Shown here one piece after another: positions 1 to 64,000 of a DNA stretch of 64,000 nucleotides. The stretch comes from a virus (lineage: Duplodnaviria; Caudoviricetes): positions 1 through 64,000 of the IMG/VR virus record IMGVR_UViG_2061766007_000924; one strand, 5' to 3'. Both the position numbers and the translations under genes were made by a program. The first letter of the stretch is position 1. Every line of letters starts with the position of its first letter. The notes beneath the pieces were generated by a model that worked only from the letters and a program-made list of their open reading frames with translations, did no database searches and was not told the origin of the DNA.

Positions 1-2
1 TG

Positions 3-1172
3 GCTGGTCATACCCGCCACAAAGCGATCAAAAAGCTGGGATGGAAAACAGTAGAGGTCATAGTCAAAGAAGGACTCACAGAAGAACAGAAAAAGAAATA
101 CAGGCTGCTGGACAACAAGACTGGTGAGCTTGCTGAGTGGAACATGGAGAAACTGAGCATGGAGCTTGAAGGGATTGACTTCGGCAGCTTTGATTTTGGC
201 TTTGGAGCTGTAAGTGATGAGAGCATACCCACAATAGGTGATGATGGGTATGACGTAGCAGAGCAAGAGTCTCATGTCGAAAACAGAGCAAAACGAGGTG
301 ATGTCTGGCAATGCGGTCAACACAGGGTTTGCTGCGGAGACAGCACAAGCGCGGAAGATGTCGCAAAGCTCATGGATGGAGAAGAGAGCAAGCTGCTGTT
401 TACGAGTCCGCCTTACAGCGATATGAGAAGCTACAGAGGCGGAAAGAATCTTGATGTAGTCTTTCTCGCAAACTTTATTCCGACTTATGCGCCTTACGCG
501 AACATTCAGGCTGTCAACTTGGGCATTCAGAGGAAAGACAATGAGATAATTCCTTATTGGGACGCTTACATAGAGAGGGCAAAGCAATCAGGGCTCAAGC
601 TTTTGTGTTGGAACGTCTGGGACAAGATGACAGCCGGGAGCATCGGAAATCAGGACGCAGTTGTGCCTATTCGTCACGAATGGATCTTCGTTTTTGGGAA
701 AAAGCCTGTAGATATCAACCTCACATGGCTGAAAAAGGCAGAGAGTATCAAAAAGGCAGGGACAACGAAGACAAAGGGCGCGAGGCAGGTCAACGGAGTC
801 GATGTAAAAGAGGTTACAACGTCTGGAGCTACAAACAAGGCTTATAAAAAGATGGAAAGCGTTGTTGACATACCGGATCAGGCGAATCTTGAGAGCGTGA
901 CAAAGCAAAGACCTGAGCAGGGAAAAATCACAAAGGAACACCCTGCTACGTTCCCGGTGTATCTTCCTGCTGAGTACATTGTTGCTTTCACAGATAAAGG
1001 AGATTCTGTAGTTGAGCCGTTTGGAGGTTCAGGAACAACTATGATTGCTTGCGAACAGCTTGGAAGACGGTGCTATTCTATGGAGCTCGATGAACATTTC
1101 ACTGACGTGCTGCTTGACAGATGGGAGAAGTTCACAGGCGGCAAGGCGGAGTTGGTATATAGAGAGGGCTAA
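3..1172 (+). CDS. ParB-N-domain / DNA (N4-C/N6-A) methyltransferase fusion, 5'-truncated by window edge
   Basis: Frame is open from nt 3 (AGHTRHKAIKKLG...RLLDNKTGE = ParB/Srx tail). FTSPPY catalytic motif, HPATFP, and EPFGGSGTT SAM-binding motif (beta-class order). Confidence 0.9.
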   Translation, partial: AGHTRHKAIKKLGWKTVEVIVKEGLTEEQKKKYRLLDNKTGELAEWNMEKLSMELEGIDFGSFDFGFGAVSDESIPTIGDDGYDVAEQESHVENRAKRGDVWQCGQHRVCCGDSTSAEDVAKLMDGEESKLLFTSPPYSDMRSYRGGKNLDVVFLANFIPTYAPYANIQAVNLGIQRKDNEIIPYWDAYIERAKQSGLKLLCWNVWDKMTAGSIGNQDAVVPIRHEWIFVFGKKPVDINLTWLKKAESIKKAGTTKTKGARQVNGVDVKEVTTSGATNKAYKKMESVVDIPDQANLESVTKQRPEQGKITKEHPATFPVYLPAEYIVAFTDKGDSVVEPFGGSGTTMIACEQLGRRCYSMELDEHFTDVLLDRWEKFTGGKAELVYREG

Positions 1173-1175
1173 GAA

Positions 1176-1661
1176 ATGATCAGGTATCTTTTTGCGACAA
1201 ATGAAGAGGCACAGAGGTTCTGCGATGCTGGTGGAGAAGACTTGCCGGGTTGCAAAATAGAGGTTGTTGGTATTGGCGCTCAGGATATGCCGTTTCATGA
1301 TGAAGAAGACGTATTGGTGAACATTGGGTATTGCAGATCCAATAATGTTATTTCTGGGATGATCGTTGAGCCGTCTTATGTCCTGAGCGCAAACACGGGG
1401 GAGATAATCAGGATCACGCCAGTTTTTCCGGTGGAGAGCAGACTATGTGTAACGTGCGACAGGCTGGAAAAGGAAACTATGAGGAACTGCTATGCGATAT
1501 ACGACACAGAGCTTTTCAACATAGCGGAGGATCACAGGGGAAAGGTTCATGCGCTGAAAATAGTCGAAGGTAATCTGAACCGGAAAGGTAGACCAGACAT
1601 AAACGAGGCAGAGCAATGGTCAAGAGTTGTAAAACTGATTCACCAGAGCTTGAAGGAGTAA
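1176..1661 (+). CDS. Hypothetical protein, possibly a degenerate nucleoside phosphorylase / MTA-SAH nucleosidase fold
   Basis: VVGIG...VNIGYC...YDTELF...ALKIVEGNL loosely resembles the PNP_UDP_1 pattern (GIG, NxGxAG, DME, KxVSD). Confidence 0.4.
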   Translation: MIRYLFATNEEAQRFCDAGGEDLPGCKIEVVGIGAQDMPFHDEEDVLVNIGYCRSNNVISGMIVEPSYVLSANTGEIIRITPVFPVESRLCVTCDRLEKETMRNCYAIYDTELFNIAEDHRGKVHALKIVEGNLNRKGRPDINEAEQWSRVVKLIHQSLKE

Positions 1662-1662
1662 C

Positions 1663-2124
1663 ATGAAGATTGAACTTGTTCCCTGTTATTTAGACAGGGA
1701 ACTTTTTTTACGCTTGGCGAAGGACTACATAGAGACTCTGCATGAGTACGACAGTTCGATAATCTGGGATGAAGGAGCAATGAGTCACATGATATGGGAC
1801 GCTCAGTTCATCATGGAGGATAGAACAATTCAAGGGTTCATCATATCAGAGGACGTAAAGTTTGCGGTCTACAAAGATGTGAAATATATAGCGGAGTTCT
1901 ATGTTGCGCCAGAGGCGAGAAGAAGAGGAGTTGGCATAGAGGCCGTAAAGGCGCTCCTTGAGAATTGGGATGGGGATGTGTTTTTATATATTCTTCACGG
2001 AAACTTTGAAGGACGGGCATTCTGGAGTGCCGTGGAGCAGAAATTGGGCTGGAGACGAATAGACAGGCCGGAGATCAGAAAAGAAGAGGGCTGTGAGCTA
2101 ATGGTGTATGAAATTGATAGGTAA
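1663..2124 (+). CDS. GNAT-family acetyltransferase
   Basis: IAEFYVAPEARRRGVG acetyl-CoA motif A; N..G..FW motif B. Confidence 0.85.
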   Translation: MKIELVPCYLDRELFLRLAKDYIETLHEYDSSIIWDEGAMSHMIWDAQFIMEDRTIQGFIISEDVKFAVYKDVKYIAEFYVAPEARRRGVGIEAVKALLENWDGDVFLYILHGNFEGRAFWSAVEQKLGWRRIDRPEIRKEEGCELMVYEIDR

Positions 2125-2296
2125 GATCTATTACTGGATCAGAGATACAATACGCCGCATAAGATGCAAGCATGAGTATGTGCTTGTATACGAGTTCAGA
2201 ATAGGCAATGAGTATATTGAGCGCAAGTATCGTTGCAGAAAATGCGGGTGCAGGAAAATTACAAAAAAGGGAAAGAAGCGAGGCAAATGGAGGTAG
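2108..2296 (+). CDS. Small Zn-ribbon phage protein
   Basis: CKHEY...CRKCG; overlaps its neighbours in operon fashion. Confidence 0.6.
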   Translation: MKLIGKIYYWIRDTIRRIRCKHEYVLVYEFRIGNEYIERKYRCRKCGCRKITKKGKKRGKWR

Positions 2297-2907
2297 ACAT
2301 GGATAAGAAAGAAGAGGTAAAAACCACAAAGAAACGTGGTAGGCAGAGGAAGAATGTTGCCGAAAAGGTTGACAAGGTAGAGAAGGTAGAGGCTGAAAAA
2401 GTAGCGGAAGGTGGAGTGAAGCGGGGAGGCGTTGGCGGAAACGGCAACCTGATTCCGCTGAATCAGCGAACAAAGGAAGAGCGAAGGGAAATATGCACGA
2501 AAGCCGGAGTAGCTTCTGGAGCGTCAAGGCGCAAGAGGAAAGCGATTCGGGAGTTTCTGAATGATTTTTTAGATGCTGAGGCTGTGCCGCTGCTCAAGGC
2601 TAATATGCAGAAACTTGGGGTTCAGGCAGAAGATCAGAGCAACTATGCTGCGCTGTGCATGTCTCTTTTCAGTAAGGCGCTGAATCATGGAGACATAAAC
2701 GCATTCAGGACGCTGATGGAGTATGCAGGTAGAGCACCTTTGCAAGAGATGCGAGAGAATGAGGCTATAGCCAGAATGTCTCAGGTGATGCAGCTTGCAG
2801 AGCACAATGACGAGGACGATAACAGCGAGATTGAGGATGTCGTTTTCTATATACCGGACAATGGGCGCACAGTAATCAAAAACGAGGACGTGGTGAATGT
2901 AGAATGA
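2287..2907 (+). CDS. terS: Terminase small subunit (probable)
   Basis: NLIPLNQRTKEERREICTKAGVASGASRRKRK and KALNHGDINAF motifs; lies just upstream of TerL. Confidence 0.7.
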   Translation: MEVDMDKKEEVKTTKKRGRQRKNVAEKVDKVEKVEAEKVAEGGVKRGGVGGNGNLIPLNQRTKEERREICTKAGVASGASRRKRKAIREFLNDFLDAEAVPLLKANMQKLGVQAEDQSNYAALCMSLFSKALNHGDINAFRTLMEYAGRAPLQEMRENEAIARMSQVMQLAEHNDEDDNSEIEDVVFYIPDNGRTVIKNEDVVNVE

Positions 2908-3128
2908 CGAGATGGAGAAACTACTACACATCGGAAATTGAACTGAAAAGGGATGTCAGGGAAAGGTTGGAAAGGGCGCGGAAGGATGGTGTTTCAAGCG
3001 GAGTCATAGCAAAGGAAAGCAGCAAGGGCATGAGCATACATGTTATCTATGACATGCTTGAAGCAAAAGCATATCCTGCGGAGATGTGGAGCAAGGTTGA
3101 CAAAGGGCTGAGGAAGCTTGGGTATTGA
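2904..3128 (+). CDS. Small hypothetical (HTH-like) protein
   Basis: 74-aa ORF coupled to terS by an ATGA overlap. Confidence 0.55.
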   Translation: MTRWRNYYTSEIELKRDVRERLERARKDGVSSGVIAKESSKGMSIHVIYDMLEAKAYPAEMWSKVDKGLRKLGY

Positions 3129-3177
3129 AAACCGGGGGGCTTTTAGAATTGAGAGCGAAAAGAGGGTGATTGAAGAA

Positions 3178-4581
3178 ATGCCAAAGATTATAAAGCCGCA
3201 AGAGGGGCCACAGACGGCATTTCTTTAGCTTTCAAGTTCGGCAGACATTGTGATATATGGAGGGGCCGCAGGTGGAGGGAAAAGTTGGGGGCTACTTCTT
3301 GAGCCAATAAGGTACAAAAACCACAAAGGCTACAATGCGACAATATTCAGGACGCAGTTTACGGATCTGATAAGAGCTGGTAGCTTGTGGGAAGAATCGT
3401 ACACGCTATACGGAAGCATTAAGAATGCAGTAGCTAAACTTGGCGATAGGCAGTGGATTTTTAGGGACAAAAAAGGAAACGTAACGTCAAAGGTCACGTT
3501 CGCATACATCAATGAGCAGAATATGGGCACTTACAAAGGTAGCCAGTTATGCATGATTGGGTATGACGAGCTGACAGATTTCTCGCAAAAAGTATTCTTT
3601 TTCATGCTTTCTCGTAACCGTTCTACTTGCGGCGTGGTGCCATATATCAGGGCGACATGTAACCCAGATCCAGACTCATGGGTGGCAAAGTTCATTGAGT
3701 GGTGGATAGATCAAGATACAGGCTACGCAATACCGGAGAGGTCTGGAGTCATAAGGTGGTTTGTCCGCAGAGACGAGAAAATATATTGGGCAGACACGAA
3801 AGAAGAACTATGGGAAAAGTTTGAGCTTAACACACCAGAGGAAAAAGAAGAGCCACGGTCTGTAACATTCATAGCATCAAGCGTATATGACAACAAAGAG
3901 CTTTTGAAGGTCAATCCTCAGTATTTGGGCAACCTAAAGGCTATGGCTGAGGTTGAAAGAGAGAGGTTCTTAAAGGGCAACTGGAAGATCAAACCTGCGG
4001 CTGGACTCATTTTTAAGCGTTCACAGGTCAATATCATTGAGGCAGAGCCAACGGACTTGCTGTTTGTATGCAGGGCATGGGATATTGCAGCGACAGAGAA
4101 AAAGGAAAAGAGTGACGATCCAGACTATACGGCTGGAGTGCTGATGGGCAAGAGAAAAAACGGCAGGTATGTTGTTTTGGATGTAATCAATCAGCAAGTG
4201 GGAGCCGCCGAGGTAGAAAATCTCATAAGGAACACAGCAATAGCAGACAGAAAGAAATATGGTCATTTAGTGAGGATCAGGTTGCCGCAAGACCCCGGTG
4301 GAGCTGGAAAGATAGTAGCAACAGACTGGGTGAGAAAGCTTGCTGGATTCTCAGTCAAGGCAGAGAGAGTAACAGGAAGCAAGGTAACGAGGGCGAATCC
4401 TTTTGCGGCACAGTGGCAGGTAGGTAATGTGGATGTGCTTGAGGCTGACTGGAATGACGCATATTTTAAGCAATTAGAGTTCTTCCCAGAGGGAAAACAT
4501 GATGACATGGTAGACGCAAGCTCAGACTCGTTCAACGAGTTATCAGCGCCTACATTCAACGTATCAAGTTTAGTTAGATGA
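3178..4581 (+). CDS. terL: Terminase large subunit, with an in-frame TAG at codon 17 (3226-3228)
   Basis: Walker A YGGAAGGGKS, Walker B IGYDEL, ATCNP coupling motif, RNase H-like RAWDIA and HDDMVDA. ATG 3178 with RBS gives MPKIIKPQEGPQTAFL* in frame with the 3250 ORF. Confidence 0.92.
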
Positions 4582-4630
4582 TGCAGTGCGGGTAGCACTG
4601 CTATTTTTGTTTGTTGAAAGGAGTATCGGG

Positions 4631-7600
4631 ATGGATGCTGCTATAAACGACTATAGAGCAAGAAGGGAGAAAAGACTTGCTGAAAGGGGTATCTATCCTG
4701 AGAAGATCAGCAAGATCATTGCATTTGCCCAAAGAAGAGCTGCAAGGCTGGATGCAAGAGGCTACAGGGCGGACGCAGAGGGAGACGATCAAGACAACAA
4801 TCAGAATGAGGGTGGCGGAGGTTCTTCTGATGGCGCTCATGGTAATACCAGACTGCCTTTTGGCCTTTGCATGAGGTTCGGCATAGACATAGACCCGTCA
4901 TGGGGGCCGAGAGAGGCTTGGGATGCTCTCGCTGGTAAGGGAATAACACCAGCAGGGGCTTATGAAAGGCTCAAGAAGGGCGAAGATCCGGGAACGCCAG
5001 ACACGCCGGAGCCCCCTAAAGAGCCCGTTAGAAAAATAGCCGATAAGGACTACGGCGGAGCAGAATATGGATCTCTCAGAGGAAGAAAAAGAGATTGGGG
5101 AAGAGGCTACGAGCCGTGGATGCTGTATGGTGATAAAATTGACGGAACCGGAGATGGGAGCTACGCGCCAAGTCGGATGTCTGAGTCGTTTTGGACGAAA
5201 ACAGACATGTTCAGGTATCTCAAAGAAAGGGGCGTAGAAGAGTTTGAAGATCCAGAAACGGGTGAGCTCATCAATCCGAAGGAGATGGAGCTGCCAAAAG
5301 CGGTGTTCAAAAGGGGAGTAACTGGGTATACGGCAGTAACAATAGGGCTTAGAGATGGAAGGTACACTGTTGTTGGCACCGACATGGACGGGAAGAAAAA
5401 GACGATAAAGGATTACGGCTCTTTGAAGGAAGCGAAAGAATATCTTGAGGCGTATGGGGTAAAGGAAGAGGACATAAAGCTGTCTCCAGCATTGAAAAAG
5501 AGAGAGAAAGAGCGCCTTGAGTGGCTGTCTTCTGACAAAAAGCTCTATTTCGAGGATGGCGGTGTTAAGTATGGCGATCCTAAGATAGAAAAAGACTGGA
5601 AAGGTTATTATTTGGAAGGTGAAGCTGAGGACGGCAGCAAATTCTCAAGAAAATTTATGTCCAAGGCAGAGCTTATTAAATACTTGAAGGATCAGGGCGT
5701 TGAAAGGGTAAAATTTGAGAAAGAGACCATCAATCCCAAAGAATACGAGATCCCGGATACGAAAGCCACAATAGGAGGAAGATCTTATCAGGATGTAGAA
5801 CTGAGAGTGAGCCCGTATGGTGAGGTGTCACTGATCGGTACGGACTTGGATGGCGAAAGCAGAGCTATTGCCATAAGAAGATATGGTGAGACGCTTGGTG
5901 CGTTCAAAGAGAGAATAAGTCAGGACTATGGGCTTGGCGAAGATAAGCTGACGATTACCGATGAGACAAAACAAAAAATGGCTGAGATAGAGAAGGAAGA
6001 GGAAGAGAAGGAGCGCAGAAGAAAAGAGTTCGAGTCAAAGGCCATAATGTGGCCCACAGGCAGGAAATATGCAGATATAGAGCTCATGAAGGACGGGGAC
6101 GGCGTTTACTCGTTCTATGGATATACGAAGGATGGAGACAAAAGGAGAATCGCTTACGGAGAAGATTTTTATGGCGCGGAGAAATATGCGGAGGAAGCAG
6201 GGCACGATATAAGCGAATTTATCAAGGATGATGATGTAAGAAAAGACTATGAACGCTACAAGGACTCGATGAAGGACTTTGAAGCGAAAGCGTCTGATTT
6301 TGCTGGAGATAAGTACGCTGATATACAGATCATTTATGAAGGTGGCATGTACAAAGTCAGGGGTATAAATCCGAGGGGCCGAATGAAGGAAATCGCCAGA
6401 GAGACAAGCTATGAGGGTCTTGAGAAAGTGCTGAATCAGTACGGCTATTCTCCGACACAGTTCCCGATGGACGATGAGGCCACAAAGCGTAAAGATAGGG
6501 CCATGAAAGCAAAGTATGCGCTTGCTACAGGTGGGTATTATTCGCTCGGCAAAAAGGACGAGGCGTTCAAGGATATCTGTGTTCAGCAAGATCCGTCCGG
6601 AGAATGGTACATTATAGGCACAGACGTTGACGGGAAAGAAAAGCAGGTCGAAATTGTTAGATCATGGGACGATGCTGTGACCAAGATGAGCAAATACGGA
6701 GTATCGGACTATAAGATGAAAGACAAGTCTGGAGCTGAGATGGGCAAGCCTACTTATGGCATGCACGGCGTAATGCTTATGAGAAAACCGGGCGGCGGAT
6801 TTGTTGTTTATGCAGACACAGACAGGTTCGGAGCGCATGAGATCATGTACGAGTCTCCGAAAGAAGAAGAAGCGAGAAAGTGGCTGAGAGACAACAATGT
6901 GCCTGAGAGTGGGATCAAGACAAAGGGCATGAATCCGAATGACGATGTTGTCAGAGTAGCGCATACAAAGACAATGAAAAACTTCGATACTCATAGAATG
7001 AAAGCCATTGAAGGAACATTTATTGAGGACATGTCAGAAGAGGACAAGAAGGATGCTGCTGACATGATGGCGGAACTGTTCAACCAAGGCGAGTACAGAG
7101 TAGCGAGAAGCACAGATTCGTTTGCTGGTATTTTGGAAAACGGGTATAAGAGTCAGATTGAAATGGGCAAGGGCGGATATGGAGCCTCAAAGGATAAAGA
7201 AGGAAGGAAAGATTGCAGCAATCAAATGTATGGGCACGGTGGGCTGGATAAAACAGAGTATGAGAAGATGGGTTATATTGCGCCTCCTGACATTGCAGAG
7301 GACTACGACACTGGGGATCATCCATTTTATGGCGGATATTCTTCGATGACATACACTCTGAAAAAAGATACACTAAAGGACAGAACAACGTATACATTCG
7401 GAGACTCGCTAAACACATATATGCATGGCAGAGGATCGTTGAAGTCTGCTGGATATGCTGGGGAAAACCCGACAATCGAGGGGCTTACAGGAATAGGCGG
7501 TAAGACATATATGGATAGAGCACTTAGGGCATACAGAGAGTACAAACGGGGAGACATTTCTTTCTCTGAAATGTTCAAAAGAGTCAGGAGCTTGGCTAAC

Positions 7601-7843
7601 AACAACTATATTGAGTTGCAATTTACAGGGCCGGTAACTGCGTCTGATATCAAGAAGGTGTCATTTGACAATGTTAAGCATATAAAAAGTGCGTTTTCAA
7701 ACATGACTCCAGAGAAGAGAAAGAAGACTATAAAGATATTAAAAGACAACGGTATTGAGGTCGAGTACAGGAAAGATAGATACAGTCCTTTTGTTGACGG
7801 ATGGGACTGGATTAAGAAAAATTATCCCGATGACGTTGCGTGA
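4631..7843 (+). CDS. Effector 1: basic leader + adaptor A + about 8 internal repeats + C-terminal DUF3626-like (ART-fold) domain
   Basis: RBS AAAGGAG before ATG 4631; YRARREKRL, RLDA/RADA, HGNTRLPFGLC...AWDALAGKG; C-terminus GYKSQIE...RTTYTFGDS...YIELQFTGPV. Confidence 0.7.
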   Translation: MDAAINDYRARREKRLAERGIYPEKISKIIAFAQRRAARLDARGYRADAEGDDQDNNQNEGGGGSSDGAHGNTRLPFGLCMRFGIDIDPSWGPREAWDALAGKGITPAGAYERLKKGEDPGTPDTPEPPKEPVRKIADKDYGGAEYGSLRGRKRDWGRGYEPWMLYGDKIDGTGDGSYAPSRMSESFWTKTDMFRYLKERGVEEFEDPETGELINPKEMELPKAVFKRGVTGYTAVTIGLRDGRYTVVGTDMDGKKKTIKDYGSLKEAKEYLEAYGVKEEDIKLSPALKKREKERLEWLSSDKKLYFEDGGVKYGDPKIEKDWKGYYLEGEAEDGSKFSRKFMSKAELIKYLKDQGVERVKFEKETINPKEYEIPDTKATIGGRSYQDVELRVSPYGEVSLIGTDLDGESRAIAIRRYGETLGAFKERISQDYGLGEDKLTITDETKQKMAEIEKEEEEKERRRKEFESKAIMWPTGRKYADIELMKDGDGVYSFYGYTKDGDKRRIAYGEDFYGAEKYAEEAGHDISEFIKDDDVRKDYERYKDSMKDFEAKASDFAGDKYADIQIIYEGGMYKVRGINPRGRMKEIARETSYEGLEKVLNQYGYSPTQFPMDDEATKRKDRAMKAKYALATGGYYSLGKKDEAFKDICVQQDPSGEWYIIGTDVDGKEKQVEIVRSWDDAVTKMSKYGVSDYKMKDKSGAEMGKPTYGMHGVMLMRKPGGGFVVYADTDRFGAHEIMYESPKEEEARKWLRDNNVPESGIKTKGMNPNDDVVRVAHTKTMKNFDTHRMKAIEGTFIEDMSEEDKKDAADMMAELFNQGEYRVARSTDSFAGILENGYKSQIEMGKGGYGASKDKEGRKDCSNQMYGHGGLDKTEYEKMGYIAPPDIAEDYDTGDHPFYGGYSSMTYTLKKDTLKDRTTYTFGDSLNTYMHGRGSLKSAGYAGENPTIEGLTGIGGKTYMDRALRAYREYKRGDISFSEMFKRVRSLANNNYIELQFTGPVTASDIKKVSFDNVKHIKSAFSNMTPEKRKKTIKILKDNGIEVEYRKDRYSPFVDGWDWIKKNYPDDVA

Positions 7844-7854
7844 TGTTGCATATA

Positions 7855-7884
7855 TTGACAACAGACTTGGCGCAGCGTTATAAT
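7855..7884 (+). promoter_or_regulatory. SigmaA-type promoter for the 7902 gene
   Basis: TTGACA-18nt-TATAAT immediately after the effector 1 stop codon. Confidence 0.8.
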
Positions 7885-7901
7885 ATAGTGGGGGTGGAGA
7901 A

Positions 7902-8267
7902 ATGGATTTTAAGCTAATAGCAAAGGTAGAAGAAGCGCTCGTTTTCGAGGTTGGAGATGGTCTATACGTCACAGTGTACTGCGATCAGGACAAGGATGAC
8001 AAAATAGACACAAGCAAGGTTCAAGTCAATATACCGTGGACAAATCCTCTCGGCAGATTTGCGTGGTCGTATACAAAGTGCAGCAGCGACCCGCTGGAGG
8101 AGGAATGCATTTCGGTTATAGAGAAAAACAAGGAAGAGATAGTTGAACGGCTGAACAGGATTCAGGAGATGTACAACGAAAATCCTGAGATGAGAGATGA
8201 AGTCATTGAAATCAGCAACGAATATCTCGATGGGTTGAAAGACGGGGAACGAGTAGACTTAGAGTAA
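7902..8267 (+). CDS. Acidic 121-aa protein, candidate immunity protein for effector 1
   Basis: Directly downstream of the toxin-like C-terminus; has its own promoter and terminator. Confidence 0.6.
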   Translation: MDFKLIAKVEEALVFEVGDGLYVTVYCDQDKDDKIDTSKVQVNIPWTNPLGRFAWSYTKCSSDPLEEECISVIEKNKEEIVERLNRIQEMYNENPEMRDEVIEISNEYLDGLKDGERVDLE

Positions 8268-8280
8268 AACAATGTGTTAA

Positions 8281-8314
8281 GAGGTCATAGCAGAGGCTAT
8301 GGCCTCTATTTTTT
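8281..8314 (+). terminator. Intrinsic terminator
   Basis: GAGGTCATAG-loop-CTATGGCCTC followed by TATTTTTT. Confidence 0.7.
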
Positions 8315-8333
8315 ATGCGCAGGAGGTGAGAAA

Positions 8334-9128
8334 ATGACAGACGTTGAAAGATTCAGACTCCGCAGGAGCAGAAGGTTGGCAGCGCGGGAAAGGATGGATG
8401 ACGAGGAAGAGAACGCAAACAACGGGGGCAAAAAAGGCGGACACGGCAACACAAAGCTGCCATACGGGTTATGCCACAAGTATGGTATCGAGATACAAAA
8501 AGGCTGGCAACCACGGGATGCTTGGGACGCTCTTGCGGAAAAAGGTGTCACTCCGGGCGATGAGTTTGCAAAGAGAGGATCTAAGCAGACAACGATCGAG
8601 ACGAAGCTTGGGACATATAAGAATACACGAGTAGAGAAGTACGGAAATCGGTATTTGATCAAGGGGGATATGCAGCCAACAGGAAAAGAGGGCTACGGGA
8701 GCAAGGGCGTTGACAACGTGCAGATAGCAGCATACACAAACAAAAAAGAGATGTTCGCGAGGCTGAAAGAGCACGGCATAACAAGTGTGGTGGATCCAGA
8801 TACGGGTGAAAAGGTGAATCCGATGAAGATGGACTTGCCAAAGGTCGTTGCTCAGAAAGGCGACAGTAGATACACAGACTTGGTGCTTGGGATTCGGTCA
8901 AATAAGTATGGTGTACCTTTCGAGAGAAAAGGCTTCACACTCGTGGCAAAGGATTTCGATGGGAAAAAGGTGGCAATGGGCACGTTCGATAGTCCAAAGC
9001 AAGCGAGAGACTATGCTATGGAAAAGTTGAAGTGCAAGAAAGAGGATATTCGAGAAACAAGAGACTACAAGGAAAAGGTAAGGCCGAAGATTGCAGAGAG
9101 CAACAGCCTATACAGACATTGGGCATAG
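8334..9128 (+). CDS. Effector-family protein 2: leader + adaptor A + about 2 repeats homologous to effector 1, no recognisable toxin domain
   Basis: AGGAGG RBS; FRLRRSRRL..RMDD, HGNTKLPYGLC; MFARLKEHG..DPDTGEKVNP matches MFRYLKERG..DPETGELINP of effector 1. Confidence 0.7.
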   Translation: MTDVERFRLRRSRRLAARERMDDEEENANNGGKKGGHGNTKLPYGLCHKYGIEIQKGWQPRDAWDALAEKGVTPGDEFAKRGSKQTTIETKLGTYKNTRVEKYGNRYLIKGDMQPTGKEGYGSKGVDNVQIAAYTNKKEMFARLKEHGITSVVDPDTGEKVNPMKMDLPKVVAQKGDSRYTDLVLGIRSNKYGVPFERKGFTLVAKDFDGKKVAMGTFDSPKQARDYAMEKLKCKKEDIRETRDYKEKVRPKIAESNSLYRHWA

Positions 9129-9347
9129 CTTTTCTCAAAAGTTGCTAAAAAGCTCTGCGAATTGCTACTTGTTTACACTTTGTTCATGAAAATGTCCATC
9201 GTAAATGATAAAATGTGCACGATGGAAAGAGTATAAGAAGCGGAAGCGCCGGGCAACTGGCGCTTTTATTATAATTGGGGCTTGCGTTTGCGGATGCATG
9301 CTTGGGAGCGCTTGGAAACAGGCGCTCTTTCTTTTTACCAACAACGG

Positions 9348-11549
9348 ATGAAGGGGAGTGACAGCTTGTACAAGAAACAGAATATAGTGGACTTCTCAAA
9401 ATTCGTTGACGGAAACGCGAAGTTCATTGAAAAGACAACAGGCAAATCTGTCAGGCCGAGGAACAAGGCGTACAATCAGGATGGATTTGTAAATCTGCTT
9501 ACGAATTATGGCACAAGCCGTGACTCGTCAGAGCATTATTTCTTCGAGTCGGAAGATCCTATTATGGACGATGAGCTGGAGAGGTTCTATGAGGGGAACG
9601 GGCTGTTCTCCAGAATCATTGACTTGCCAGCAGAAGAGGCCATAAAGCACGGGTTTGAGATAAAGGATCTTGCGGACGGCGAGACGAAGGACTTCTTCGA
9701 TGACTCTATGGATGAGCTTGAGTGGGACGAGAAGTTCATGACTGCGCTCAAGTGGGCGAGGCTTTTTGGCGGTTCAATCGGCGTAATGCTGATAAATGAC
9801 GGAAGGGGTCTGGAAGATCCGCTTGACTGGGATCATATCAAGTCAATTGATGACATTCAGGTTTACGACAGGTCGCTTGTTGTGCCGAATTATGCGTCAA
9901 TGTACAAGTATGAGGGCGAAGATCCTTCGAGGTCGAGGGGAAGCAGACTTGGCGTTCCTGAGAATTTCATGGTAACAAGCAAGTACGGTACTTTCACTGT
10001 TCACGAAAGCAGGTGCTTGATTTTCCAGAACGGCGTTCTTCCTGAAAGATGCACCAACGAGATTTACCAGATGTGGGGCATTCCTGAGTATATCAGGATT
10101 CACAGGGCAATCAAAGACGTAGAGGTTGCTCACGGCATGGCTCCGAAGATGCTGGACAGGTCGGTACAGGCTATCTACAAGATGCAGAATTTGGCGCTTG
10201 AGATGTCAACGGATCAGGGCGAAGAGAACATCTTGAAGAGGTTGCAGCTGATTGACCTTGCGAGAGGGCTTATGAACAGCATTGTCCTTGACGCTGAGGG
10301 TGAAGACTATGATTTCAAGTCTTTCACATTCACGGGCGTTTCGGATGTTATCAACACAACATGCAATTATCTGTCTGCGATTACGAACATACCGCAGACA
10401 GTTCTTTTTGGTCGTGCTCCGGCTGGTATGAATGCCACTGGTGACGGCGACATGGAGAACTACTACAACTATGTAGAGAGAATCCAGAAGCGCATGGTTA
10501 AGAAGAATCTGCGCTATTTGCTTGAAATTCTTGCGAAAGCAGGAGTCAGGAACAAAGAGATCAAGGGACATCCGCCGATCAAGATAGAGTTTAGTTCTCT
10601 TTGGTCTATGACAGAGCAGGAGAAAGTTGCGCTGGATCTGCAAAAGGCGCAGGTTGCTCAGACAAATGCCAATACAGCGAATGTCTATGTCCAGATGCAA
10701 GCGCTTGACCCGCAGGAAGTCAGGGATCAGCTTGCAAAGGATGGAGACTTTGAGATTGACACAATGCTGGATGACTACACCGATGAGGAGCTTGAGGAAA
10801 ACAATCCTGCCAACAAGCAGCAGCAAGACCAGATGGCTGCGATGATGGGCATGATGGGTGGAGGCGCACCCGGAGGCGGAGCGCCAGAAGGTGGAGCACA
10901 GAGCGGAAATCCAATGATGCCTCCAGAGGCGCAAGAAGGGGCTCAGGAAGCGCCGAAGCCTCAGATGGGTAATTTGCCGTCTGATGGCGGAAAAGACGTT
11001 CCTGATGAAAATCCGAAAGCTACAAGTGCAGAAGAAAAGAAAACTGAGAAGACAGTCGAAGAAGACGCTGACGATGTGAAGCCTCACATGCTTGGCGGAG
11101 TTGGAGTCATTGTTGTAAAGGACGGAAAGATTCTGACTGCTACGAGGATTAAAGGCAAAGGCACCGGACTCATTGGTGGGCCGGGAGGCCACATTGAGGA
11201 AGGTGAGACTCCGAAAGAAGCTGCTGTAAGAGAGACTTTGGAAGAGTTCAAAATCATTCCGAAGGATCTTGTGAGAATCGGCAGCAAGCTTGAGACGGGC
11301 ACAGGAATCAAAGTCGGCGGCGATAATGCAGAGCACTTGAGAAGCACCGTGTTCCTTTGCACCGAGTTCGAGGGAGAGCCAGAGTGTGACAATTATGAAA
11401 TGGCTATTCCCGTTTGGAGAGACTTGGATGAGCTCAGGCTTATGGATGACAGAATGTTCAAACCTTTCAAAGATGGGTTGAAGATGCTGAAAAATAAGGT
11501 CGCCAGAGGAATCATGGAAAACAAAAACTCTTGGGATGGAAAGTCCTGA
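9348..11549 (+). CDS. Portal protein (DUF1073-type) fused to a C-terminal Nudix hydrolase (alternative start TTG 9366)
   Basis: DGFVN, WARLFGGS, VHESR, IPQTVLFGRAPAGMNATGDGDMENYY portal motifs; low-complexity linker; Nudix box GGHIEEGETPKEAAVRETLEE. Confidence 0.9.
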   Translation: MKGSDSLYKKQNIVDFSKFVDGNAKFIEKTTGKSVRPRNKAYNQDGFVNLLTNYGTSRDSSEHYFFESEDPIMDDELERFYEGNGLFSRIIDLPAEEAIKHGFEIKDLADGETKDFFDDSMDELEWDEKFMTALKWARLFGGSIGVMLINDGRGLEDPLDWDHIKSIDDIQVYDRSLVVPNYASMYKYEGEDPSRSRGSRLGVPENFMVTSKYGTFTVHESRCLIFQNGVLPERCTNEIYQMWGIPEYIRIHRAIKDVEVAHGMAPKMLDRSVQAIYKMQNLALEMSTDQGEENILKRLQLIDLARGLMNSIVLDAEGEDYDFKSFTFTGVSDVINTTCNYLSAITNIPQTVLFGRAPAGMNATGDGDMENYYNYVERIQKRMVKKNLRYLLEILAKAGVRNKEIKGHPPIKIEFSSLWSMTEQEKVALDLQKAQVAQTNANTANVYVQMQALDPQEVRDQLAKDGDFEIDTMLDDYTDEELEENNPANKQQQDQMAAMMGMMGGGAPGGGAPEGGAQSGNPMMPPEAQEGAQEAPKPQMGNLPSDGGKDVPDENPKATSAEEKKTEKTVEEDADDVKPHMLGGVGVIVVKDGKILTATRIKGKGTGLIGGPGGHIEEGETPKEAAVRETLEEFKIIPKDLVRIGSKLETGTGIKVGGDNAEHLRSTVFLCTEFEGEPECDNYEMAIPVWRDLDELRLMDDRMFKPFKDGLKMLKNKVARGIMENKNSWDGKS

Positions 11550-11566
11550 GACTATGAGGTGACAGT

Positions 11567-12805
11567 ATGGACAAAGCTGTTGAAAAATTCAGAAAGCGCA
11601 GACAGGAAAGACTTGATGCGAAAAACGGAGCTAAGGAAGTCGAGTACGATAGCGTGGCTGAGTTCAGAAAACGTAGAGAAGAACGTCTCAATTCCAGAAT
11701 GGATGCTGGAGTAGGCTGGGTTTTTGGCGTTCTGAAAGAAAACGGCGTTGACACTCAGGGTATGAGTGTAAAAGAGGCTTTTGAGGCGCTTGGCAAGATT
11801 AACGGTGGTGGGAAAAATGGAAAGAGTGAAGCTGCTGCCAAAGAAAAGAACAATTCGCCAAAGAATGAACCGACAAACAGCAAAAAGTCTTCAAGTGGCG
11901 GAGAGGTAAAAGGCAGTTCCTACACCAACCGATATAAGACAAGTGGTGGAGTCAGCTATCCGAAGCTCAAGAAGGGTGCTGTGTATGATGAAGATACGTT
12001 GAAGGAAGTCAATAGGCTTGCGGATAGCACAGAAAGCAACAGGCCACCTAAAACAAGAGCACAAGAAAAAGCCCTCAAGTCGATGACAAGCAAAGATATA
12101 ACGTATCAGAAAGATCCTGATGGGACTGTTGTGGGATCTATTCCCGGACTGTCCCAGATGTATGATACAAAAGTTAAAGGGAAAAGTCAGGCTGTTCAGG
12201 ATGCGTATGATAAGAGAATCGAGCAGGGCAGACAGATCACTAAGGACATGGTTAGCATTAGTGACAAGCTTGGCTCACGCATGATGGGGCTTGAAAACTG
12301 CTTCAAGGGCGGAGAGAGCACTTCAAGAAAGATAGATAAAGTAAAAGACAAGTGGAAGCAGAAGGGCGAGGATCTGACTGATGAGCAAGCGCTTGCCAGA
12401 ATGGACGATGTTGTCCGATTCTCATACAAATGTGACCACGGTAAAATGGTAGAACAGATCAAGGGACTTGAGTCAGAACTTGAGAAAAACGGATATGAGA
12501 TAACAGAGCGTGATAACAAGTTCCTGCCTAAAGAGGATGGAACGCCGAGAGATTATAAGGCCGTTCATTTGCAGGTCAAAGCTCCGAGCGGAGAACTGTT
12601 TGAGGTGCAGGTGCAGTCGGAAGAAACGATCAAGGTAAAGAACAAGAATCACTCACTCTATGAGAGGTCAAGGGTTCTGGATGATAAAGATCCGAAACAG
12701 GCCGCTGAGAAAACAAAACTGGTAAACGATATGGTAAATAACTGGTCTGGGATGGCAGAGCCTGACGGAATTTTAGATCTGCCAACATTCAAGAAAAAGA
12801 AGTAG
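11567..12805 (+). CDS. Effector 3: double leader + RelA/SpoT-type small alarmone synthetase (toxSAS/Apk2-like)
   Basis: FRKRRQERLDA and FRKRREERL..RMDA; synthetase motifs K..ES..RKI, DDVVRFS, DYKAVHLQ, FEVQVQS. Confidence 0.85.
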   Translation: MDKAVEKFRKRRQERLDAKNGAKEVEYDSVAEFRKRREERLNSRMDAGVGWVFGVLKENGVDTQGMSVKEAFEALGKINGGGKNGKSEAAAKEKNNSPKNEPTNSKKSSSGGEVKGSSYTNRYKTSGGVSYPKLKKGAVYDEDTLKEVNRLADSTESNRPPKTRAQEKALKSMTSKDITYQKDPDGTVVGSIPGLSQMYDTKVKGKSQAVQDAYDKRIEQGRQITKDMVSISDKLGSRMMGLENCFKGGESTSRKIDKVKDKWKQKGEDLTDEQALARMDDVVRFSYKCDHGKMVEQIKGLESELEKNGYEITERDNKFLPKEDGTPRDYKAVHLQVKAPSGELFEVQVQSEETIKVKNKNHSLYERSRVLDDKDPKQAAEKTKLVNDMVNNWSGMAEPDGILDLPTFKKKK

Positions 12806-12821
12806 GATGTTGCAGAAACGG

Positions 12822-12850
12822 TTGACAAAAATATATGACAGCGGTAAAAT
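12822..12850 (+). promoter_or_regulatory. SigmaA-type promoter for the 12869 gene
   Basis: TTGACA-17nt-TAAAAT. Confidence 0.8.
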
Positions 12851-12868
12851 ATACACGGGGGTGAGTAG

Positions 12869-13156
12869 ATGAAGAAATACGCATATTTCAGGGACGGGCT
12901 TCTGCCTGATTATATTGTTCGTGAGACGATAGACGGCAAAGAAGCAATTGCCGAGGCTTGGGATTACAAGAACAAGCGGTGGGTTCCAGATGCTGCTGCA
13001 TGGGAGACTATCGAAGATGGTCAAGGAAACTGGGCTCTTGATGCTGACTATGTTGACGAGTACATTCAGAAGATGATTGAGCGTTTTCCTGATGTGGAAG
13101 AGCGTGAACTGAAAGTCAAGGAGGATGGCGCAAAGCGCAAATATCCTTGGTGGTAG
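12869..13156 (+). CDS. Candidate immunity protein for the alarmone synthetase (IapK-like position)
   Basis: 95 aa, Trp-rich, between the SAS and the HD hydrolase, with its own promoter. Confidence 0.6.
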   Translation: MKKYAYFRDGLLPDYIVRETIDGKEAIAEAWDYKNKRWVPDAAAWETIEDGQGNWALDADYVDEYIQKMIERFPDVEERELKVKEDGAKRKYPWW

Positions 13157-13191
13157 AAAGCAATTCAGACTGCTAAATGTTGCAGAAACGG

Positions 13192-13220
13192 TTGACACAA
13201 ATTCACTTCTGCGGTAAAAT
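13192..13220 (+). promoter_or_regulatory. SigmaA-type promoter for the HD hydrolase; duplicate of the 12822 promoter
   Basis: TTGACA-17nt-TAAAAT; shares ATGTTGCAGAAACGGTTGACA and GCGGTAAAATA with 12808-12851. Confidence 0.8.
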
Positions 13221-13244
13221 AACTGCGGAAGGGAAGTGGTTAGC

Positions 13245-13667
13245 ATGAATGAGCTGCTGAAAAAGGCAGAGGAGTTTGCTGCTCTGATGCACAGCGGACA
13301 GGTTGATCGTGGAGGATCACCTTACATTGAACACCCTCGCGCTGTGGCTGCAAAGGTGGACGGAGAGACTGAGAAGATTGTAGCTTGGCTGCATGACACG
13401 GTTGAGGACACGGATGCGACTATAGAGCAGATCGAGGACATGTTCGGTGCTGAGGTTGCTGGAGCTGTAGCATTGCTCACGCATGACAAAAGTGAGCCGT
13501 ACATGGATTACGTCAGAAAACTAAAGGGCAATGAGATTGCTCGTAAGGTCAAGATGGCGGATCTGAGTCACAACATGGACGTTTCCAGACTGCCAATAAT
13601 CACGGATGCAGACTGGTGCAGAGTCAAGAAATACAAGAAAGCTTATGATCTTCTGAGTGAAGATTGA
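13245..13667 (+). CDS. HD-domain small alarmone hydrolase (Mesh1/Aph1-like)
   Basis: HSGQVDRGGSPYIEHP, WLHDTVEDT, KVKMADLSHN. Confidence 0.9.
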   Translation: MNELLKKAEEFAALMHSGQVDRGGSPYIEHPRAVAAKVDGETEKIVAWLHDTVEDTDATIEQIEDMFGAEVAGAVALLTHDKSEPYMDYVRKLKGNEIARKVKMADLSHNMDVSRLPIITDADWCRVKKYKKAYDLLSED

Positions 13668-13686
13668 ATCGCAGAGGTGATAGTCA

Positions 13687-14487
13687 TTGGATGACCGCAT
13701 TTCAACATGTGCAGATAAAATCATAAACATATGCAATGAGTTGAAGGTGCTGTTATCCAATGACGGCACCTTCGATGCTTACAAGCAGAAATTGCTTGGC
13801 AAGCTGCAAAGGGCTTCTCTTAAAATCGGAGAAATCGACTTTAGGGAAGATGCGTCAATTGATCTGAGCAAGTTTGCTGGGGGAAGGTGGGTAACCACTG
13901 ATGACGGCAACAAGATCTTTGTGGACAAGGACGGGAATCCTATAGCTGGGAATCCATTTGTTCTTCAAGCGATTTCTGGAGCTGCTGACAAGAAAGCAGA
14001 CAGGGAAGCAGCAATAAAGAAATATCCTCGCAAGAACGAGATGGTTTGTGAGGACAAGGTTGAGTATAAAAACCACGGAGCAATAACAAAAGACAGTGTT
14101 GGCAGAACGGTTACGCACTTCAATCATGATGAGGACACAATGAAAATCACTCGTCAGGTGAAGGTTGAAGATGCGCTTGGTAAACAGTATAAGATTTGCC
14201 GTGAGCCTATAGAGCACTTGACTGTGTTTGCTGCGAAAGACGTTGGCAGAGGGCTTGATGTTGCCGAGAAAATTGCGGAGCAGTCAGGCGGTTCAGTGGA
14301 TTCGTGGAAGCACGTAAAAGGAATAGGGACTGTCGTAGACAATGAAGGGAACAAGAGAAAAGCGGATCTTCACTGGTTTGAAAGTCCTGAGACTGGGCAA
14401 GTTGGCTGGAAGATCAAGCAGTTCTTGGATGATATGAGTGAGGAAGACAAGTATTGGATTGAGGGGGACGATAAGAATGGAAAATAA
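13687..14487 (+). CDS. Effector 4: REDA site + adaptor B + uncharacterised toxin-like C-terminal domain
   Basis: GRWVTTDDGNKIFVDKDG..GNP; C-terminus VFAAK...WKHVKG...ADLHWFE..G..GWKIK, a domain I recognise from phage head-gene extensions. Confidence 0.6.
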   Translation: MDDRISTCADKIINICNELKVLLSNDGTFDAYKQKLLGKLQRASLKIGEIDFREDASIDLSKFAGGRWVTTDDGNKIFVDKDGNPIAGNPFVLQAISGAADKKADREAAIKKYPRKNEMVCEDKVEYKNHGAITKDSVGRTVTHFNHDEDTMKITRQVKVEDALGKQYKICREPIEHLTVFAAKDVGRGLDVAEKIAEQSGGSVDSWKHVKGIGTVVDNEGNKRKADLHWFESPETGQVGWKIKQFLDDMSEEDKYWIEGDDKNGK

Positions 14488-14656
14488 GGAAGTCATGGTA
14501 AAATACATTGGGAGAGGCGATCCTTTGTATTGCCTCAAGGGGAAGGTATACAAGAAAGTTGGCGAGTCACACGGGCTGTGGAGAATCATAGATGAGTCTG
14601 GAGAAGATTATCTGTATGCTCCAGAGCTGTTTGAGATTGTGAAAGAAGACAAGTAA
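14477..14656 (+). CDS. Candidate immunity protein for effector 4
   Basis: 59 aa, overlaps the effector 4 stop; VKYIG...GKVY...RIIDESGEDYLY motif. Confidence 0.65.
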   Translation: MENKEVMVKYIGRGDPLYCLKGKVYKKVGESHGLWRIIDESGEDYLYAPELFEIVKEDK

Positions 14657-14691
14657 AACGGCGTTCATGAAACGCCTTGGGGGTGTTTCTT

Positions 14692-16152
14692 ATGGACAAT
14701 GCCGTTATTGAATATAAGAAAAGAAGACAGAAGAGGCTTGATGCCAAGGCGGTAGAACAGTACAGGATCAGGCGAGAAGCAAGGCTTCACGGCAGAATGG
14801 ATGCCGATGGAGACGAAGAAAACAATGGAGGCGGCAAGAGAGGCCACGGTAATACAAGGCTTCCGTTTGGACTGTGCCAAAGGTTTGGGATTCAGATAGG
14901 TAAAGATTGGGGGCCGTCCGAAGCATGGGATGCGCTTGCAGATAAAGGAATTACACCGAAGGGCGCATTCGACAGGCTAAAGCGAGGGTACGATCCCGGA
15001 GACCCCGGCAGTGATGAGGAATTTGTGGATATCAGCTCGTTGGCGGCGATTACAAAGAAAGCGTTCACAGCAGAATCCGCGACTGAGTATCTGAAAAATA
15101 TAAAAGAAAGAGAACAGAAAAGAAAAGAAGAAGAGAAAAGAATACAGGATGAACTATGGGCAACAAAAAGTGTGAGGGATAACGCATTATTAGATTATAA
15201 GAATACGCAAAAATCAATAGATAATTTCAGAAAAATGCTGGAAGATGACTCAATTGATGATATCACAAGGCTTAGATGTAGCAGGGCAATTGAAAAATAC
15301 AAAACATGGCAAAAGAATTTATCGGAACAAGTTGATAAATATACAAAGACAGAAAAAGAGCTACAGGAAAAGCTTGAGGGGCTGAAATCTGGATTCAAGG
15401 ATTACGAAAAAGAGAGGATCAAGGAAGCGATAGAGGCTAAGTATCCGTCTTGGGACAACTGCAACACAAGTCAGGAAGTGTTAGAAAGAGCAGATGCACT
15501 TGCGCTGGCGGATTCAAAATATGGGCGTGTAGCCGCCGCTGTTAAATCAGCAGAGAAACATAATGTAAAATACTTCAAGCCAGAGAAGACGGCAACGAAG
15601 TTGAGCGATGATGAGATCATTCAGAGCCTTGGCGGCGGAGACATGACAAAAGGTTCTTGCGCTTCGCTGTGTATGGCCTACATAGCGAAAAAGATGGGCT
15701 ATGATGTCAATGATTTCCGAGGAGGATCTTCACAGAGCACGTTTTCCCATGAGTGCAGGAGTCTCATGAAGGGAGTAGGCGCTGAGGAAGAGACGAATCG
15801 AGACGGCTACAAATCAGCTCATGCAACGCTTGACAAGATGGTCGAGGGCAAAGAATACTGGTTTGAGTGCGGACGGCATGCGGCAATTGTAAGGAAAACC
15901 GAAAAAGGGTATGAATATCTGGAACTGCAAAGCAGTTCTAACAACGGCTGGTTTCCGCTTACAGATAGGACACTCAAGAATAGATTCGCTCTTCACAGGA
16001 CGAGGAGCCATGCTGGAATAAGATTTGACATATCTTCGTCTATTGTAGACATTGAAAAGGCTATGAACGACCCGGCTTTTCAGGCGGTGTTTGGGTTTAT
16101 CAATACAGCAGAGGGAGAACGGAAGATGGGGAGGAGTGGCTATGCGAAGTGA
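14692..16152 (+). CDS. Effector 5: double leader + adaptor A + coiled coil + papain-like cysteine peptidase domain
   Basis: YKKRRQKRLDA, YRIRREARL..RMDA, HGNTRLPFGLC; GGGDMTKGSCASL (Cys) ... GRHAAIVRK (His) ... YLELQS. Confidence 0.7.
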   Translation: MDNAVIEYKKRRQKRLDAKAVEQYRIRREARLHGRMDADGDEENNGGGKRGHGNTRLPFGLCQRFGIQIGKDWGPSEAWDALADKGITPKGAFDRLKRGYDPGDPGSDEEFVDISSLAAITKKAFTAESATEYLKNIKEREQKRKEEEKRIQDELWATKSVRDNALLDYKNTQKSIDNFRKMLEDDSIDDITRLRCSRAIEKYKTWQKNLSEQVDKYTKTEKELQEKLEGLKSGFKDYEKERIKEAIEAKYPSWDNCNTSQEVLERADALALADSKYGRVAAAVKSAEKHNVKYFKPEKTATKLSDDEIIQSLGGGDMTKGSCASLCMAYIAKKMGYDVNDFRGGSSQSTFSHECRSLMKGVGAEEETNRDGYKSAHATLDKMVEGKEYWFECGRHAAIVRKTEKGYEYLELQSSSNNGWFPLTDRTLKNRFALHRTRSHAGIRFDISSSIVDIEKAMNDPAFQAVFGFINTAEGERKMGRSGYAK

Positions 16153-16378
16153 GTTTTATAAGGAGAAATCAGGGGACAAAGTCTGGTGGTTAGATAACGA
16201 CAGCATAGGTGAGTTCGTTTTTAGCTTTGACAGGAAGAAGACATACAACTTGTTTCAGGACTATCCGCACAAACTGAGTGTGGAAGAGTGGAAGACATTC
16301 AACAGAGAGAATCCTTATTGGGAAAACTTTTTCAAGGACAGAAACGAAAAATACAAGAAAAAGCACGATATTGATTGA
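16142..16378 (+). CDS. Candidate immunity protein for effector 5
   Basis: 78 aa, overlaps the stop; FYK..DKVWW...FSFD.K..YNLF.DYP...ENPYW..FF.DR. Confidence 0.65.
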   Translation: MRSEFYKEKSGDKVWWLDNDSIGEFVFSFDRKKTYNLFQDYPHKLSVEEWKTFNRENPYWENFFKDRNEKYKKKHDID

Positions 16379-16384
16379 AACGGA

Positions 16385-17677
16385 GTGATTCTGTTGGACG
16401 GTGCGAGAAGACAAAAGCGAATGGATGATAAGGCCGTTCAACTCTATAAAATGCGCAGGGATGAGCGACTTTTGCGCAGGTATGATGCAGAAGAGGAAGA
16501 GGGCAACAATGGAGGGGGGAACGGCGGAGGTCATGGAAACACAAAAATCCCGTTCGGATTATGCCAAAGAGAGGGCATAAAAGTAGACCCGAACTGGACA
16601 CCGAGGGACGCTTGGGATGCGTTGGCTGGTAAGGGCTACAGTGCAGGAGATGTCTACAAAGAGCTCAAAGAGACCGGAAAAGTTGGCAAGAAGAGCTCCA
16701 CCAAGACGAAGAAACCACCAACGAGAATAGAGGAAAGCCATTTTCAGCCGGAATTTACATCAAAGACATACAGAAAAAACACAATGGTTTTCGCTGACTA
16801 TATAAGCGACCATTGTGACGATGGAAACATAACCGAGTTTCTTGGCGCAGGTGCAGCTGGAGGGAAAAAGCCGTCAAAGTTCAAAGTCACGAGACTGTCA
16901 GGAGCAGACGGGGCTTGCGTAACTTATACACGGGATCTGGACGATATTGAGATTCGTATTCCGAATTTTGCTTCTATAAAAGACGAGAGGACAAGGGCTC
17001 AAGCAATAAGGACATTTGCTCATGAGTATACGCATTACCTTGACATGCTTGCCAGAGGTGAGCACGGGGATCATTTTACCGGGGCAAATTCAAAGATAGC
17101 TGATGAGCTGGAAAAGGCAAAAAGCAAGGGGATCGGAGAAGAAGTCTCAAATGTCTTCAAAGAGTACAATAAAGGCTACGAGAAGCTCAAGAATGACTAC
17201 GATGCCAAGGTAAAGACGTTCGACCGAGATTTTGCCAAGCAAAAGTTTGGTGACAATTTCCCGGAGTGGCTGAAAGAGGACGGAACGTGGAATTATTCCC
17301 TTGGGTGGAGAGCTTGGCAAGCGCATCAACCGGAAATGAAGAAATACAGCTCGGAGAGGAAAAAGGCGGCTAAAAAAATGGCTACTGATAGTTCTTTCGA
17401 GAGACGGGCGTATATGGACGGCGCAACAAGCTTGCAGGGGATATACGATTCGATTCATGGCGGAGAGCTGAGAGACCAAAAGGTTGTAAAGTACGGACAT
17501 TCACTTGGTTATTTCAAGAGAGACAAGGAAAACAGAGCGGTAGAGGTCATAGCTGACTATGTGGCTTTAAGGGCAACTAACTCAAAGTATGCAGATATGT
17601 TCGCGAAGGATCATCCGGGGCTTGCCGCTGCACTGGATGAGGCCATAGTAGAGATGACTAAGGTTTTGAGGGGGTAA
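16385..17677 (+). CDS. Effector 6: leader + adaptor A + HExxH zinc metallopeptidase domain
   Basis: YKMRRDERL..RYDA, HGNTKIPFGLC; FAHEYTHYLD; YGHSLGYF...EVIAD. Confidence 0.75.
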   Translation: MILLDGARRQKRMDDKAVQLYKMRRDERLLRRYDAEEEEGNNGGGNGGGHGNTKIPFGLCQREGIKVDPNWTPRDAWDALAGKGYSAGDVYKELKETGKVGKKSSTKTKKPPTRIEESHFQPEFTSKTYRKNTMVFADYISDHCDDGNITEFLGAGAAGGKKPSKFKVTRLSGADGACVTYTRDLDDIEIRIPNFASIKDERTRAQAIRTFAHEYTHYLDMLARGEHGDHFTGANSKIADELEKAKSKGIGEEVSNVFKEYNKGYEKLKNDYDAKVKTFDRDFAKQKFGDNFPEWLKEDGTWNYSLGWRAWQAHQPEMKKYSSERKKAAKKMATDSSFERRAYMDGATSLQGIYDSIHGGELRDQKVVKYGHSLGYFKRDKENRAVEVIADYVALRATNSKYADMFAKDHPGLAAALDEAIVEMTKVLRG

Positions 17678-17681
17678 AAGT

Positions 17682-17930
17682 ATGGATGAGAGCATGAGAA
17701 AGTTTTTCGAGAATGACAGGCTGTATATGGAAGTGATGCGGCTGTATGGAGAATGCGATGATGAGGGCGTGATGAGGTATTTTGACGCAGACAGTGAAAA
17801 GAACCTTAGAAAAAAGATCAAAGTGCTCAAGAAACTGAATGATGGGGTGTCTCCAGAGGAAATTGGAGCTGACTATTACGAGATTCTTGAGAATCTGCCT
17901 GACGGAGACAAAAACAGGGGCAGTTGGTAA
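17682..17930 (+). CDS. Candidate immunity protein for effector 6
   Basis: 82-aa acidic ORF 4 nt after the effector stop, followed by a terminator. Confidence 0.6.
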   Translation: MDESMRKFFENDRLYMEVMRLYGECDDEGVMRYFDADSEKNLRKKIKVLKKLNDGVSPEEIGADYYEILENLPDGDKNRGSW

Positions 17931-17938
17931 CGAATAAC

Positions 17939-17970
17939 AAGAGCGTTCTACTTAGGTAGGGCGCTCTTTT
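17939..17970 (+). terminator. Intrinsic terminator
   Basis: AAGAGCGTTCTAC-TTAG-GTAGGGCGCTCTTTT. Confidence 0.7.
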
Positions 17971-17989
17971 CATTTGCGGAGGTTGTTTA

Positions 17990-18940
17990 ATGGCTACAAT
18001 CGCTACAGTGAAAGATCCGCCTATCAGGACGCTGATGGCGGTTAGTAGCTCAAGGGGCAATTCAAGCACAGAGAAGATACCGAGAAGAAAGCCAGTTTAT
18101 CCGATTTCTGCGGAGAGAGAGCTTGCAAGGGTGTTTCTTCCTGTAGCTGTCATGATAAGAAAGAAGTCGAAGCCGTACATTGACAGGCTGATGGCTGTAT
18201 ACGATGTCTGGTCACAAGAGAATGTGAGAACGGACGCGAGAATCAGCATGCAGGATGCAGCCGGGATGATTCTGGATGAGTACGGCGCAGACATACAGGG
18301 TGACTTAGACATCGAGCAAATAACAAAAGGCGTTCAGAGGACTGCAAAATATGCCAGAGGCATTTCAATCAGAGACTGGAAAAGTCTTGTGGATGATGCC
18401 TTGGGCTTTGATATAGACGAGCCTTTCTACGTGGAGCAGACGGAAGATTTGCTTAACAAGTGGGTGTATGAGAGCGTTCAACATATCACGAGTTATCCAC
18501 AGGAGTATTTAGGGAAGGTTCAGGAGGCTATCATTTGGGGGTACACAACGCACCAACCGATGGTCAACGTGTATCGAAGAATTGAGAAGCTGACAGGCGA
18601 CACAAGAGCTCACGCAAGGATGATTGCACGGGATCAGATGGGGACGCTCAATTGCAGAATGACACGATATGAGCATGAAAGCATGGGCGTTTCAAAGTAT
18701 AAGTGGGTTACAAAACACGATTTCCGAGTGAGAGAATGTCACAGGGAATTGGATGGGCATATATTTGACTGGAACAATCCTCCTGCTCAATGGTACATGA
18801 CTAAGAGTAGGGGGATTGTTTATACAGGGGAGTACGCACATCCCGGTGAAAGTTATTGTTGTCGGTGCCGTGCAGCTCCTGTGTTTGATGAAAAAATCGT
18901 AGAGGCGGCAAAGGCCAACAGAAAGTTTTATGCTGTATAG
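17990..18940 (+). CDS. Minor head protein MuF (SPP1 gp7 family), short form with no toxin extension
   Basis: RARMIARDQ-like (HARMIARDQ), YKWVT..DFRVRECH..LDG..F.W, HPGESYCCRC. Confidence 0.9.
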   Translation: MATIATVKDPPIRTLMAVSSSRGNSSTEKIPRRKPVYPISAERELARVFLPVAVMIRKKSKPYIDRLMAVYDVWSQENVRTDARISMQDAAGMILDEYGADIQGDLDIEQITKGVQRTAKYARGISIRDWKSLVDDALGFDIDEPFYVEQTEDLLNKWVYESVQHITSYPQEYLGKVQEAIIWGYTTHQPMVNVYRRIEKLTGDTRAHARMIARDQMGTLNCRMTRYEHESMGVSKYKWVTKHDFRVRECHRELDGHIFDWNNPPAQWYMTKSRGIVYTGEYAHPGESYCCRCRAAPVFDEKIVEAAKANRKFYAV

Positions 18941-18945
18941 AGAAG

Positions 18946-21900
18946 GTGATTGCCATTAAGGACTACAAAGCCATATACGAATACAGAGAAAGACGGCAAT
19001 ATAGGATTGATGGCAAGCGTCTTGATGATGAGTGGAAGACGATCAAAGGCACTCATGTCATGATAGATGATGAAGGATCTATCACAAAAGGGCCTGAGAA
19101 GCTGAGGAATCTGTCAAGTAAAAAGCCAAAAAACTTGACAGTCGGCAAAGAGATGTCTCCAATCAATTCGGACTATGTCTATGATGATGGAGACACCGAG
19201 GACGATTTCACTCATAAGAATCTCAAAAAGCTCAAGAAAATCTATGATGAGCAGGGCATGGATGCTGTTCATGATGAATGGTACAAGTTCAGAATGGCAG
19301 ACAGCACCAAGGATATACACCAGATAAGCAAAGACGAGGCGGACGAGATCATGTATGATAACGTCCGTCAAAGCATTTATGATGGCTGGTTTCGAGCAGC
19401 AGACAGTTCTTACAAGCCGCAGTTGACGGATGCAATTGTAAAGAATCCAGAGATGCGGAACGCAGCTCTGAATTTGGCTTATGAGAACTACAGGAACAAC
19501 ACTGAAAATCCGTTGCCTTTTGAAGAGTTTCTGGTAACACCTATTAAGATGTACAGAGGCGAAAAGGGTCAAAAGCATGTCGAAGATGACATTTTCGATG
19601 CCTACACCTTTGATCCTAAGATGGCAAGGCATTTTGCAGGTGACAATGGCACTGTAACTGAGACTGAGGTAAGGCCGATTGACACTTACGGAAGCATGAG
19701 GGCGGTTGGCGAGGCTGAGATATGGGTGCCGAGACAGCTTTCTCCTGTTGGCTACAAGGGCGACTCCAGAGAGGACGGTATCACTTGGGAGAGGTTCGAT
19801 CCTCAGAAGTGGGCTCTTGAAGACTACAAGGAAGAGGATGACGGCTGCGAGGATCTGCTTGAATCTATCATTCAGGAAGCTGAGATGGTCAAGCTGTTTG
19901 ACGGCAGCAGCAAGGAATCTGACAGACTGACGATGCAGAGATGCATTGAGAGCATTCAGATCATGGCCTTGCAGCTGACAGCGAAGCTTAGGCCAAAGCA
20001 TGAAGACAGCGCTTTCTTCGCTGGAGAGTTGAACAGCAATCTTGGTGAGAGAAACATTCTTTATCCAGAAGTACAGGCATTCAGAGAGCGCAGACAAAAG
20101 AGACTGGATGCAAAGAGTGACGAAGATGAAGGGCGCTGGGTAACGACAGAGGAAAAGCATAAAGTTCATATCAACGAAGAGGGAGTACCGGACAAGGGAA
20201 ATCCTCATGTAATAGCAGCAATGAAGGGTGAGGGCAAGAATCCAAAAACAAGAGCCGAGGTTATAACCGCAAGAGTTAAGAAAAAGTCGGCGGCTATAAA
20301 GGAACTTGTCAAGAGAGTCAACGAGAAAAATGAAGCTCATGAAAAAGCAATAGACGAAAAAAGCGAAGCAGACAAGGAACTGAGAAATGCCAAAAGAGGG
20401 CTCAGACGAGTTAAATCCAAAAAAGACTTTATCAAAGGGCTTGGATATAAAGAGGGCGATAAGAATAAAATGCTTAGAGATTCCGATGATTTGCAAATTC
20501 AGATGGACAAGCTAAGAGACAGTCGGCCCGTTTATAGACTTAGCGATGAAGAAAAGGCCAAATACACAGAGCTTGAGAGCAGAAAGAATCAAGTAGATTA
20601 TGCGGCAGGTGTATATGATGATTGCTTTGGGCCAGACGCTTTTACAAGAGAAAAGGTGGCGCAAGCACGGGAACGGTCAGCGGCTGCTGACAAAAAGATG
20701 AGGCAAGCTGAGAAGGAGTATCGTCAGGCGAGAAAAGAGCTCAAGCAAAAGGCGAAGAACGGAGATATAAACAAAGCGCGATTGTACACAGATGAAGAGA
20801 GAGCGTCTGAGATCAAAAAAGTTGTTGAATCGCCACAATGGGGAGACTTAAGCCAAGAGCAGAGAGACAAAGCTATGGCGGCTATCAACGGAGCGTCTGA
20901 TGCAGAAATACAGCTGTTAAGCAGGACGTTTGATAAAGTAAGATTCAACGACAGCTACGGAGCAACGACAATAGGCGGCTCAACGGCTTGGTACACTCCA
21001 AGAACAGGGGCAATCACGTTGTCACAAGAGGACATGGGAAAGCCAAAAACAGTGTGGCACGAATTTGGGCATTTCTTGGACGATGCAGAGGTTAGTGGCT
21101 GTGACGCTGGAGAAACGAGGCTGATGGGGTCAACATACAAAGACACCTTGTCACATCGAGTCTCAAGTGATAAAATATTGCACAGTGAAAAAGCGGCTGC
21201 GGATATGCAAAAGCTGTTGGATGAAGAAGCTCCCGGAAAGTATCGAATTGAGTCTTCCAACGGCAACATGCTTCGCGTCTTCGATGTTGAAAAGGGTGAA
21301 TATGTGGATGCTTCGGAAGATATGTCATATGACTATTATCTATCTGAGGTAACATGCAGACATTTTCATGAATTCACCTTTAGGGACAAGGAATATGATG
21401 ATTATTTAAGGTCTATTGGTTATCCTTTGGATAGTGAAATGCCGAAATACAGTGATTTCATGGAGACATATACGACTCCAAAGCGCAAATTGGAAAGAGA
21501 AAGAGAAAAGTATCCGGGTGCGAAAAAAGAGTACATGAACAAAATGAGCAAATTCCATTTGCAAAGGAATCAAGCGATAGACAAGAATTTGGAAGAGTAC
21601 AGAAGACAGACTAAAGCATATGACGATAGGTGCACAGAGAGGGGAAATCAAGTTGGAGCAATATCGGACATTATGTGCGGTATGATGCGAGGAAAAGGGG
21701 CATGGATATACGGATGCCACAAGGAAGATTATTATAGCATTATGGATGCACCTGCTAAAGAAGCTGTCGCACATTATCATCAAATGAGAGTCATGGGAAG
21801 CAAGTATGGGATGGAGCTTCTGAATAGTTTGCTGCCGAGCGTGGCGCATGGGCTGGAAGAGGCTTACAATGAATGGCTGTGGAGGAATGTAGATGTATAA
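18946..21900 (+). CDS. Effector 7: tandem [leader + adaptor B + ART-like domain]-[leader + adaptor B + coiled coil + HExxH metallopeptidase]
   Basis: YRERRQYRIDG/RLDD, WKTIKGTHVMIDDEG; MYRG..AYT..A..F..GEAEIWV; internal FRERRQKRLDA + GRWVTTEEKHKVHINEEG..GNP; VWHEFGHFLD. Confidence 0.7.
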   Translation: MIAIKDYKAIYEYRERRQYRIDGKRLDDEWKTIKGTHVMIDDEGSITKGPEKLRNLSSKKPKNLTVGKEMSPINSDYVYDDGDTEDDFTHKNLKKLKKIYDEQGMDAVHDEWYKFRMADSTKDIHQISKDEADEIMYDNVRQSIYDGWFRAADSSYKPQLTDAIVKNPEMRNAALNLAYENYRNNTENPLPFEEFLVTPIKMYRGEKGQKHVEDDIFDAYTFDPKMARHFAGDNGTVTETEVRPIDTYGSMRAVGEAEIWVPRQLSPVGYKGDSREDGITWERFDPQKWALEDYKEEDDGCEDLLESIIQEAEMVKLFDGSSKESDRLTMQRCIESIQIMALQLTAKLRPKHEDSAFFAGELNSNLGERNILYPEVQAFRERRQKRLDAKSDEDEGRWVTTEEKHKVHINEEGVPDKGNPHVIAAMKGEGKNPKTRAEVITARVKKKSAAIKELVKRVNEKNEAHEKAIDEKSEADKELRNAKRGLRRVKSKKDFIKGLGYKEGDKNKMLRDSDDLQIQMDKLRDSRPVYRLSDEEKAKYTELESRKNQVDYAAGVYDDCFGPDAFTREKVAQARERSAAADKKMRQAEKEYRQARKELKQKAKNGDINKARLYTDEERASEIKKVVESPQWGDLSQEQRDKAMAAINGASDAEIQLLSRTFDKVRFNDSYGATTIGGSTAWYTPRTGAITLSQEDMGKPKTVWHEFGHFLDDAEVSGCDAGETRLMGSTYKDTLSHRVSSDKILHSEKAAADMQKLLDEEAPGKYRIESSNGNMLRVFDVEKGEYVDASEDMSYDYYLSEVTCRHFHEFTFRDKEYDDYLRSIGYPLDSEMPKYSDFMETYTTPKRKLEREREKYPGAKKEYMNKMSKFHLQRNQAIDKNLEEYRRQTKAYDDRCTERGNQVGAISDIMCGMMRGKGAWIYGCHKEDYYSIMDAPAKEAVAHYHQMRVMGSKYGMELLNSLLPSVAHGLEEAYNEWLWRNVDV

Positions 21901-22207
21901 GGATACGTTCAAGCTCAATCAAGAGCTTGTTGAGCTCTTGAATGATGGGTTTTTTGATGATATAGAGTTCAAAATGTGCGTAGGCAAAGACGGAAAGCTC
22001 GATTTTGATGGATTGCTGAGTTTCTGGATTGGCTTGGGCGGAAGAAAGTATACAATGAAGTATCTTTTGAAGTATGGCGGGTTGGGGTCGCCTTGGGTTC
22101 AATATGATAACAGAGACGAGGATGAAAAAAAGTACAAGAAACTGATTGAGGAAAACAAGACTTGGGAAGAGGCGTATGGAAAGCCGCCCAAGGATGTGCT
22201 TTTGTAG
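21893..22207 (+). CDS. Candidate immunity protein for effector 7
   Basis: 104 aa, overlaps the effector stop, followed by a terminator. Confidence 0.55.
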   Translation: MYKDTFKLNQELVELLNDGFFDDIEFKMCVGKDGKLDFDGLLSFWIGLGGRKYTMKYLLKYGGLGSPWVQYDNRDEDEKKYKKLIEENKTWEEAYGKPPKDVLL

Positions 22208-22225
22208 AAGCCAATATTGTAAAGC

Positions 22226-22258
22226 AGCATCGTGCAGATAATAGCACGGTGCTTTTTT
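22226..22258 (+). terminator. Intrinsic terminator
   Basis: AGCATCGTGC-loop-GCACGGTGCT followed by TTTTT. Confidence 0.7.
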
Positions 22259-22358
22259 AATAGATTGATGTTGCTAAATAGCGAAAATATTGCGCTATAC
22301 AGGAAAATAATCGTTGTATTACCCATGTCACAGCGTTAAAATTAGCCGAGGTGATTAT

Positions 22359-23012
22359 ATGGGAAGATACATTGATTTAACGGGAAAGCAGTATGGACGC
22401 TTAACAGTCTTGTACAGGACACAAGACCACATTTCAAAATCTGGAAGACCTGCTGTTGTGTTTCATTGCAGATGTACATGTGGAAAAGAATGTGACGTAA
22501 TGAAGTTGGCGTTGGTTAAGGGATATACGAAGTCATGTGGATGCTTGAGATCGGAAGAAACAAAGAAGAGGCGTACAAAAAGAGACGATATATCCAGAAA
22601 ACTGAGAATTATTTATAGGCACATGTGCGAAAGGTGCTATGACGAAGCAGATAAAAGGTATGAAAGATATGGCGGAAGAGGCATTGCAATTTGCGATGAA
22701 TGGATTGAGGAAGATGGAATGGAGAGGTTTATAGAGTGGGCGAGAAATAACGGGTACTCTATTGGACTGACAATAGATAGAATAGATAACAATGGAAACT
22801 ACAGTCCTACAAATTGCAGATGGACAACGCCAAAAGAACAATCAAACAACAGGTCAACGAACACAATGCTTACTGTCGATGGGACAACAAAGACAATAGC
22901 ACAATGGCTGGACTTCTTGGGAGTAAAATCTACAAGGCTTTACTATTACGATGAAGACAGAAAAGTCGAATTCGTAAGAGAAAAAATAAAGCAAAAAAAT
23001 TTAATAGATTAA
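22359..23012 (+). CDS. Free-standing HNH-like homing endonuclease
   Basis: DLTGKQYGRLTV, CRCTCG, TKSCGC, YGGRGIAICDEW, TIDRIDNNGNYSPTNCRW; own promoter (TTGTAT-17-TAAAAT, 22314-22342). Confidence 0.85.
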   Translation: MGRYIDLTGKQYGRLTVLYRTQDHISKSGRPAVVFHCRCTCGKECDVMKLALVKGYTKSCGCLRSEETKKRRTKRDDISRKLRIIYRHMCERCYDEADKRYERYGGRGIAICDEWIEEDGMERFIEWARNNGYSIGLTIDRIDNNGNYSPTNCRWTTPKEQSNNRSTNTMLTVDGTTKTIAQWLDFLGVKSTRLYYYDEDRKVEFVREKIKQKNLID

Positions 23013-23034
23013 GGGCACGAAAGTGCCCTTTTTT
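23011..23034 (+). terminator. Intrinsic terminator
   Basis: AAGGGCAC-GAAA-GTGCCCTT-TTTT. Confidence 0.8.
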
Positions 23035-23059
23035 CTATGCCAAAAAGAGGGGATGAAAA

Positions 23060-24619
23060 ATGGAGATTAGAGATGCGCCTAAACTCGTGAAAGTAACGAG
23101 GCTTGATAGTATGCCGATGCCAAGGGCATATTTCACACCGGAAGGATATCTGAAAGATAAGCCCGTGCTCACGTCTACGGGAATATTCGAGTATGCAAAT
23201 CCTGATGGAAGTATAAGGCGCGAACTAAGGCTTCCCGAGGATGTTTTCGATCCTAAAAGTCTCAAGAGCTATCTGGGGAAACCAATAGTGGTGACTCATG
23301 ATGCCGGGCTGATTGACAAAGACAACGTGGCAGAGAATCAGATTGGCACTATCTTGAGCGAAGGGGAAAGAAAAGGAAATGATGTTGTCGCTTCTATAAT
23401 CATTCACGACACTGAAGCTATGAAGGATGCAGGGTACAAAGAATTAAGCCTTGGATACAACTTGGATCTGGACGAGACTCCGGGCGAATGGCAGGGGCAA
23501 CATTATGATGCGCGGCAGCGTAACATAGTTATCAACCATTTGGCTCTTGTGCGTGAGGCAAGGGCTGGAGAACAGGCACGGCTGAATATGGACGGTCGTG
23601 ACAAAAACACACTTATAGGGGGTAAAAAAATGAGCAAGAAACTCACCAAGACTCGTCATGGTGACTCTGTTCTTTCTCAGGAAGAGTTTGAGAAAGCCAT
23701 TGACGAGTACAAGATGCGTAAGGCCCAGCGTGAGAAGACTGACGCTGATGATGTTGTTGAGGAAGAGGCCGTTGAGGAAGTCAAGGATCGCAACCCCAAG
23801 GACATTGAGGCGCAGCTTGCCGAAGTCAAGGCCAGACGTGACCGCCGTGACGAGGCTGGAGATCCTGAGGACATGGAAGACGCAATGAGCGTCATTGCCC
23901 ATCAGGACGAGGACATCGACATTCTGTATGACATCATTGACACACTGCTTGCAAAGCAGGATTTCGATGCGGCTGACGAGGAAGAGGAAGTCACTGCCGA
24001 GGAGGAAGTCATTGATGACGAGGACGAGAACCTTGATGAAATTGATGATCTGAACAAGCTCAAGGACAACAAGGCCAAGGCTGACGCTGACGATGATGAA
24101 GCGTTTGTTGAGGAAGAGGAAGTCAAGGAAGATGCCGATGACATCGAGGATGTCGAGGACGAAGAGATGGTAGATGAGGAAGAGGAAGTCAAGGAAGACG
24201 CTGACGATACCGAGGAAGAGGTTGTCGAGGATAAGGAAGAGTGGGAAGAGGACGGAGATGACTGCGGCACCAAGAAGGAGCGCATGGACTCCGCTATCAG
24301 CCGTTCTGTTCGCAATCACCTGATCATGGGCAACATCGGTCGGCAGGTCGGTCTGAACAATCTTGAGATGAAGGATATTCGCGATGCGAAGATTGCCATT
24401 ATCAAGAAGGTTCGTCCCGACATGCGTCTGGATGGCAAGTCCAATGCGTACATCAACGGCGCTTTTGAGAGTGCCCGTAAGGCTATCAAGGCGAAGAAGG
24501 TCAAGGACACTTCCTACCAGAAGCGTCAGATGTTCAACAAGGATTCTCGCGATGTAGTAGAAAAAAACACTGCTGAGAGTGCTCGTGACCGCATGATCAA
24601 GAGACTCTACAAGAAGTAA
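23060..24619 (+). CDS. Prohead protease/scaffold (DUF2213-type) with a long acidic scaffold region
   Basis: TPEGYL, RRELRLPEDVF, KELSLGY, NHLALVREARAG; located before the decoration and capsid genes. Confidence 0.85.
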   Translation: MEIRDAPKLVKVTRLDSMPMPRAYFTPEGYLKDKPVLTSTGIFEYANPDGSIRRELRLPEDVFDPKSLKSYLGKPIVVTHDAGLIDKDNVAENQIGTILSEGERKGNDVVASIIIHDTEAMKDAGYKELSLGYNLDLDETPGEWQGQHYDARQRNIVINHLALVREARAGEQARLNMDGRDKNTLIGGKKMSKKLTKTRHGDSVLSQEEFEKAIDEYKMRKAQREKTDADDVVEEEAVEEVKDRNPKDIEAQLAEVKARRDRRDEAGDPEDMEDAMSVIAHQDEDIDILYDIIDTLLAKQDFDAADEEEEVTAEEEVIDDEDENLDEIDDLNKLKDNKAKADADDDEAFVEEEEVKEDADDIEDVEDEEMVDEEEEVKEDADDTEEEVVEDKEEWEEDGDDCGTKKERMDSAISRSVRNHLIMGNIGRQVGLNNLEMKDIRDAKIAIIKKVRPDMRLDGKSNAYINGAFESARKAIKAKKVKDTSYQKRQMFNKDSRDVVEKNTAESARDRMIKRLYKK

Positions 24620-24633
24620 GGGAGGAAAGAAAA

Positions 24634-25134
24634 ATGCAGCTTAACTACAACTACAATACTACTATTGGAGCCGCTGGCGGTATCGTTGATCTGGCTCCGC
24701 ACTACGTTCGTTCTTTCATCAATGAGGCCGCAAATGGCGCTATGCTGTTCGGCATGGGTGTCACTGCTGGCACTCTGGCTGGTCAGGGCGTTAAGGTTCC
24801 TGCCACTGCCGACACTGCTGGCAAGTTCGAGGGCATTGTCACCAATCGCCGCACCACCGAGCTCAACCTTGAGGGTGGTCTGACTCTGCGCAACAAGTGC
24901 GCTCTTGGTGTCATGCAGTACGGTGTCATTTATGGCCTCGTGGCTGATGACATCACACCCGCCTACGGCGATGCGACTTATCTTATCACCAGTGGTGATG
25001 AGGCTGGTTATTTCACCAACGCGGCTGCTGGGCAGGGTGACACATTTACGACTGTCGCCGTCAAGGGCCGTTTCGTGAGCACTGTCAGTGACGGCGTTGC
25101 CGCCATTGAGCTCTACAATCAGGCTCAGGCTTGA
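24634..25134 (+). CDS. Head decoration/cement protein
   Basis: Ala/Gly-rich 166-aa protein (FGMGV) between scaffold and MCP; strongly biased codon usage. Confidence 0.7.
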   Translation: MQLNYNYNTTIGAAGGIVDLAPHYVRSFINEAANGAMLFGMGVTAGTLAGQGVKVPATADTAGKFEGIVTNRRTTELNLEGGLTLRNKCALGVMQYGVIYGLVADDITPAYGDATYLITSGDEAGYFTNAAAGQGDTFTTVAVKGRFVSTVSDGVAAIELYNQAQA

Positions 25135-25162
25135 TTGAGTTCACAAGAAGGAGGATAAGTTA

Positions 25163-26194
25163 ATGAAAAACAACACTGCTTACAAGGCCGACTATAAGGC
25201 CATTCGCAATTCTGCTATTCCTGCTGCTGTTATGCAGTCTGGACTGACTCACTTCGACAGTGCCGATGAGGTTTCCGCTTTCTTTGCGAGAGAGCTGGAT
25301 TACGTCAAGGCCAAGAGCTATGACAAGCTCTATCCTCAGTTCACCGCCATGAATCTGTTCCCCATCTCTTCCGAGGCAGATCCCGGCGCTGAGACTGTCA
25401 CCTACTACACCTACGACCGCGAGGGTTTTGCGAAGGTCATTGACAACTACAGCGATGACCTGCCCCGTGCCGATGTCAACGGCAAGCCCAACATTGCTCA
25501 GGTCAAGTCTCTGGGCGCTTCCTACGGCTACTCCGCTCAGGAGATGCGCGCAAGCCGCATGGCTGGCAAGTCTCTGGATGCTCGTAAGGCCGAGTCCGCT
25601 CGTTACCAGATCGACAACCTGAACAACAAGATTGCTTGGAGGGGCGATGCCGCCTCTGGTCTGATGGGCGTTCTTTCTGCTGGACAGAATGTTCCCACCT
25701 ACTCCATCACTGCGGGTGCTACTTCCAACAAGACCAAGTGGACTGAGAAGACCGCTGACGAGATCCTTGCTGATGTCAACGGCATGGCTGCTCAGGTGTC
25801 CCGTGTCACTAAGGACGTTGAGCGTCCCGACACTCTTTGCGTTCCCAACGATGTCTTCATGGACATCTCCACTCGTCAGCTGCCCAACACTGCTGTCACT
25901 GTGAAGAAGTTCATCCTTGACAATGCTCCTTATCTCAAGGACATCGTTTCCACTCCTGAGCTGAATCCTGATTCCGTTGAGACGAATCCCTATGCTCTTT
26001 CCAGCGGCGGTCAGGGCGTTGCGTTCCTGTTCACCAACAGCGCGGATAAGATGTCTCTGGAGAATCCGATGCCGTTCATGCAGTACCCTGTGCAGCCCCA
26101 CAATCTTGAGACTGTGGTGCCTTGCGAGGCTCGTACCGCTGGCGTTATCTTCTACTATCCTCTGTCTGCGCTGATTGCTGTCGGCGTGTCCTGA
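25163..26194 (+). CDS. Major capsid protein (DUF2184-type)
   Basis: FFARELDYV, SDDLPRADV, YGYSAQEM, GDAASGLMG, GVIFYYP; highly biased codons; followed by a terminator. Confidence 0.9.
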   Translation: MKNNTAYKADYKAIRNSAIPAAVMQSGLTHFDSADEVSAFFARELDYVKAKSYDKLYPQFTAMNLFPISSEADPGAETVTYYTYDREGFAKVIDNYSDDLPRADVNGKPNIAQVKSLGASYGYSAQEMRASRMAGKSLDARKAESARYQIDNLNNKIAWRGDAASGLMGVLSAGQNVPTYSITAGATSNKTKWTEKTADEILADVNGMAAQVSRVTKDVERPDTLCVPNDVFMDISTRQLPNTAVTVKKFILDNAPYLKDIVSTPELNPDSVETNPYALSSGGQGVAFLFTNSADKMSLENPMPFMQYPVQPHNLETVVPCEARTAGVIFYYPLSALIAVGVS

Positions 26195-26216
26195 TAGTAG
26201 GAAAACCTAATAGGCT

Positions 26217-26244
26217 GGCAGGGACATAAATGTCCCTGCCTTTT
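26217..26244 (+). terminator. Intrinsic terminator after MCP
   Basis: GGCAGGGACA-TAAA-TGTCCCTGCC-TTTT. Confidence 0.85.
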
Positions 26245-26275
26245 AACATGTAGATGATATGGAGGTCAAATACCA

Positions 26276-26590
26276 ATGGTCACTATTTACAACAAGTCCA
26301 AGAAGCCTATCGGCGTAGGAAAGCAGTTCTGTCTCCCCGGCGATGAGATGCAGGTTCAGGACAAAGATGCCTACTGCGAAATCTTTGACGAATACGGCAA
26401 GCCAACCGGAAAGAAGCAGATTCTTCCGGGGCTGCAAGCCATTGAGAGGCAGGGTTTTATCACAATCACGGAGCAGAAAGCCGCGAAGGTGGAGCCTGTC
26501 GCTGAAAAGGCTGCGGAGACTCCTGCCGCCGCAGAGGCTGTTCCTGAGAAGAAGACCCGCACCAGAAAGAGCAAAGCAAAAGACGAGTAA
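26276..26590 (+). CDS. Hypothetical head-associated protein
   Basis: GGAGG RBS; usual small gene after the MCP. Confidence 0.65.
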   Translation: MVTIYNKSKKPIGVGKQFCLPGDEMQVQDKDAYCEIFDEYGKPTGKKQILPGLQAIERQGFITITEQKAAKVEPVAEKAAETPAAAEAVPEKKTRTRKSKAKDE

Positions 26591-26605
26591 CAAGGAGGAA
26601 TCGCC

Positions 26606-27013
26606 ATGACAGTCGTAGAGATGGTCAGATTGATTTCTGGCGATGAGTTTGCGTCAATGACAGACGAACAGATCGGGCAGTGGGATGAGTTCGTCAGTCC
26701 TCTGGTGAGTAAGAAGCAATTCGGAAAGCTGTATGACAGAGCGAAAGCACTGCTTATCTGCCACAAACTTAAAATGGCTGGGTATGGCGAGAACGACCTT
26801 GGAGCATTGGGAAAGATTGGAAACAGCTTTGTTGCGTCCAGTGTTTCCGATGGCGGAAGCAGCATAAGTTTTGCGAACGGCGGAGCAAGCAACATTGCGA
26901 TGAATGCTGAGTTTGGCATGACTGTCTATGGAATGCAGTATTTACAGCTGTTAAGGACTTGCATTGTGCCTATCAACATTTCAAGAGGGGTGCTGTTAGA
27001 TGGCGAGTTTTAA
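26606..27013 (+). CDS. Head-tail adaptor (DUF4054-like)
   Basis: ALLICH, SVSDGGSSISF, TVYGMQYLQL. Confidence 0.8.
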   Translation: MTVVEMVRLISGDEFASMTDEQIGQWDEFVSPLVSKKQFGKLYDRAKALLICHKLKMAGYGENDLGALGKIGNSFVASSVSDGGSSISFANGGASNIAMNAEFGMTVYGMQYLQLLRTCIVPINISRGVLLDGEF

Positions 27014-27506
27014 TGACATCTATAAGCAGACTATAACCCTGTTCAATCGCGTCAAGATCCCTGACAGTGATGACTCTGTTTGGCTTCCTACAGTGATTGA
27101 TGGCGTTCATCTGGTAACAACGAGCTCGTCTGCATGGAATACACGGGGTGAACGAGAGACAGATGATGTGCGTCTCCATGTAAGGTATGCTCAAACAGGG
27201 AACGATGTACTTATTTCGTGCCGAGGCCAAGGCGGAGAAGTCATTAGGAAAAAATGGTATGAGCCGAAAGCGTGGCGAAAACTTGAAGAAAAGGACGGAA
27301 GCCTTACGTTTGCCTTTGGCGATACAGAGGCTTTTGACTTTTTCATGGAGGGTGTCTATGAGGACGGCGAGGGGGAAATCTACGATTCCAGCTATCCTCG
27401 CAAGGGGTTCTACAATTACATGAATACCAACTATGACAATGTTTTCGCCATCACTTCTGTTGCAAAGTACAATTTGATTCCGCATTTCGAGATCATGGCG
27501 AGGTGA
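27000..27506 (+). CDS. Head closure / minor capsid protein
   Basis: Position; TITLFNR and C-terminal IPHFEI. Confidence 0.6.
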   Translation: MASFNDIYKQTITLFNRVKIPDSDDSVWLPTVIDGVHLVTTSSSAWNTRGERETDDVRLHVRYAQTGNDVLISCRGQGGEVIRKKWYEPKAWRKLEEKDGSLTFAFGDTEAFDFFMEGVYEDGEGEIYDSSYPRKGFYNYMNTNYDNVFAITSVAKYNLIPHFEIMAR

Positions 27507-27919
27507 TCAGGATGAGTTTTGTTCAGCCAAATTTTCAAGACATCGTTATGAGAAATGGAACCTTGCAATGCCACATTGGCCTTGCAAAGTTTGGAGGAAG
27601 GTTCAAAAGGGCTCAGATATGGTTTGATAAAACGCTGATGTCAAAAATGCATCCGTATATTCCGTATAAAACTGGTGTTTTTCTTGGGAAAATCATAAGC
27701 GCCAATGCGCAGAGATACGGAACAGGAAACCTCGTAGTTGCTGTGCCGCCGCAGGGAAGAAGACTTTATCCCGGCTACTCGTTGTCTGGTAAGCCTTTCA
27801 ATTGGACAAACCCGCAGACAAAACCGCGCTGGGGGACATATACATATAAGCTGTACAAGAACGAGTTGCACAGGGGAGTAAAGGACATACTTCTTGGTAA
27901 AAAGAAAGGCAATTATTGA
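27503..27919 (+). CDS. Neck / minor capsid protein
   Basis: PYIPYKTG motif; position. Confidence 0.6.
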   Translation: MIRMSFVQPNFQDIVMRNGTLQCHIGLAKFGGRFKRAQIWFDKTLMSKMHPYIPYKTGVFLGKIISANAQRYGTGNLVVAVPPQGRRLYPGYSLSGKPFNWTNPQTKPRWGTYTYKLYKNELHRGVKDILLGKKKGNY

Positions 27920-28437
27920 TGAGGGGCAAAAAGAACAATCAACAGCAGCCTACTCCTGATCTCGAAGGGTTTCCTCACGTCACAAGTGCTTTGATGGAGA
28001 CGATAAACAAGTTTCCGGGACTCGAACAGGGTGAGAAATTCACCTTTTCGACAATGCTCACAAACGAACAGGGGCTCACGGTCGCTGCGATTGCAGGATC
28101 TGCAATCGTGGATGAGATGGAGAGCATTACGGGGCACGTTTTGCAGACGTGCTCCTATCCTTTTACTGTTATGAGCAGGTATTCGGGGTTGAGCAACGGC
28201 AGGAAAATCGAAGCCAAGGAATGGATGGAGACTTTGGCAGAGTGGCTTTGCCGTAAAGAAGTAGTGATCAACGGGGAGACATACCATCTCGAAAAATGGC
28301 CTCCGCTTGATGGAGACAGGGAGATCAGGCTGATTACACGAATGACCCCTGCGTATCTTGGGGGGATCAATGAAGATAAATCAGAAGACTGGGTGATGGA
28401 TATGATCATTCAGTACAGAAACGAATTCGACCGATAG
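27916..28437 (+). CDS. Tail terminator/completion protein (probable)
   Basis: Position immediately before the tail tube gene. Confidence 0.55.
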   Translation: MMRGKKNNQQQPTPDLEGFPHVTSALMETINKFPGLEQGEKFTFSTMLTNEQGLTVAAIAGSAIVDEMESITGHVLQTCSYPFTVMSRYSGLSNGRKIEAKEWMETLAEWLCRKEVVINGETYHLEKWPPLDGDREIRLITRMTPAYLGGINEDKSEDWVMDMIIQYRNEFDR

Positions 28438-28454
28438 AATAGGGGGAAAAGCTT

Positions 28455-28952
28455 ATGATCGAGCGCAAATATCTGTTCCATTTTGTAGATGCTGCTTTCG
28501 CCAAGCTCACAAGCGATGACGGAACACCTCCGACTGGAACAAATTATGTACGCCTTGGAAAGTACCTTCAAGCTTACAATGAGGATCTTAACCCTCAGAC
28601 GAATGTGTTTTCAAACATCTTGGGCGAACAGATAGTCATTCACACCGGGTATCAGGTTTCCAGCACTGCGGAGCCTTATTATGCGGAGTATGATGAGCCT
28701 CTGTGGGAGCAGCTCCAGCAGATTGCCAACGAGCGTCTTACTGGGGACGGATGTGAGACCACCAGAATTGACGGGCTCCTTGACGATAAAGGAGACGTGG
28801 AGTGGGCATACATGGAGTCCTGCAAGGTTATTCCCAACAGCCTTGGCGGTGACACCAGCGGAGTTCAGATTCCGTTTCAGGTTATCAACAATGGTAACCG
28901 TCACAGGGTCAATTTTGACATTAACACCAAGACAGCTACAAAGTATACGTAA
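28455..28952 (+). CDS. Major tail (tube) protein
   Basis: RLGKYL...LNP...NILGE, GGDTSGVQIPF; followed by a terminator. Confidence 0.75.
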   Translation: MIERKYLFHFVDAAFAKLTSDDGTPPTGTNYVRLGKYLQAYNEDLNPQTNVFSNILGEQIVIHTGYQVSSTAEPYYAEYDEPLWEQLQQIANERLTGDGCETTRIDGLLDDKGDVEWAYMESCKVIPNSLGGDTSGVQIPFQVINNGNRHRVNFDINTKTATKYT

Positions 28953-28960
28953 AAGGCCAA

Positions 28961-28994
28961 AGGGCCATCGCACAAGATGGCCCTTTGTTTTTTA
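28961..28994 (+). terminator. Intrinsic terminator
   Basis: AAGGGCCATC-loop-GATGGCCCTT-TGTTTTTT. Confidence 0.75.
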
Positions 28995-29029
28995 AACACT
29001 GAATAGAATCATAATTGGAGGTCAAAATT

Positions 29030-29539
29030 ATGAACGAGGAATACAAAGTCGATCAGGTGAACGGATTCGAGCCAAAGAAGATTGTCATTGACGATGGCAA
29101 GATTGATGTGCCTATTGAAAATCAGAATCACGAGAGGATAGGCGTTCTCCGCTTTAGCCCGACCGACATAAACATAATCAACAGGTACAATGAAGTATCT
29201 GGGAAGCTGGACAGTGTGCTCAGGCCGCTGACAGACGCAAATATCACGAACACTGGTGAAGGAACCGATGAGGAGTCAATCAAGATCCTTAACGAAGTTG
29301 GGGATAAGGTGATTGACATGCTTGACTATATCATTGATGGAGATTCCAGAGAAGCATTCTTCAAAAAGATGCACATTTTCAGCATCGTGAAGGGGCACTT
29401 CTACTGCGAGAACGTATTTCGCGTTGTAGGGGATTTCATTTCTCAGGAATTTGAATCAGAGGTAAAGAAAGTCAACCTTCACATCAACGAGCATACGCAC
29501 GGTTATAAAACCGGAAAGCATGCCAAAGGGAAAACATGA
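29030..29539 (+). CDS. Tail assembly chaperone
   Basis: Lies between tube and tape measure; FSPTDINI. Confidence 0.65.
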   Translation: MNEEYKVDQVNGFEPKKIVIDDGKIDVPIENQNHERIGVLRFSPTDINIINRYNEVSGKLDSVLRPLTDANITNTGEGTDEESIKILNEVGDKVIDMLDYIIDGDSREAFFKKMHIFSIVKGHFYCENVFRVVGDFISQEFESEVKKVNLHINEHTHGYKTGKHAKGKT

Positions 29540-30093
29540 ACTTTGGCTTGCCAAAATCGTTGATTGTAAATGGCAGGGAAGAGCCGATTCGGTGGGAGTA
29601 CACGGCTGTTCTTGATGTCATAAGTGCAATGAACGATCCTAATTTAGAGGATAATGAGAAAGTATACTCTTGCCTTTTTATCTTCTATGAGAACTTTGAA
29701 TACTTCACGAAAGATGATTATAAGCCAGCGTTTGAGGAAATGATTAAGTTCATAAACAATGGCGATGATTCAGAAGATGGAAGACGGGCAAAAACAGTAG
29801 ACTTTGAACAAGATTATAACATTTTGATTCCAGCGGTGAATAGAGTTGCGGGGAAAGAAATAAGAACCTGCGATGATATTCACTGGTGGACTTTTTTGTC
29901 TTGGTTTATGGAGATAGGCGAATGTACCTACTCTACGGTTTTGAGCATTCGGGCAAAAAAGAAGAACGGAAAGTCACTCGAAAAATGGGAACAGGAATTC
30001 TATGCGCAGAACAGAAAGCTCGTAGATATAAAAGAGAAACTCACGGACGAGGAAAAGGCGCACGAAGAGTGGCTTAATTCACTGCTTGACTAA
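29536..30093 (+). CDS. Gp15-like tail assembly protein
   Basis: LPKSL, DFEQD, IHWWTF, IRAKK motifs. Confidence 0.75.
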   Translation: MNFGLPKSLIVNGREEPIRWEYTAVLDVISAMNDPNLEDNEKVYSCLFIFYENFEYFTKDDYKPAFEEMIKFINNGDDSEDGRRAKTVDFEQDYNILIPAVNRVAGKEIRTCDDIHWWTFLSWFMEIGECTYSTVLSIRAKKKNGKSLEKWEQEFYAQNRKLVDIKEKLTDEEKAHEEWLNSLLD

Positions 30094-30110
30094 CTGCATG
30101 AGAGGGAGGG

Positions 30111-33100
30111 ATGTGGATGGAAGACGTTATAACTATTGCGACTGAGCTTAGTACAAAGGGCTTTGAGGCTGGATCAAAGGCTTTGACTCAGGCAATGAAC
30201 AATCTTTCTCGGACAGCCCAAAAGATGGGGAGCTCCTTTAAAAGAATTATTCCAACGATAATTGGCGTGGGCTCTGCTTATCAGGTGCTGTCAAAAGCGA
30301 TCAACACCTACATGTCTCAAAACGAAGAGCTTTCCAAGAAAATGAATTCCATATGGACGGCGCTTGGAAATGTCATTGGGCCTATTATTGAGCGAATCGT
30401 TGACTGGATCACGACTGCCGTTTCATATCTCCTCTCTTTCTTGAAGGCGCTTGGCGTAACAAGCAAAACAGCGTCTCAACTTTCCCAAAGTGCCAAGAAG
30501 AACAACGAGGAATTAAGAAAGACAATATTCGGGTTTGACGAGCTGAACATTCTCCAAAAACAGCAGAAAACCAACGACAGGACATTAAACGATGTAGAGC
30601 TCCCGGAATGGGTCAACAATATTATTGGCTTCCTGCGGAACGGGGAGTGGGACAGTGCTGCGGATCTTCTCATAGAAAAGCTGGATGAGCTGATTCACAG
30701 ATTCAGGGATAAGGCGCAAGAGCTTGGTGAATCAATCAGCAAGACCTTTGGCGACATCTTGCATGCAATCGCAATGGTACTGGATAAAACAGACTGGAGT
30801 GCCGTTGGACAGGGAATAGCGAGATTCCTAAACGGGCTTTTTAGCGAAGTGAATGGAGAGGACATAGGGAAAATCCTTGTCTCTAAAATCACGATTGCTT
30901 TCAAGGTCTTAACTGGTTTTCTCGAAGATCTGGACTATAAGCAGCTCTCGGAAATACTTGTTGGCATGTTTACCGGAGCACTTGATTCGCTTGCGAGTGC
31001 TATCGAGGGGGCTGACTTTCAGAAAATAGGCGCTGGGATTCGGACATTTTTTGAGAACATAGACTGGGAAGGGATCAAGACTTCCCTTGGGAATTTCTTT
31101 GAAGAAGCGTGGAGAGGCGCAATTGACTTTCTCAAAGGCATCATTACCGGAGAATCTGAGGGCGGAGAAGACATTCCCGTTGTGAAGAGTCTTGAGCGTC
31201 TTGGCAAGTCAATAAATGATCTTGCTGAGGCTGCTGGGCCGAAGCTGAAAGAATTCTGGGAAGAAAAGATCTTGCCAATTCTTGAGTGGGTCGGAGAAGT
31301 TGCGCTGCCGGGGATTCTCGATGCTATTTCAACAGAGCTTGAAAGATTCTCGCAGCTGCTCAATGGAGAAATGAGCTGGGATGAATTTACTTCATCCATG
31401 ACAGAGCTGGAAAAAATACTGACTGCTGTCGGAATAGCTCTTGGGCTGATCAAGCTGGTGCAGTTTGCCGCTGACGTTGTAAAAACGGTTCAGGAGGTTA
31501 AAACTGCAATTACAACTGCAATAGAGTACGCCGGGAAGATAAAAACCGTGTTTCAAGAGGCATGGACTCTGATCGCCGCTCACCCGTTTGTCATCCTTGC
31601 CGCTGCGATTATTGCTTTTGTTGCTCTTATAGCAATAAAGGGTGACGAAATACAGGCGGTGTTGCAGAAGGTTGATGATTACTTGCAAGGAATATTCACG
31701 AAAGACTGGAGAGAGACATTTGGGCCTGTTCTCGGCGCAATTCTGAACGGGTTTTTCGGCGTTGTGAAAGAAAAATGGGACGCAATTAAAAAAATCTTAG
31801 ATGGATTCATCGACTTTATAAGAGGCATCTTCACCGGAGATTGGGAACGTGCTTTCAAAGGGCTGGAGGAATCTATCACGGGGCTGTTCGAGCTCTTCGG
31901 CTTAGACTTCGATGGGATGGAGGAAATCCTTCACGGGATCGTGGAGTTTATTGCAGGGATTTTCACCGGAGACTGGGACAGAGCTCTGGGTGGACTTCAC
32001 ACTGCCATTGATGCGCTAAAGAATGTCGTACAGGAAAAAATAGACTGTGCGAAACAAGTATTCGAAAATCTGGCTACATACATAGGCGGCGTGTTCTCAA
32101 CCGATTGGAGAGATGTATTTGGAACCACGCTCGGCGGAATCTTGAACGGATTCTTCAAAGAAGTTGACCGAATTTGGGGAGACATAAAAGACGTTTTCAA
32201 CGGCGTAATAACATTTGTGACAGGTGCGTTCAAGGGCGATTGGGAAGAGGCGTTCGGCGGACTCGAAACAGCCGTAAAGGGGCTGTGCGATCTGGTCGGG
32301 CTTGATTTCGATTCAATAGAAAAAATATTCAGGGGAATTGCTACGTTTGTTTCCGGCATATTCAAGGGGGACTGGGACACTGCCTTTAGCGGCATAAAAG
32401 AGACCATAAGCGGATTTGAAACCCTTGTTTCTGAAAAAATAGATGATGTGAGAGACATATTCGACTCCATATCAGAGTTTGTTAGTGGGATTTTCACGCA
32501 GGACTGGACAACTGTTTTCGGAACGACATTGGGCGGCATTCTTAATGACTTCTTCTCAAATGTTCAGTCGTTCAAAGACGATATCGAAGGAGTATTTGAC
32601 GGAATAACGGATTTTATCAGCGATATTTTCAGTGGAAATTGGGAGTCTGCATGGAACGGCGTAAAAGACATCTTCAGCGGAATATTCGACAGCCTTGAGG
32701 GGATAGTGAAAGCTCCTATCAACGGAATAATAAGAATCATAAATAATTTCATTGAAAAAGTTAACGATAAGATTTCAGCAATAAGCAGCCTTTCTGAGTA
32801 TGTAGGTATAAGTCTCTCGACAATAGATCCCATTCCAGAACTTGCTCGCGGTGGCGTGCTGAAAAAAGGGCAGATCGGTTTTCTCGAAGGAGATGGGGCA
32901 GAAGCGGTCGTACCTCTGGAAAAGAACACAGAGTGGATAAAGAAAGTCGCAGATCAGTTTGTGTCAGCCGTAAAGGACGGGGATCTGAAACTGAAAAGCG
33001 AAACAATCATGCTGCCAGCGATGAAGGGAATATCCGAAACCGTTGATTATCGCACTCCTGCAATAGCGAAAGGCACGGTTCTTCCTTACGGAATAGATGG

Positions 33101-33299
33101 AGGAGTGGAGAGCAAAAACACGAGCACGGAGATAACTGAGATCCTTGATGTGCTGCGCGAATTTACCGGGAAAATAGATGACATCATAGCTCTTCTGGAT
33201 GACTTTGAATTTGTCGCGGAGTTTGATGACATTCGGGCTCTTGCCAAGAGGATCAGGAGAGAAATCAGGAAAGAGCAGATTTCAGAAGGGAGCTGGTAA
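30111..33299 (+). CDS. Tape measure protein
   Basis: GFDELN, periodic GIFTGDW-type repeats, LARGG...GAEAVVPLE. Confidence 0.9.
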   Translation: MWMEDVITIATELSTKGFEAGSKALTQAMNNLSRTAQKMGSSFKRIIPTIIGVGSAYQVLSKAINTYMSQNEELSKKMNSIWTALGNVIGPIIERIVDWITTAVSYLLSFLKALGVTSKTASQLSQSAKKNNEELRKTIFGFDELNILQKQQKTNDRTLNDVELPEWVNNIIGFLRNGEWDSAADLLIEKLDELIHRFRDKAQELGESISKTFGDILHAIAMVLDKTDWSAVGQGIARFLNGLFSEVNGEDIGKILVSKITIAFKVLTGFLEDLDYKQLSEILVGMFTGALDSLASAIEGADFQKIGAGIRTFFENIDWEGIKTSLGNFFEEAWRGAIDFLKGIITGESEGGEDIPVVKSLERLGKSINDLAEAAGPKLKEFWEEKILPILEWVGEVALPGILDAISTELERFSQLLNGEMSWDEFTSSMTELEKILTAVGIALGLIKLVQFAADVVKTVQEVKTAITTAIEYAGKIKTVFQEAWTLIAAHPFVILAAAIIAFVALIAIKGDEIQAVLQKVDDYLQGIFTKDWRETFGPVLGAILNGFFGVVKEKWDAIKKILDGFIDFIRGIFTGDWERAFKGLEESITGLFELFGLDFDGMEEILHGIVEFIAGIFTGDWDRALGGLHTAIDALKNVVQEKIDCAKQVFENLATYIGGVFSTDWRDVFGTTLGGILNGFFKEVDRIWGDIKDVFNGVITFVTGAFKGDWEEAFGGLETAVKGLCDLVGLDFDSIEKIFRGIATFVSGIFKGDWDTAFSGIKETISGFETLVSEKIDDVRDIFDSISEFVSGIFTQDWTTVFGTTLGGILNDFFSNVQSFKDDIEGVFDGITDFISDIFSGNWESAWNGVKDIFSGIFDSLEGIVKAPINGIIRIINNFIEKVNDKISAISSLSEYVGISLSTIDPIPELARGGVLKKGQIGFLEGDGAEAVVPLEKNTEWIKKVADQFVSAVKDGDLKLKSETIMLPAMKGISETVDYRTPAIAKGTVLPYGIDGGVESKNTSTEITEILDVLREFTGKIDDIIALLDDFEFVAEFDDIRALAKRIRREIRKEQISEGSW

Positions 33300-33301
33300 G
33301 A

Positions 33302-33667
33302 ATGCCGTATTGCAGACTAAACGGATATGATATCACAAGGTACATTCTTTTGGGCGGCTTTTCCGCTTCCGAAAACGACATTGAGTCTCCAGACGCAGGA
33401 AGAACTATGGATGCGCTGATGCACAGAGATAAAATCGGGCAAAAGAACAGGGCGGACATAAAGCTTGTTCCTGTGAAAAAGGCTGTTTTGGATGATATCA
33501 TTCCGATTCTCAGGAATCAGTACATAACGTGCGAAACAGATCTTTTCGCAGGGATGCCGCTGTCCATGCAAATGTACAACAGCACAAGGAAGTACGGAGC
33601 AAATCTGATAGATACCCAAGGAGAGACGTGGTACTTAGACACTGCTTTCAACATTATCGAACGATGA
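33302..33667 (+). CDS. Distal tail protein
   Basis: DAGRTMDALMHRD, FNIIER; follows the TMP. Confidence 0.7.
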   Translation: MPYCRLNGYDITRYILLGGFSASENDIESPDAGRTMDALMHRDKIGQKNRADIKLVPVKKAVLDDIIPILRNQYITCETDLFAGMPLSMQMYNSTRKYGANLIDTQGETWYLDTAFNIIER

Positions 33668-33693
33668 CTGCTTGAGCGGATGGGGGATCACAT

Positions 33694-35385
33694 ATGAGAG
33701 AATTTTCTCCATTGTACAAAGAGCTTCGGTCAAGAGAAGACTCGAAATATGAAGTCAAAATTGTAAGAGGCGATACGACATACGCGATGGATAGATTGCA
33801 GAGTGTTTCAATCCATCAGGCGTTGTTTGACGGCGGTGGGCCCAAGATAGGTGGCGTATACTCATCGAGATGCATTGCGAAAATAAGGGAAGAGTCCACA
33901 AACTGGCCCAGAGCAGCATCATTTGAAGTCTTCATCAGACTCTTGAGTGCGGATGGTACTCAAGAGTCTGAATGGGAATCAATGTCCACGTATTACACGG
34001 ACGAGCGGCACACAGACAAATACGGAAACATCACGATAACGGCGTATGACGGCATGGCTCTTCTGGAGCAGCCGTGGACAGACAAGATACTGAATACACC
34101 GGATACATGGCCCGTAACTGCAAAGAGAGCTTGCGACATGCTGACAGAGGCACTCGGAGTAAGCTTCGACAGAAGAACCGTTCTTGATAACACAGTGCCG
34201 TTTATAGGGTTAGATACTACAAGCACGGCGAGAGACACACTTGCCGCTGTCGCTGGCGGACTTGGCGGAAACTGGTATCTAACAGCAGAAGGAAAACTCA
34301 GGCTTGTAATACTTAGAAACATACTTGATTTAACACCAGCTGTTGCGGGAATAGCTGTAGTTGGAAAAACCGTTGTCGGAGACGATACTTCTGGCATAAT
34401 TAACGAAAACATTGGAATGTCCGTTGAAAGTATAGATATCGGAACATCTACTGGCGGCACTACCAATGTGGAATTGCAGACATCAAGCGGTATTACGGCA
34501 AGGGTTGATCGAGGAAACGGGTACACGATAAAAGGAACGTGTGATTTTTCAAACAGTCAGATTGCGGAAGTTTGTGCCAACAACGTGTACGGGTTTGCAT
34601 ACAAGCCTTTCTCGGCGAAAAAGGCGAGGCTCGATCCTATTGCAGAGCTTGGCGATGTAGTAGAGATTGATGGTGACACCTATCAGATGTACACGATCAA
34701 CTGGAACATAAATCAGCACATCACAGCGGACATATCTGCGCCTTATGAAGAGTCTGTTGATCATGAGTATCCTGTTTTGAGCGAGAGCGCAAAGAATTAC
34801 AGAAAAGCGATTGGATATATTGATGGGACAAACCAGCAAACGGGCAGCTTTATCCAGCAGACGGCGGACGCAATCAGAACATCTGTTTCTCAAACATATG
34901 TGCAGAGAAATGACCTGAATCAACGGCTCACAGAACTTAATCAGGATATTGCGGACACGTATTACACATATGAAGAAGGAACCGACCTAAGATCGAGAGT
35001 ATCAACACTTGAGCAAACAAGTAGCGGCTTTCAACTTAATATTACGCGATTTGAGAACAATATAAATGGAAGAGTACAGACCATTGAAAGCTACGTCCGA
35101 TATGATGGAGAATTAGATCCACCTGCTATTGTTATAGGGAAAAAAGGTGATCCTGCATCTTTCCGACTGTCAAATAAGCAAATCAGCCTCTACTATGAAA
35201 ACACTGTGGTAAGTTATTGGAATCAACAGAAACAGGTTACACCGAGTGAGCTGGAAATACCTTTTAATAATTCTGCCCGTGGTAAGTTTACTCTGGGGAG
35301 CATACTATTCCAGCCCAGATCCACAGGGAACATGTCCATATTGTGGGTAGGACAAAATGACAGCTCCGCACCAAGCGGACAATGA
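33694..35385 (+). CDS. Tail tip / hub protein
   Basis: Position; AYDGM, DPIAELGD, C-terminal coiled coil. Confidence 0.7.
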   Translation: MREFSPLYKELRSREDSKYEVKIVRGDTTYAMDRLQSVSIHQALFDGGGPKIGGVYSSRCIAKIREESTNWPRAASFEVFIRLLSADGTQESEWESMSTYYTDERHTDKYGNITITAYDGMALLEQPWTDKILNTPDTWPVTAKRACDMLTEALGVSFDRRTVLDNTVPFIGLDTTSTARDTLAAVAGGLGGNWYLTAEGKLRLVILRNILDLTPAVAGIAVVGKTVVGDDTSGIINENIGMSVESIDIGTSTGGTTNVELQTSSGITARVDRGNGYTIKGTCDFSNSQIAEVCANNVYGFAYKPFSAKKARLDPIAELGDVVEIDGDTYQMYTINWNINQHITADISAPYEESVDHEYPVLSESAKNYRKAIGYIDGTNQQTGSFIQQTADAIRTSVSQTYVQRNDLNQRLTELNQDIADTYYTYEEGTDLRSRVSTLEQTSSGFQLNITRFENNINGRVQTIESYVRYDGELDPPAIVIGKKGDPASFRLSNKQISLYYENTVVSYWNQQKQVTPSELEIPFNNSARGKFTLGSILFQPRSTGNMSILWVGQNDSSAPSGQ

Positions 35386-35399
35386 TAGGAGGAATATAA

Positions 35400-38300
35400 T
35401 TGGCTGATTATGCTGACATTACAGTGAATGCTGTTTTTCCGGTTACTGTTTACGAATATAGCTCTTTCGTGAGAGGTTGGACGTCAGGGTTTCAGGTTGA
35501 TAAGGATTATGAGATAAACGGCCAAATGACAAATGAAATGGTCTTGTATGAATTCAAACCTGATCCAAACGATAAAGTTGAAGGAGAGGTTAAAAAAGTT
35601 GAATTCGGAGTTAAATTCGCATCGTATGATAACATTCCCGTAAAAGCCTATTTGTTCAAAGAAAAAGGCAAATATTCCGATATGTATAATGGGGAGGGTA
35701 AACTCGGCGAGGTTACGGTAACATCAAACGGCTGGTATGTGGCACAGTTGACTTTTTCTGGACTGAACATAGAAAATTACGAAAACCTATATATTGGTTT
35801 CGTAGACAACAGCAACTCAGGCGAATGGTGCTCGTGTACTTATCAATTCAATTATGCCAAGATTACAACACGGACACCGAGTTTGAAGATCACTCCAGAG
35901 ACTGGATCTGTTGTGTTGAGCGAGAATCATTTTGAAACATATTTCACAATTCAGAATGACTTGGGGATAGACGAACTTGCAGTACAATTTAAGATAGGAC
36001 AATCACCTGTTACTGGTTCCAAACAGACTCTCGATGTTGAGGATATTGAAGGGACAAAACGAACAACGACATATAGCACAGACACAATATATGCGTGGAT
36101 GAAAACATCACCGAATACGAAATATTCGGTTTCCTTCACTGTGGAAGCTACAGACAAATACGGGAGAACAGCCTTAGCAACAATCAAAATAGCTCTTCCG
36201 GCTCTCACAATAAATGCAGATAATAGGAGTCTGACGTTCAACGATATAATCGAAGTATATCAGACTGACGCTATAACAGGTGAAGATAATCCTGTTATAA
36301 TTACTCTAACGTCCAACCAAAACTCAGAGTATATACAAAATGGAAGTACGTGCGAATATGACTGGTTTTCTCAAACCGGGCAAGGCTCGAAAGATGAAAT
36401 AACCATATCCGCGAAAGCGACTGACAGCTTCAGAAGAAATTCCGACAGTTTGACCATAAAAGCATCAAAACCTCCAATCGGTGCGACAGTAAGTCAAAAC
36501 GAATACCAAATAAACACCCTTATTCATATAAAAAAAACAGACAATACGAGAGACATAAATGTTACTATAAAATCGGGAAATGTAGAATTTGTTAAAGACC
36601 TCCTTTTTCCTTGGCGAGACTCTGACGCCGACATACTTGTTTCTGCTGCATGGTTTGACAAGGTGGCTGGTAATAACGGGAAAATTACAGGCGTAGAGAT
36701 AGATTTTACGGATGAAATATATCGAAGTCAAAAGATAAGCCCTATAACCATAAGCGGAATCGTAGACGGTGAAAATAAAATCGTTCCTCAATTATCCTCC
36801 TTTTGGCTTACAAATGTCGGAGATAATAGACTAAATAATACGCAATATGCAAATAGCTTTGTTTCCGGTTACAGCAAAGTTAACACTGAGGTGTATGTAT
36901 CATCTCTTCCGGGATCAGATATAAGTTCCGTGAAGTTTTCTGGGGGCGGATTCAACGATGTTCAGATGGAGAAAAAAACTGGATCGGCATACCATCGCGG
37001 AACAACGCCTGATGCGGTTACGGTTTCTGGAACAGAGGTTACCTTCACGGTATCTGCAACAGACGAATGGAACAGGACTAACACTAAAACCAGAAAACAA
37101 ACTTTTGTAAAGCTTCCAACATGGCAAATAAAACAACTTACTCCCTCGACAGTTATCACCGGAAACAAAGTGACATGCGTCATCGCTGGTCGTGTTGATA
37201 AAACTAATGGAACAACTGAATCAACATATACGTTAAAGCGAGGAGACGCGCTACTAACGAAAGAACCAGTCAAGTTCACCGATACTACCTTTGCAATAGA
37301 TGTTGCTGCTTCTTGGGTTCCAGATTCGGCATCAGAGGCAAAAATAACGCTAATAGTAACTGACTATTTAGGAAGAACTGCATCAAAGGATTTCATAGCA
37401 AAACTCCCGGTTTTCGCGGTAAATGTTCCTGAAGATCCTGTAATAATTGACAGCGATGTGACGTTCACATTTGAAGGGACATCAGGCCAGTCTGTAAATC
37501 TTTCTCTCATGGTTGGAAATGCTGCTAAGTATAATGAAACGATAGAAGGAGACTCTGTAACAGTACACTGTCCTAAGGATTGGATTACAAGCGGATCATA
37601 TGTAGATGTGACGGTGAATGCAACTTGCGGGAATAGAACGGATAATACGAAAAAATTCACGCTCAAATATCCAGATCTTGTGTTAGAGACAGACAAAACA
37701 GAATCTACGCCATATGGATATGTTATCTACACATTTAGCAATCGTGAGGGACAGTCGGTATATTTGGAATATTACTATGGGAGTCGGAGACTATTAAGAG
37801 AAGGGCCTTTTTCAGAAGACTTTGGAGGGCCGCTTGCAGACTTTTTTGACTTAGTACCGATCACCACTGCTCAGGTTATGTATATAGATATCTGCGCAAC
37901 AGATGCGATTGGGAGGATGTCAAATAAAGTTAAGCTAAAATTGACCCCGTCATTTATGATGGATCCAAGGCTTCTCAATTACGCATTTACAGCTATACAG
38001 CCGGAAACAGTTGATCCTGCGTTAGCAAATTGCGTTTTTCTTGGAATAACAAGAATACGACTGTCTGGAGCGTACGAATTGCCAACATTGGCAAAAATGA
38101 GCAAGGTGAGAATCTCACTCAAGAAGCTTTACAGTCTTGGATACGCTACAATAAATAGCGAAACAGATACCTTCGTATTTGAGCAAACAGATAATGAAGG
38201 AAATCCGGTTCCAATAACGGAAGATGTGCCGCGCTTGATTGAGTTCACAGATGAAAGAGGGCTGGAATCTACATACGAGACAGCGGAAATTCCGAGTATC

Positions 38301-38846
38301 AATTACAGAGCTCCGAGAATAAACGTATCGTATCACAGGTGCGATTCCAACGGGGTTAAAAGCGATACTGGAGATCATTGCCAAATTACGGTTGAATACT
38401 CTGTCGATCATATTAGCGGACGAACCTTTGACGGAACATGGCTATATAATGCAAATCGGGCAACGATAACGATTTCAACTACTGGATATGAAGAAACGGT
38501 AAGCATACCAACGTATGAAAGTGGAGAAGCCGTCTATGAGTCCACATTTACAGACATATTCCCAGCGGATATTGAAAAATCTTTTGAAATATCGGTCAAC
38601 GTAAAGGACAGAGTTATGGAATACACCAACACGTATCTGCTTTCTACCGCAGGAGTCATTATGGACTTTAGAAGAGGCGGAAAAGGTGTTGGAATTGGGA
38701 AAGTCGCTGAGGGAGATAAGAGAGTAGAGATTCACCCGGAATGGAAACTGATGGCAAGTGTCCAAATAAGCGGTCGCGCTCAATTGCAGGATCTAAGTAC
38801 ATTGCTTGAAGAAATTCTGACTCGGTTGTCAAACGGCGGACTATAA
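35400..38846 (+). CDS. Large minor tail protein / fibre with Ig-like beta repeats
   Basis: Repeated ATD..GR motif; RCDSNG and C-terminal MDF..GGKGVGIGKVAE. Confidence 0.7.
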   Translation: MADYADITVNAVFPVTVYEYSSFVRGWTSGFQVDKDYEINGQMTNEMVLYEFKPDPNDKVEGEVKKVEFGVKFASYDNIPVKAYLFKEKGKYSDMYNGEGKLGEVTVTSNGWYVAQLTFSGLNIENYENLYIGFVDNSNSGEWCSCTYQFNYAKITTRTPSLKITPETGSVVLSENHFETYFTIQNDLGIDELAVQFKIGQSPVTGSKQTLDVEDIEGTKRTTTYSTDTIYAWMKTSPNTKYSVSFTVEATDKYGRTALATIKIALPALTINADNRSLTFNDIIEVYQTDAITGEDNPVIITLTSNQNSEYIQNGSTCEYDWFSQTGQGSKDEITISAKATDSFRRNSDSLTIKASKPPIGATVSQNEYQINTLIHIKKTDNTRDINVTIKSGNVEFVKDLLFPWRDSDADILVSAAWFDKVAGNNGKITGVEIDFTDEIYRSQKISPITISGIVDGENKIVPQLSSFWLTNVGDNRLNNTQYANSFVSGYSKVNTEVYVSSLPGSDISSVKFSGGGFNDVQMEKKTGSAYHRGTTPDAVTVSGTEVTFTVSATDEWNRTNTKTRKQTFVKLPTWQIKQLTPSTVITGNKVTCVIAGRVDKTNGTTESTYTLKRGDALLTKEPVKFTDTTFAIDVAASWVPDSASEAKITLIVTDYLGRTASKDFIAKLPVFAVNVPEDPVIIDSDVTFTFEGTSGQSVNLSLMVGNAAKYNETIEGDSVTVHCPKDWITSGSYVDVTVNATCGNRTDNTKKFTLKYPDLVLETDKTESTPYGYVIYTFSNREGQSVYLEYYYGSRRLLREGPFSEDFGGPLADFFDLVPITTAQVMYIDICATDAIGRMSNKVKLKLTPSFMMDPRLLNYAFTAIQPETVDPALANCVFLGITRIRLSGAYELPTLAKMSKVRISLKKLYSLGYATINSETDTFVFEQTDNEGNPVPITEDVPRLIEFTDERGLESTYETAEIPSINYRAPRINVSYHRCDSNGVKSDTGDHCQITVEYSVDHISGRTFDGTWLYNANRATITISTTGYEETVSIPTYESGEAVYESTFTDIFPADIEKSFEISVNVKDRVMEYTNTYLLSTAGVIMDFRRGGKGVGIGKVAEGDKRVEIHPEWKLMASVQISGRAQLQDLSTLLEEILTRLSNGGL

Positions 38847-38858
38847 GGAGGTCAAGAG

Positions 38859-41414
38859 ATGATCTTTGACTTTGAAAAACTGACTTATGAAGATCTAATA
38901 ACACTGATACCCGCGCAAAACTTAAACGACATACAGGATGCGATTCTGGCGCTATTGGGTCAGTCTGACGGAAATGAGCAGGTCTATAAAGCGGAAGAAT
39001 CAAGCGGGAGTGCTGCAAATTTTGATGCTCCATCTGCCGGGTTGCCGCTCGATGGGTTGAAGGTGAATATTGTACCTGAGCAATCCGGCAGCGGTGATCC
39101 GAGTCCGAGTAACATTCGACAGTTTGTCAGCAGGACATCCGTGAAGGTTTATCATGCAGGGAAAAACATATATGTGGATGAGGTAACACCGTCTACTGTT
39201 ATCAATCCGAGCGGAGTTCCTACAGAAAACACAGGATACTCAACCGTGCTTACGTACATCCCGGTTGTCGGAGGCGAATCGTACTCATTTCAGTTTAAGG
39301 TTGATGCTGCGTCTGCGGCACGTATAATTGTGGCGTTTTATGACGAGAACAAAGCTTTCCAAGGGGACAGACCATATGCGACTGGCACGGCGGCGATAGG
39401 GTTAAACACAGGAACTGTACAGGCCCCGAGCTATGCAAAGTGGATGCGCATATCTTTGCCGAAGTTGGCATATGATCTGCAAATTGAAAAAGGCACCACG
39501 GCAAGCGAATATGAGTCTCCTGCGAAAATCATTACCATATCATTTCCTACAGAGGCTGGCTCGGTCTACGGCGGTGAGCTGGATGTAACGAAAGGCAAGC
39601 TGACCGTTAACTGGACGGCTGTGGACATGGGTACGCTCCAATATTGGGCATACTCTTCTGTGGCAAACGCCTTTACGTTCCACACGGTAGGCAGAGACAC
39701 CAGTGCAGCCAATAAAGAAAAGCTTTATTCAGAGCGCTATAAGACTCAGATAGATCAGTTTTATGCCAGAATTGAAAACGGATGCATTATGCCGCACCCC
39801 GGTGATAGTGCAGCTGGCATTCTGAGAGACAGCAACTTCTCAACGCCAAGCGATGTGACCGATGAGAATGATGGACTACACGGTGTGCTTATGTGCTATC
39901 CGGTGACTACGGAAACTGTTTATCAAGTCACGCCACAAGAATTTTTCACGTTTCCCGGTGAAAACAACATCTGGTCGGACGCTGGAGACGTTGAGGTCAC
40001 ATATGGTGCGTATTTAGAGCTGGTTAGTGAAAAAGCGTTTGGGCCGAAAGTCTACCATGTATCCAAATCTGGGAATGGAGATTATACGAGCTTCACTCAA
40101 TGCCTCCTTGATCTAAAGGACGATAGCACTCAAAAGATAATCTATGTCGATGGCGGGGACTATGACATTTATCAGGAGTATCAGGCGGCTGGAGTCCCAG
40201 TTTATACAGGCTCGAATCCAACCCTTGAGTATTGGGATTATAATGTCTGGATTCCAGTCAACACTCATATTATCGGTCGGGGTATAGTGCGGCTGATATG
40301 GATGCCAGATCCGGTGACTTATCCAGAGCTTACAACGGTGCAATGTCAAGCTGTTTCTCCGGTAAACGTAGCCGGGAGCATGATATTGGAAAACGTGGAG
40401 ATCCACTGCAAAAACGGGCGCTATTGCATTCATGACGATCCTCTCGGAAAAGGGCGCTACAGTAACGCCGTAAAGGTCTATAGAAACGTAAGGTGCTATC
40501 ACTACATCAATGACCGCAAAAACAATGTTGCCTACGGCTTTGCAAACACGATTGGGATGGGCCTTGATAAGCAGATGCATTATCTGTTTGACCGCTGCTA
40601 TTTCTGGAATGAGGGTACGGGCTATGCATTTTATTGCCACACCCGTCAAAAGGTGGACAACGTAACACTCACAGAGGCGGAATCCAGCGAACTTGTCTTG
40701 AAAAACTGCGTGTGTAAAACGGGCCGCGCTCAGGCAGCTAAGTTTGGGAACAGTGGGAGCACAACAAATCTCCGCATCAGGGTTGGCCTTTTCAGCTGTT
40801 GGTTAAGTGGCGGTGTGGACATTATTGACGAAAGCGGAACCGCTGGGAATCAGAACGCATATGACCTGACGATGGCACTATGCAGCGCAGGAAGCATATC
40901 TGTTATGGACAGCAACAACAGATATCCGCCCAAAATTTTTGGGTCACTTGGTACAGCGAGGCTCCAGATACTCAAGCAGCCGGAGAGCCTCACGGTGCCT
41001 CCCAGCGTCCCATTTAGCATGTACATCATTACAAACACCGTCTCAGATGTAACCTACCAGTGGCAGTATTACTTCAACAATCAGTGGAACAACTTTGTCG
41101 GCGGCAATGCCGCAACGCTAACAAAGACACCAATGGTGACTTGGAACGGCTGGAAGATCCGTTGCATCGTCACTGGAGCTGACGGTACGGTGCTGACTTC
41201 TAACGAGGCCACGCTGACTGTGAATGCTGGCGCGATTGCACAGCAAGAAGCATCGTTCACTTCGACCCGTGCCTATACGGTCGGCTCTTACCTTATTGTT
41301 GACACAAATCTTTACAAGGTCATTTCTCCAATTTCCGTTGGTGGCACCATCACGCCGGGCACGAACGTAACACAAACTACAGTAGCCGCGCAGCTTACTG
41401 CTCTTTCAAATTGA
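38859..41414 (+). CDS. Receptor-binding / tail spike protein with pectin-lyase-like beta-helix and Ig-like domain
   Basis: VSKSGNGDYTS..IIYVDGGDY, LENVEIHCKNGRYCIHDD; QPES..YQWQY..RCIVT Ig domain. Confidence 0.7.
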   Translation: MIFDFEKLTYEDLITLIPAQNLNDIQDAILALLGQSDGNEQVYKAEESSGSAANFDAPSAGLPLDGLKVNIVPEQSGSGDPSPSNIRQFVSRTSVKVYHAGKNIYVDEVTPSTVINPSGVPTENTGYSTVLTYIPVVGGESYSFQFKVDAASAARIIVAFYDENKAFQGDRPYATGTAAIGLNTGTVQAPSYAKWMRISLPKLAYDLQIEKGTTASEYESPAKIITISFPTEAGSVYGGELDVTKGKLTVNWTAVDMGTLQYWAYSSVANAFTFHTVGRDTSAANKEKLYSERYKTQIDQFYARIENGCIMPHPGDSAAGILRDSNFSTPSDVTDENDGLHGVLMCYPVTTETVYQVTPQEFFTFPGENNIWSDAGDVEVTYGAYLELVSEKAFGPKVYHVSKSGNGDYTSFTQCLLDLKDDSTQKIIYVDGGDYDIYQEYQAAGVPVYTGSNPTLEYWDYNVWIPVNTHIIGRGIVRLIWMPDPVTYPELTTVQCQAVSPVNVAGSMILENVEIHCKNGRYCIHDDPLGKGRYSNAVKVYRNVRCYHYINDRKNNVAYGFANTIGMGLDKQMHYLFDRCYFWNEGTGYAFYCHTRQKVDNVTLTEAESSELVLKNCVCKTGRAQAAKFGNSGSTTNLRIRVGLFSCWLSGGVDIIDESGTAGNQNAYDLTMALCSAGSISVMDSNNRYPPKIFGSLGTARLQILKQPESLTVPPSVPFSMYIITNTVSDVTYQWQYYFNNQWNNFVGGNAATLTKTPMVTWNGWKIRCIVTGADGTVLTSNEATLTVNAGAIAQQEASFTSTRAYTVGSYLIVDTNLYKVISPISVGGTITPGTNVTQTTVAAQLTALSN

Positions 41415-41426
41415 GGAGGATAAAAC

Positions 41427-41639
41427 ATGAAACTTGCAATCATTCAGTGCGTTAATGGAGTTTTTTCTGTAGTTGCCGAGGGCATTGAAACAGATCAAGC
41501 GGCGCTCGTATCTTTCCACAGCCAGTGCAAAATCTTGTGGAATGCCTCTGATGTCATTACAGGGGAAGTCGCCATTGTTGATGAGCAGCTCGACATCTAT
41601 CACGGCTACAAAGAGTTTATCAGGCACGAGGAAGCATGA
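41427..41639 (+). CDS. Hypothetical protein (fibre-associated)
   Basis: GAGGAGG RBS; 70 aa. Confidence 0.6.
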   Translation: MKLAIIQCVNGVFSVVAEGIETDQAALVSFHSQCKILWNASDVITGEVAIVDEQLDIYHGYKEFIRHEEA

Positions 41640-41689
41640 TGGAAGATGACGAAAAATCCTACAGCGGTTTACTGACGGAGGACTGAGCA

Positions 41690-42580
41690 ATGACAATCAC
41701 ACAAGCTAAAAGCAGTCTGATCCTCTGGTTACAATCGCAGGTCGGCTATCATGAGGAGGCTGGGAACTGGAACAAGTATGCCAACATGCCAGCAGTCCAA
41801 AGATTGTACGGCGGGAGCATCCAGAACGCCCCGTGGTGCGACCTGTTCACCGATGCGGCGTTCCTCTCTGTGTTTGGTCTTGAGCGCGGAGCTGCAATGA
41901 CCTACCAGACGGTAGGCAACGGCTCCGCAGCATGCAGGACGAGCGCTGACTATTTTAAGGAACACGGGGCATTCTATTACGAGCCAGAGATTTGTGATGT
42001 GATCTTCTTTTTTGTTGACGGTGCCATCAACCATCAAGGCATCGTTGTCAGAATTGACGGTGGTTACGTCTATACAATTGAGGGAAACAGTTCTGATGCC
42101 GTCTCTGAGCGCTGCTACAGCATCAATGACAGAAGTCGAATTGCCGGGTATGGTCGGCCTGATTGGGCACTCGTTGCCGATGAGGGAGACGCAGACGCTC
42201 CAATAACGGAGGTTCCTGAAACAGATGTTTACATCAACAAGGACAGTGTACGTTGTTATGAACTGAGACTCCCGTATCTTGCTCTCGGCAGCAGGGGAGA
42301 CGCAGTGCGTTCTGTGCAGATCTTGCTCCTCTCGCACAACATCACCTGCGGGACTTGGGGCGCGGACGGCGATTTTGGAGCAGACACAGAAAAAGCCGTG
42401 AAAGAGTATCAGCGGAAAAACAGGCTCAACGAAGACGGAATTGTTGGGCCTGACACTGGAGCGAAGCTCTTCGGCGTGACTGTAGAAAAAGCGGTAATAC
42501 TCAAAAAAGAAGAGCAGACGAAAGAAGACATAAAACCGGACACGTTTTGGAATAATCTGCTTGAAAAGATCAGAAAGTGA
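41690..42580 (+). CDS. Endolysin (CHAP + peptidoglycan-binding domain)
   Basis: APWCD, HQGIV, TIEGNS, GYGRP; GSRGDAV, DGDFG..T..AV..YQ, DGIVG. Confidence 0.9.
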   Translation: MTITQAKSSLILWLQSQVGYHEEAGNWNKYANMPAVQRLYGGSIQNAPWCDLFTDAAFLSVFGLERGAAMTYQTVGNGSAACRTSADYFKEHGAFYYEPEICDVIFFFVDGAINHQGIVVRIDGGYVYTIEGNSSDAVSERCYSINDRSRIAGYGRPDWALVADEGDADAPITEVPETDVYINKDSVRCYELRLPYLALGSRGDAVRSVQILLLSHNITCGTWGADGDFGADTEKAVKEYQRKNRLNEDGIVGPDTGAKLFGVTVEKAVILKKEEQTKEDIKPDTFWNNLLEKIRK

Positions 42581-42644
42581 TGCACAGAGTGAAACAGTTT
42601 GTAAAAGACCTTGAAAAAGGTAAAGTTTGAAAGGAGAAAACAAA

Positions 42645-42908
42645 ATGAATATTCCCGAAGTTGCGACAGTTGTGTCAATCGTCATTATTTGCTATCTCAT
42701 TGGCGTGGGAATCAAGCTCAGTCCTCTGGATGACAAGTGGATTCCTTTGATCGTGGGCGTTGCTGGAGGCATTCTTGGCGTTGTCGGCATGCATGTTGTG
42801 CCGAATTATCCTGCTGACAATATCATGGACGCAATTGCTGTCGGAATCGTTTCAGGGTTCGCGGCGACAGGTGTTGATCAGGCTTTCCGCAAACAGCTTG
42901 GAAAGTAA
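42645..42908 (+). CDS. Holin
   Basis: Three hydrophobic helices; KWIP, AIAVGIVSGFAATG. Confidence 0.85.
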   Translation: MNIPEVATVVSIVIICYLIGVGIKLSPLDDKWIPLIVGVAGGILGVVGMHVVPNYPADNIMDAIAVGIVSGFAATGVDQAFRKQLGK

Positions 42909-42966
42909 CTAAGCGCATAAAAGGGAGCTCATTTCGAGCTCCCTCATTTGAAAAGAGGGCAGTGAA

Positions 42967-43410
42967 ATGAGCGAAGTAATTAAAAGCTTCTTACTCTTCT
43001 TGTTTGGCGCTGGCGGTTTGGCATTGATCAATGTGTTGCAGGAAAGATGGAAATTCAGGGCTCAGAGGAAAGCGGAAAAAGAAGACCGAAAAGAAGAGAA
43101 AGAAGACCAATTGAAAAACATTCAGGAGCAGCTTGAAGAGATCAAAGAGCAGCAGAGAAAAGACAATCAGGAAATTGCTGCAAAAATGGAAGAGCTGGAG
43201 AAGCAGAACAAAGCGCTAAAGGACGGCATGAAGTATGTTCTGCTTGACAGGATTCTTTATTTAGGACATTCGTACATTTCGGATGGACAAGTGAGTTTTG
43301 ACAACAGAAAGAGGCTTGGCGACATGCATAGCGTGTATCACAATGGGCTTGGCGGCAACGGTGACGCTGATGCTGTGATGCATGATGTATATGAGCTTCC
43401 TCTATTATAA
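42967..43410 (+). CDS. Membrane-anchored coiled-coil lysis-module protein
   Basis: N-terminal TM helix; YHNGLGGNG motif. Confidence 0.65.
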   Translation: MSEVIKSFLLFLFGAGGLALINVLQERWKFRAQRKAEKEDRKEEKEDQLKNIQEQLEEIKEQQRKDNQEIAAKMEELEKQNKALKDGMKYVLLDRILYLGHSYISDGQVSFDNRKRLGDMHSVYHNGLGGNGDADAVMHDVYELPLL

Positions 43411-43420
43411 TAGATGAGTA

Positions 43421-45907
43421 GTGAGAGGTGGTGCACGATTGAAAACTGTCACTATATCAACTAACAGCATCTCAGAATATACCACTTTTGGAATTGGTGA
43501 GAGGGGAGAAAACGAAGTATCTGCTATCTCATTTGATTTCGGAGAGTGGATTGAAGAATATGGAGACGGAGCGCTATCTTTATATGTAAAGAGAAGCGGG
43601 GACAAAAACGCATATCCTGTTGCTTTACAGATTGAAGATACAATAGCAACGTGGAATATTTCTGACGTAGATACTGCGAATAAAGGACGAGGAGAAGCTG
43701 AACTTGTATATGTCTCTGACGGCAAGATCGAAAAGTCGGCTGTTTTCGGATTTGTCGTAAAAAGAGATATTGGGAAACCATCTGATACTCCTCCAGATCC
43801 TTATGAATCATGGCTCGATACTCTTACGGAGCTTGGAAGCCAGACACAGGAAAATGCCAATTTGGCAAGGGCCAGTGCTGATGAGGCAAAGGAAAGTGCT
43901 GACTCAGCAGCAGAGAGCTTGGAAGGTATAGGAGAGTATACAGAGAGAGCCGAGACAGCCGCCGAAAGTGCCGAACAGTCCGCGCAGGATGCGGCGGCGG
44001 CACTGGAAAACGTGCAGGAGACCGTTGACAACGCCTTGCAGGAGGCCAAAGACAGCGGCGAGTTTGACGGCAGAGACGGCACTGACGGGGAGGACGGCGT
44101 GACCTATACGCCGTCCGTGGATGCTGCTGGCAACATCTCATGGACAAATGACGGCGGCTTGCCTAATCCACAGCCGAGAAACATCATGGGGCCGCAGGGC
44201 GATCCTCTCACCTATGCTGATCTGACTCCAGCCGACAAAGCAGACCTGATTCAAGGGCCGATTGCTGAAGCGCAGACTGCGGCTGTCGAGGCGGTCAATC
44301 AGGCTGGCACAACGCAGGTTGACAATGTCAACGCTGCCGGGGCCGCGCAGGTGGAAGCCGTGGAAGACAAAGGCGAGGACGTGCTGGAGAGCATCCCGTC
44401 CGACTATACCGAGCTGTCCGAGGACGTTGATACCTTAAAGAGCCAGATCAACGACAAAGCGGCTGTTATCGTTGACACCGCCTCCGGCGCGATTGCGTCA
44501 TTCCCGGACGGCGCGGACGGTGTGCCCGTCAAATCCCTGACCGTAGCCGTTGAGCCTGTGCAGGATTTGCATGGTTACAACAGCCCGTGGCCTGCCGGGG
44601 GTGGGAAGAATAAACTTTCTTATCCTTATGGATTTGACACCAACACGATCAACGGATGCACGGCAACAGTCGCAACTGATGGAACAATGACATTTAGCGG
44701 AATACCAACCGAAAGTGCTTTGTTCAATATTAAACGTAGAGTAGATACCACTGGAAACTTCTATTTGTTTCTGCCAGAAGGAGAATACACTCTGAATGGG
44801 TGCCCGTCTGGTGGTTCTGGAACAACGTATCAAATATCCGTCACTACTTCCAGTGGAGCGGTTGCCACAGACAGAGGTTCAGGGGCAACATTTACATCAC
44901 CGAGTGGTGGCACTTACTGTACAGTTCAGGTTGCAATTTTCAGCGGAACAAATCCCAATTCCATTGTCTTCAAGCCGATGATTCGCCTTGCATCTGTATC
45001 CGATGCAACCTACGCCCCCTACTCCAACATCTGCCCCATCAGCGGCAGGACGAGCGCGACTGTGACGAGGACGGGGAAGAATCTGCTGTCGCTTTCGACT
45101 GTCGAACTTGGCGGTACTAACCAGAGAACAATAAGCGTAAGTATCGGAACAATCCCGCCCGGAACATATCGTTTCAGCGCGGTCAAAAGCGGAACTGCAA
45201 CAGGGAATTTTGGTATTCAGTTTCTTGACAGCGGCGGCAAAATAGCGGGGCAGATAAATACTGTTTTGCAAAATGTTACACTGACTGTCCCAGCTGTTAG
45301 GGCTTACGCTTATATGGCAAGCGGAGACTACAGTGACGGTAAAACGCTGGTCTTGTCCGACATACAGATTGAGATTGGCTCCACCGCCAGCGCCTATGAT
45401 CCATATCAAGCCAACACCTACACCATCGCCCTCGGCGATACCGTCTACGGCGGGACGCTCGATGTGACGCAAGGGAAGATGGTGGTGACGCACATGCTTT
45501 TCAACCGCAATTCCGCAACGATGAACAATTCAAATGCATATCCCGGTTGGAATGATGCTGGATTAAAAGCTCTTGGGTATACGGGCGGTCGCAGTGGGAT
45601 GAACACCTTGCTAAATATTGGATCAGAATTCAGCTATAACTGTTCTGGAAAGAACGACGTCCTCTTCTTTGGAGCTGGTGCTTACCACAAAACACAAGAA
45701 GAATGGAAAGCACTTGCTCTTGACATCCAAATTGTTATTCCTCTCGTTACCCCCATCGAAATCACTCTCACGCCCACGCAGATTGACACCTTGTTCGGCA
45801 CGAACAACATCTGGGCGGACGCTGGCCCGGTCGATGTGGACTACAGAGCGGATACCAAACTGTACATCGACAAGAAGTTAGCTGCCCTTGTTGCGGCGCT
45901 CAGTTAA
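43421..45907 (+). CDS. BppU-like baseplate/fibre protein with carbohydrate-binding-like cassettes
   Basis: IGERGENEV, AYPV, GEAEL N-terminus; YIDKK C-terminus; scaffold segments shared with the 38859 protein. Confidence 0.7.
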   Translation: MRGGARLKTVTISTNSISEYTTFGIGERGENEVSAISFDFGEWIEEYGDGALSLYVKRSGDKNAYPVALQIEDTIATWNISDVDTANKGRGEAELVYVSDGKIEKSAVFGFVVKRDIGKPSDTPPDPYESWLDTLTELGSQTQENANLARASADEAKESADSAAESLEGIGEYTERAETAAESAEQSAQDAAAALENVQETVDNALQEAKDSGEFDGRDGTDGEDGVTYTPSVDAAGNISWTNDGGLPNPQPRNIMGPQGDPLTYADLTPADKADLIQGPIAEAQTAAVEAVNQAGTTQVDNVNAAGAAQVEAVEDKGEDVLESIPSDYTELSEDVDTLKSQINDKAAVIVDTASGAIASFPDGADGVPVKSLTVAVEPVQDLHGYNSPWPAGGGKNKLSYPYGFDTNTINGCTATVATDGTMTFSGIPTESALFNIKRRVDTTGNFYLFLPEGEYTLNGCPSGGSGTTYQISVTTSSGAVATDRGSGATFTSPSGGTYCTVQVAIFSGTNPNSIVFKPMIRLASVSDATYAPYSNICPISGRTSATVTRTGKNLLSLSTVELGGTNQRTISVSIGTIPPGTYRFSAVKSGTATGNFGIQFLDSGGKIAGQINTVLQNVTLTVPAVRAYAYMASGDYSDGKTLVLSDIQIEIGSTASAYDPYQANTYTIALGDTVYGGTLDVTQGKMVVTHMLFNRNSATMNNSNAYPGWNDAGLKALGYTGGRSGMNTLLNIGSEFSYNCSGKNDVLFFGAGAYHKTQEEWKALALDIQIVIPLVTPIEITLTPTQIDTLFGTNNIWADAGPVDVDYRADTKLYIDKKLAALVAALS

Positions 45908-45918
45908 GGAGCTAAGAA

Positions 45919-45999
45919 ATGGAATTTGTCGTTGGTGTTGTTGTTGGCACGATCATCGGCTTGTTTGTTGTTGCGCTGGTATCAGCAAATCGAGAGTAA
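45919..45999 (+). CDS. Small single-TM peptide
   Basis: AAGGAG RBS; MEFVVGVVVGTIIGLFVVALVSANRE. Confidence 0.5.
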   Translation: MEFVVGVVVGTIIGLFVVALVSANRE

Positions 46000-46071
46000 A
46001 ACGGCGCAGCAGAAAAATAAATCTGGCATAAACTGCCCTGACCTCCGGCAGTTTTGCACCGCATAGCGGTT

Positions 46072-46108
46072 TCCCCCACTCAGGCATAGCTTGGGTGGGG
46101 GATTTTTT
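46072..46108 (+). terminator. Terminator ending the structural/lysis operon
   Basis: TCCCCCACTCAGGC-ATA-GCTTGGGTGGGGGA-TTTTTT. Confidence 0.8.
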
Positions 46109-46159
46109 GTGTTTATGGAGCGATTGCTAAATAGCGAAATGCACAATCTGCAAAGCAAA

Positions 46160-46215
46160 AATCCGTGCAGAACGCCAATTGCTATAAAGCGAATACAGCG
46201 GTATTATAGTCATGC
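46160..46215 (+). promoter_or_regulatory. Conserved early-promoter element, copy 1
   Basis: AATCCGTGCAGAACGCCAAT...CAGCGGTATTAT..ATGC; repeated at 49001 and 50378. Confidence 0.7.
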
Positions 46216-46251
46216 AAGAGAGGTTTATCGTGTGGTTTTTGGAGGTGCAAG

Positions 46252-47565
46252 ATGAAATATTCGATTCCTGAAATCAATATCGAGTCTCTGGAAAAGAAGC
46301 TCACTCGCATCCAGAACAAGTGCAAGAAATATGGCTGCGAGTTCAAGTATGAGCGTCTTGGTGAGCACTTCGAGGAGAAGACGTTCTACGCTTACGATTA
46401 CGATGCTGTTGATGCTTTCGGCACTCCGGCAAGCAAGAAGTGGAAAGAGATTGTGAAGTACATCGACATTGATGTCGAGGGCACTGCGGCTGTCAATGGC
46501 TGGCGTTACGTTGCAAGTCTTGAATACACTGAGAAGGGCAATATCATTGCTGGCACTGGAGACGTTGAGATTCCTGAGAAGTATTATCATTGTGCTCCTT
46601 GGTGTGAGCACTGCAAGACTGCTCGTGACAGGCGTTACAGCTACATCGTGATCAATGAGGAGACTGGTGAGTTCAAGCAGGTCGGCAAGAGCTGCTTGAA
46701 GGACTTCACTGGCGGACTGAGTGCTGAGTATGTGGCGAATTTCGAGAGCTTTCTGAAAGAGATTGAAGAGGCTCGTGAGTTTGAGAGCTTTGGCGGTTCT
46801 GGAGTGAAGTATTTCAACGTCAAAGAGTTCATGGAGGCCATTGCTGAGACGGTTCGGCTTTATGGGTACTGCAAGCGTGACGGCATGAACATTAGCACTG
46901 CTGACAGGGCTGAGGAAATCTACCGTGAGGCAAATGGCATGAGGATCACGGAGGCTGCTTATGAGAGAGTTCTTGATGCAAAGGATCGCGGACTCAATCT
47001 CAAAAATGCGGAGAGCGTTGAGCTTGCAAAGACGGTTCGTGAGTGGATTCTTGGGAACGAGAGAGAGGACAATTACTTTCACAATCTGAAAGTTGCTTGC
47101 GCTCTTGAGTATGGCGATTACAAGGTGCTTGGTCTTCTGGCCTCTGCTTTTCCGACTTACAATCGGGAGCTTGAGTTTGAGGCTGAGAAGAAAGCTCGTG
47201 AGGCGGCTGAGAAAGAGGCTGCTGCAAGGGCTGCTTGGATGGGCAAGGTTGGAGACAAAGTCAGATTCAAGATTGCAGATTTCAAGCGGATTTCTTCTTG
47301 GGAGACTCAGTGGGGATTGACTTGTGTGTACAAGTTCGTTGACGAGAATGGCCTTGAGGCCACTTGGAAGACGAACAACTGGGTCAATGACAGACGGATC
47401 ATCGGCAGCGTGATCAGCGGCAAGATCAAGGAGCTCAAAGAGTACAGAGGGATCAAGCAGACCGAGCTGACTCGCTGCAAGATTGAGTACAAGGAAGAGG
47501 AGAAAAAGCCGTACAACAATGAAGCTGAGAAAGCGTTTGAGGCTTTTCTGGAGGAGACGGCATGA
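46252..47565 (+). CDS. Early phage protein with Zn finger and C-terminal OB-like domain
   Basis: CEHC..R.R..Y...QVGKSC motif; GKVGDK...YRGIKQTELTRC. Confidence 0.7.
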   Translation: MKYSIPEINIESLEKKLTRIQNKCKKYGCEFKYERLGEHFEEKTFYAYDYDAVDAFGTPASKKWKEIVKYIDIDVEGTAAVNGWRYVASLEYTEKGNIIAGTGDVEIPEKYYHCAPWCEHCKTARDRRYSYIVINEETGEFKQVGKSCLKDFTGGLSAEYVANFESFLKEIEEAREFESFGGSGVKYFNVKEFMEAIAETVRLYGYCKRDGMNISTADRAEEIYREANGMRITEAAYERVLDAKDRGLNLKNAESVELAKTVREWILGNEREDNYFHNLKVACALEYGDYKVLGLLASAFPTYNRELEFEAEKKAREAAEKEAAARAAWMGKVGDKVRFKIADFKRISSWETQWGLTCVYKFVDENGLEATWKTNNWVNDRRIIGSVISGKIKELKEYRGIKQTELTRCKIEYKEEEKKPYNNEAEKAFEAFLEETA

Positions 47566-47978
47566 AGGTAGTGGTTATGAGCAGGAGAGAGGCTGTAAGC
47601 TACAGTTTCTCTCCGCATGACGAAAAAAGCGTTGTTGTGTCAATTGGAAGCATTGAAGGAAAGTATGATACAGCGGTTTATGCAAGCCCGTACAATGGAA
47701 TCTGCGCAGTTCTGCCGCTGAGGTTTGATGATGAAGAGGGCGGAGAAAACTGCATGGTAGTTGAAGAGGCGGTACAGATCAAGACGTTTGTAGAGAGGCA
47801 CAAAGACAAATTGATCATTGTTCACTGTGACGCTGGAGTTTCAAGATCCGCAGGAATTGCAGCGGCTTTGCTGAAACACTACAACGGAGACGATTCGGCA
47901 ATATTTGACAATCCAAGGTATGTGCCGAACATGCTGTGCTACAGAACGATGCTGAATGTGCTGGAGGGCAATACATGA
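47562..47978 (+). CDS. Protein-tyrosine/dual-specificity phosphatase-like protein
   Basis: VHCDAGVSRS (HCX5R) P-loop; FDD acid loop; PN motif. Confidence 0.85.
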   Translation: MKVVVMSRREAVSYSFSPHDEKSVVVSIGSIEGKYDTAVYASPYNGICAVLPLRFDDEEGGENCMVVEEAVQIKTFVERHKDKLIIVHCDAGVSRSAGIAAALLKHYNGDDSAIFDNPRYVPNMLCYRTMLNVLEGNT

Positions 47979-48235
47979 ATCGAAAGAGCTGGTACAAAGA
48001 CATGGAGAAGTTTCGGGTGACTCGTGAAAGGCAAAAGGCAAGATACTATGGGAAGACAACGGATGCAGAGAATCGCCGACAGCCGTGGACAGTTCATGAG
48101 CTTGAAGCAATCATGAAGAGAGAAAAAAGTGACACTGAGTTGTCTGCGGAGCTTGGCAGAAGTGTAAAGGCAATACAGGTTAGAAGAAGCACAGAGAAGA
48201 GGAGACTAAGAGAGGAGAAAAGAGATAATGGCTAA
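47975..48235 (+). CDS. HTH DNA-binding protein
   Basis: WT..E...LSAELGRSVKAIQVRR. Confidence 0.65.
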   Translation: MNRKSWYKDMEKFRVTRERQKARYYGKTTDAENRRQPWTVHELEAIMKREKSDTELSAELGRSVKAIQVRRSTEKRRLREEKRDNG

Positions 48236-48536
48236 GTACGAGATTTATCAGGTGAAGCTTGACGGCGAAACCTTCATGAAATTTGCGTTCATGGACTATG
48301 AGCAGACGATCAGGATGCACGGCGAAGGCTCGACCAAGAAAGAGAATTACGATATGGTTTATGAATTGGAAAGTGAAATGGAGCTGAGTCTTGATGATCT
48401 GTTCTACATTTTCAACATGCAGCACCCGGCAGATTTCAAGGGACACAGCTTGAGTGTGAGTGATGTGGTAAAGACTCCAGACGGCTATTTCTTCTGCGAT
48501 AGCTTTGGATGGGTCAAGCTGGACTGGGAGGGCTAA
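48228..48536 (+). CDS. YodL-like domain protein
   Basis: YEIYQ, YDMVY, FN..HPADFKGHSLSVSDVV, CDSFGW. Confidence 0.85.
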   Translation: MAKYEIYQVKLDGETFMKFAFMDYEQTIRMHGEGSTKKENYDMVYELESEMELSLDDLFYIFNMQHPADFKGHSLSVSDVVKTPDGYFFCDSFGWVKLDWEG

Positions 48537-48538
48537 AG

Positions 48539-48799
48539 ATGAATTATGAACAGGCTGTAGTGTTCTTGAGAAATCAGGGGAGGAATCTGCGGAAGATCAA
48601 CAACGTGAGGTTTGTTCACAAAGGGTACGAGTACAGGCTTAAATATGAGGGCGGATTTGCAGCATTTGTTGCAATTGAACGGAGAGAGATAGGCAAGAGG
48701 AATTTCAAGTATTATAACGGGTTTGGAGCTTATAACTGCTGGAACGCTGGAGAGGCTTTGAAAACGGCTATGGATGTTATTGAGGGGAGAGCAGCATGA
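48539..48799 (+). CDS. Hypothetical protein
   Basis: GGAGG RBS, in operon. Confidence 0.6.
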   Translation: MNYEQAVVFLRNQGRNLRKINNVRFVHKGYEYRLKYEGGFAAFVAIERREIGKRNFKYYNGFGAYNCWNAGEALKTAMDVIEGRAA

Positions 48800-48966
48800 T
48801 ACTTTCAATTCGGGCAGACAAGTGCAAAGGTTACTACTATGTTCAGGAGAAGACGGAAAACTGTTGCAGACTTGTGCGCAAGCAGTTTTTGGATGAAGAG
48901 GATCTGGAGTTCATTCGCAACGCAAAGACAAGAAACGAAACGCCATATATGATCAGATGGGCTTGA
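48796..48966 (+). CDS. Hypothetical protein (56 aa, below the ORF-track cutoff)
   Basis: ATGA overlap and RBS. Confidence 0.5.
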   Translation: MILSIRADKCKGYYYVQEKTENCCRLVRKQFLDEEDLEFIRNAKTRNETPYMIRWA

Positions 48967-49000
48967 ATTACCCGGCCTTTCGCACAAAATCATACACGCG

Positions 49001-49056
49001 AATCCGTGCAGACCGTCAATATCTTTTCGATTGCAGCAGCGTTATAATTATTATGC
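49001..49056 (+). promoter_or_regulatory. Conserved early-promoter element, copy 2
   Basis: AATCCGTGCAGACCGTCAAT...CAGCGTTATAAT..ATGC. Confidence 0.7.
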
Positions 49057-49129
49057 TGATAGGGCAACTGTCAGCCGCACCTTGACAACCGAATATCGGC
49101 GGTGCTAAAATGCTCGTGAGGTGGATTGT

Positions 49130-49423
49130 ATGTTAGATGAGAAAGACTTACAGGCAATAGCGAATCTGATTGACTCAAGACTTGAAGTTAAGCTTGCTGA
49201 AAACAACAAGGCTTTGAGGAAAGAGATTCATGAGGATTTTATGACAGTCATTGAATCTGAGGTGATGCCGAAGATTCAGTTGATTGCCGAGGCGCAGGGA
49301 ATCATGGCGGAAAAGATGATTTCTACTGACAGGATTGAGAGAATTGAGACTGATGTCTTCGCTTTGAAAGCTGCTTACAAGAGACTGAGCGAGAAAGTAA
49401 CGGCTTTAGAGAACGCACGGTAA
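49130..49423 (+). CDS. Coiled-coil hypothetical protein
   Basis: MLDEKDLQAI; preceded by TTGACA-18-TAAAAT and flanked by a 17-bp inverted repeat. Confidence 0.65.
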   Translation: MLDEKDLQAIANLIDSRLEVKLAENNKALRKEIHEDFMTVIESEVMPKIQLIAEAQGIMAEKMISTDRIERIETDVFALKAAYKRLSEKVTALENAR

Positions 49424-49488
49424 TAAGGAACTGATTGACGCACCGCTGATATTCGGCGGTGCGTTATTTTTGTTTGGAGGTGTATTCG

Positions 49489-49650
49489 ATGGAAGAGAAA
49501 AGAGTAGCAGAGCTCAAGGCGGAGATTGAGAAGATTGAATACGCGATGTTTATTGAGCAGATGGCTGATTTCATGGATTGGGGAGTTTACTACAAGCTCA
49601 GAGCAAAGAAACTCGCGTGTGAGGAAGAGTTGGCAAAGCTTGCTGCGTGA
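49489..49650 (+). CDS. Hypothetical protein
   Basis: GGAGGTG RBS. Confidence 0.55.
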   Translation: MEEKRVAELKAEIEKIEYAMFIEQMADFMDWGVYYKLRAKKLACEEELAKLAA

Positions 49651-49665
49651 TATGGAGGGCTGATT

Positions 49666-50109
49666 ATGAGAAGACTGGACAAGTATCCTGACACAAAGAC
49701 GTTTCATTTCTTCAATGCGAATCCGAAGGGCAGATACACAACGGATTGCGTGATCAGAGCGATTAGCACGGCAGATGGCATTCCTTATGGTGAGGTCGTA
49801 ATGGAAATGGCTGAGATGCAGTGCAAGACGGGATACGACATGTCGGAAAGCAAGCTGATTGACATGTATTTGAGCAGCAAGGGCTATGTGAAATACAAGC
49901 AGCCGAGAAAGATGGACGGTCGGAAATACACTGGAGCTGAGTTCTGCGATGTGCTCAGACACAGAGAGTTCGTGGACGGGATAATGCTCAAAGACAAGAT
50001 CATAGCGAACATTGGAGGACATCATATCGTTGCTATCATGGGCGGCAAGGTGTGGGACACTTGGGACAGCACTGGCGGATGCATTGGGAACTACTGGGTA
50101 AAGGGGTGA
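49666..50109 (+). CDS. Conserved phage protein with Cys/His motifs (peptidase-like fold possible)
   Basis: NANP...DCVIRAIS...HIVA...DTWDS. Confidence 0.6.
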   Translation: MRRLDKYPDTKTFHFFNANPKGRYTTDCVIRAISTADGIPYGEVVMEMAEMQCKTGYDMSESKLIDMYLSSKGYVKYKQPRKMDGRKYTGAEFCDVLRHREFVDGIMLKDKIIANIGGHHIVAIMGGKVWDTWDSTGGCIGNYWVKG

Positions 50110-50114
50110 AAAGA

Positions 50115-50279
50115 ATGAAACAAGTATTCACGATAGAAGAGCAGGAGTTTATTAGGGGTTACGCAAGCAAGCTGCTTGCTGGGGTAGAGACAACAAGGGA
50201 AGAGGACGCGAGGCTGTATGAGCTTCGGGATAAGTTCATTGAAGAATATGAGAAAGAGCGTGAGATACATGGGAGTTGA
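50115..50279 (+). CDS. Hypothetical protein
   Basis: RBS, in operon. Confidence 0.5.
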   Translation: MKQVFTIEEQEFIRGYASKLLAGVETTREEDARLYELRDKFIEEYEKEREIHGS

Positions 50280-50377
50280 GCATGGATATTGATGAAAGTA
50301 TAGTTTAATGAAATCGCGCATTTCATATAAGTATAGTTACAATTTTACCCTCCCTTTTCAACAAAAACATGATCGTA

Positions 50378-50433
50378 AATCCGTGCATAACGTCAATGGA
50401 TTACCTTATCTCACAGCGTTACAATAATGATGC
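50378..50433 (+). promoter_or_regulatory. Conserved early-promoter element, copy 3
   Basis: AATCCGTGCATAACGTCAAT...CAGCGTTACAAT..ATGC. Confidence 0.7.
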
Positions 50434-50469
50434 TGGAGGGACATCCTCTGGCGGATTGGAGGGCATCTC

Positions 50470-50619
50470 ATGAAAGTTTATTATGTGGTTTACAGCTTTG
50501 GTAGCTACTATCGTGAGCGCACTCATGTCTATGCTGATAGCAAGCGTGAAGTTCGGAAGATCATGAAGAATCAGTTCGGCAGCAATGTCGTGATTCATGA
50601 GATTGAGATGGAGGGTTGA
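50470..50619 (+). CDS. Hypothetical protein (49 aa)
   Basis: GGAGGG RBS; first gene after promoter copy 3. Confidence 0.5.
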   Translation: MKVYYVVYSFGSYYRERTHVYADSKREVRKIMKNQFGSNVVIHEIEMEG

Positions 50620-50621
50620 TC

Positions 50622-50897
50622 ATGAAATACATCGTTGAGGTCAGGTATCGGTATCAGTATGACTCCAGCACGGCATTGCCGGGAATCTTGAATTTCTTCA
50701 CGGAAGAGGAGCTTCAAGAAGAGGTTGTGTGCAGCGATTGGGATTACGTTTGGGCTGAGTCAGCTGAGGAGGCAATTCGTGTCTTTACGAGGAAGATCAA
50801 GATTCAGGTAGAGGATGTAAAGCTTTGCGAGAAGTATTCTTTCAGGTTCACGGAGATCAAGGTGAGCGAGGATCTTTCAAAGAAGCGGATTTGGTGA
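50622..50897 (+). CDS. Hypothetical protein
   Basis: RBS, in operon. Confidence 0.55.
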   Translation: MKYIVEVRYRYQYDSSTALPGILNFFTEEELQEEVVCSDWDYVWAESAEEAIRVFTRKIKIQVEDVKLCEKYSFRFTEIKVSEDLSKKRIW

Positions 50898-50909
50898 GGA
50901 GGGTATACG

Positions 50910-51209
50910 ATGACTTTTGAGAAGCTGAATGAGATTTGTGGCGAGACTGTAAAGTATCTGAGTGAAAACGGTGTTGGATTTGTTGAAGTCTGGCCTTATC
51001 ATGAAGATCTTCCGGTGATCGAGGTTTGCATTGATGGGGGAGACTGGAAGCACGACCATCTCAGGGCCAAAATGCTGATGCAGCAGCTTGGAGCTGTTCA
51101 TATCGGCAGCGAAGTTCTGGAGGAGAATGGATCTGATACTTACTCTGCAATTCACAGGTTCATCGTGAGTGAGGACATTTTCAAGGAGGGTGCAAATGAA
51201 AATTTGTGA
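50910..51209 (+). CDS. Hypothetical protein
   Basis: GAGGAGG RBS; GDWKHDH motif. Confidence 0.6.
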   Translation: MTFEKLNEICGETVKYLSENGVGFVEVWPYHEDLPVIEVCIDGGDWKHDHLRAKMLMQQLGAVHIGSEVLEENGSDTYSAIHRFIVSEDIFKEGANENL

Positions 51210-52011
51210 GGTAACCGGGGATTTCAGCAGAGTCAAGGTCATCCTGTACAACAGCAAGGGAGACAAGGCTGTTTTTCACTGGAAGAACATTCGGCCCATG
51301 ATAGACAACATCTGGGTAGGAGAGGGAGAGCCTGACAAATACGGGACTGTGTATTACAAGGTGTATGCAAAGTGGCCTGATGTAGATGTGGCGCTTTACT
51401 TCAACGAAACGAGCGGATGGAGAACTGAGGATGAACTGATTGAGTGGTTTGATCGAGAGTATTTGCTGACGAAAGAATCATTCATTGACGGCATGAAAAG
51501 ACGGATTGAGGGGACGAGCTGGATCAAGCTGACCGAGGTGGAAATGATCAAGCTTGTTGCTCCTGAGCTTCTGGATGCTGCAATGGATGTGAGAGACAGA
51601 ATCACGGCTATTCGCGAGAAAAAGCATGCGGAGATGGCAAAACAGCGGCAGGAAGAGGACGAGAAGTTCGTCAAGGAATCGAATGAGATTTCTGAGAGTA
51701 TTTTGGTCAAGGCGATTGAAAGAATCAAGGTTGGCGGCGTGGTCAAAAATGATGAAATCACTTTCTGGAAGGATCGCTATGATCACAAGAAAGTCTCTGT
51801 CATTACTGAGCTCATGGATCGGTACAAGATCAACGTGCCGATTAGGACAAGAGGCTGGATTATGAACAGGCTCAATAGCGTGACTATCAAGGATGGGAAT
51901 GTAGTTGGCTGCCACTGGCAGAAATCAGGTCGTGCGGTTGTTTCGGATAAGTTCTGGGATTACATGGATCAACTTGTAAAGGCGGTGACTACTGATGCTG
52001 AATCAGCTTGA
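51196..52011 (+). CDS. Hypothetical protein
   Basis: AGGAGG RBS; VPIRTRGW motif. Confidence 0.6.
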   Translation: MKICEVTGDFSRVKVILYNSKGDKAVFHWKNIRPMIDNIWVGEGEPDKYGTVYYKVYAKWPDVDVALYFNETSGWRTEDELIEWFDREYLLTKESFIDGMKRRIEGTSWIKLTEVEMIKLVAPELLDAAMDVRDRITAIREKKHAEMAKQRQEEDEKFVKESNEISESILVKAIERIKVGGVVKNDEITFWKDRYDHKKVSVITELMDRYKINVPIRTRGWIMNRLNSVTIKDGNVVGCHWQKSGRAVVSDKFWDYMDQLVKAVTTDAESA

Positions 52012-52165
52012 GGAGTTTGATTTGATAAAGCTACGCGAGGCACGAAAGTTAATTGCTGAGGTATACAATTATTACTATGGCTTTAATCCTGCAAGGCGAG
52101 AAGTAGCAAGGCTTGAAACGATACTCAGCAAATTAGATTATCTGATTGGTGGTGAGAACGGTTGA
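51995..52165 (+). CDS. Hypothetical protein (56 aa)
   Basis: Fills the gap and overlaps both neighbours. Confidence 0.5.
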   Translation: MLNQLEEFDLIKLREARKLIAEVYNYYYGFNPARREVARLETILSKLDYLIGGENG

Positions 52166-52449
52166 AAATGTATAAAATTGACGGCTTTCGCAGAATTGCG
52201 AAGATAAAAGCGCGGAAGCGGTACGACAACGGGGAGACAATTTATCTGTGTCCTATCAAGCTGCGCCCCGGCTATCCGTGGCACCCAGAGGTTGCGATTA
52301 CTAAGGCCGGGGACAGGTCAGATGATTTGGTGCAGTATTTTGTATCAAGCACAAGTGAGTTCGATGACGTGGTAAATTCCTTCGCATACTACAACTGCAA
52401 CTATGGCGTTGGGATTTACCCTGCATTCTACGTTAAAGAAGGAAGCTGA
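52162..52449 (+). CDS. Hypothetical protein
   Basis: F.YYNC...G.YPAFY motif. Confidence 0.6.
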   Translation: MKMYKIDGFRRIAKIKARKRYDNGETIYLCPIKLRPGYPWHPEVAITKAGDRSDDLVQYFVSSTSEFDDVVNSFAYYNCNYGVGIYPAFYVKEGS

Positions 52450-52451
52450 CT

Positions 52452-53057
52452 ATGACAGACGCAGAATACATATTTCGGCAAACGAGCAAAGAGCGAAAAA
52501 GAAACGGTCGCGGGGATTATTGCAAGAAACGGAAGGGCGGCAAGGTTGTTCACTTTCCGTCAGATCATTTGAGCAGAAAGGAGAAAAAAGCATTGAACGG
52601 TGAGGTAAAGACGTACAGTTTCAGAGATCCTTTGACGTGGCAGCAGTTTAGGGAGATGCCGAGGGATATCAAGCAGCAGTATCTTGACACGCTTACAGAC
52701 AAGTTCCATGGAGTTCTTTTGACTATGATTGCTGAATCAATGGGAGTTAAGATCACGACACTGACTCCATACATGATCAGGCAAGAGCTCAAGTTTAACA
52801 GCAAAAAAGATTTGGGCGCACCGAGATCAGCAAGAAAGAAATTCCTTGAGTCCGAGGATGGTAAGGCGTGGGTGAAGTGGCATGAGGACAGCAAGAGGCA
52901 ACAGAAGCTTGATGAAAAGACTGAAATTGAGCCTATTGAGGCAGAGGATTTTGAAGATCAGGACGAGCCGGAGTCAAGCGATGTCGAGAAGCTTGCTAAT
53001 CTGATAGCAAGTCTCAAGGGCACTGGCGCTAAAGTCACAATAGAAATTACTCTGTAA
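52452..53057 (+). CDS. Hypothetical protein (possible DNA-binding)
   Basis: PSDHLS, NGEVKTY, FREMP.D.KQQY. Confidence 0.6.
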   Translation: MTDAEYIFRQTSKERKRNGRGDYCKKRKGGKVVHFPSDHLSRKEKKALNGEVKTYSFRDPLTWQQFREMPRDIKQQYLDTLTDKFHGVLLTMIAESMGVKITTLTPYMIRQELKFNSKKDLGAPRSARKKFLESEDGKAWVKWHEDSKRQQKLDEKTEIEPIEAEDFEDQDEPESSDVEKLANLIASLKGTGAKVTIEITL

Positions 53058-53073
53058 AATGTTGCTCAAACGG

Positions 53074-53103
53074 TTGACATGCTGCGTAGCTATGCGGTAT
53101 AAT
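53074..53103 (+). promoter_or_regulatory. SigmaA-type promoter with downstream operator-like palindrome
   Basis: TTGACA-18nt-TATAAT; TTGCTAAATAGCGA at 53139-53152. Confidence 0.75.
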
Positions 53104-53152
53104 GAATTTGCTGGAAAGCATTTTTTAATCGTCAGCATTTGCTAAATAGCGA

Positions 53153-53479
53153 GTGGAGGATGCTATGAGGAAAATAGACCCGCATTATGTGATTCTTGGT
53201 GCATGGGATAAGCCTGACAAGGCGATAATAGGGTTTAGAAGGAAAGACAGCAAAGGGGCTGGAGTAGCAATCTGTAGGATAGAGAATGACGGGAGATATG
53301 ACTTTCACAGCTCGGATGTTCGACAAGAGGACATTAAAAGCGTCTGCGATGTTTTGTGGTTTTGCAAGGAAAAATCCCTTGATTCTATGATTGATTGCTT
53401 GATCAAGCTAAAAGAAGATATGAAAAGGAGCGAAAATGAAAGAGTTTCTGATACTTCACAAGGATCTGGACGGGACTGA
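53153..53479 (+). CDS. Hypothetical protein
   Basis: First ORF after the promoter. Confidence 0.55.
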   Translation: MEDAMRKIDPHYVILGAWDKPDKAIIGFRRKDSKGAGVAICRIENDGRYDFHSSDVRQEDIKSVCDVLWFCKEKSLDSMIDCLIKLKEDMKRSENERVSDTSQGSGRD

Positions 53480-53621
53480 GATTTTAATTAGGACAAGTGC
53501 AGTTCACGACCTGAGTAAATTCAATGGGAAAACTTCTGTTGGACTCGGTGGAGATGTGGAGAATTATTATCTTGTGAAAGAAACTTATGACGAAGTGAAG
53601 GAGATGCTGCTTAATGGATGA
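53436..53621 (+). CDS. Hypothetical protein
   Basis: AAGGAG RBS; VKETYDEV. Confidence 0.55.
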   Translation: MKEFLILHKDLDGTEILIRTSAVHDLSKFNGKTSVGLGGDVENYYLVKETYDEVKEMLLNG

Positions 53622-53859
53622 GATCAAGAGTCCGATTAAGGCAATCAGAGCGTTTTGCTTGGACTGCTGCGGAGGGAATGCAAATGATGTGAGAACGTGC
53701 ACCTCAAAGATTTGCCCACTCAAGCCGTTCAGGTTCGGTAAGAATCCTTATTTGCACAGGGAGATGACAGAAGAGCAGAAGGAAGCAAGTGCGAAGAGGC
53801 TTGCTGAGGCAATGAAAAAGAAAGCGAGTGTGCAAATAGCAGATGATGACGCTGATTAG
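53614..53859 (+). CDS. Cys-rich Zn-binding phage protein
   Basis: AIRAFCLDC...C....CPL.PFR.G. Confidence 0.65.
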   Translation: MDEIKSPIKAIRAFCLDCCGGNANDVRTCTSKICPLKPFRFGKNPYLHREMTEEQKEASAKRLAEAMKKKASVQIADDDAD

Positions 53860-54307
53860 AGTGTTAGCTATCATAGCTGGTGGAGCGAGTTTTTCTGCAC
53901 TCTTTGCTCTAATGATTGCAGGTATTGAATGGAGCGCTACAAAGTTCTGTACTTTAGGGAAGATAAGTTTTGACCATTTCAAAGGCTTGTATCGAACGAA
54001 TCCTAAAAGATGGGTGCTTTATGGTGGACAAGTAGCTTACAAAGAAGAGAGTTCTTCGTGGGGAGAATATCGTTTCTATTTCGGATTCTGGGATTTTCTG
54101 AGATATCGGAACTGGAAAGAAAAGATTGACGAGCAAAGGAAGAAAGAAGAGAACAATAAAGCTCTTAGAGCTCGCGTAGAGAGTTGGAACAGGGATCTTG
54201 AAGAGTACAGTTTGAAGATCAAGAGCAAAAAGATGTGCGAAAAATGTAGGCTGGATGGTATCTGTGATCGTGCGTGTCCCGATGTTCTTGATGGAGGTAA
54301 CAAATGA
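53843..54307 (+). CDS. Membrane-anchored hypothetical protein
   Basis: N-terminal TM; C-terminal Cys cluster. Confidence 0.55.
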   Translation: MMTLIRVLAIIAGGASFSALFALMIAGIEWSATKFCTLGKISFDHFKGLYRTNPKRWVLYGGQVAYKEESSSWGEYRFYFGFWDFLRYRNWKEKIDEQRKKEENNKALRARVESWNRDLEEYSLKIKSKKMCEKCRLDGICDRACPDVLDGGNK

Positions 54308-54594
54308 ACAATTACAGCGATTATGACGAGCTTGCAAAAGAACTGCGTAACTGCGTTGATTCCTTGTGCGGTGAGTGCAAATACCAGCATCTCCAGAAGC
54401 CCGGTAATTTCGTCCCGTGCATGAATGCTATGATAACGGAAGCCGCCGATGCTATCGAGCAGTTGAGCGAGTACGCCGATACTATTGGGCGGCTGAAATG
54501 TGAAGGATGGTATCTACAGCAAACCAAGTTTCATGACGGTTGCCAAGCTATCGCAACAATGCCGCTCCCAGAGCCGCCGAAGGAGGAAACATAA
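54304..54594 (+). CDS. Hypothetical protein
   Basis: EAADAIE and MPLPEPPKEE phage motifs. Confidence 0.6.
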   Translation: MNNYSDYDELAKELRNCVDSLCGECKYQHLQKPGNFVPCMNAMITEAADAIEQLSEYADTIGRLKCEGWYLQQTKFHDGCQAIATMPLPEPPKEET

Positions 54595-54727
54595 TGTTTG
54601 GACATGATCCAATAACAGAGGCATATCTATTAAGAGACGATCCATACTGGCGTCAAAAGTGGGAAGAACTGAGAGCTAAATACAAGCAAAGTGTGCGCGA
54701 TAGCAAGCCGTCGAAGGAGGAAAGCTG

Positions 54728-54874
54728 ATGAAATACAAGGTCAGGTATTACGGCTTTGTCATTGTCGAGGCAGATGACGCGCAGGATGCACTTGACAAGG
54801 CACAGAACGATGAAGAAGAGTACAAAGAATATGAGTGGGAATACCCGGAGCGGCTGTTCGGGGAGGAAAGCTGA
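54728..54874 (+). CDS. Hypothetical protein (48 aa)
   Basis: AGGAGG RBS; VEADD..DA. Confidence 0.5.
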   Translation: MKYKVRYYGFVIVEADDAQDALDKAQNDEEEYKEYEWEYPERLFGEES

Positions 54875-55104
54875 TGGCTAAACTTCCAGAGTTCTTTCAT
54901 TTTCAGGTGCTTGGTGGCTTAACAAAAATAGGGATACAGGATGTTTCCGACCACGATTTTGTAGAGGTTGTGCGGTGCAAGGACTGCGAACATAGTGAAC
55001 CGTGGTATTCGGATAAGTCACGATGTTTCCTTTGGGCGGAAAGCGGGATTGATGTATTCAATGACGGTTTCTGCTCATACGGGAGAAAGAAGGCTGAAAC
55101 TTAA
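54874..55104 (+). CDS. Hypothetical Cys-rich protein
   Basis: VVRCKDC...FCSYG. Confidence 0.6.
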   Translation: MAKLPEFFHFQVLGGLTKIGIQDVSDHDFVEVVRCKDCEHSEPWYSDKSRCFLWAESGIDVFNDGFCSYGRKKAET

Positions 55105-55295
55105 TGAAACTTAAACCTTGCAGACGCTGTGGCTCAAAGCATATTGAGATGCACGGCACAGAATCGGGTGACTCGCCGTGGATATTCTGCCGAGACTGTG
55201 GGCTTTTGTTTGATTGCCGTGATGCAACGGGACGAGTTATACCATCTGTTGATAGGTTGGTCACGAATTGGAACAGGAGAGTAGACAATGTATGA
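55104..55295 (+). CDS. Lar-like (restriction alleviation) Zn-ribbon protein
   Basis: KLKPCRRCG...CRDCG...WNRR. Confidence 0.6.
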   Translation: MKLKPCRRCGSKHIEMHGTESGDSPWIFCRDCGLLFDCRDATGRVIPSVDRLVTNWNRRVDNV

Positions 55296-55593
55296 CGAAC
55301 GGATAAAGCGGCTGAGAGAAGTCGCAAATGAACAATGCTTTATCGGATGCTTTGGCATTTGCGATCATTGCAAAATTAGCGAAGAGTTAAACTGCGCCGC
55401 CGATGCAACTGAGGAACTGCAAGACGCTCTGCTCTTGATGGTTTTGCAATACTGCACCACGGATGACGGATTGCTGTATAACTCGTTTATGTCGGCAGGA
55501 GAAAATGCATTCGCTGTGTTGGGCCTTAAAAATGGACAGCAAGCAGACCCGTTATGGGATAGGGTGCTTCAAAAGCCGCAAAAGGAGGAATAG
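55288..55593 (+). CDS. Hypothetical protein
   Basis: In operon. Confidence 0.55.
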   Translation: MYDERIKRLREVANEQCFIGCFGICDHCKISEELNCAADATEELQDALLLMVLQYCTTDDGLLYNSFMSAGENAFAVLGLKNGQQADPLWDRVLQKPQKEE

Positions 55594-55594
55594 C

Positions 55595-55897
55595 ATGGGA
55601 GTTTATATCAACATGGAGATGCCCGTATTTGAGCATCAGAGTTGGGATATCCGGGAAGGTGCGGATGGAAAGTGGTATATGGTGGACACCAACGCAGAAA
55701 CATCGGATGGTGAGTGGCATGAAATAGTCCCCGTCCCGCCGCATTATGACTTGATAGACCACAATGCGCTGAAAATTGCTGTGATGAACTGTGATTGTGA
55801 GACGAGGATAGATTTCCTAAAGCATACTATGGACTGTATCAACAAAGCACCTGTTGTTATTCCGTCTGATATGCCGACTTATGAAGAGGAGGAATAA
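55595..55897 (+). CDS. Hypothetical protein
   Basis: AGGAGG RBS; MGVYI, LID, AP.V. Confidence 0.55.
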   Translation: MGVYINMEMPVFEHQSWDIREGADGKWYMVDTNAETSDGEWHEIVPVPPHYDLIDHNALKIAVMNCDCETRIDFLKHTMDCINKAPVVIPSDMPTYEEEE

Positions 55898-55899
55898 AC

Positions 55900-56121
55900 G
55901 TGGATAACAACAAAAGTGAAGAGTTTCGGTATGTATCCAAAGAAGAGTTTATCGAATTTCTGAGGTCATATCCTTATCCGCTTGCAAGAGACTTCTACAT
56001 GGATTGGTGGTCTTGGAACGACTTTCGAGATGGAAGAAAGTGGCCTGAAAGCATGGTCGCTATGACTGATGACTATGGAGAAGAAAGCGTGTACAAGATC
56101 AGAGATTGCTACATAAAATGA
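55900..56121 (+). CDS. Hypothetical protein
   Basis: GAGGAGG RBS. Confidence 0.55.
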   Translation: MDNNKSEEFRYVSKEEFIEFLRSYPYPLARDFYMDWWSWNDFRDGRKWPESMVAMTDDYGEESVYKIRDCYIK

Positions 56122-56127
56122 TGAGGT

Positions 56128-56613
56128 ATGTGTATGGAGAGAACAGACAAGGAAAACTATTATCTTGACATAGCTGATGCTGTGCTGGAGAGGTCAACGT
56201 GTCTAAGACGCAAGTATGGGGCTATCATAGTCAGGAATGATGAGATCATATCAACAGGGTACAACGGAGCACCGAGAGGTAGAAAGAACTGCTCTGATTT
56301 GGGAAGTTGCACGAGAGAAAGACTTGGCATTCCTTCTGGAGAGCGTTACGAGCTGTGCAGGTCTGTTCATGCAGAGGCCAATGCGATTATCTCAGCTTCG
56401 CGCAGGGAGATGATAGGGGCAACGCTTTATCTGGTAGGACGTGACGCTAAGACGAACGAGCTTTTGACAGATGCTATGAGCTGTTCTATGTGCAAGAGGC
56501 AGATAATCAATGCAGGTATATTCAGGGTGATTATTCGCACGAGTCCGAAAGAGTACAAGATTGTCTATGTGAACGATTGGGTAGATAACGATGAGTCAAT
56601 CAAAGAAATGTAA
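56128..56613 (+). CDS. dCMP deaminase family protein
   Basis: RSTCLRR.YGA, GYNG.P.G, VHAEANA, SCSMC. Confidence 0.9.
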   Translation: MCMERTDKENYYLDIADAVLERSTCLRRKYGAIIVRNDEIISTGYNGAPRGRKNCSDLGSCTRERLGIPSGERYELCRSVHAEANAIISASRREMIGATLYLVGRDAKTNELLTDAMSCSMCKRQIINAGIFRVIIRTSPKEYKIVYVNDWVDNDESIKEM

Positions 56614-56782
56614 GGATTGTGAACATTTCAAAATCGAATATGAGCCGTATAGAAGTGGCGGTATGCTGTTAGACTTTGGTCTGGCAAGGTGCTTGAAGCA
56701 TGACCTTGTAACCGACTTTATCACTCACAAGAAGTTTGAAAAATTGGAATGTGTGGAGGGAAATAATTATGCCGACAACTGA
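56591..56782 (+). CDS. Hypothetical Cys-rich protein
   Basis: CKDCEHF; in operon. Confidence 0.5.
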   Translation: MSQSKKCKDCEHFKIEYEPYRSGGMLLDFGLARCLKHDLVTDFITHKKFEKLECVEGNNYADN

Positions 56783-57224
56783 GGAAATTCGCGCAGAGTG
56801 GAAGAATATCAGATCATCTCTTGGAAATCTGCTTTGCTGTATTGATGGAAAGCTGGAGAGTCTGAAAACACTTGAAGAGGCTTATCAGAAGGGAGTGAGA
56901 GACGGGTGCCATGATGCCTACGAAAAGGGGCTTGAGGATGCTTGGGAGATGGCGAGACAGATTCCCGGATTAACGACTAAAGAGGCTTGTGATATTTGGG
57001 GACTGGAAAAGTGGTTTGATGTATATGACATGACAGCAAATCAGGCACTGGAAAAGTGGAAAGAGTATAATGACAAGCAGGTGGTGACTAACGGCAGGAA
57101 ATTCGTTGAGACGTTCGGATTCATTCCCGGATATGAGATCCTTGATGATGGTCGGTCGTATTATCCGAGTCTGGAGAAATTCTTTGAAAGCGAGTACAAG
57201 CCGCCAGAGGGTAATGACGAATGA
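56769..57224 (+). CDS. Hypothetical protein
   Basis: AYEKGLEDAWE; TNG.KF.E.FG. Confidence 0.6.
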   Translation: MPTTEEIRAEWKNIRSSLGNLLCCIDGKLESLKTLEEAYQKGVRDGCHDAYEKGLEDAWEMARQIPGLTTKEACDIWGLEKWFDVYDMTANQALEKWKEYNDKQVVTNGRKFVETFGFIPGYEILDDGRSYYPSLEKFFESEYKPPEGNDE

Positions 57225-57895
57225 AATTGCTTGAGATTACAAGAGATGAAGACAGAGACATTATCTCAAGAATGAGACTGTGGAAAATGCCAGATGTCAC
57301 TGAACATCAAGCAAACATGATGCTTCATGCAATAGGCGCTGATAACAAAGGGTATAGGAGCTATCTTGGGGGCAAGTATTATCACGCATACAGGAATTAT
57401 TTTGACGCAGGTGGTACGGATGCTGAGGAATGGGATGACTTGGTAAAAAAGGGCTATGCAGAAAAGCGGAGAATGTACCATGTTACTGACTTGGGGCTGG
57501 ACTTGCTCGAAACGCTTACAGGAAAAAGCACAATTTACGGGAACTATCACAATTACGCAGACTGTAGAGGAGCTGTGCTGACAAGGTTTCTCAGCGCTGA
57601 TGTATATTGCGGCTACGGCTGCTGGTATCCAACGTCAGCAAAAACAGTCTCAGAAGTGCTGCATATTCCGTTGAAGCTTGTGCGCGATGCATGCAGGAGA
57701 CTTGTCGAAGAGGGGTTTCTTATTAAGGGGCACGAGGGCGGAATGGATGAAGATGGATGCATTCACTGCTATCACGGCTATTTCATAACGAAAAAAGCAA
57801 GAGGGCTTGACGAGTGGAAAGCGCTATATGATGAGGAAATGGAGTATATAAACAGGATGGGGAGAGAAGATGAGGCCAAACACGATTCATTATAA
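57221..57895 (+). CDS. Hypothetical protein, probably two winged-helix-like domains
   Basis: YRNYF...W..LV..GYA...YHVT..G and LV.EGF. Confidence 0.55.
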   Translation: MKLLEITRDEDRDIISRMRLWKMPDVTEHQANMMLHAIGADNKGYRSYLGGKYYHAYRNYFDAGGTDAEEWDDLVKKGYAEKRRMYHVTDLGLDLLETLTGKSTIYGNYHNYADCRGAVLTRFLSADVYCGYGCWYPTSAKTVSEVLHIPLKLVRDACRRLVEEGFLIKGHEGGMDEDGCIHCYHGYFITKKARGLDEWKALYDEEMEYINRMGREDEAKHDSL

Positions 57896-58088
57896 TGACT
57901 GTGGGAACTGCAAGCATTGGCACGAGTGGCCTAAAGGAAAGCAGAGGTGGAGTTTACATCTTGGAACTTGCGACAAAATAGCAAAAGGGACTGTATTTGA
58001 TGGGTCAACTTACGATGGGCACAGCTTTGAGGATGAGTGCTATGATGAGGCTTTTAACTGTTTTGAGCCGCTGGAGGATGGCGAATGA
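57870..58088 (+). CDS. Hypothetical Cys-rich protein
   Basis: CGNCKHW. Confidence 0.5.
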   Translation: MRPNTIHYNDCGNCKHWHEWPKGKQRWSLHLGTCDKIAKGTVFDGSTYDGHSFEDECYDEAFNCFEPLEDGE

Positions 58089-58300
58089 TCAAACTTACGA
58101 AGGAAGAGAAAGCTGCAAGGTATGATGCACTGCAAGCTGCGATAAAGCATACGATTGAATGCTACAAGAGACACATAGCGTATAACTACAAGAGATATGA
58201 GGAGCTTACAAGTGAGGGCGTGTTGGGGGCGTATAATTATGGAGTTGCAGATGGTTTCAAATCTGCCTTGGAGGATCTGGAGAGGTGGGCTGATTCGTGA
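58085..58300 (+). CDS. Hypothetical protein
   Basis: In operon. Confidence 0.5.
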   Translation: MIKLTKEEKAARYDALQAAIKHTIECYKRHIAYNYKRYEELTSEGVLGAYNYGVADGFKSALEDLERWADS

Positions 58301-58473
58301 CTGGGCGTGAGTTGATTGTGTGGATTTTAGAGAACGAGGCAGAAGACATGCAGTTTGAGGTGCAGTATCGTGACTATGGTGGGGATTATGAAGGAACGGA
58401 CAAGAAATTATATCTGCAAGAGGACATTGGAACAACAGACAGTGGATGGCAGTACGAGAGAATATTGCTGTAA
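58297..58473 (+). CDS. Hypothetical protein (58 aa)
   Basis: GTGA overlap; MTGRELI. Confidence 0.5.
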   Translation: MTGRELIVWILENEAEDMQFEVQYRDYGGDYEGTDKKLYLQEDIGTTDSGWQYERILL

Positions 58474-58486
58474 TGGAGGATGACGA

Positions 58487-58693
58487 ATGATCGGAATTGA
58501 GGCTACAACCTGCTATTGCTATCAGTGCGGGAAAGCGTTCAGGCCAGCGGTGAAGGATAAGTGGGAATTTCAGAGGAGCGTTCGCAAGTCGGAAAGAGTG
58601 AAGAATGAGACAAAGCGGTATTTTTGCAGCTGGAGATGCATGAGAGACTATGACAACAGGTTTTCGCCGCGCAGGGCTCTAAATTTTGACTAA
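58487..58693 (+). CDS. Zn-finger protein
   Basis: CYQCGKAF...YFCSWRC. Confidence 0.6.
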   Translation: MIGIEATTCYCYQCGKAFRPAVKDKWEFQRSVRKSERVKNETKRYFCSWRCMRDYDNRFSPRRALNFD

Positions 58694-58794
58694 GATTTGC
58701 TATATAGCAGATAGGAGGAACAAATGGAAATAGTTGCGGCTGTTGGAATTGTTGCACTCGTTGTAATTATATTTGGGCTTACAGGAGGACGGCA

Positions 58795-59022
58795 ATGATT
58801 GTTATTGAAGACAACGACTTTCCGGTAGATGCAGCAGCGAAGATCATAAAAGGCACAAGGCCAGCGGAGCTTAACGAGCTGCAAAAGAGAATGAGAGGAT
58901 ACCTGCTTCCAGAAAGCTTGAAGGACGATCAAACAATGGACATGTTTACAATCGAGGAAATCAGGGAAATAGCAGAGCATTTGATGGTTTACTACAATGC
59001 TCACAGCATGGATGGTGACTGA
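58795..59022 (+). CDS. Hypothetical protein
   Basis: AGGAGG RBS; EIAEHL.VY. Confidence 0.55.
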   Translation: MIVIEDNDFPVDAAAKIIKGTRPAELNELQKRMRGYLLPESLKDDQTMDMFTIEEIREIAEHLMVYYNAHSMDGD

Positions 59023-59023
59023 C

Positions 59024-59239
59024 ATGGACGATCAAATAGAAAGAATAGCTGCTTTTCTCAGGCAATATGTAGAGTATGATGGCGGATTATTGCTGCCAGC
59101 AGACAGAGAAGCTATCAAGGATGCAGTTTCACTGATGATTGAAAACAAAATTATGAGCGTTGATGAAATGCGGCGTGAAGCGCTCAGAGAATACAATGTA
59201 ATTATACCGTGGGATCTGTTTCCAAAGGAGAGTCAATAA
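59024..59239 (+). CDS. Hypothetical protein
   Basis: In operon. Confidence 0.5.
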   Translation: MDDQIERIAAFLRQYVEYDGGLLLPADREAIKDAVSLMIENKIMSVDEMRREALREYNVIIPWDLFPKESQ

Positions 59240-59577
59240 TGTCAAAGAACCAATATGCAAAGGCTTTACAGCAAGCGAGAAAGACAGTGAGCAATGACTA
59301 CGCAGAAATCAGAGGACAGATTGATTGCGATGGGGCTATGCTTGCCGCAAATGAAGTGTTCCAGATGGGGCCGGGAAGAGCAAGACAGTTCTATGAGGCG
59401 ATGGTACGGTACGTGAACGAGATTTCGGAGCTGTTTGTTGAAGATTCAAAGGGAGATGTAACATTGGAGTATGCGAAACATACTCTTGACAAACGCATAA
59501 TTGAAATCGTTGGAGAGGAAAATTTTGCTCCTTGGGATGTCAGGTATGGAAGACAGGTTTTCAAGAAAAGAGGTTAA
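59239..59577 (+). CDS. Hypothetical protein
   Basis: AAGGAG RBS; PW..RY. Confidence 0.6.
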   Translation: MSKNQYAKALQQARKTVSNDYAEIRGQIDCDGAMLAANEVFQMGPGRARQFYEAMVRYVNEISELFVEDSKGDVTLEYAKHTLDKRIIEIVGEENFAPWDVRYGRQVFKKRG

Positions 59578-59702
59578 TGACTTGATGCTGGAGCTTGCTT
59601 TGGCAAAGGCGGAAATATCAAGTCTGAGAGAACAAAGAGACAAATACAGAGAGTGGAGCAATTTTTGGAGATCAATAGCAGAAACAATGTGGAGGTTTTG
59701 CA

Positions 59703-60119
59703 ATGAAACTCAAGATAAAGCTTGATGAAAATGCCATAGCGCCCGTGCGGGAGCATGAGGATGATGCAGGGCTCGACCTTCGTAGCACGGAGACAAAATG
59801 GGTGCATCCCGGCACTCATGAATTCTTCGACACTGGAGTGCATGTAGCCATTGAAAAGGGCTACTATGGGCAGATTGCAAGCAAAAGTGGGTTGATGCTC
59901 AAGGGAATTACAACGCGAGGTGTAATAGACTCAGCTTACAGGGGGAGCATAGGGGTTGTTCTATACAATCACAGCGGCGAAGGATATCTTATTCACAAGG
60001 GAGATAAGATTGCTCAGTTGCTCATTGTCCCGATTGAGCTTCCTGAGATTGAGTATGTCAATGAGCTTGACGAAACAGACAGAGGCAACGGGGGTTTTGG
60101 GAGCACAGGTCGGCAATGA
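59703..60119 (+). CDS. dut: dUTPase (trimeric)
   Basis: DAGLDL, KSGL, GVIDSAYRG, KIAQL, RG.GGFGSTG. Confidence 0.95.
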   Translation: MKLKIKLDENAIAPVREHEDDAGLDLRSTETKWVHPGTHEFFDTGVHVAIEKGYYGQIASKSGLMLKGITTRGVIDSAYRGSIGVVLYNHSGEGYLIHKGDKIAQLLIVPIELPEIEYVNELDETDRGNGGFGSTGRQ

Positions 60120-60322
60120 CAAATTCAGAACTGAAAGATGCACTGATGGATGGAAGACCAGTCAGGTGCAACGGGATAGAATACAAGTGCGTAGACGCTA
60201 TTATATATAATAATGTAGGCGGCAGGATAGCTGTTGCTGCTGAACTGCTGGATAAGAACAGCAATTGCATTGTCAGAGTTCAGGCTGACAAGGTTCAAAA
60301 CTTGGAGGAACAGAATGATTAA
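60116..60322 (+). CDS. Hypothetical protein
   Basis: MTNSELKDAL; ATGA overlap. Confidence 0.6.
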   Translation: MTNSELKDALMDGRPVRCNGIEYKCVDAIIYNNVGGRIAVAAELLDKNSNCIVRVQADKVQNLEEQND

Positions 60323-60668
60323 AGACAGTGGAGAAAGAACAGAGTTCAGCACGGGAGCTCTTAGAGATATGCATGAGGGCAAGGGAAGATACGACCTTCT
60401 TCCTTGGGAAGCAATTTGGGAGGTATCAAAGCATTGTGAGAATGGGGCTATCAAATATGGGGAGCACAATGTAGATAAGGGCATTCCTGTTCATTCCCTG
60501 TTTGACAGCGGTATTAGGCATGCTGTGAAGTGGTGGCTTGGATGGAATGATGAGCCACACTTGGTCGCTGCATGCTGGAATCTTTTGTGGGCGTTGCAGA
60601 TGACAATTTGCAAGACCGAGATGGACGATAGACCGTGCGTAAAGGAGCATGATCAAAGTGCAGATTGA
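60315..60668 (+). CDS. dATP/dGTP diphosphohydrolase-like (DUF5664) protein
   Basis: FSTGALRD...KGRYDLLP, GAIKYG..N..KGI, SGIRH, HL.AACWN. Confidence 0.8.
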   Translation: MIKDSGERTEFSTGALRDMHEGKGRYDLLPWEAIWEVSKHCENGAIKYGEHNVDKGIPVHSLFDSGIRHAVKWWLGWNDEPHLVAACWNLLWALQMTICKTEMDDRPCVKEHDQSAD

Positions 60669-60849
60669 ACAGATTAACAGCAAGTGCGTAGCGTTCAAAA
60701 CTTTGACGGATCTTATGGTAGGACGCTACAGGGAGAGGCTTCTTGGGCAAGAGGTTGAGTCGGTAACTGCTGCTGAGAAGCTGCTTGATGCTGCTGAAAG
60801 AGTCGTGTCGTATATAATGGAGGTCACAGAAGATGAGGAATTGCATTAA
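60649..60849 (+). CDS. Hypothetical protein
   Basis: AAGGAG RBS. Confidence 0.5.
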   Translation: MIKVQIEQINSKCVAFKTLTDLMVGRYRERLLGQEVESVTAAEKLLDAAERVVSYIMEVTEDEELH

Positions 60850-61105
60850 CTGCGGTGCGCCTCTACGCGGGAGGAAATGTGATTATTGCGGCACTGAGTA
60901 TACAGAAGACGGAAATATTCAGGCTGAGTTCGATGCAAGAGATGGGATAGGCGTTGTGAATCTTATGGGTCAGAAATACACTTGCTATGTTGCAAAGATG
61001 GAGGCAGTTGGAATTGATGGCCCAAATTCAGGGCGAGACATGTATGGAAGGATGCATAGAGAGACTATATGTTACAAGCACAGATTTACTCTTGTGGAGG
61101 TGTAA
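60833..61105 (+). CDS. Zn-ribbon protein
   Basis: CINCGAP....CDYCGT. Confidence 0.6.
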   Translation: MRNCINCGAPLRGRKCDYCGTEYTEDGNIQAEFDARDGIGVVNLMGQKYTCYVAKMEAVGIDGPNSGRDMYGRMHRETICYKHRFTLVEV

Positions 61106-61106
61106 T

Positions 61107-61322
61107 GTGAAAGCAAACGAAATTTGCGTTGTGTTAAGTTCTGAAAAGGGCGTTGTGTGTGGATTTAGCAATAAAGAGATATATTCAATCCGAGTTGACG
61201 GAGGTGCGACAACTGTCGAAGCGGTAAAAGACGGGGTCAACTACAGGATGACAGTTCCCAATGAAAATGCTGAGTTCATAGACAAGTATGAATATGAGAG
61301 GCGAAGAAACACATGGAGATGA
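61107..61322 (+). CDS. Hypothetical protein
   Basis: GGAGGTG RBS before GTG. Confidence 0.5.
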   Translation: MKANEICVVLSSEKGVVCGFSNKEIYSIRVDGGATTVEAVKDGVNYRMTVPNENAEFIDKYEYERRRNTWR

Positions 61323-61690
61323 CACCAGTGAGCGCCGTCCACGTTCTCGGAGAGACATACAAAGTATTCAAGAAAGACTATAAAGACGATGAGGCTTTTG
61401 AGAGAAATCAGATAAGCGGATATTGTGATGGGCTACAAAAGATAATCGTCTTTTGCAACATGAACACATACAAAGACTGGGAGTATGAGCCGGAGGCGAC
61501 TAAGAGGGCTTGCGAAAAGCAGACGCTCAGGCACGAGATTGTACATGCTTTCTTTAACGAAAGTGGATTGGCGGAGTGCGCTCACGTATCAGAAGGATCA
61601 TTTGCAAAGGATGAGGAGCTTGTAGACTGGATAGCAAATCAAGGAGCTAAAATCTACAGGGCATGGGAAGAGGCCGGGTGCTTGCCTTGA
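61313..61690 (+). CDS. HExxH metallopeptidase-like phage protein
   Basis: GYCD, LRHEIVHAF.NESGL, EELVDWIA. Confidence 0.75.
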   Translation: MEMTPVSAVHVLGETYKVFKKDYKDDEAFERNQISGYCDGLQKIIVFCNMNTYKDWEYEPEATKRACEKQTLRHEIVHAFFNESGLAECAHVSEGSFAKDEELVDWIANQGAKIYRAWEEAGCLP

Positions 61691-61715
61691 CAGGTGGTGA
61701 AATGTTAACTATAAT
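61687..61715 (+). promoter_or_regulatory. Consensus sigmaA promoter for the HTH gene
   Basis: TTGACA-17nt-TATAAT. Confidence 0.8.
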
Positions 61716-61743
61716 GGCAACAGAGAGCAAAGGAGGGGCTAAG

Positions 61744-62001
61744 ATGAAAAACGACCCCTACACACAAGATGTGATAGAAGTCTTTGAGCAGATCATGGAG
61801 GGGTGCGAGACAAATTACTCCAAGACTGCTGCATTGATTGAGACAAACGGAAAGCCGATGTCCAGACAGGCTATTTTCAAGATGGTCAAGCAAGGCTCTA
61901 TGAAGCTGTCTGCATTTTTCAAAATCATGGATGCACTCAATGTGCAGGTGGTTTTCAAGAAGGGCGGAAAGATCATTTCTGCAAGGATGCCTAAGTTTTA
62001 A
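61744..62001 (+). CDS. XRE/Cro-like HTH regulator
   Basis: AGGAGG RBS; YSKTAAL...SRQAI...MKLSAFFKIMDAL. Confidence 0.7.
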   Translation: MKNDPYTQDVIEVFEQIMEGCETNYSKTAALIETNGKPMSRQAIFKMVKQGSMKLSAFFKIMDALNVQVVFKKGGKIISARMPKF

Positions 62002-62003
62002 TC

Positions 62004-62288
62004 GTGGTAGCCGTGGTAGCCAACTGTGGTAGCCAAACATACAAAAAGACGTATGAACTTATCCAAAGAAGTCAGAAGACGCATCCTAAGAAAACCGCAG
62101 AAAATCTAACATTTTTGAAGATACCAGATGCCAGCCTCATAGATGGCATTCAAGAGGTCAGCGGTTCGATCCCGCTTATCTCCACCAAGGGGTAAAAGGA
62201 CGGAAACGAAGGTTTTCGTCCTTTTTTTGTACTTTTTGGGCAATTTGGAGTAACGGCAAAATGGTCGTGGTAGCCAAAAAAGGTAGCC
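62004..62288. mobile_element. attP: attP: tRNA-Ala(GGC) 3'-half core (62143-62187) with integrase arm-type repeats on both sides
   Basis: ATGGCATTCAAGAGGTCAGCGGTTCGATCCCGCTTATCTCCACCA (anticodon loop to CCA); GTGGTAGCC at 62004, 62013, 62026, 62267 and GGTAGCC at 62282; next to the integrase. Confidence 0.85.
62194..62228 (+). terminator. Terminator supplied for the reconstituted tRNA
   Basis: AAAAGGACGGAAAC-GAAG-GTTTTCGTCCTTTT-TTT directly after the CCA. Confidence 0.75.
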
Positions 62289-62391
62289 AAACTTGATTTT
62301 TGAGGCTAATTTTTTCAAAAAGGGGCTATCTCCGAAGATAAGAAATGATATATAATGAAATCAGAAGCAAGCTGTCTGGAGGGTGTGTGGC

Positions 62392-63681
62392 ATGGCGGTT
62401 ATCAGGGAGAGAAAAGACAAGAATGGGGTTGTCACAGGGTACAAGGTCGTTGTTACTCTGGGACGGGATGACCACAACAAGAAAATCTATGTCTCAACCA
62501 CGATCCCAAGGCAAGAGGGTCTTACTCCTAAGAAAGAGGAAAAGGAGATCCACAGGCTTGCCGAGGAGTGGGAGCATGAGCAGAGGGAGCTGTTTGAGCA
62601 GAATAAGGATGCGCTAAAGGATAAGGCCAACAAGAAAAAAATCACTCTGAAAGAGTTTATAGATGAGATATGGTTTAAGAAGCATGTCAAGGATGGAACG
62701 CATACTCCAGAGACGATATCTTTCTACACCTACATGTCTCAGGACATAAAAAACTATTTTGGAGATAAAAAACTTGCCGACATAAGCAAGAATGACATAC
62801 TGGACTATCTCCTGTTCATGAGGACGGAGGCAAAGACGAAACAAGGGAAGCCGTATAGCAAAGCGACCATACAGCACCACTTCAACACGATCAGGAATAT
62901 TTTAGAGTATGCTGTTTACATTGAGTACAAAAAGGATAATCCTTGTCTGAGATTAAAGACGGCGGATAAGCCAAAAAGGGGAGAAGGAGAGATTGACTTC
63001 CTTGAAGAGGAAGAGGCCATAAACTTCATGAGCTGTCTGGAGTCAGAAAAGGAAATAGAGCACTGGAGGAAAAACAGGAGCAGCTATCTCAGGTGGAAAA
63101 CGATGGTCAACATCATGATAGTTACCGGGCTCCGCAGAGGCGAGATTGTTGGCTTGCAATGGGGGGACATAGATAAAAAGAACAACACGCTCAAGGTGTG
63201 CAGGAACGTAACGCCGGACACTTCTCACAAGGGAGAGAAAGAAAGCAAAGATAAGGTTCATGTTGGCGAAACGAAGGGGAAGAAGATCCGGCGAGTGCCA
63301 GTATCGAAATATCTCGTAGAGCTGCTTGATGAGTATAAAGAGGAGCAGGAGCAGAAATACAAAGAAATTGCAGATGACGATTACATCTTTTGCAGGGATG
63401 ATGACACAAAGCTTTCCATCTATCCAACTGTGCCTACGAGGATGATGAAGAATTTCATAAAGAGGCACGGGCTCCCGAATGTCAGTCCTCACGATTTAAG
63501 GCATACGGCGGCTTCGCTTGCTATTCAGAGTGGGGCTAACGTGAAGGAGATTCAGGCACTGATGGGGCACAAGGATGCTGCAACAACGCTCAAATTTTAT
63601 GCGGGTATCAGTGAGAAGGCTCAGAGGGACACAATAGATGGAATTGAAGGGATTTTGAGGAAAAGCAACGATGTCAAATAA
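62392..63681 (+). CDS. int: Tyrosine integrase
   Basis: TGLRRGE, HDLRHT, MGH, TL.FY catalytic motifs; N-terminal arm-binding and SAM-like domains. Confidence 0.95.
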   Translation: MAVIRERKDKNGVVTGYKVVVTLGRDDHNKKIYVSTTIPRQEGLTPKKEEKEIHRLAEEWEHEQRELFEQNKDALKDKANKKKITLKEFIDEIWFKKHVKDGTHTPETISFYTYMSQDIKNYFGDKKLADISKNDILDYLLFMRTEAKTKQGKPYSKATIQHHFNTIRNILEYAVYIEYKKDNPCLRLKTADKPKRGEGEIDFLEEEEAINFMSCLESEKEIEHWRKNRSSYLRWKTMVNIMIVTGLRRGEIVGLQWGDIDKKNNTLKVCRNVTPDTSHKGEKESKDKVHVGETKGKKIRRVPVSKYLVELLDEYKEEQEQKYKEIADDDYIFCRDDDTKLSIYPTVPTRMMKNFIKRHGLPNVSPHDLRHTAASLAIQSGANVKEIQALMGHKDAATTLKFYAGISEKAQRDTIDGIEGILRKSNDVK

Positions 63682-63707
63682 AGTCGGAATTTGCTATATG
63701 ATAAATA

Positions 63708-63736
63708 TTGACACGCTAAAAAGCAAATGATATTAT
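63708..63736 (+). promoter_or_regulatory. Promoter for the excisionase, with operator-like sites
   Basis: TTGACA-17nt-TATTAT with TG extension; ACGCTAAAAAGCAA in the spacer. Confidence 0.65.
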
Positions 63737-63768
63737 GGTGACAGTCATTTTGAACGGAGGGCTTACTT

Positions 63769-63945
63769 ATGGTTAAGCTGATGACTGTCAAGAACGTAGC
63801 GAAAGAATACGGGCTATCTGAGGATATGCTGCGTTCGTGGATCAAGCGCGGCGAATGTCCCGGATTTTACAACGGTAACAGGTTCATGATAAACGTGGAT
63901 CTTCTGGAGAAGAAAATCACGGAGATTTCCACAAAAAGACAATGA
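63769..63945 (+). CDS. xis: Excisionase (HTH_17/MerR-like)
   Basis: GGAGG RBS; LMTVKNVAKEYGLSEDMLRSWIKRGECPG...RFMIN. Confidence 0.8.
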   Translation: MVKLMTVKNVAKEYGLSEDMLRSWIKRGECPGFYNGNRFMINVDLLEKKITEISTKRQ

Positions 63946-64000
63946 GAGGGTCACAATTTGTGGCTCTCTCATTTGTGCGCTTTAAGGTATAATCAGTCTC

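Follow-up and report, generated by a model that had tools for sequence, protein, structure and literature searches.

A phage head-locus gene in which two independently mobile cassettes, each with its own leader and adaptor, are fused in frame

The window, a 64,000-nucleotide stretch from the 101-kb genome of an uncultured phage, contains a 984-residue gene that sits in the head-assembly block (Table 1). Genes for TerL (3250–4581), portal (9282–11549) and MuF precede it, and the DUF2213 gene lies downstream; in collinear relatives the PF09950 capsid gene comes after the latter. The leader of the RRQxR[LI]D type with which the 984-residue gene begins is likewise found at the start of the ORFs at 11567, 14677 and 16385, and the last of these (16385–17677) encodes an HExxHxxD peptidase of the same cargo array that is paralogous to the peptidase described below (hhalign E 8.4e-6, 239 columns). 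The original prediction saw two complete cargo units in this one ORF, with only one small ORF downstream, and the 104-aa ORF is indeed the only one there. The motifs that it quoted all fall where it had placed them: MYRG at nt 19549, AYTF at 19600, EAEIW at 19711, KGDS at 19756, REDG at 19768, HEDS at 19999, QAFRERRQKRLDA at 20074 and HEFGH at 21058.

Table 1. Features of the cargo gene and its neighbours (positions in the window; residues of the 984-aa protein in brackets).
Feature	Position	Strand	Remarks
MuF/SPP1-gp7-like minor head protein	17990..18940	+	Separate gene directly upstream; PF04233, E 6.6e-15
Probable polyvalent cargo ORF, 984 aa	18946..21900	+	Single open frame; GTG start 5 nt past MuF stop
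Leader 1 (7–22, basic helix) and adaptor B copy 1 (23–55, small beta-meander)	18964..19110	+	
Unit 1 catalytic core (70–268), helical lobe and ART-like beta core	19153..19749	+	YRG 203–205, AYT 219–221, EAE 256–258
Acidic linker (269–299) with KGDS and REDG	19750..19842	+	pLDDT 30–40; 25–50% conserved in divergent homologues
Pre-leader helical module (300–375), the 'helical spacer' of the original prediction	19843..20070	+	Ends HEDSAFFAGEL..GE..YPE
Segment (2,976 bp) with unit 2, partner ORF and HNH gene, missing from L001	20067..23042	+	blastn collinearity
Internal leader 2 (376–390) and adaptor B copy 2 (391–425)	20071..20220	+	
Charged K/E-rich, probably helical region (426–620)	20221..20805	+	Weak coiled-coil-type Pfam matches; 20–24% conserved in divergent homologues
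Unit 2, predicted zincin metallopeptidase (621–984)	20806..21897	+	HEFGH 705–709, D712, Y929/Y930, E939
Partner ORF of unit 2, 104 aa (candidate inhibitor/immunity protein or chaperone)	21893..22207	+	8-nt overlap with cargo ORF stop
HNH endonuclease gene, within segment missing from L001	22314..23012	+	PHROG 374, E 1.5e-63
DUF2213 (Pa193_gp24 family) protein, candidate loading or cutting partner	23060..24619	+	PF09979, E 2e-33

Leader and adaptor B occur twice in the polypeptide. In the AF2 model of the first copy, a helix (residues 7–21) is followed by strands at 29–33, 36–40 and 46–48. The adaptor B pattern, W-x-T...H-V-x-I..G, stands behind each RRQxR[LI]D leader, and residues 7–49 align with residues 373–418 at 43% identity (46 residues, pairwise E 6e-6). 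This self-alignment, together with the leader HMM, bears out the earlier view that unit 2 restarts near position 20068 with a leader and adaptor B of its own: nothing else in the 101-kb genome scores as high against the leader HMM as the internal leader (29.7 bits, E 1e-8), whose DNA is 83% identical to that of the leader of gene 11567. Across the cargo ORFs of the phage the leader consensus is R-R-Q-x-R-[LIM]-D, and the other leaders are arranged as tandem pairs. Divergent leaders at 4586 and 8274, and a scaffold helix considered as a candidate look-alike, gave no match to the leader HMM, a weak negative with so short a model. The internal leader and adaptor form the most conserved stretch of the protein, being 76–83% identical in homologues whose peptidase is only 29–34% identical; at least two copies of leader plus adaptor B are present in 35 of 80 retrieved carrier proteins, with 68 copies at internal positions. 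An internal translation start for unit 2 was rejected, because no ATG, GTG or TTG lies in frame around 20040–20080.

In a relative that is ~90% identical (L001), unit 1 is encoded alone, as a 375-residue protein that ends just before the internal leader with ..YPS, a stop codon and then a terminator-like hairpin. This relative retains the 16385–17677 paralogue, although it is without unit 2; homologues of the HNH gene, which it also lacks, occupy the equivalent position in L008 and L009. Among 61 homologues, units 1 and 2 occur together in at least 10, unit 1 is combined with other cargo (Ntox50, Gln_amidase, ADPrib_exo_Tox) in ~14 and other cargo is combined with unit 2 in 11, while unit 2 stands alone in P0039 and unit 1 alone in P0046 and others. 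The search for split homologues that the original prediction had proposed was thereby answered (L001 with unit 1 only, P0039 with unit 2 only), and its description of two cargo units fused in one ORF is upheld by homologues in which the units are split, solitary or recombined and the internal leader marks the boundary. The gene consists of two independently mobile cassettes joined in frame, with their boundaries at the internal leader. Because a stop codon and a terminator stand precisely at the junction in the 90% identical relative, the fusion might be suspected of being an accident, produced by misassembly or by a recent deletion of a stop codon that left a chimera, and functionally meaningless. 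We consider this highly improbable, since the two-unit architecture recurs in eight or more independently sampled homologues at identities as low as ~33% (P0001, P0003, P0008, P0010, P0016, P0017, P0033 and P0034), and no part of the protein is better conserved than the junction region.

The core of unit 1 presents its candidate catalytic residues in the R-S-E order of ADP-ribosyltransferases (ARTs), with R204 in predicted strand 200–205, Y220–T221 in predicted strand 217–221 and E256-x-E258 before predicted strand 259–262. R204, E256 and E258 are invariant in the unit 1 alignment (A1), and Y-R-G and E-x-E are each found at ≥90% among 53 diverse members; a profile search with the domain gathered 447 clusters at 50% identity. 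When the core was compared by hhalign with canonical PF03496 domains of homologues, the YRG, S-T and ExE motifs came into register, at E 0.56. Structural matches to ARTs were weak, two of the searches with the unit 1 model being dominated by the helical C-terminal module so that the ART core was barely tested, and a language-model lead plus one DRAT Pfam match in a homologue pointed towards DRAT. In several homologues the unit 1 domain stands next to a canonical ART domain, and it could thus be ART-associated without being an ART itself. Of the earlier assignment of unit 1 as ART-like, the conserved R, S-T and ExE pattern has stood and the evidence for the fold is weak; we regard an ART fold as plausible, if weakly shown. 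Elsewhere the ART-like domain is fused to portal plus NUDIX (P0073, P0074), to MuF in two of the 53 members, and to tape-measure proteins (P0141, P0178).

Unit 2 is more firmly placed. In the structure model, which within the preceding charged region covered only residues 591–620, the HExxH helix belongs to a zincin fold similar to that of LF domain IV, and unit 2 is predicted to be an anthrax-LF/PPEP-like zincin. The HEFGH motif is shared with the M34 peptidases (LF domain IV, PPEP-2/3), which also have a later Tyr and a helix bearing a Glu; in unit 2 the candidates for the catalytic Tyr and the putative third zinc ligand are Y929/Y930 and E939, respectively, none of which varies among 22 sequences. 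Unlike M34 members, unit 2 stands in a phage context, and its HExxH is separated from the putative Glu ligand by ~230 residues, with beta-hairpins and a long helical hairpin among them. It also differs in that it matches neither the Pfam ATLF model (PF07737, E up to 10) nor any PDB sequence, so that the likeness to LF is at the fold level only.

The 104-aa ORF follows unit 2 in five of five loci and is gone where unit 2 is missing, in L001; every unit-2 gene examined (L004, L007, L008 and L009) overlaps at its 3' end with a small homologue of this ORF. It belongs to unit 2 and is inherited with it. No relation was detectable between it and the 82-aa ORF (17682–17930) that lies after the paralogous peptidase. 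The proposal that the ART-like unit has no immunity gene of its own agrees with these data, as the small ORF tracks unit 2 and a conserved small partner is absent from all four loci with solo ART-like units.

The motifs of the pre-leader module that lies between the units are conserved over 15 homologues. An earlier suggestion that this helical spacer is a built-in inhibitor of the ART-like unit was rejected, because the same module of ~75 residues, ending D-SAFFAGEL..GE..YP, forms the extreme N-terminus of numerous cargo proteins without the ART unit, where it immediately precedes the leader. The x-x-D sites noticed earlier do exist, and D277-G, D354-S and D388-A are conserved in most or all of the 15 homologues (33–92% identity); the KGDS site is not conserved over the same set. 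A conserved Asp with a small residue after it is just as compatible with a helix cap or a turn, and the sites therefore do not constitute evidence of cleavage.

In T4, gp21 cuts Alt and the internal proteins. If the gene encoded a true polyprotein of this kind, as the original prediction proposed, the leader would be a capsid-targeting sequence and a prohead protease would cut after x-x-D (REDG, HEDS, RLDA), freeing two effectors in the head. The conserved sites fit such processing, as do the strong constraint on the internal leader and the free interchange of fused and split forms, expected for units that work apart. The annotation of the DUF2213 product is either scaffold or head maturation protease, and the PHROG 530 label, 'head maturation protease', would supply the enzyme. 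Against this, the studied PF09979 member, Pa193 gp24, has been described as a putative scaffold rather than a protease, and its authors could not tell whether gp24 is itself cleaved (PMC11456595); the tandem leader pairs resemble a binding element more than a lone cleavage site; and certain polyvalent proteins, N4 vRNAP among them, are packaged without being cut (PMC5512222). We therefore think the polyprotein reading rather unlikely. Cleavage of some kind between the two units is slightly easier to entertain, and we regard it as a tentative possibility.

The cutting might instead be done by the cargo itself, with the unit 2 peptidase or the 16385–17677 paralogue cleaving the basic leaders and so freeing cargo in the head or after injection, a processing role that has been proposed for the MPTase domains of polyvalent proteins (PMC5512222). 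Apart from the LF-like fold, the HEFGH pentapeptide of unit 2 is identical to that of LF, whose residues 686–692 are HEFGHAV (PMC3153234); the LF substrate consensus (three or four basic residues, x-x-x, cut before an aliphatic residue) can be overlaid on RRQK-RLD/A; and the paralogous peptidase of the same array is kept in L001. The specificity of LF is nevertheless not transferable to unit 2, because the likeness is at the fold level without a sequence match, and the fit to the leader derives from a single consensus. Unit 2 also exists solo (P0039), and its constant small partner gene better fits a toxic effector acting against host proteins. Self-processing appears improbable to us, and we give no more credence to the related notion that the leader is a 'cut here' signal for the phage's own LF-like zincins, with in-frame cassettes packaged via the adaptor and then freed by a cargo protease.

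At E ≤0.1 the whole protein had no match in Pfam or PHROGs, whether to MPTase-PolyVal, ART-PolyVal, the LPD families or any other family. With the protein divided into three pieces, the MPTase-PolyVal, ART-PolyVal and LPD models were absent at E up to 10 and no meaningful Pfam or PHROG family emerged; profile and single-sequence searches of PDB sequences returned nothing relevant, and tblastn against 50,697 cultured-phage records (INPHARED) gave no match.

The closest described systems are compared here. Like the polyvalent proteins (Iyer, Burroughs, Anand, de Souza and Aravind, 2017; PMC5512222), for which packaging, injection and possible MPTase processing have been proposed, the polypeptide carries unrelated effector domains (ART-like, residues 70–268, and predicted zincin, 621–984), is encoded among portal, terminase and MuF head genes, combines an ART-like domain with an LF-like MPTase (Asp three residues past HExxH, variable insert before the Glu helix), and shows extensive domain shuffling, with many architectures among its homologues. 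It differs in that the Pfam models derived from those proteins do not match, in the conserved leader and adaptor before each unit and the pre-leader module before unit 2, and in the cognate small gene that accompanies the peptidase cassette; a description of the leader and adaptor arrangement was not found in that paper ('linker', 0 occurrences). With the MuF polymorphic toxins of temperate phages (Jamet et al., 2017; PMC5576092) the locus shares its place in the head module, variable C-terminal domains of toxin type (metallopeptidases and ARTs among them), a small ORF (<150 aa) directly downstream as putative immunity gene, here of 104 aa, and the idea of delivery with the DNA. MuF is, however, a separate 316-aa gene here and the cargo polypeptide has no MuF domain, its presumed carrier being the leader/adaptor module and its cargo units two in series.

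The capsid-targeting sequence (CTS) system of T4 comprises IPI–III, Alt and the prohead protease gp21, and Alt is an ART that modifies host proteins after injection. A short N-terminal peptide common to otherwise unrelated head-packaged proteins is the point of likeness; here the peptide recurs internally and is followed by a folded adaptor, and the neighbouring DUF2213 protein is unrelated to gp21.

Two separately mobile enzyme cassettes, each with the same address or junction peptide, argue for membership among the 'polyvalent' phage-injected proteins. We believe that the ORF probably encodes a cargo protein of this type, brought about by in-frame juxtaposition of two mobile effector cassettes, loaded into the capsid and ejected with the DNA. 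Cassette 1 comprises leader, adaptor B and a divergent R-S-E-type ADP-ribosyltransferase-like domain; cassette 2 comprises the pre-leader helical module, leader, adaptor B, the charged helical region and the LF/PPEP-like zinc metallopeptidase, and moves together with its own small partner gene. The leader/adaptor modules would dock the protein inside the procapsid, as we infer because the gene lies between the portal/MuF and scaffold/capsid genes and, in other phages, the same ART-like domain is fused to portal, MuF and tape-measure proteins. Gene context likewise suggests that the protein is packaged and then ejected along with the phage DNA, after which the ART-like domain may modify host proteins in the manner of T4 Alt and the peptidase may cut host targets or process the cargo, the 104-aa protein presumably restraining the peptidase in the producing cell.

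The locus offers a clean natural experiment in how phages assemble multi-enzyme injected proteins, for one cassette bounded by leader and adaptor occurs fused, solo and swapped in close relatives, and its boundary is known to the exact codon. The families of both catalytic domains are sizeable, and neither Pfam nor PHROGs has models of them. Should the leader/adaptor prove to be a loading or release signal, it could account for the way varied effectors enter the capsids of uncultured gut phages, and it could be used as a portable tag in protein encapsidation.

The fusion of two cargo units in a single ORF, claimed in the original prediction for the 984-aa target, is borne out by its homologues, which we compared with unit 1 taken as residues 1–375 and unit 2 as residues 376–984. 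Across 61 homologues the two units assort independently: both are retained in at least 10, at identities down to ∼33%, unit 1 is joined to other cargo (Ntox50, glutamine deamidase or ADPrib_exo_Tox) in ∼14, and other cargo is joined to unit 2 in 11. Each unit also occurs alone. P0039 (670 aa) is a solo unit 2 that has its own start, its leader lying at residue 44, and P0046 (375 aa, 96% identical) is a solo unit 1 encoded in L001, the locus of a related phage that is collinear with the window at ∼90% nucleotide identity. In L001, unit 1 terminates as ..YPS-stop, followed by a terminator-like hairpin, and 107 bp stands in place of window 20067–23042, which contains unit 2, the 104-aa ORF and the HNH gene; the cassette boundary therefore lies no more than 1–2 codons from the start of the internal leader. 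In P0005 (locus L008) and P0011 (L007), the unit upstream of unit 2 contains an H-N-H-P..S..DD pattern reminiscent of JAB/MPN-type metalloenzymes.

Other differences between the window and L001 break at leader/adaptor regions, which suggests that these modules are sites of cassette exchange. The gene at 11567–12805 and L001 1571–2875 have their first ∼250 nt (leader/adaptor) in common, at ∼90% identity; beyond this the L001 cargo is a Zeta toxin (Zeta_toxin) and that of the window gene a different domain, a pattern that we read as cassette replacement directly after the common N-terminus. Similarly, window genes 14677–16152 and 16385–17677 are represented by one chimeric gene in L001 (window 14496–17976 versus L001 4640–6433), within which L001 4866–5077 aligns to both, an outcome that unequal recombination between their N-terminal leader/adaptor regions could explain.

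All the motifs quoted in the original prediction were found in their places in the 984-aa frame, and the internal restart is real: residues 7–49 and 373–418 are two copies of one segment (E 6e-6, 43% identical), in which a basic helix with R-R-Q-x-R-[LI]-D at its end is followed by a small beta module, W-x-T..H-V-x-I..G, termed adaptor B. ORFs 11567, 14677 and 16385 begin with the same leader, and when every ORF of the genome was scored with a leader HMM the target's internal leader came top (29.7 bits). The internal leader and adaptor B are 76–83% identical in homologues whose peptidase is 29–34% and helical region 20–24% identical; this junction is the best-conserved portion of the protein. 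In a census of 195 proteins (194 retrieved plus the query), 80 contain leader plus adaptor B and 35 have two or more copies, with 68 internal copies; [leader-adaptor]-cargo-[leader-adaptor]-cargo is therefore the normal layout of these proteins rather than a relic.

The helical spacer preceding the internal leader had been proposed as a built-in inhibitor of the ART-like unit. Target residues ∼300–375 have conserved ..IIQEAE.., RC.eSIQ and D-SAFFAGEL..GE..YP motifs, and the same module forms the extreme N-terminus of many cargo proteins that have no ART unit (P0005, P0007, P0011, P0020-26, P0031, P0042 and P0061), in each of which it immediately precedes the leader and then adaptor A or adaptor B. 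This distribution contradicts an ART-specific inhibitor role and marks residues ∼300–375 as a pre-leader module of the junction. Two unit 1 fusions, P0028 and P0036, have a ..HPRD..GQFS.. peptide between this module and an Ntox50 domain, which may be a further junction motif.

The unit 1 core (residues 70–268) defines a family of 447 clusters at 50% identity (E ≤0.001) that is not in Pfam, its members being solo proteins of 200–290 aa or segments of giant proteins that reach 4,143 aa. Y-R-G and E-x-E are conserved at 90% or more among 53 diverse members, and the predicted-strand positions of R204, T221 and E256/E258 match the catalytic residues of an R-S-E ART; hhalign gave no significant similarity to canonical PF03496 domains. 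We regard unit 1 as a probable ART. As predicted, it seems to have no immunity gene of its own; no conserved small downstream ORF lies beside solo ART-like genes in 4/4 loci, which fits a host-modifying rather than a self-toxic role.

In relatives' loci L004, L007, L008 and L009 the unit 2 gene has, irrespective of the upstream fusion, an overlapping homologue of the 104-aa ORF at its 3′ end; L001, itself without unit 2, has none. This identifies the ORF as partner to the peptidase cassette. The HNH gene has homologues at the equivalent place in L008 and L009 (64% and 48% identity).

The predicted structure of residues 591–984 (pLDDT 89.7, pTM 0.85) has top structural matches that are all of LF/M34 type, and all 22 sequences compared share H705, E706, H709, D712, Y929, Y930 and E939. 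The pentapeptide HEFGH is that of anthrax lethal factor, LF (PMC3153234). No sequence-level match to ATLF or PDB sequences was found, so kinship to LF is at the level of the fold only. Iyer et al. describe a widespread phage MPTase clade that has HExxH-x-x-D and, ahead of the Glu helix, an insert of variable kind (PMC5512222). By hhalign (239 columns, E 8.4e-6), the product of 16385–17677, a 430-aa leader/adaptor-A protein retained in L001, is paralogous to the unit 2 peptidase, and the motifs of the two line up (FAHEYTHYLD versus WHEFGHFLDD); the phage therefore has two LF-like zincin cargo proteins.

The window is the initial 64 kb of one 101,395-bp contig, with every called gene on the + strand. 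Relatives were recovered from metagenome assemblies, of which one or more carry a gut label, and none was found in a cultured-phage collection. A 45-nt direct repeat (84% identical; 12807–12851 and 13177–13221) upstream of ORFs 12869 and 13236 includes TTGACA and TAAAAT-like boxes, and may be a duplicated promoter.

Genes of the head block
Feature	Coordinates	Strand	Remark
TerL	3250–4581	+	Head block
Portal-NUDIX fusion	9282–11549	+	Head block
MuF/SPP1-gp7-like gene	17990–18940	+	Head block
Target ORF, 984 aa	18946–21900	+	Head block; single open frame
104-aa ORF	21893–22207	+	Head block
HNH endonuclease gene	22314–23012	+	Head block; between 104-aa ORF and DUF2213 gene
DUF2213 (Pa193_gp24 family) gene	23060–24619	+	Head block; annotated scaffold or protease

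In other phages the unit 1 domain is joined to tape-measure proteins, to MuF (2/53 members) and to portal plus NUDIX; in the last case (P0073 and P0074) a portal-NUDIX fusion like that of the window is extended by the unit 1 ART-like domain and a canonical ART. From these fusions and the location in the head module, we infer that the target protein would be packaged in the virion and injected. The data are compatible with putative cleavage at the leader, which either a prohead protease or the cargo zincins themselves would perform. In the DUF2213 family, the member that has been studied, Pa193 gp24, has to date been called no more than a putative scaffold (PMC11456595).

The target is best placed among the phage-type polyvalent proteins (PMC5512222); its functional analogues are MuF polymorphic toxins (PMC5576092) and the T4 CTS/Alt system (CTS, capsid-targeting sequence). 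Compared with all three, what is new here is a conserved junction of pre-leader, leader and adaptor ahead of each unit, a cassette boundary resolved to the codon in a close relative and a partner gene specific to the peptidase.
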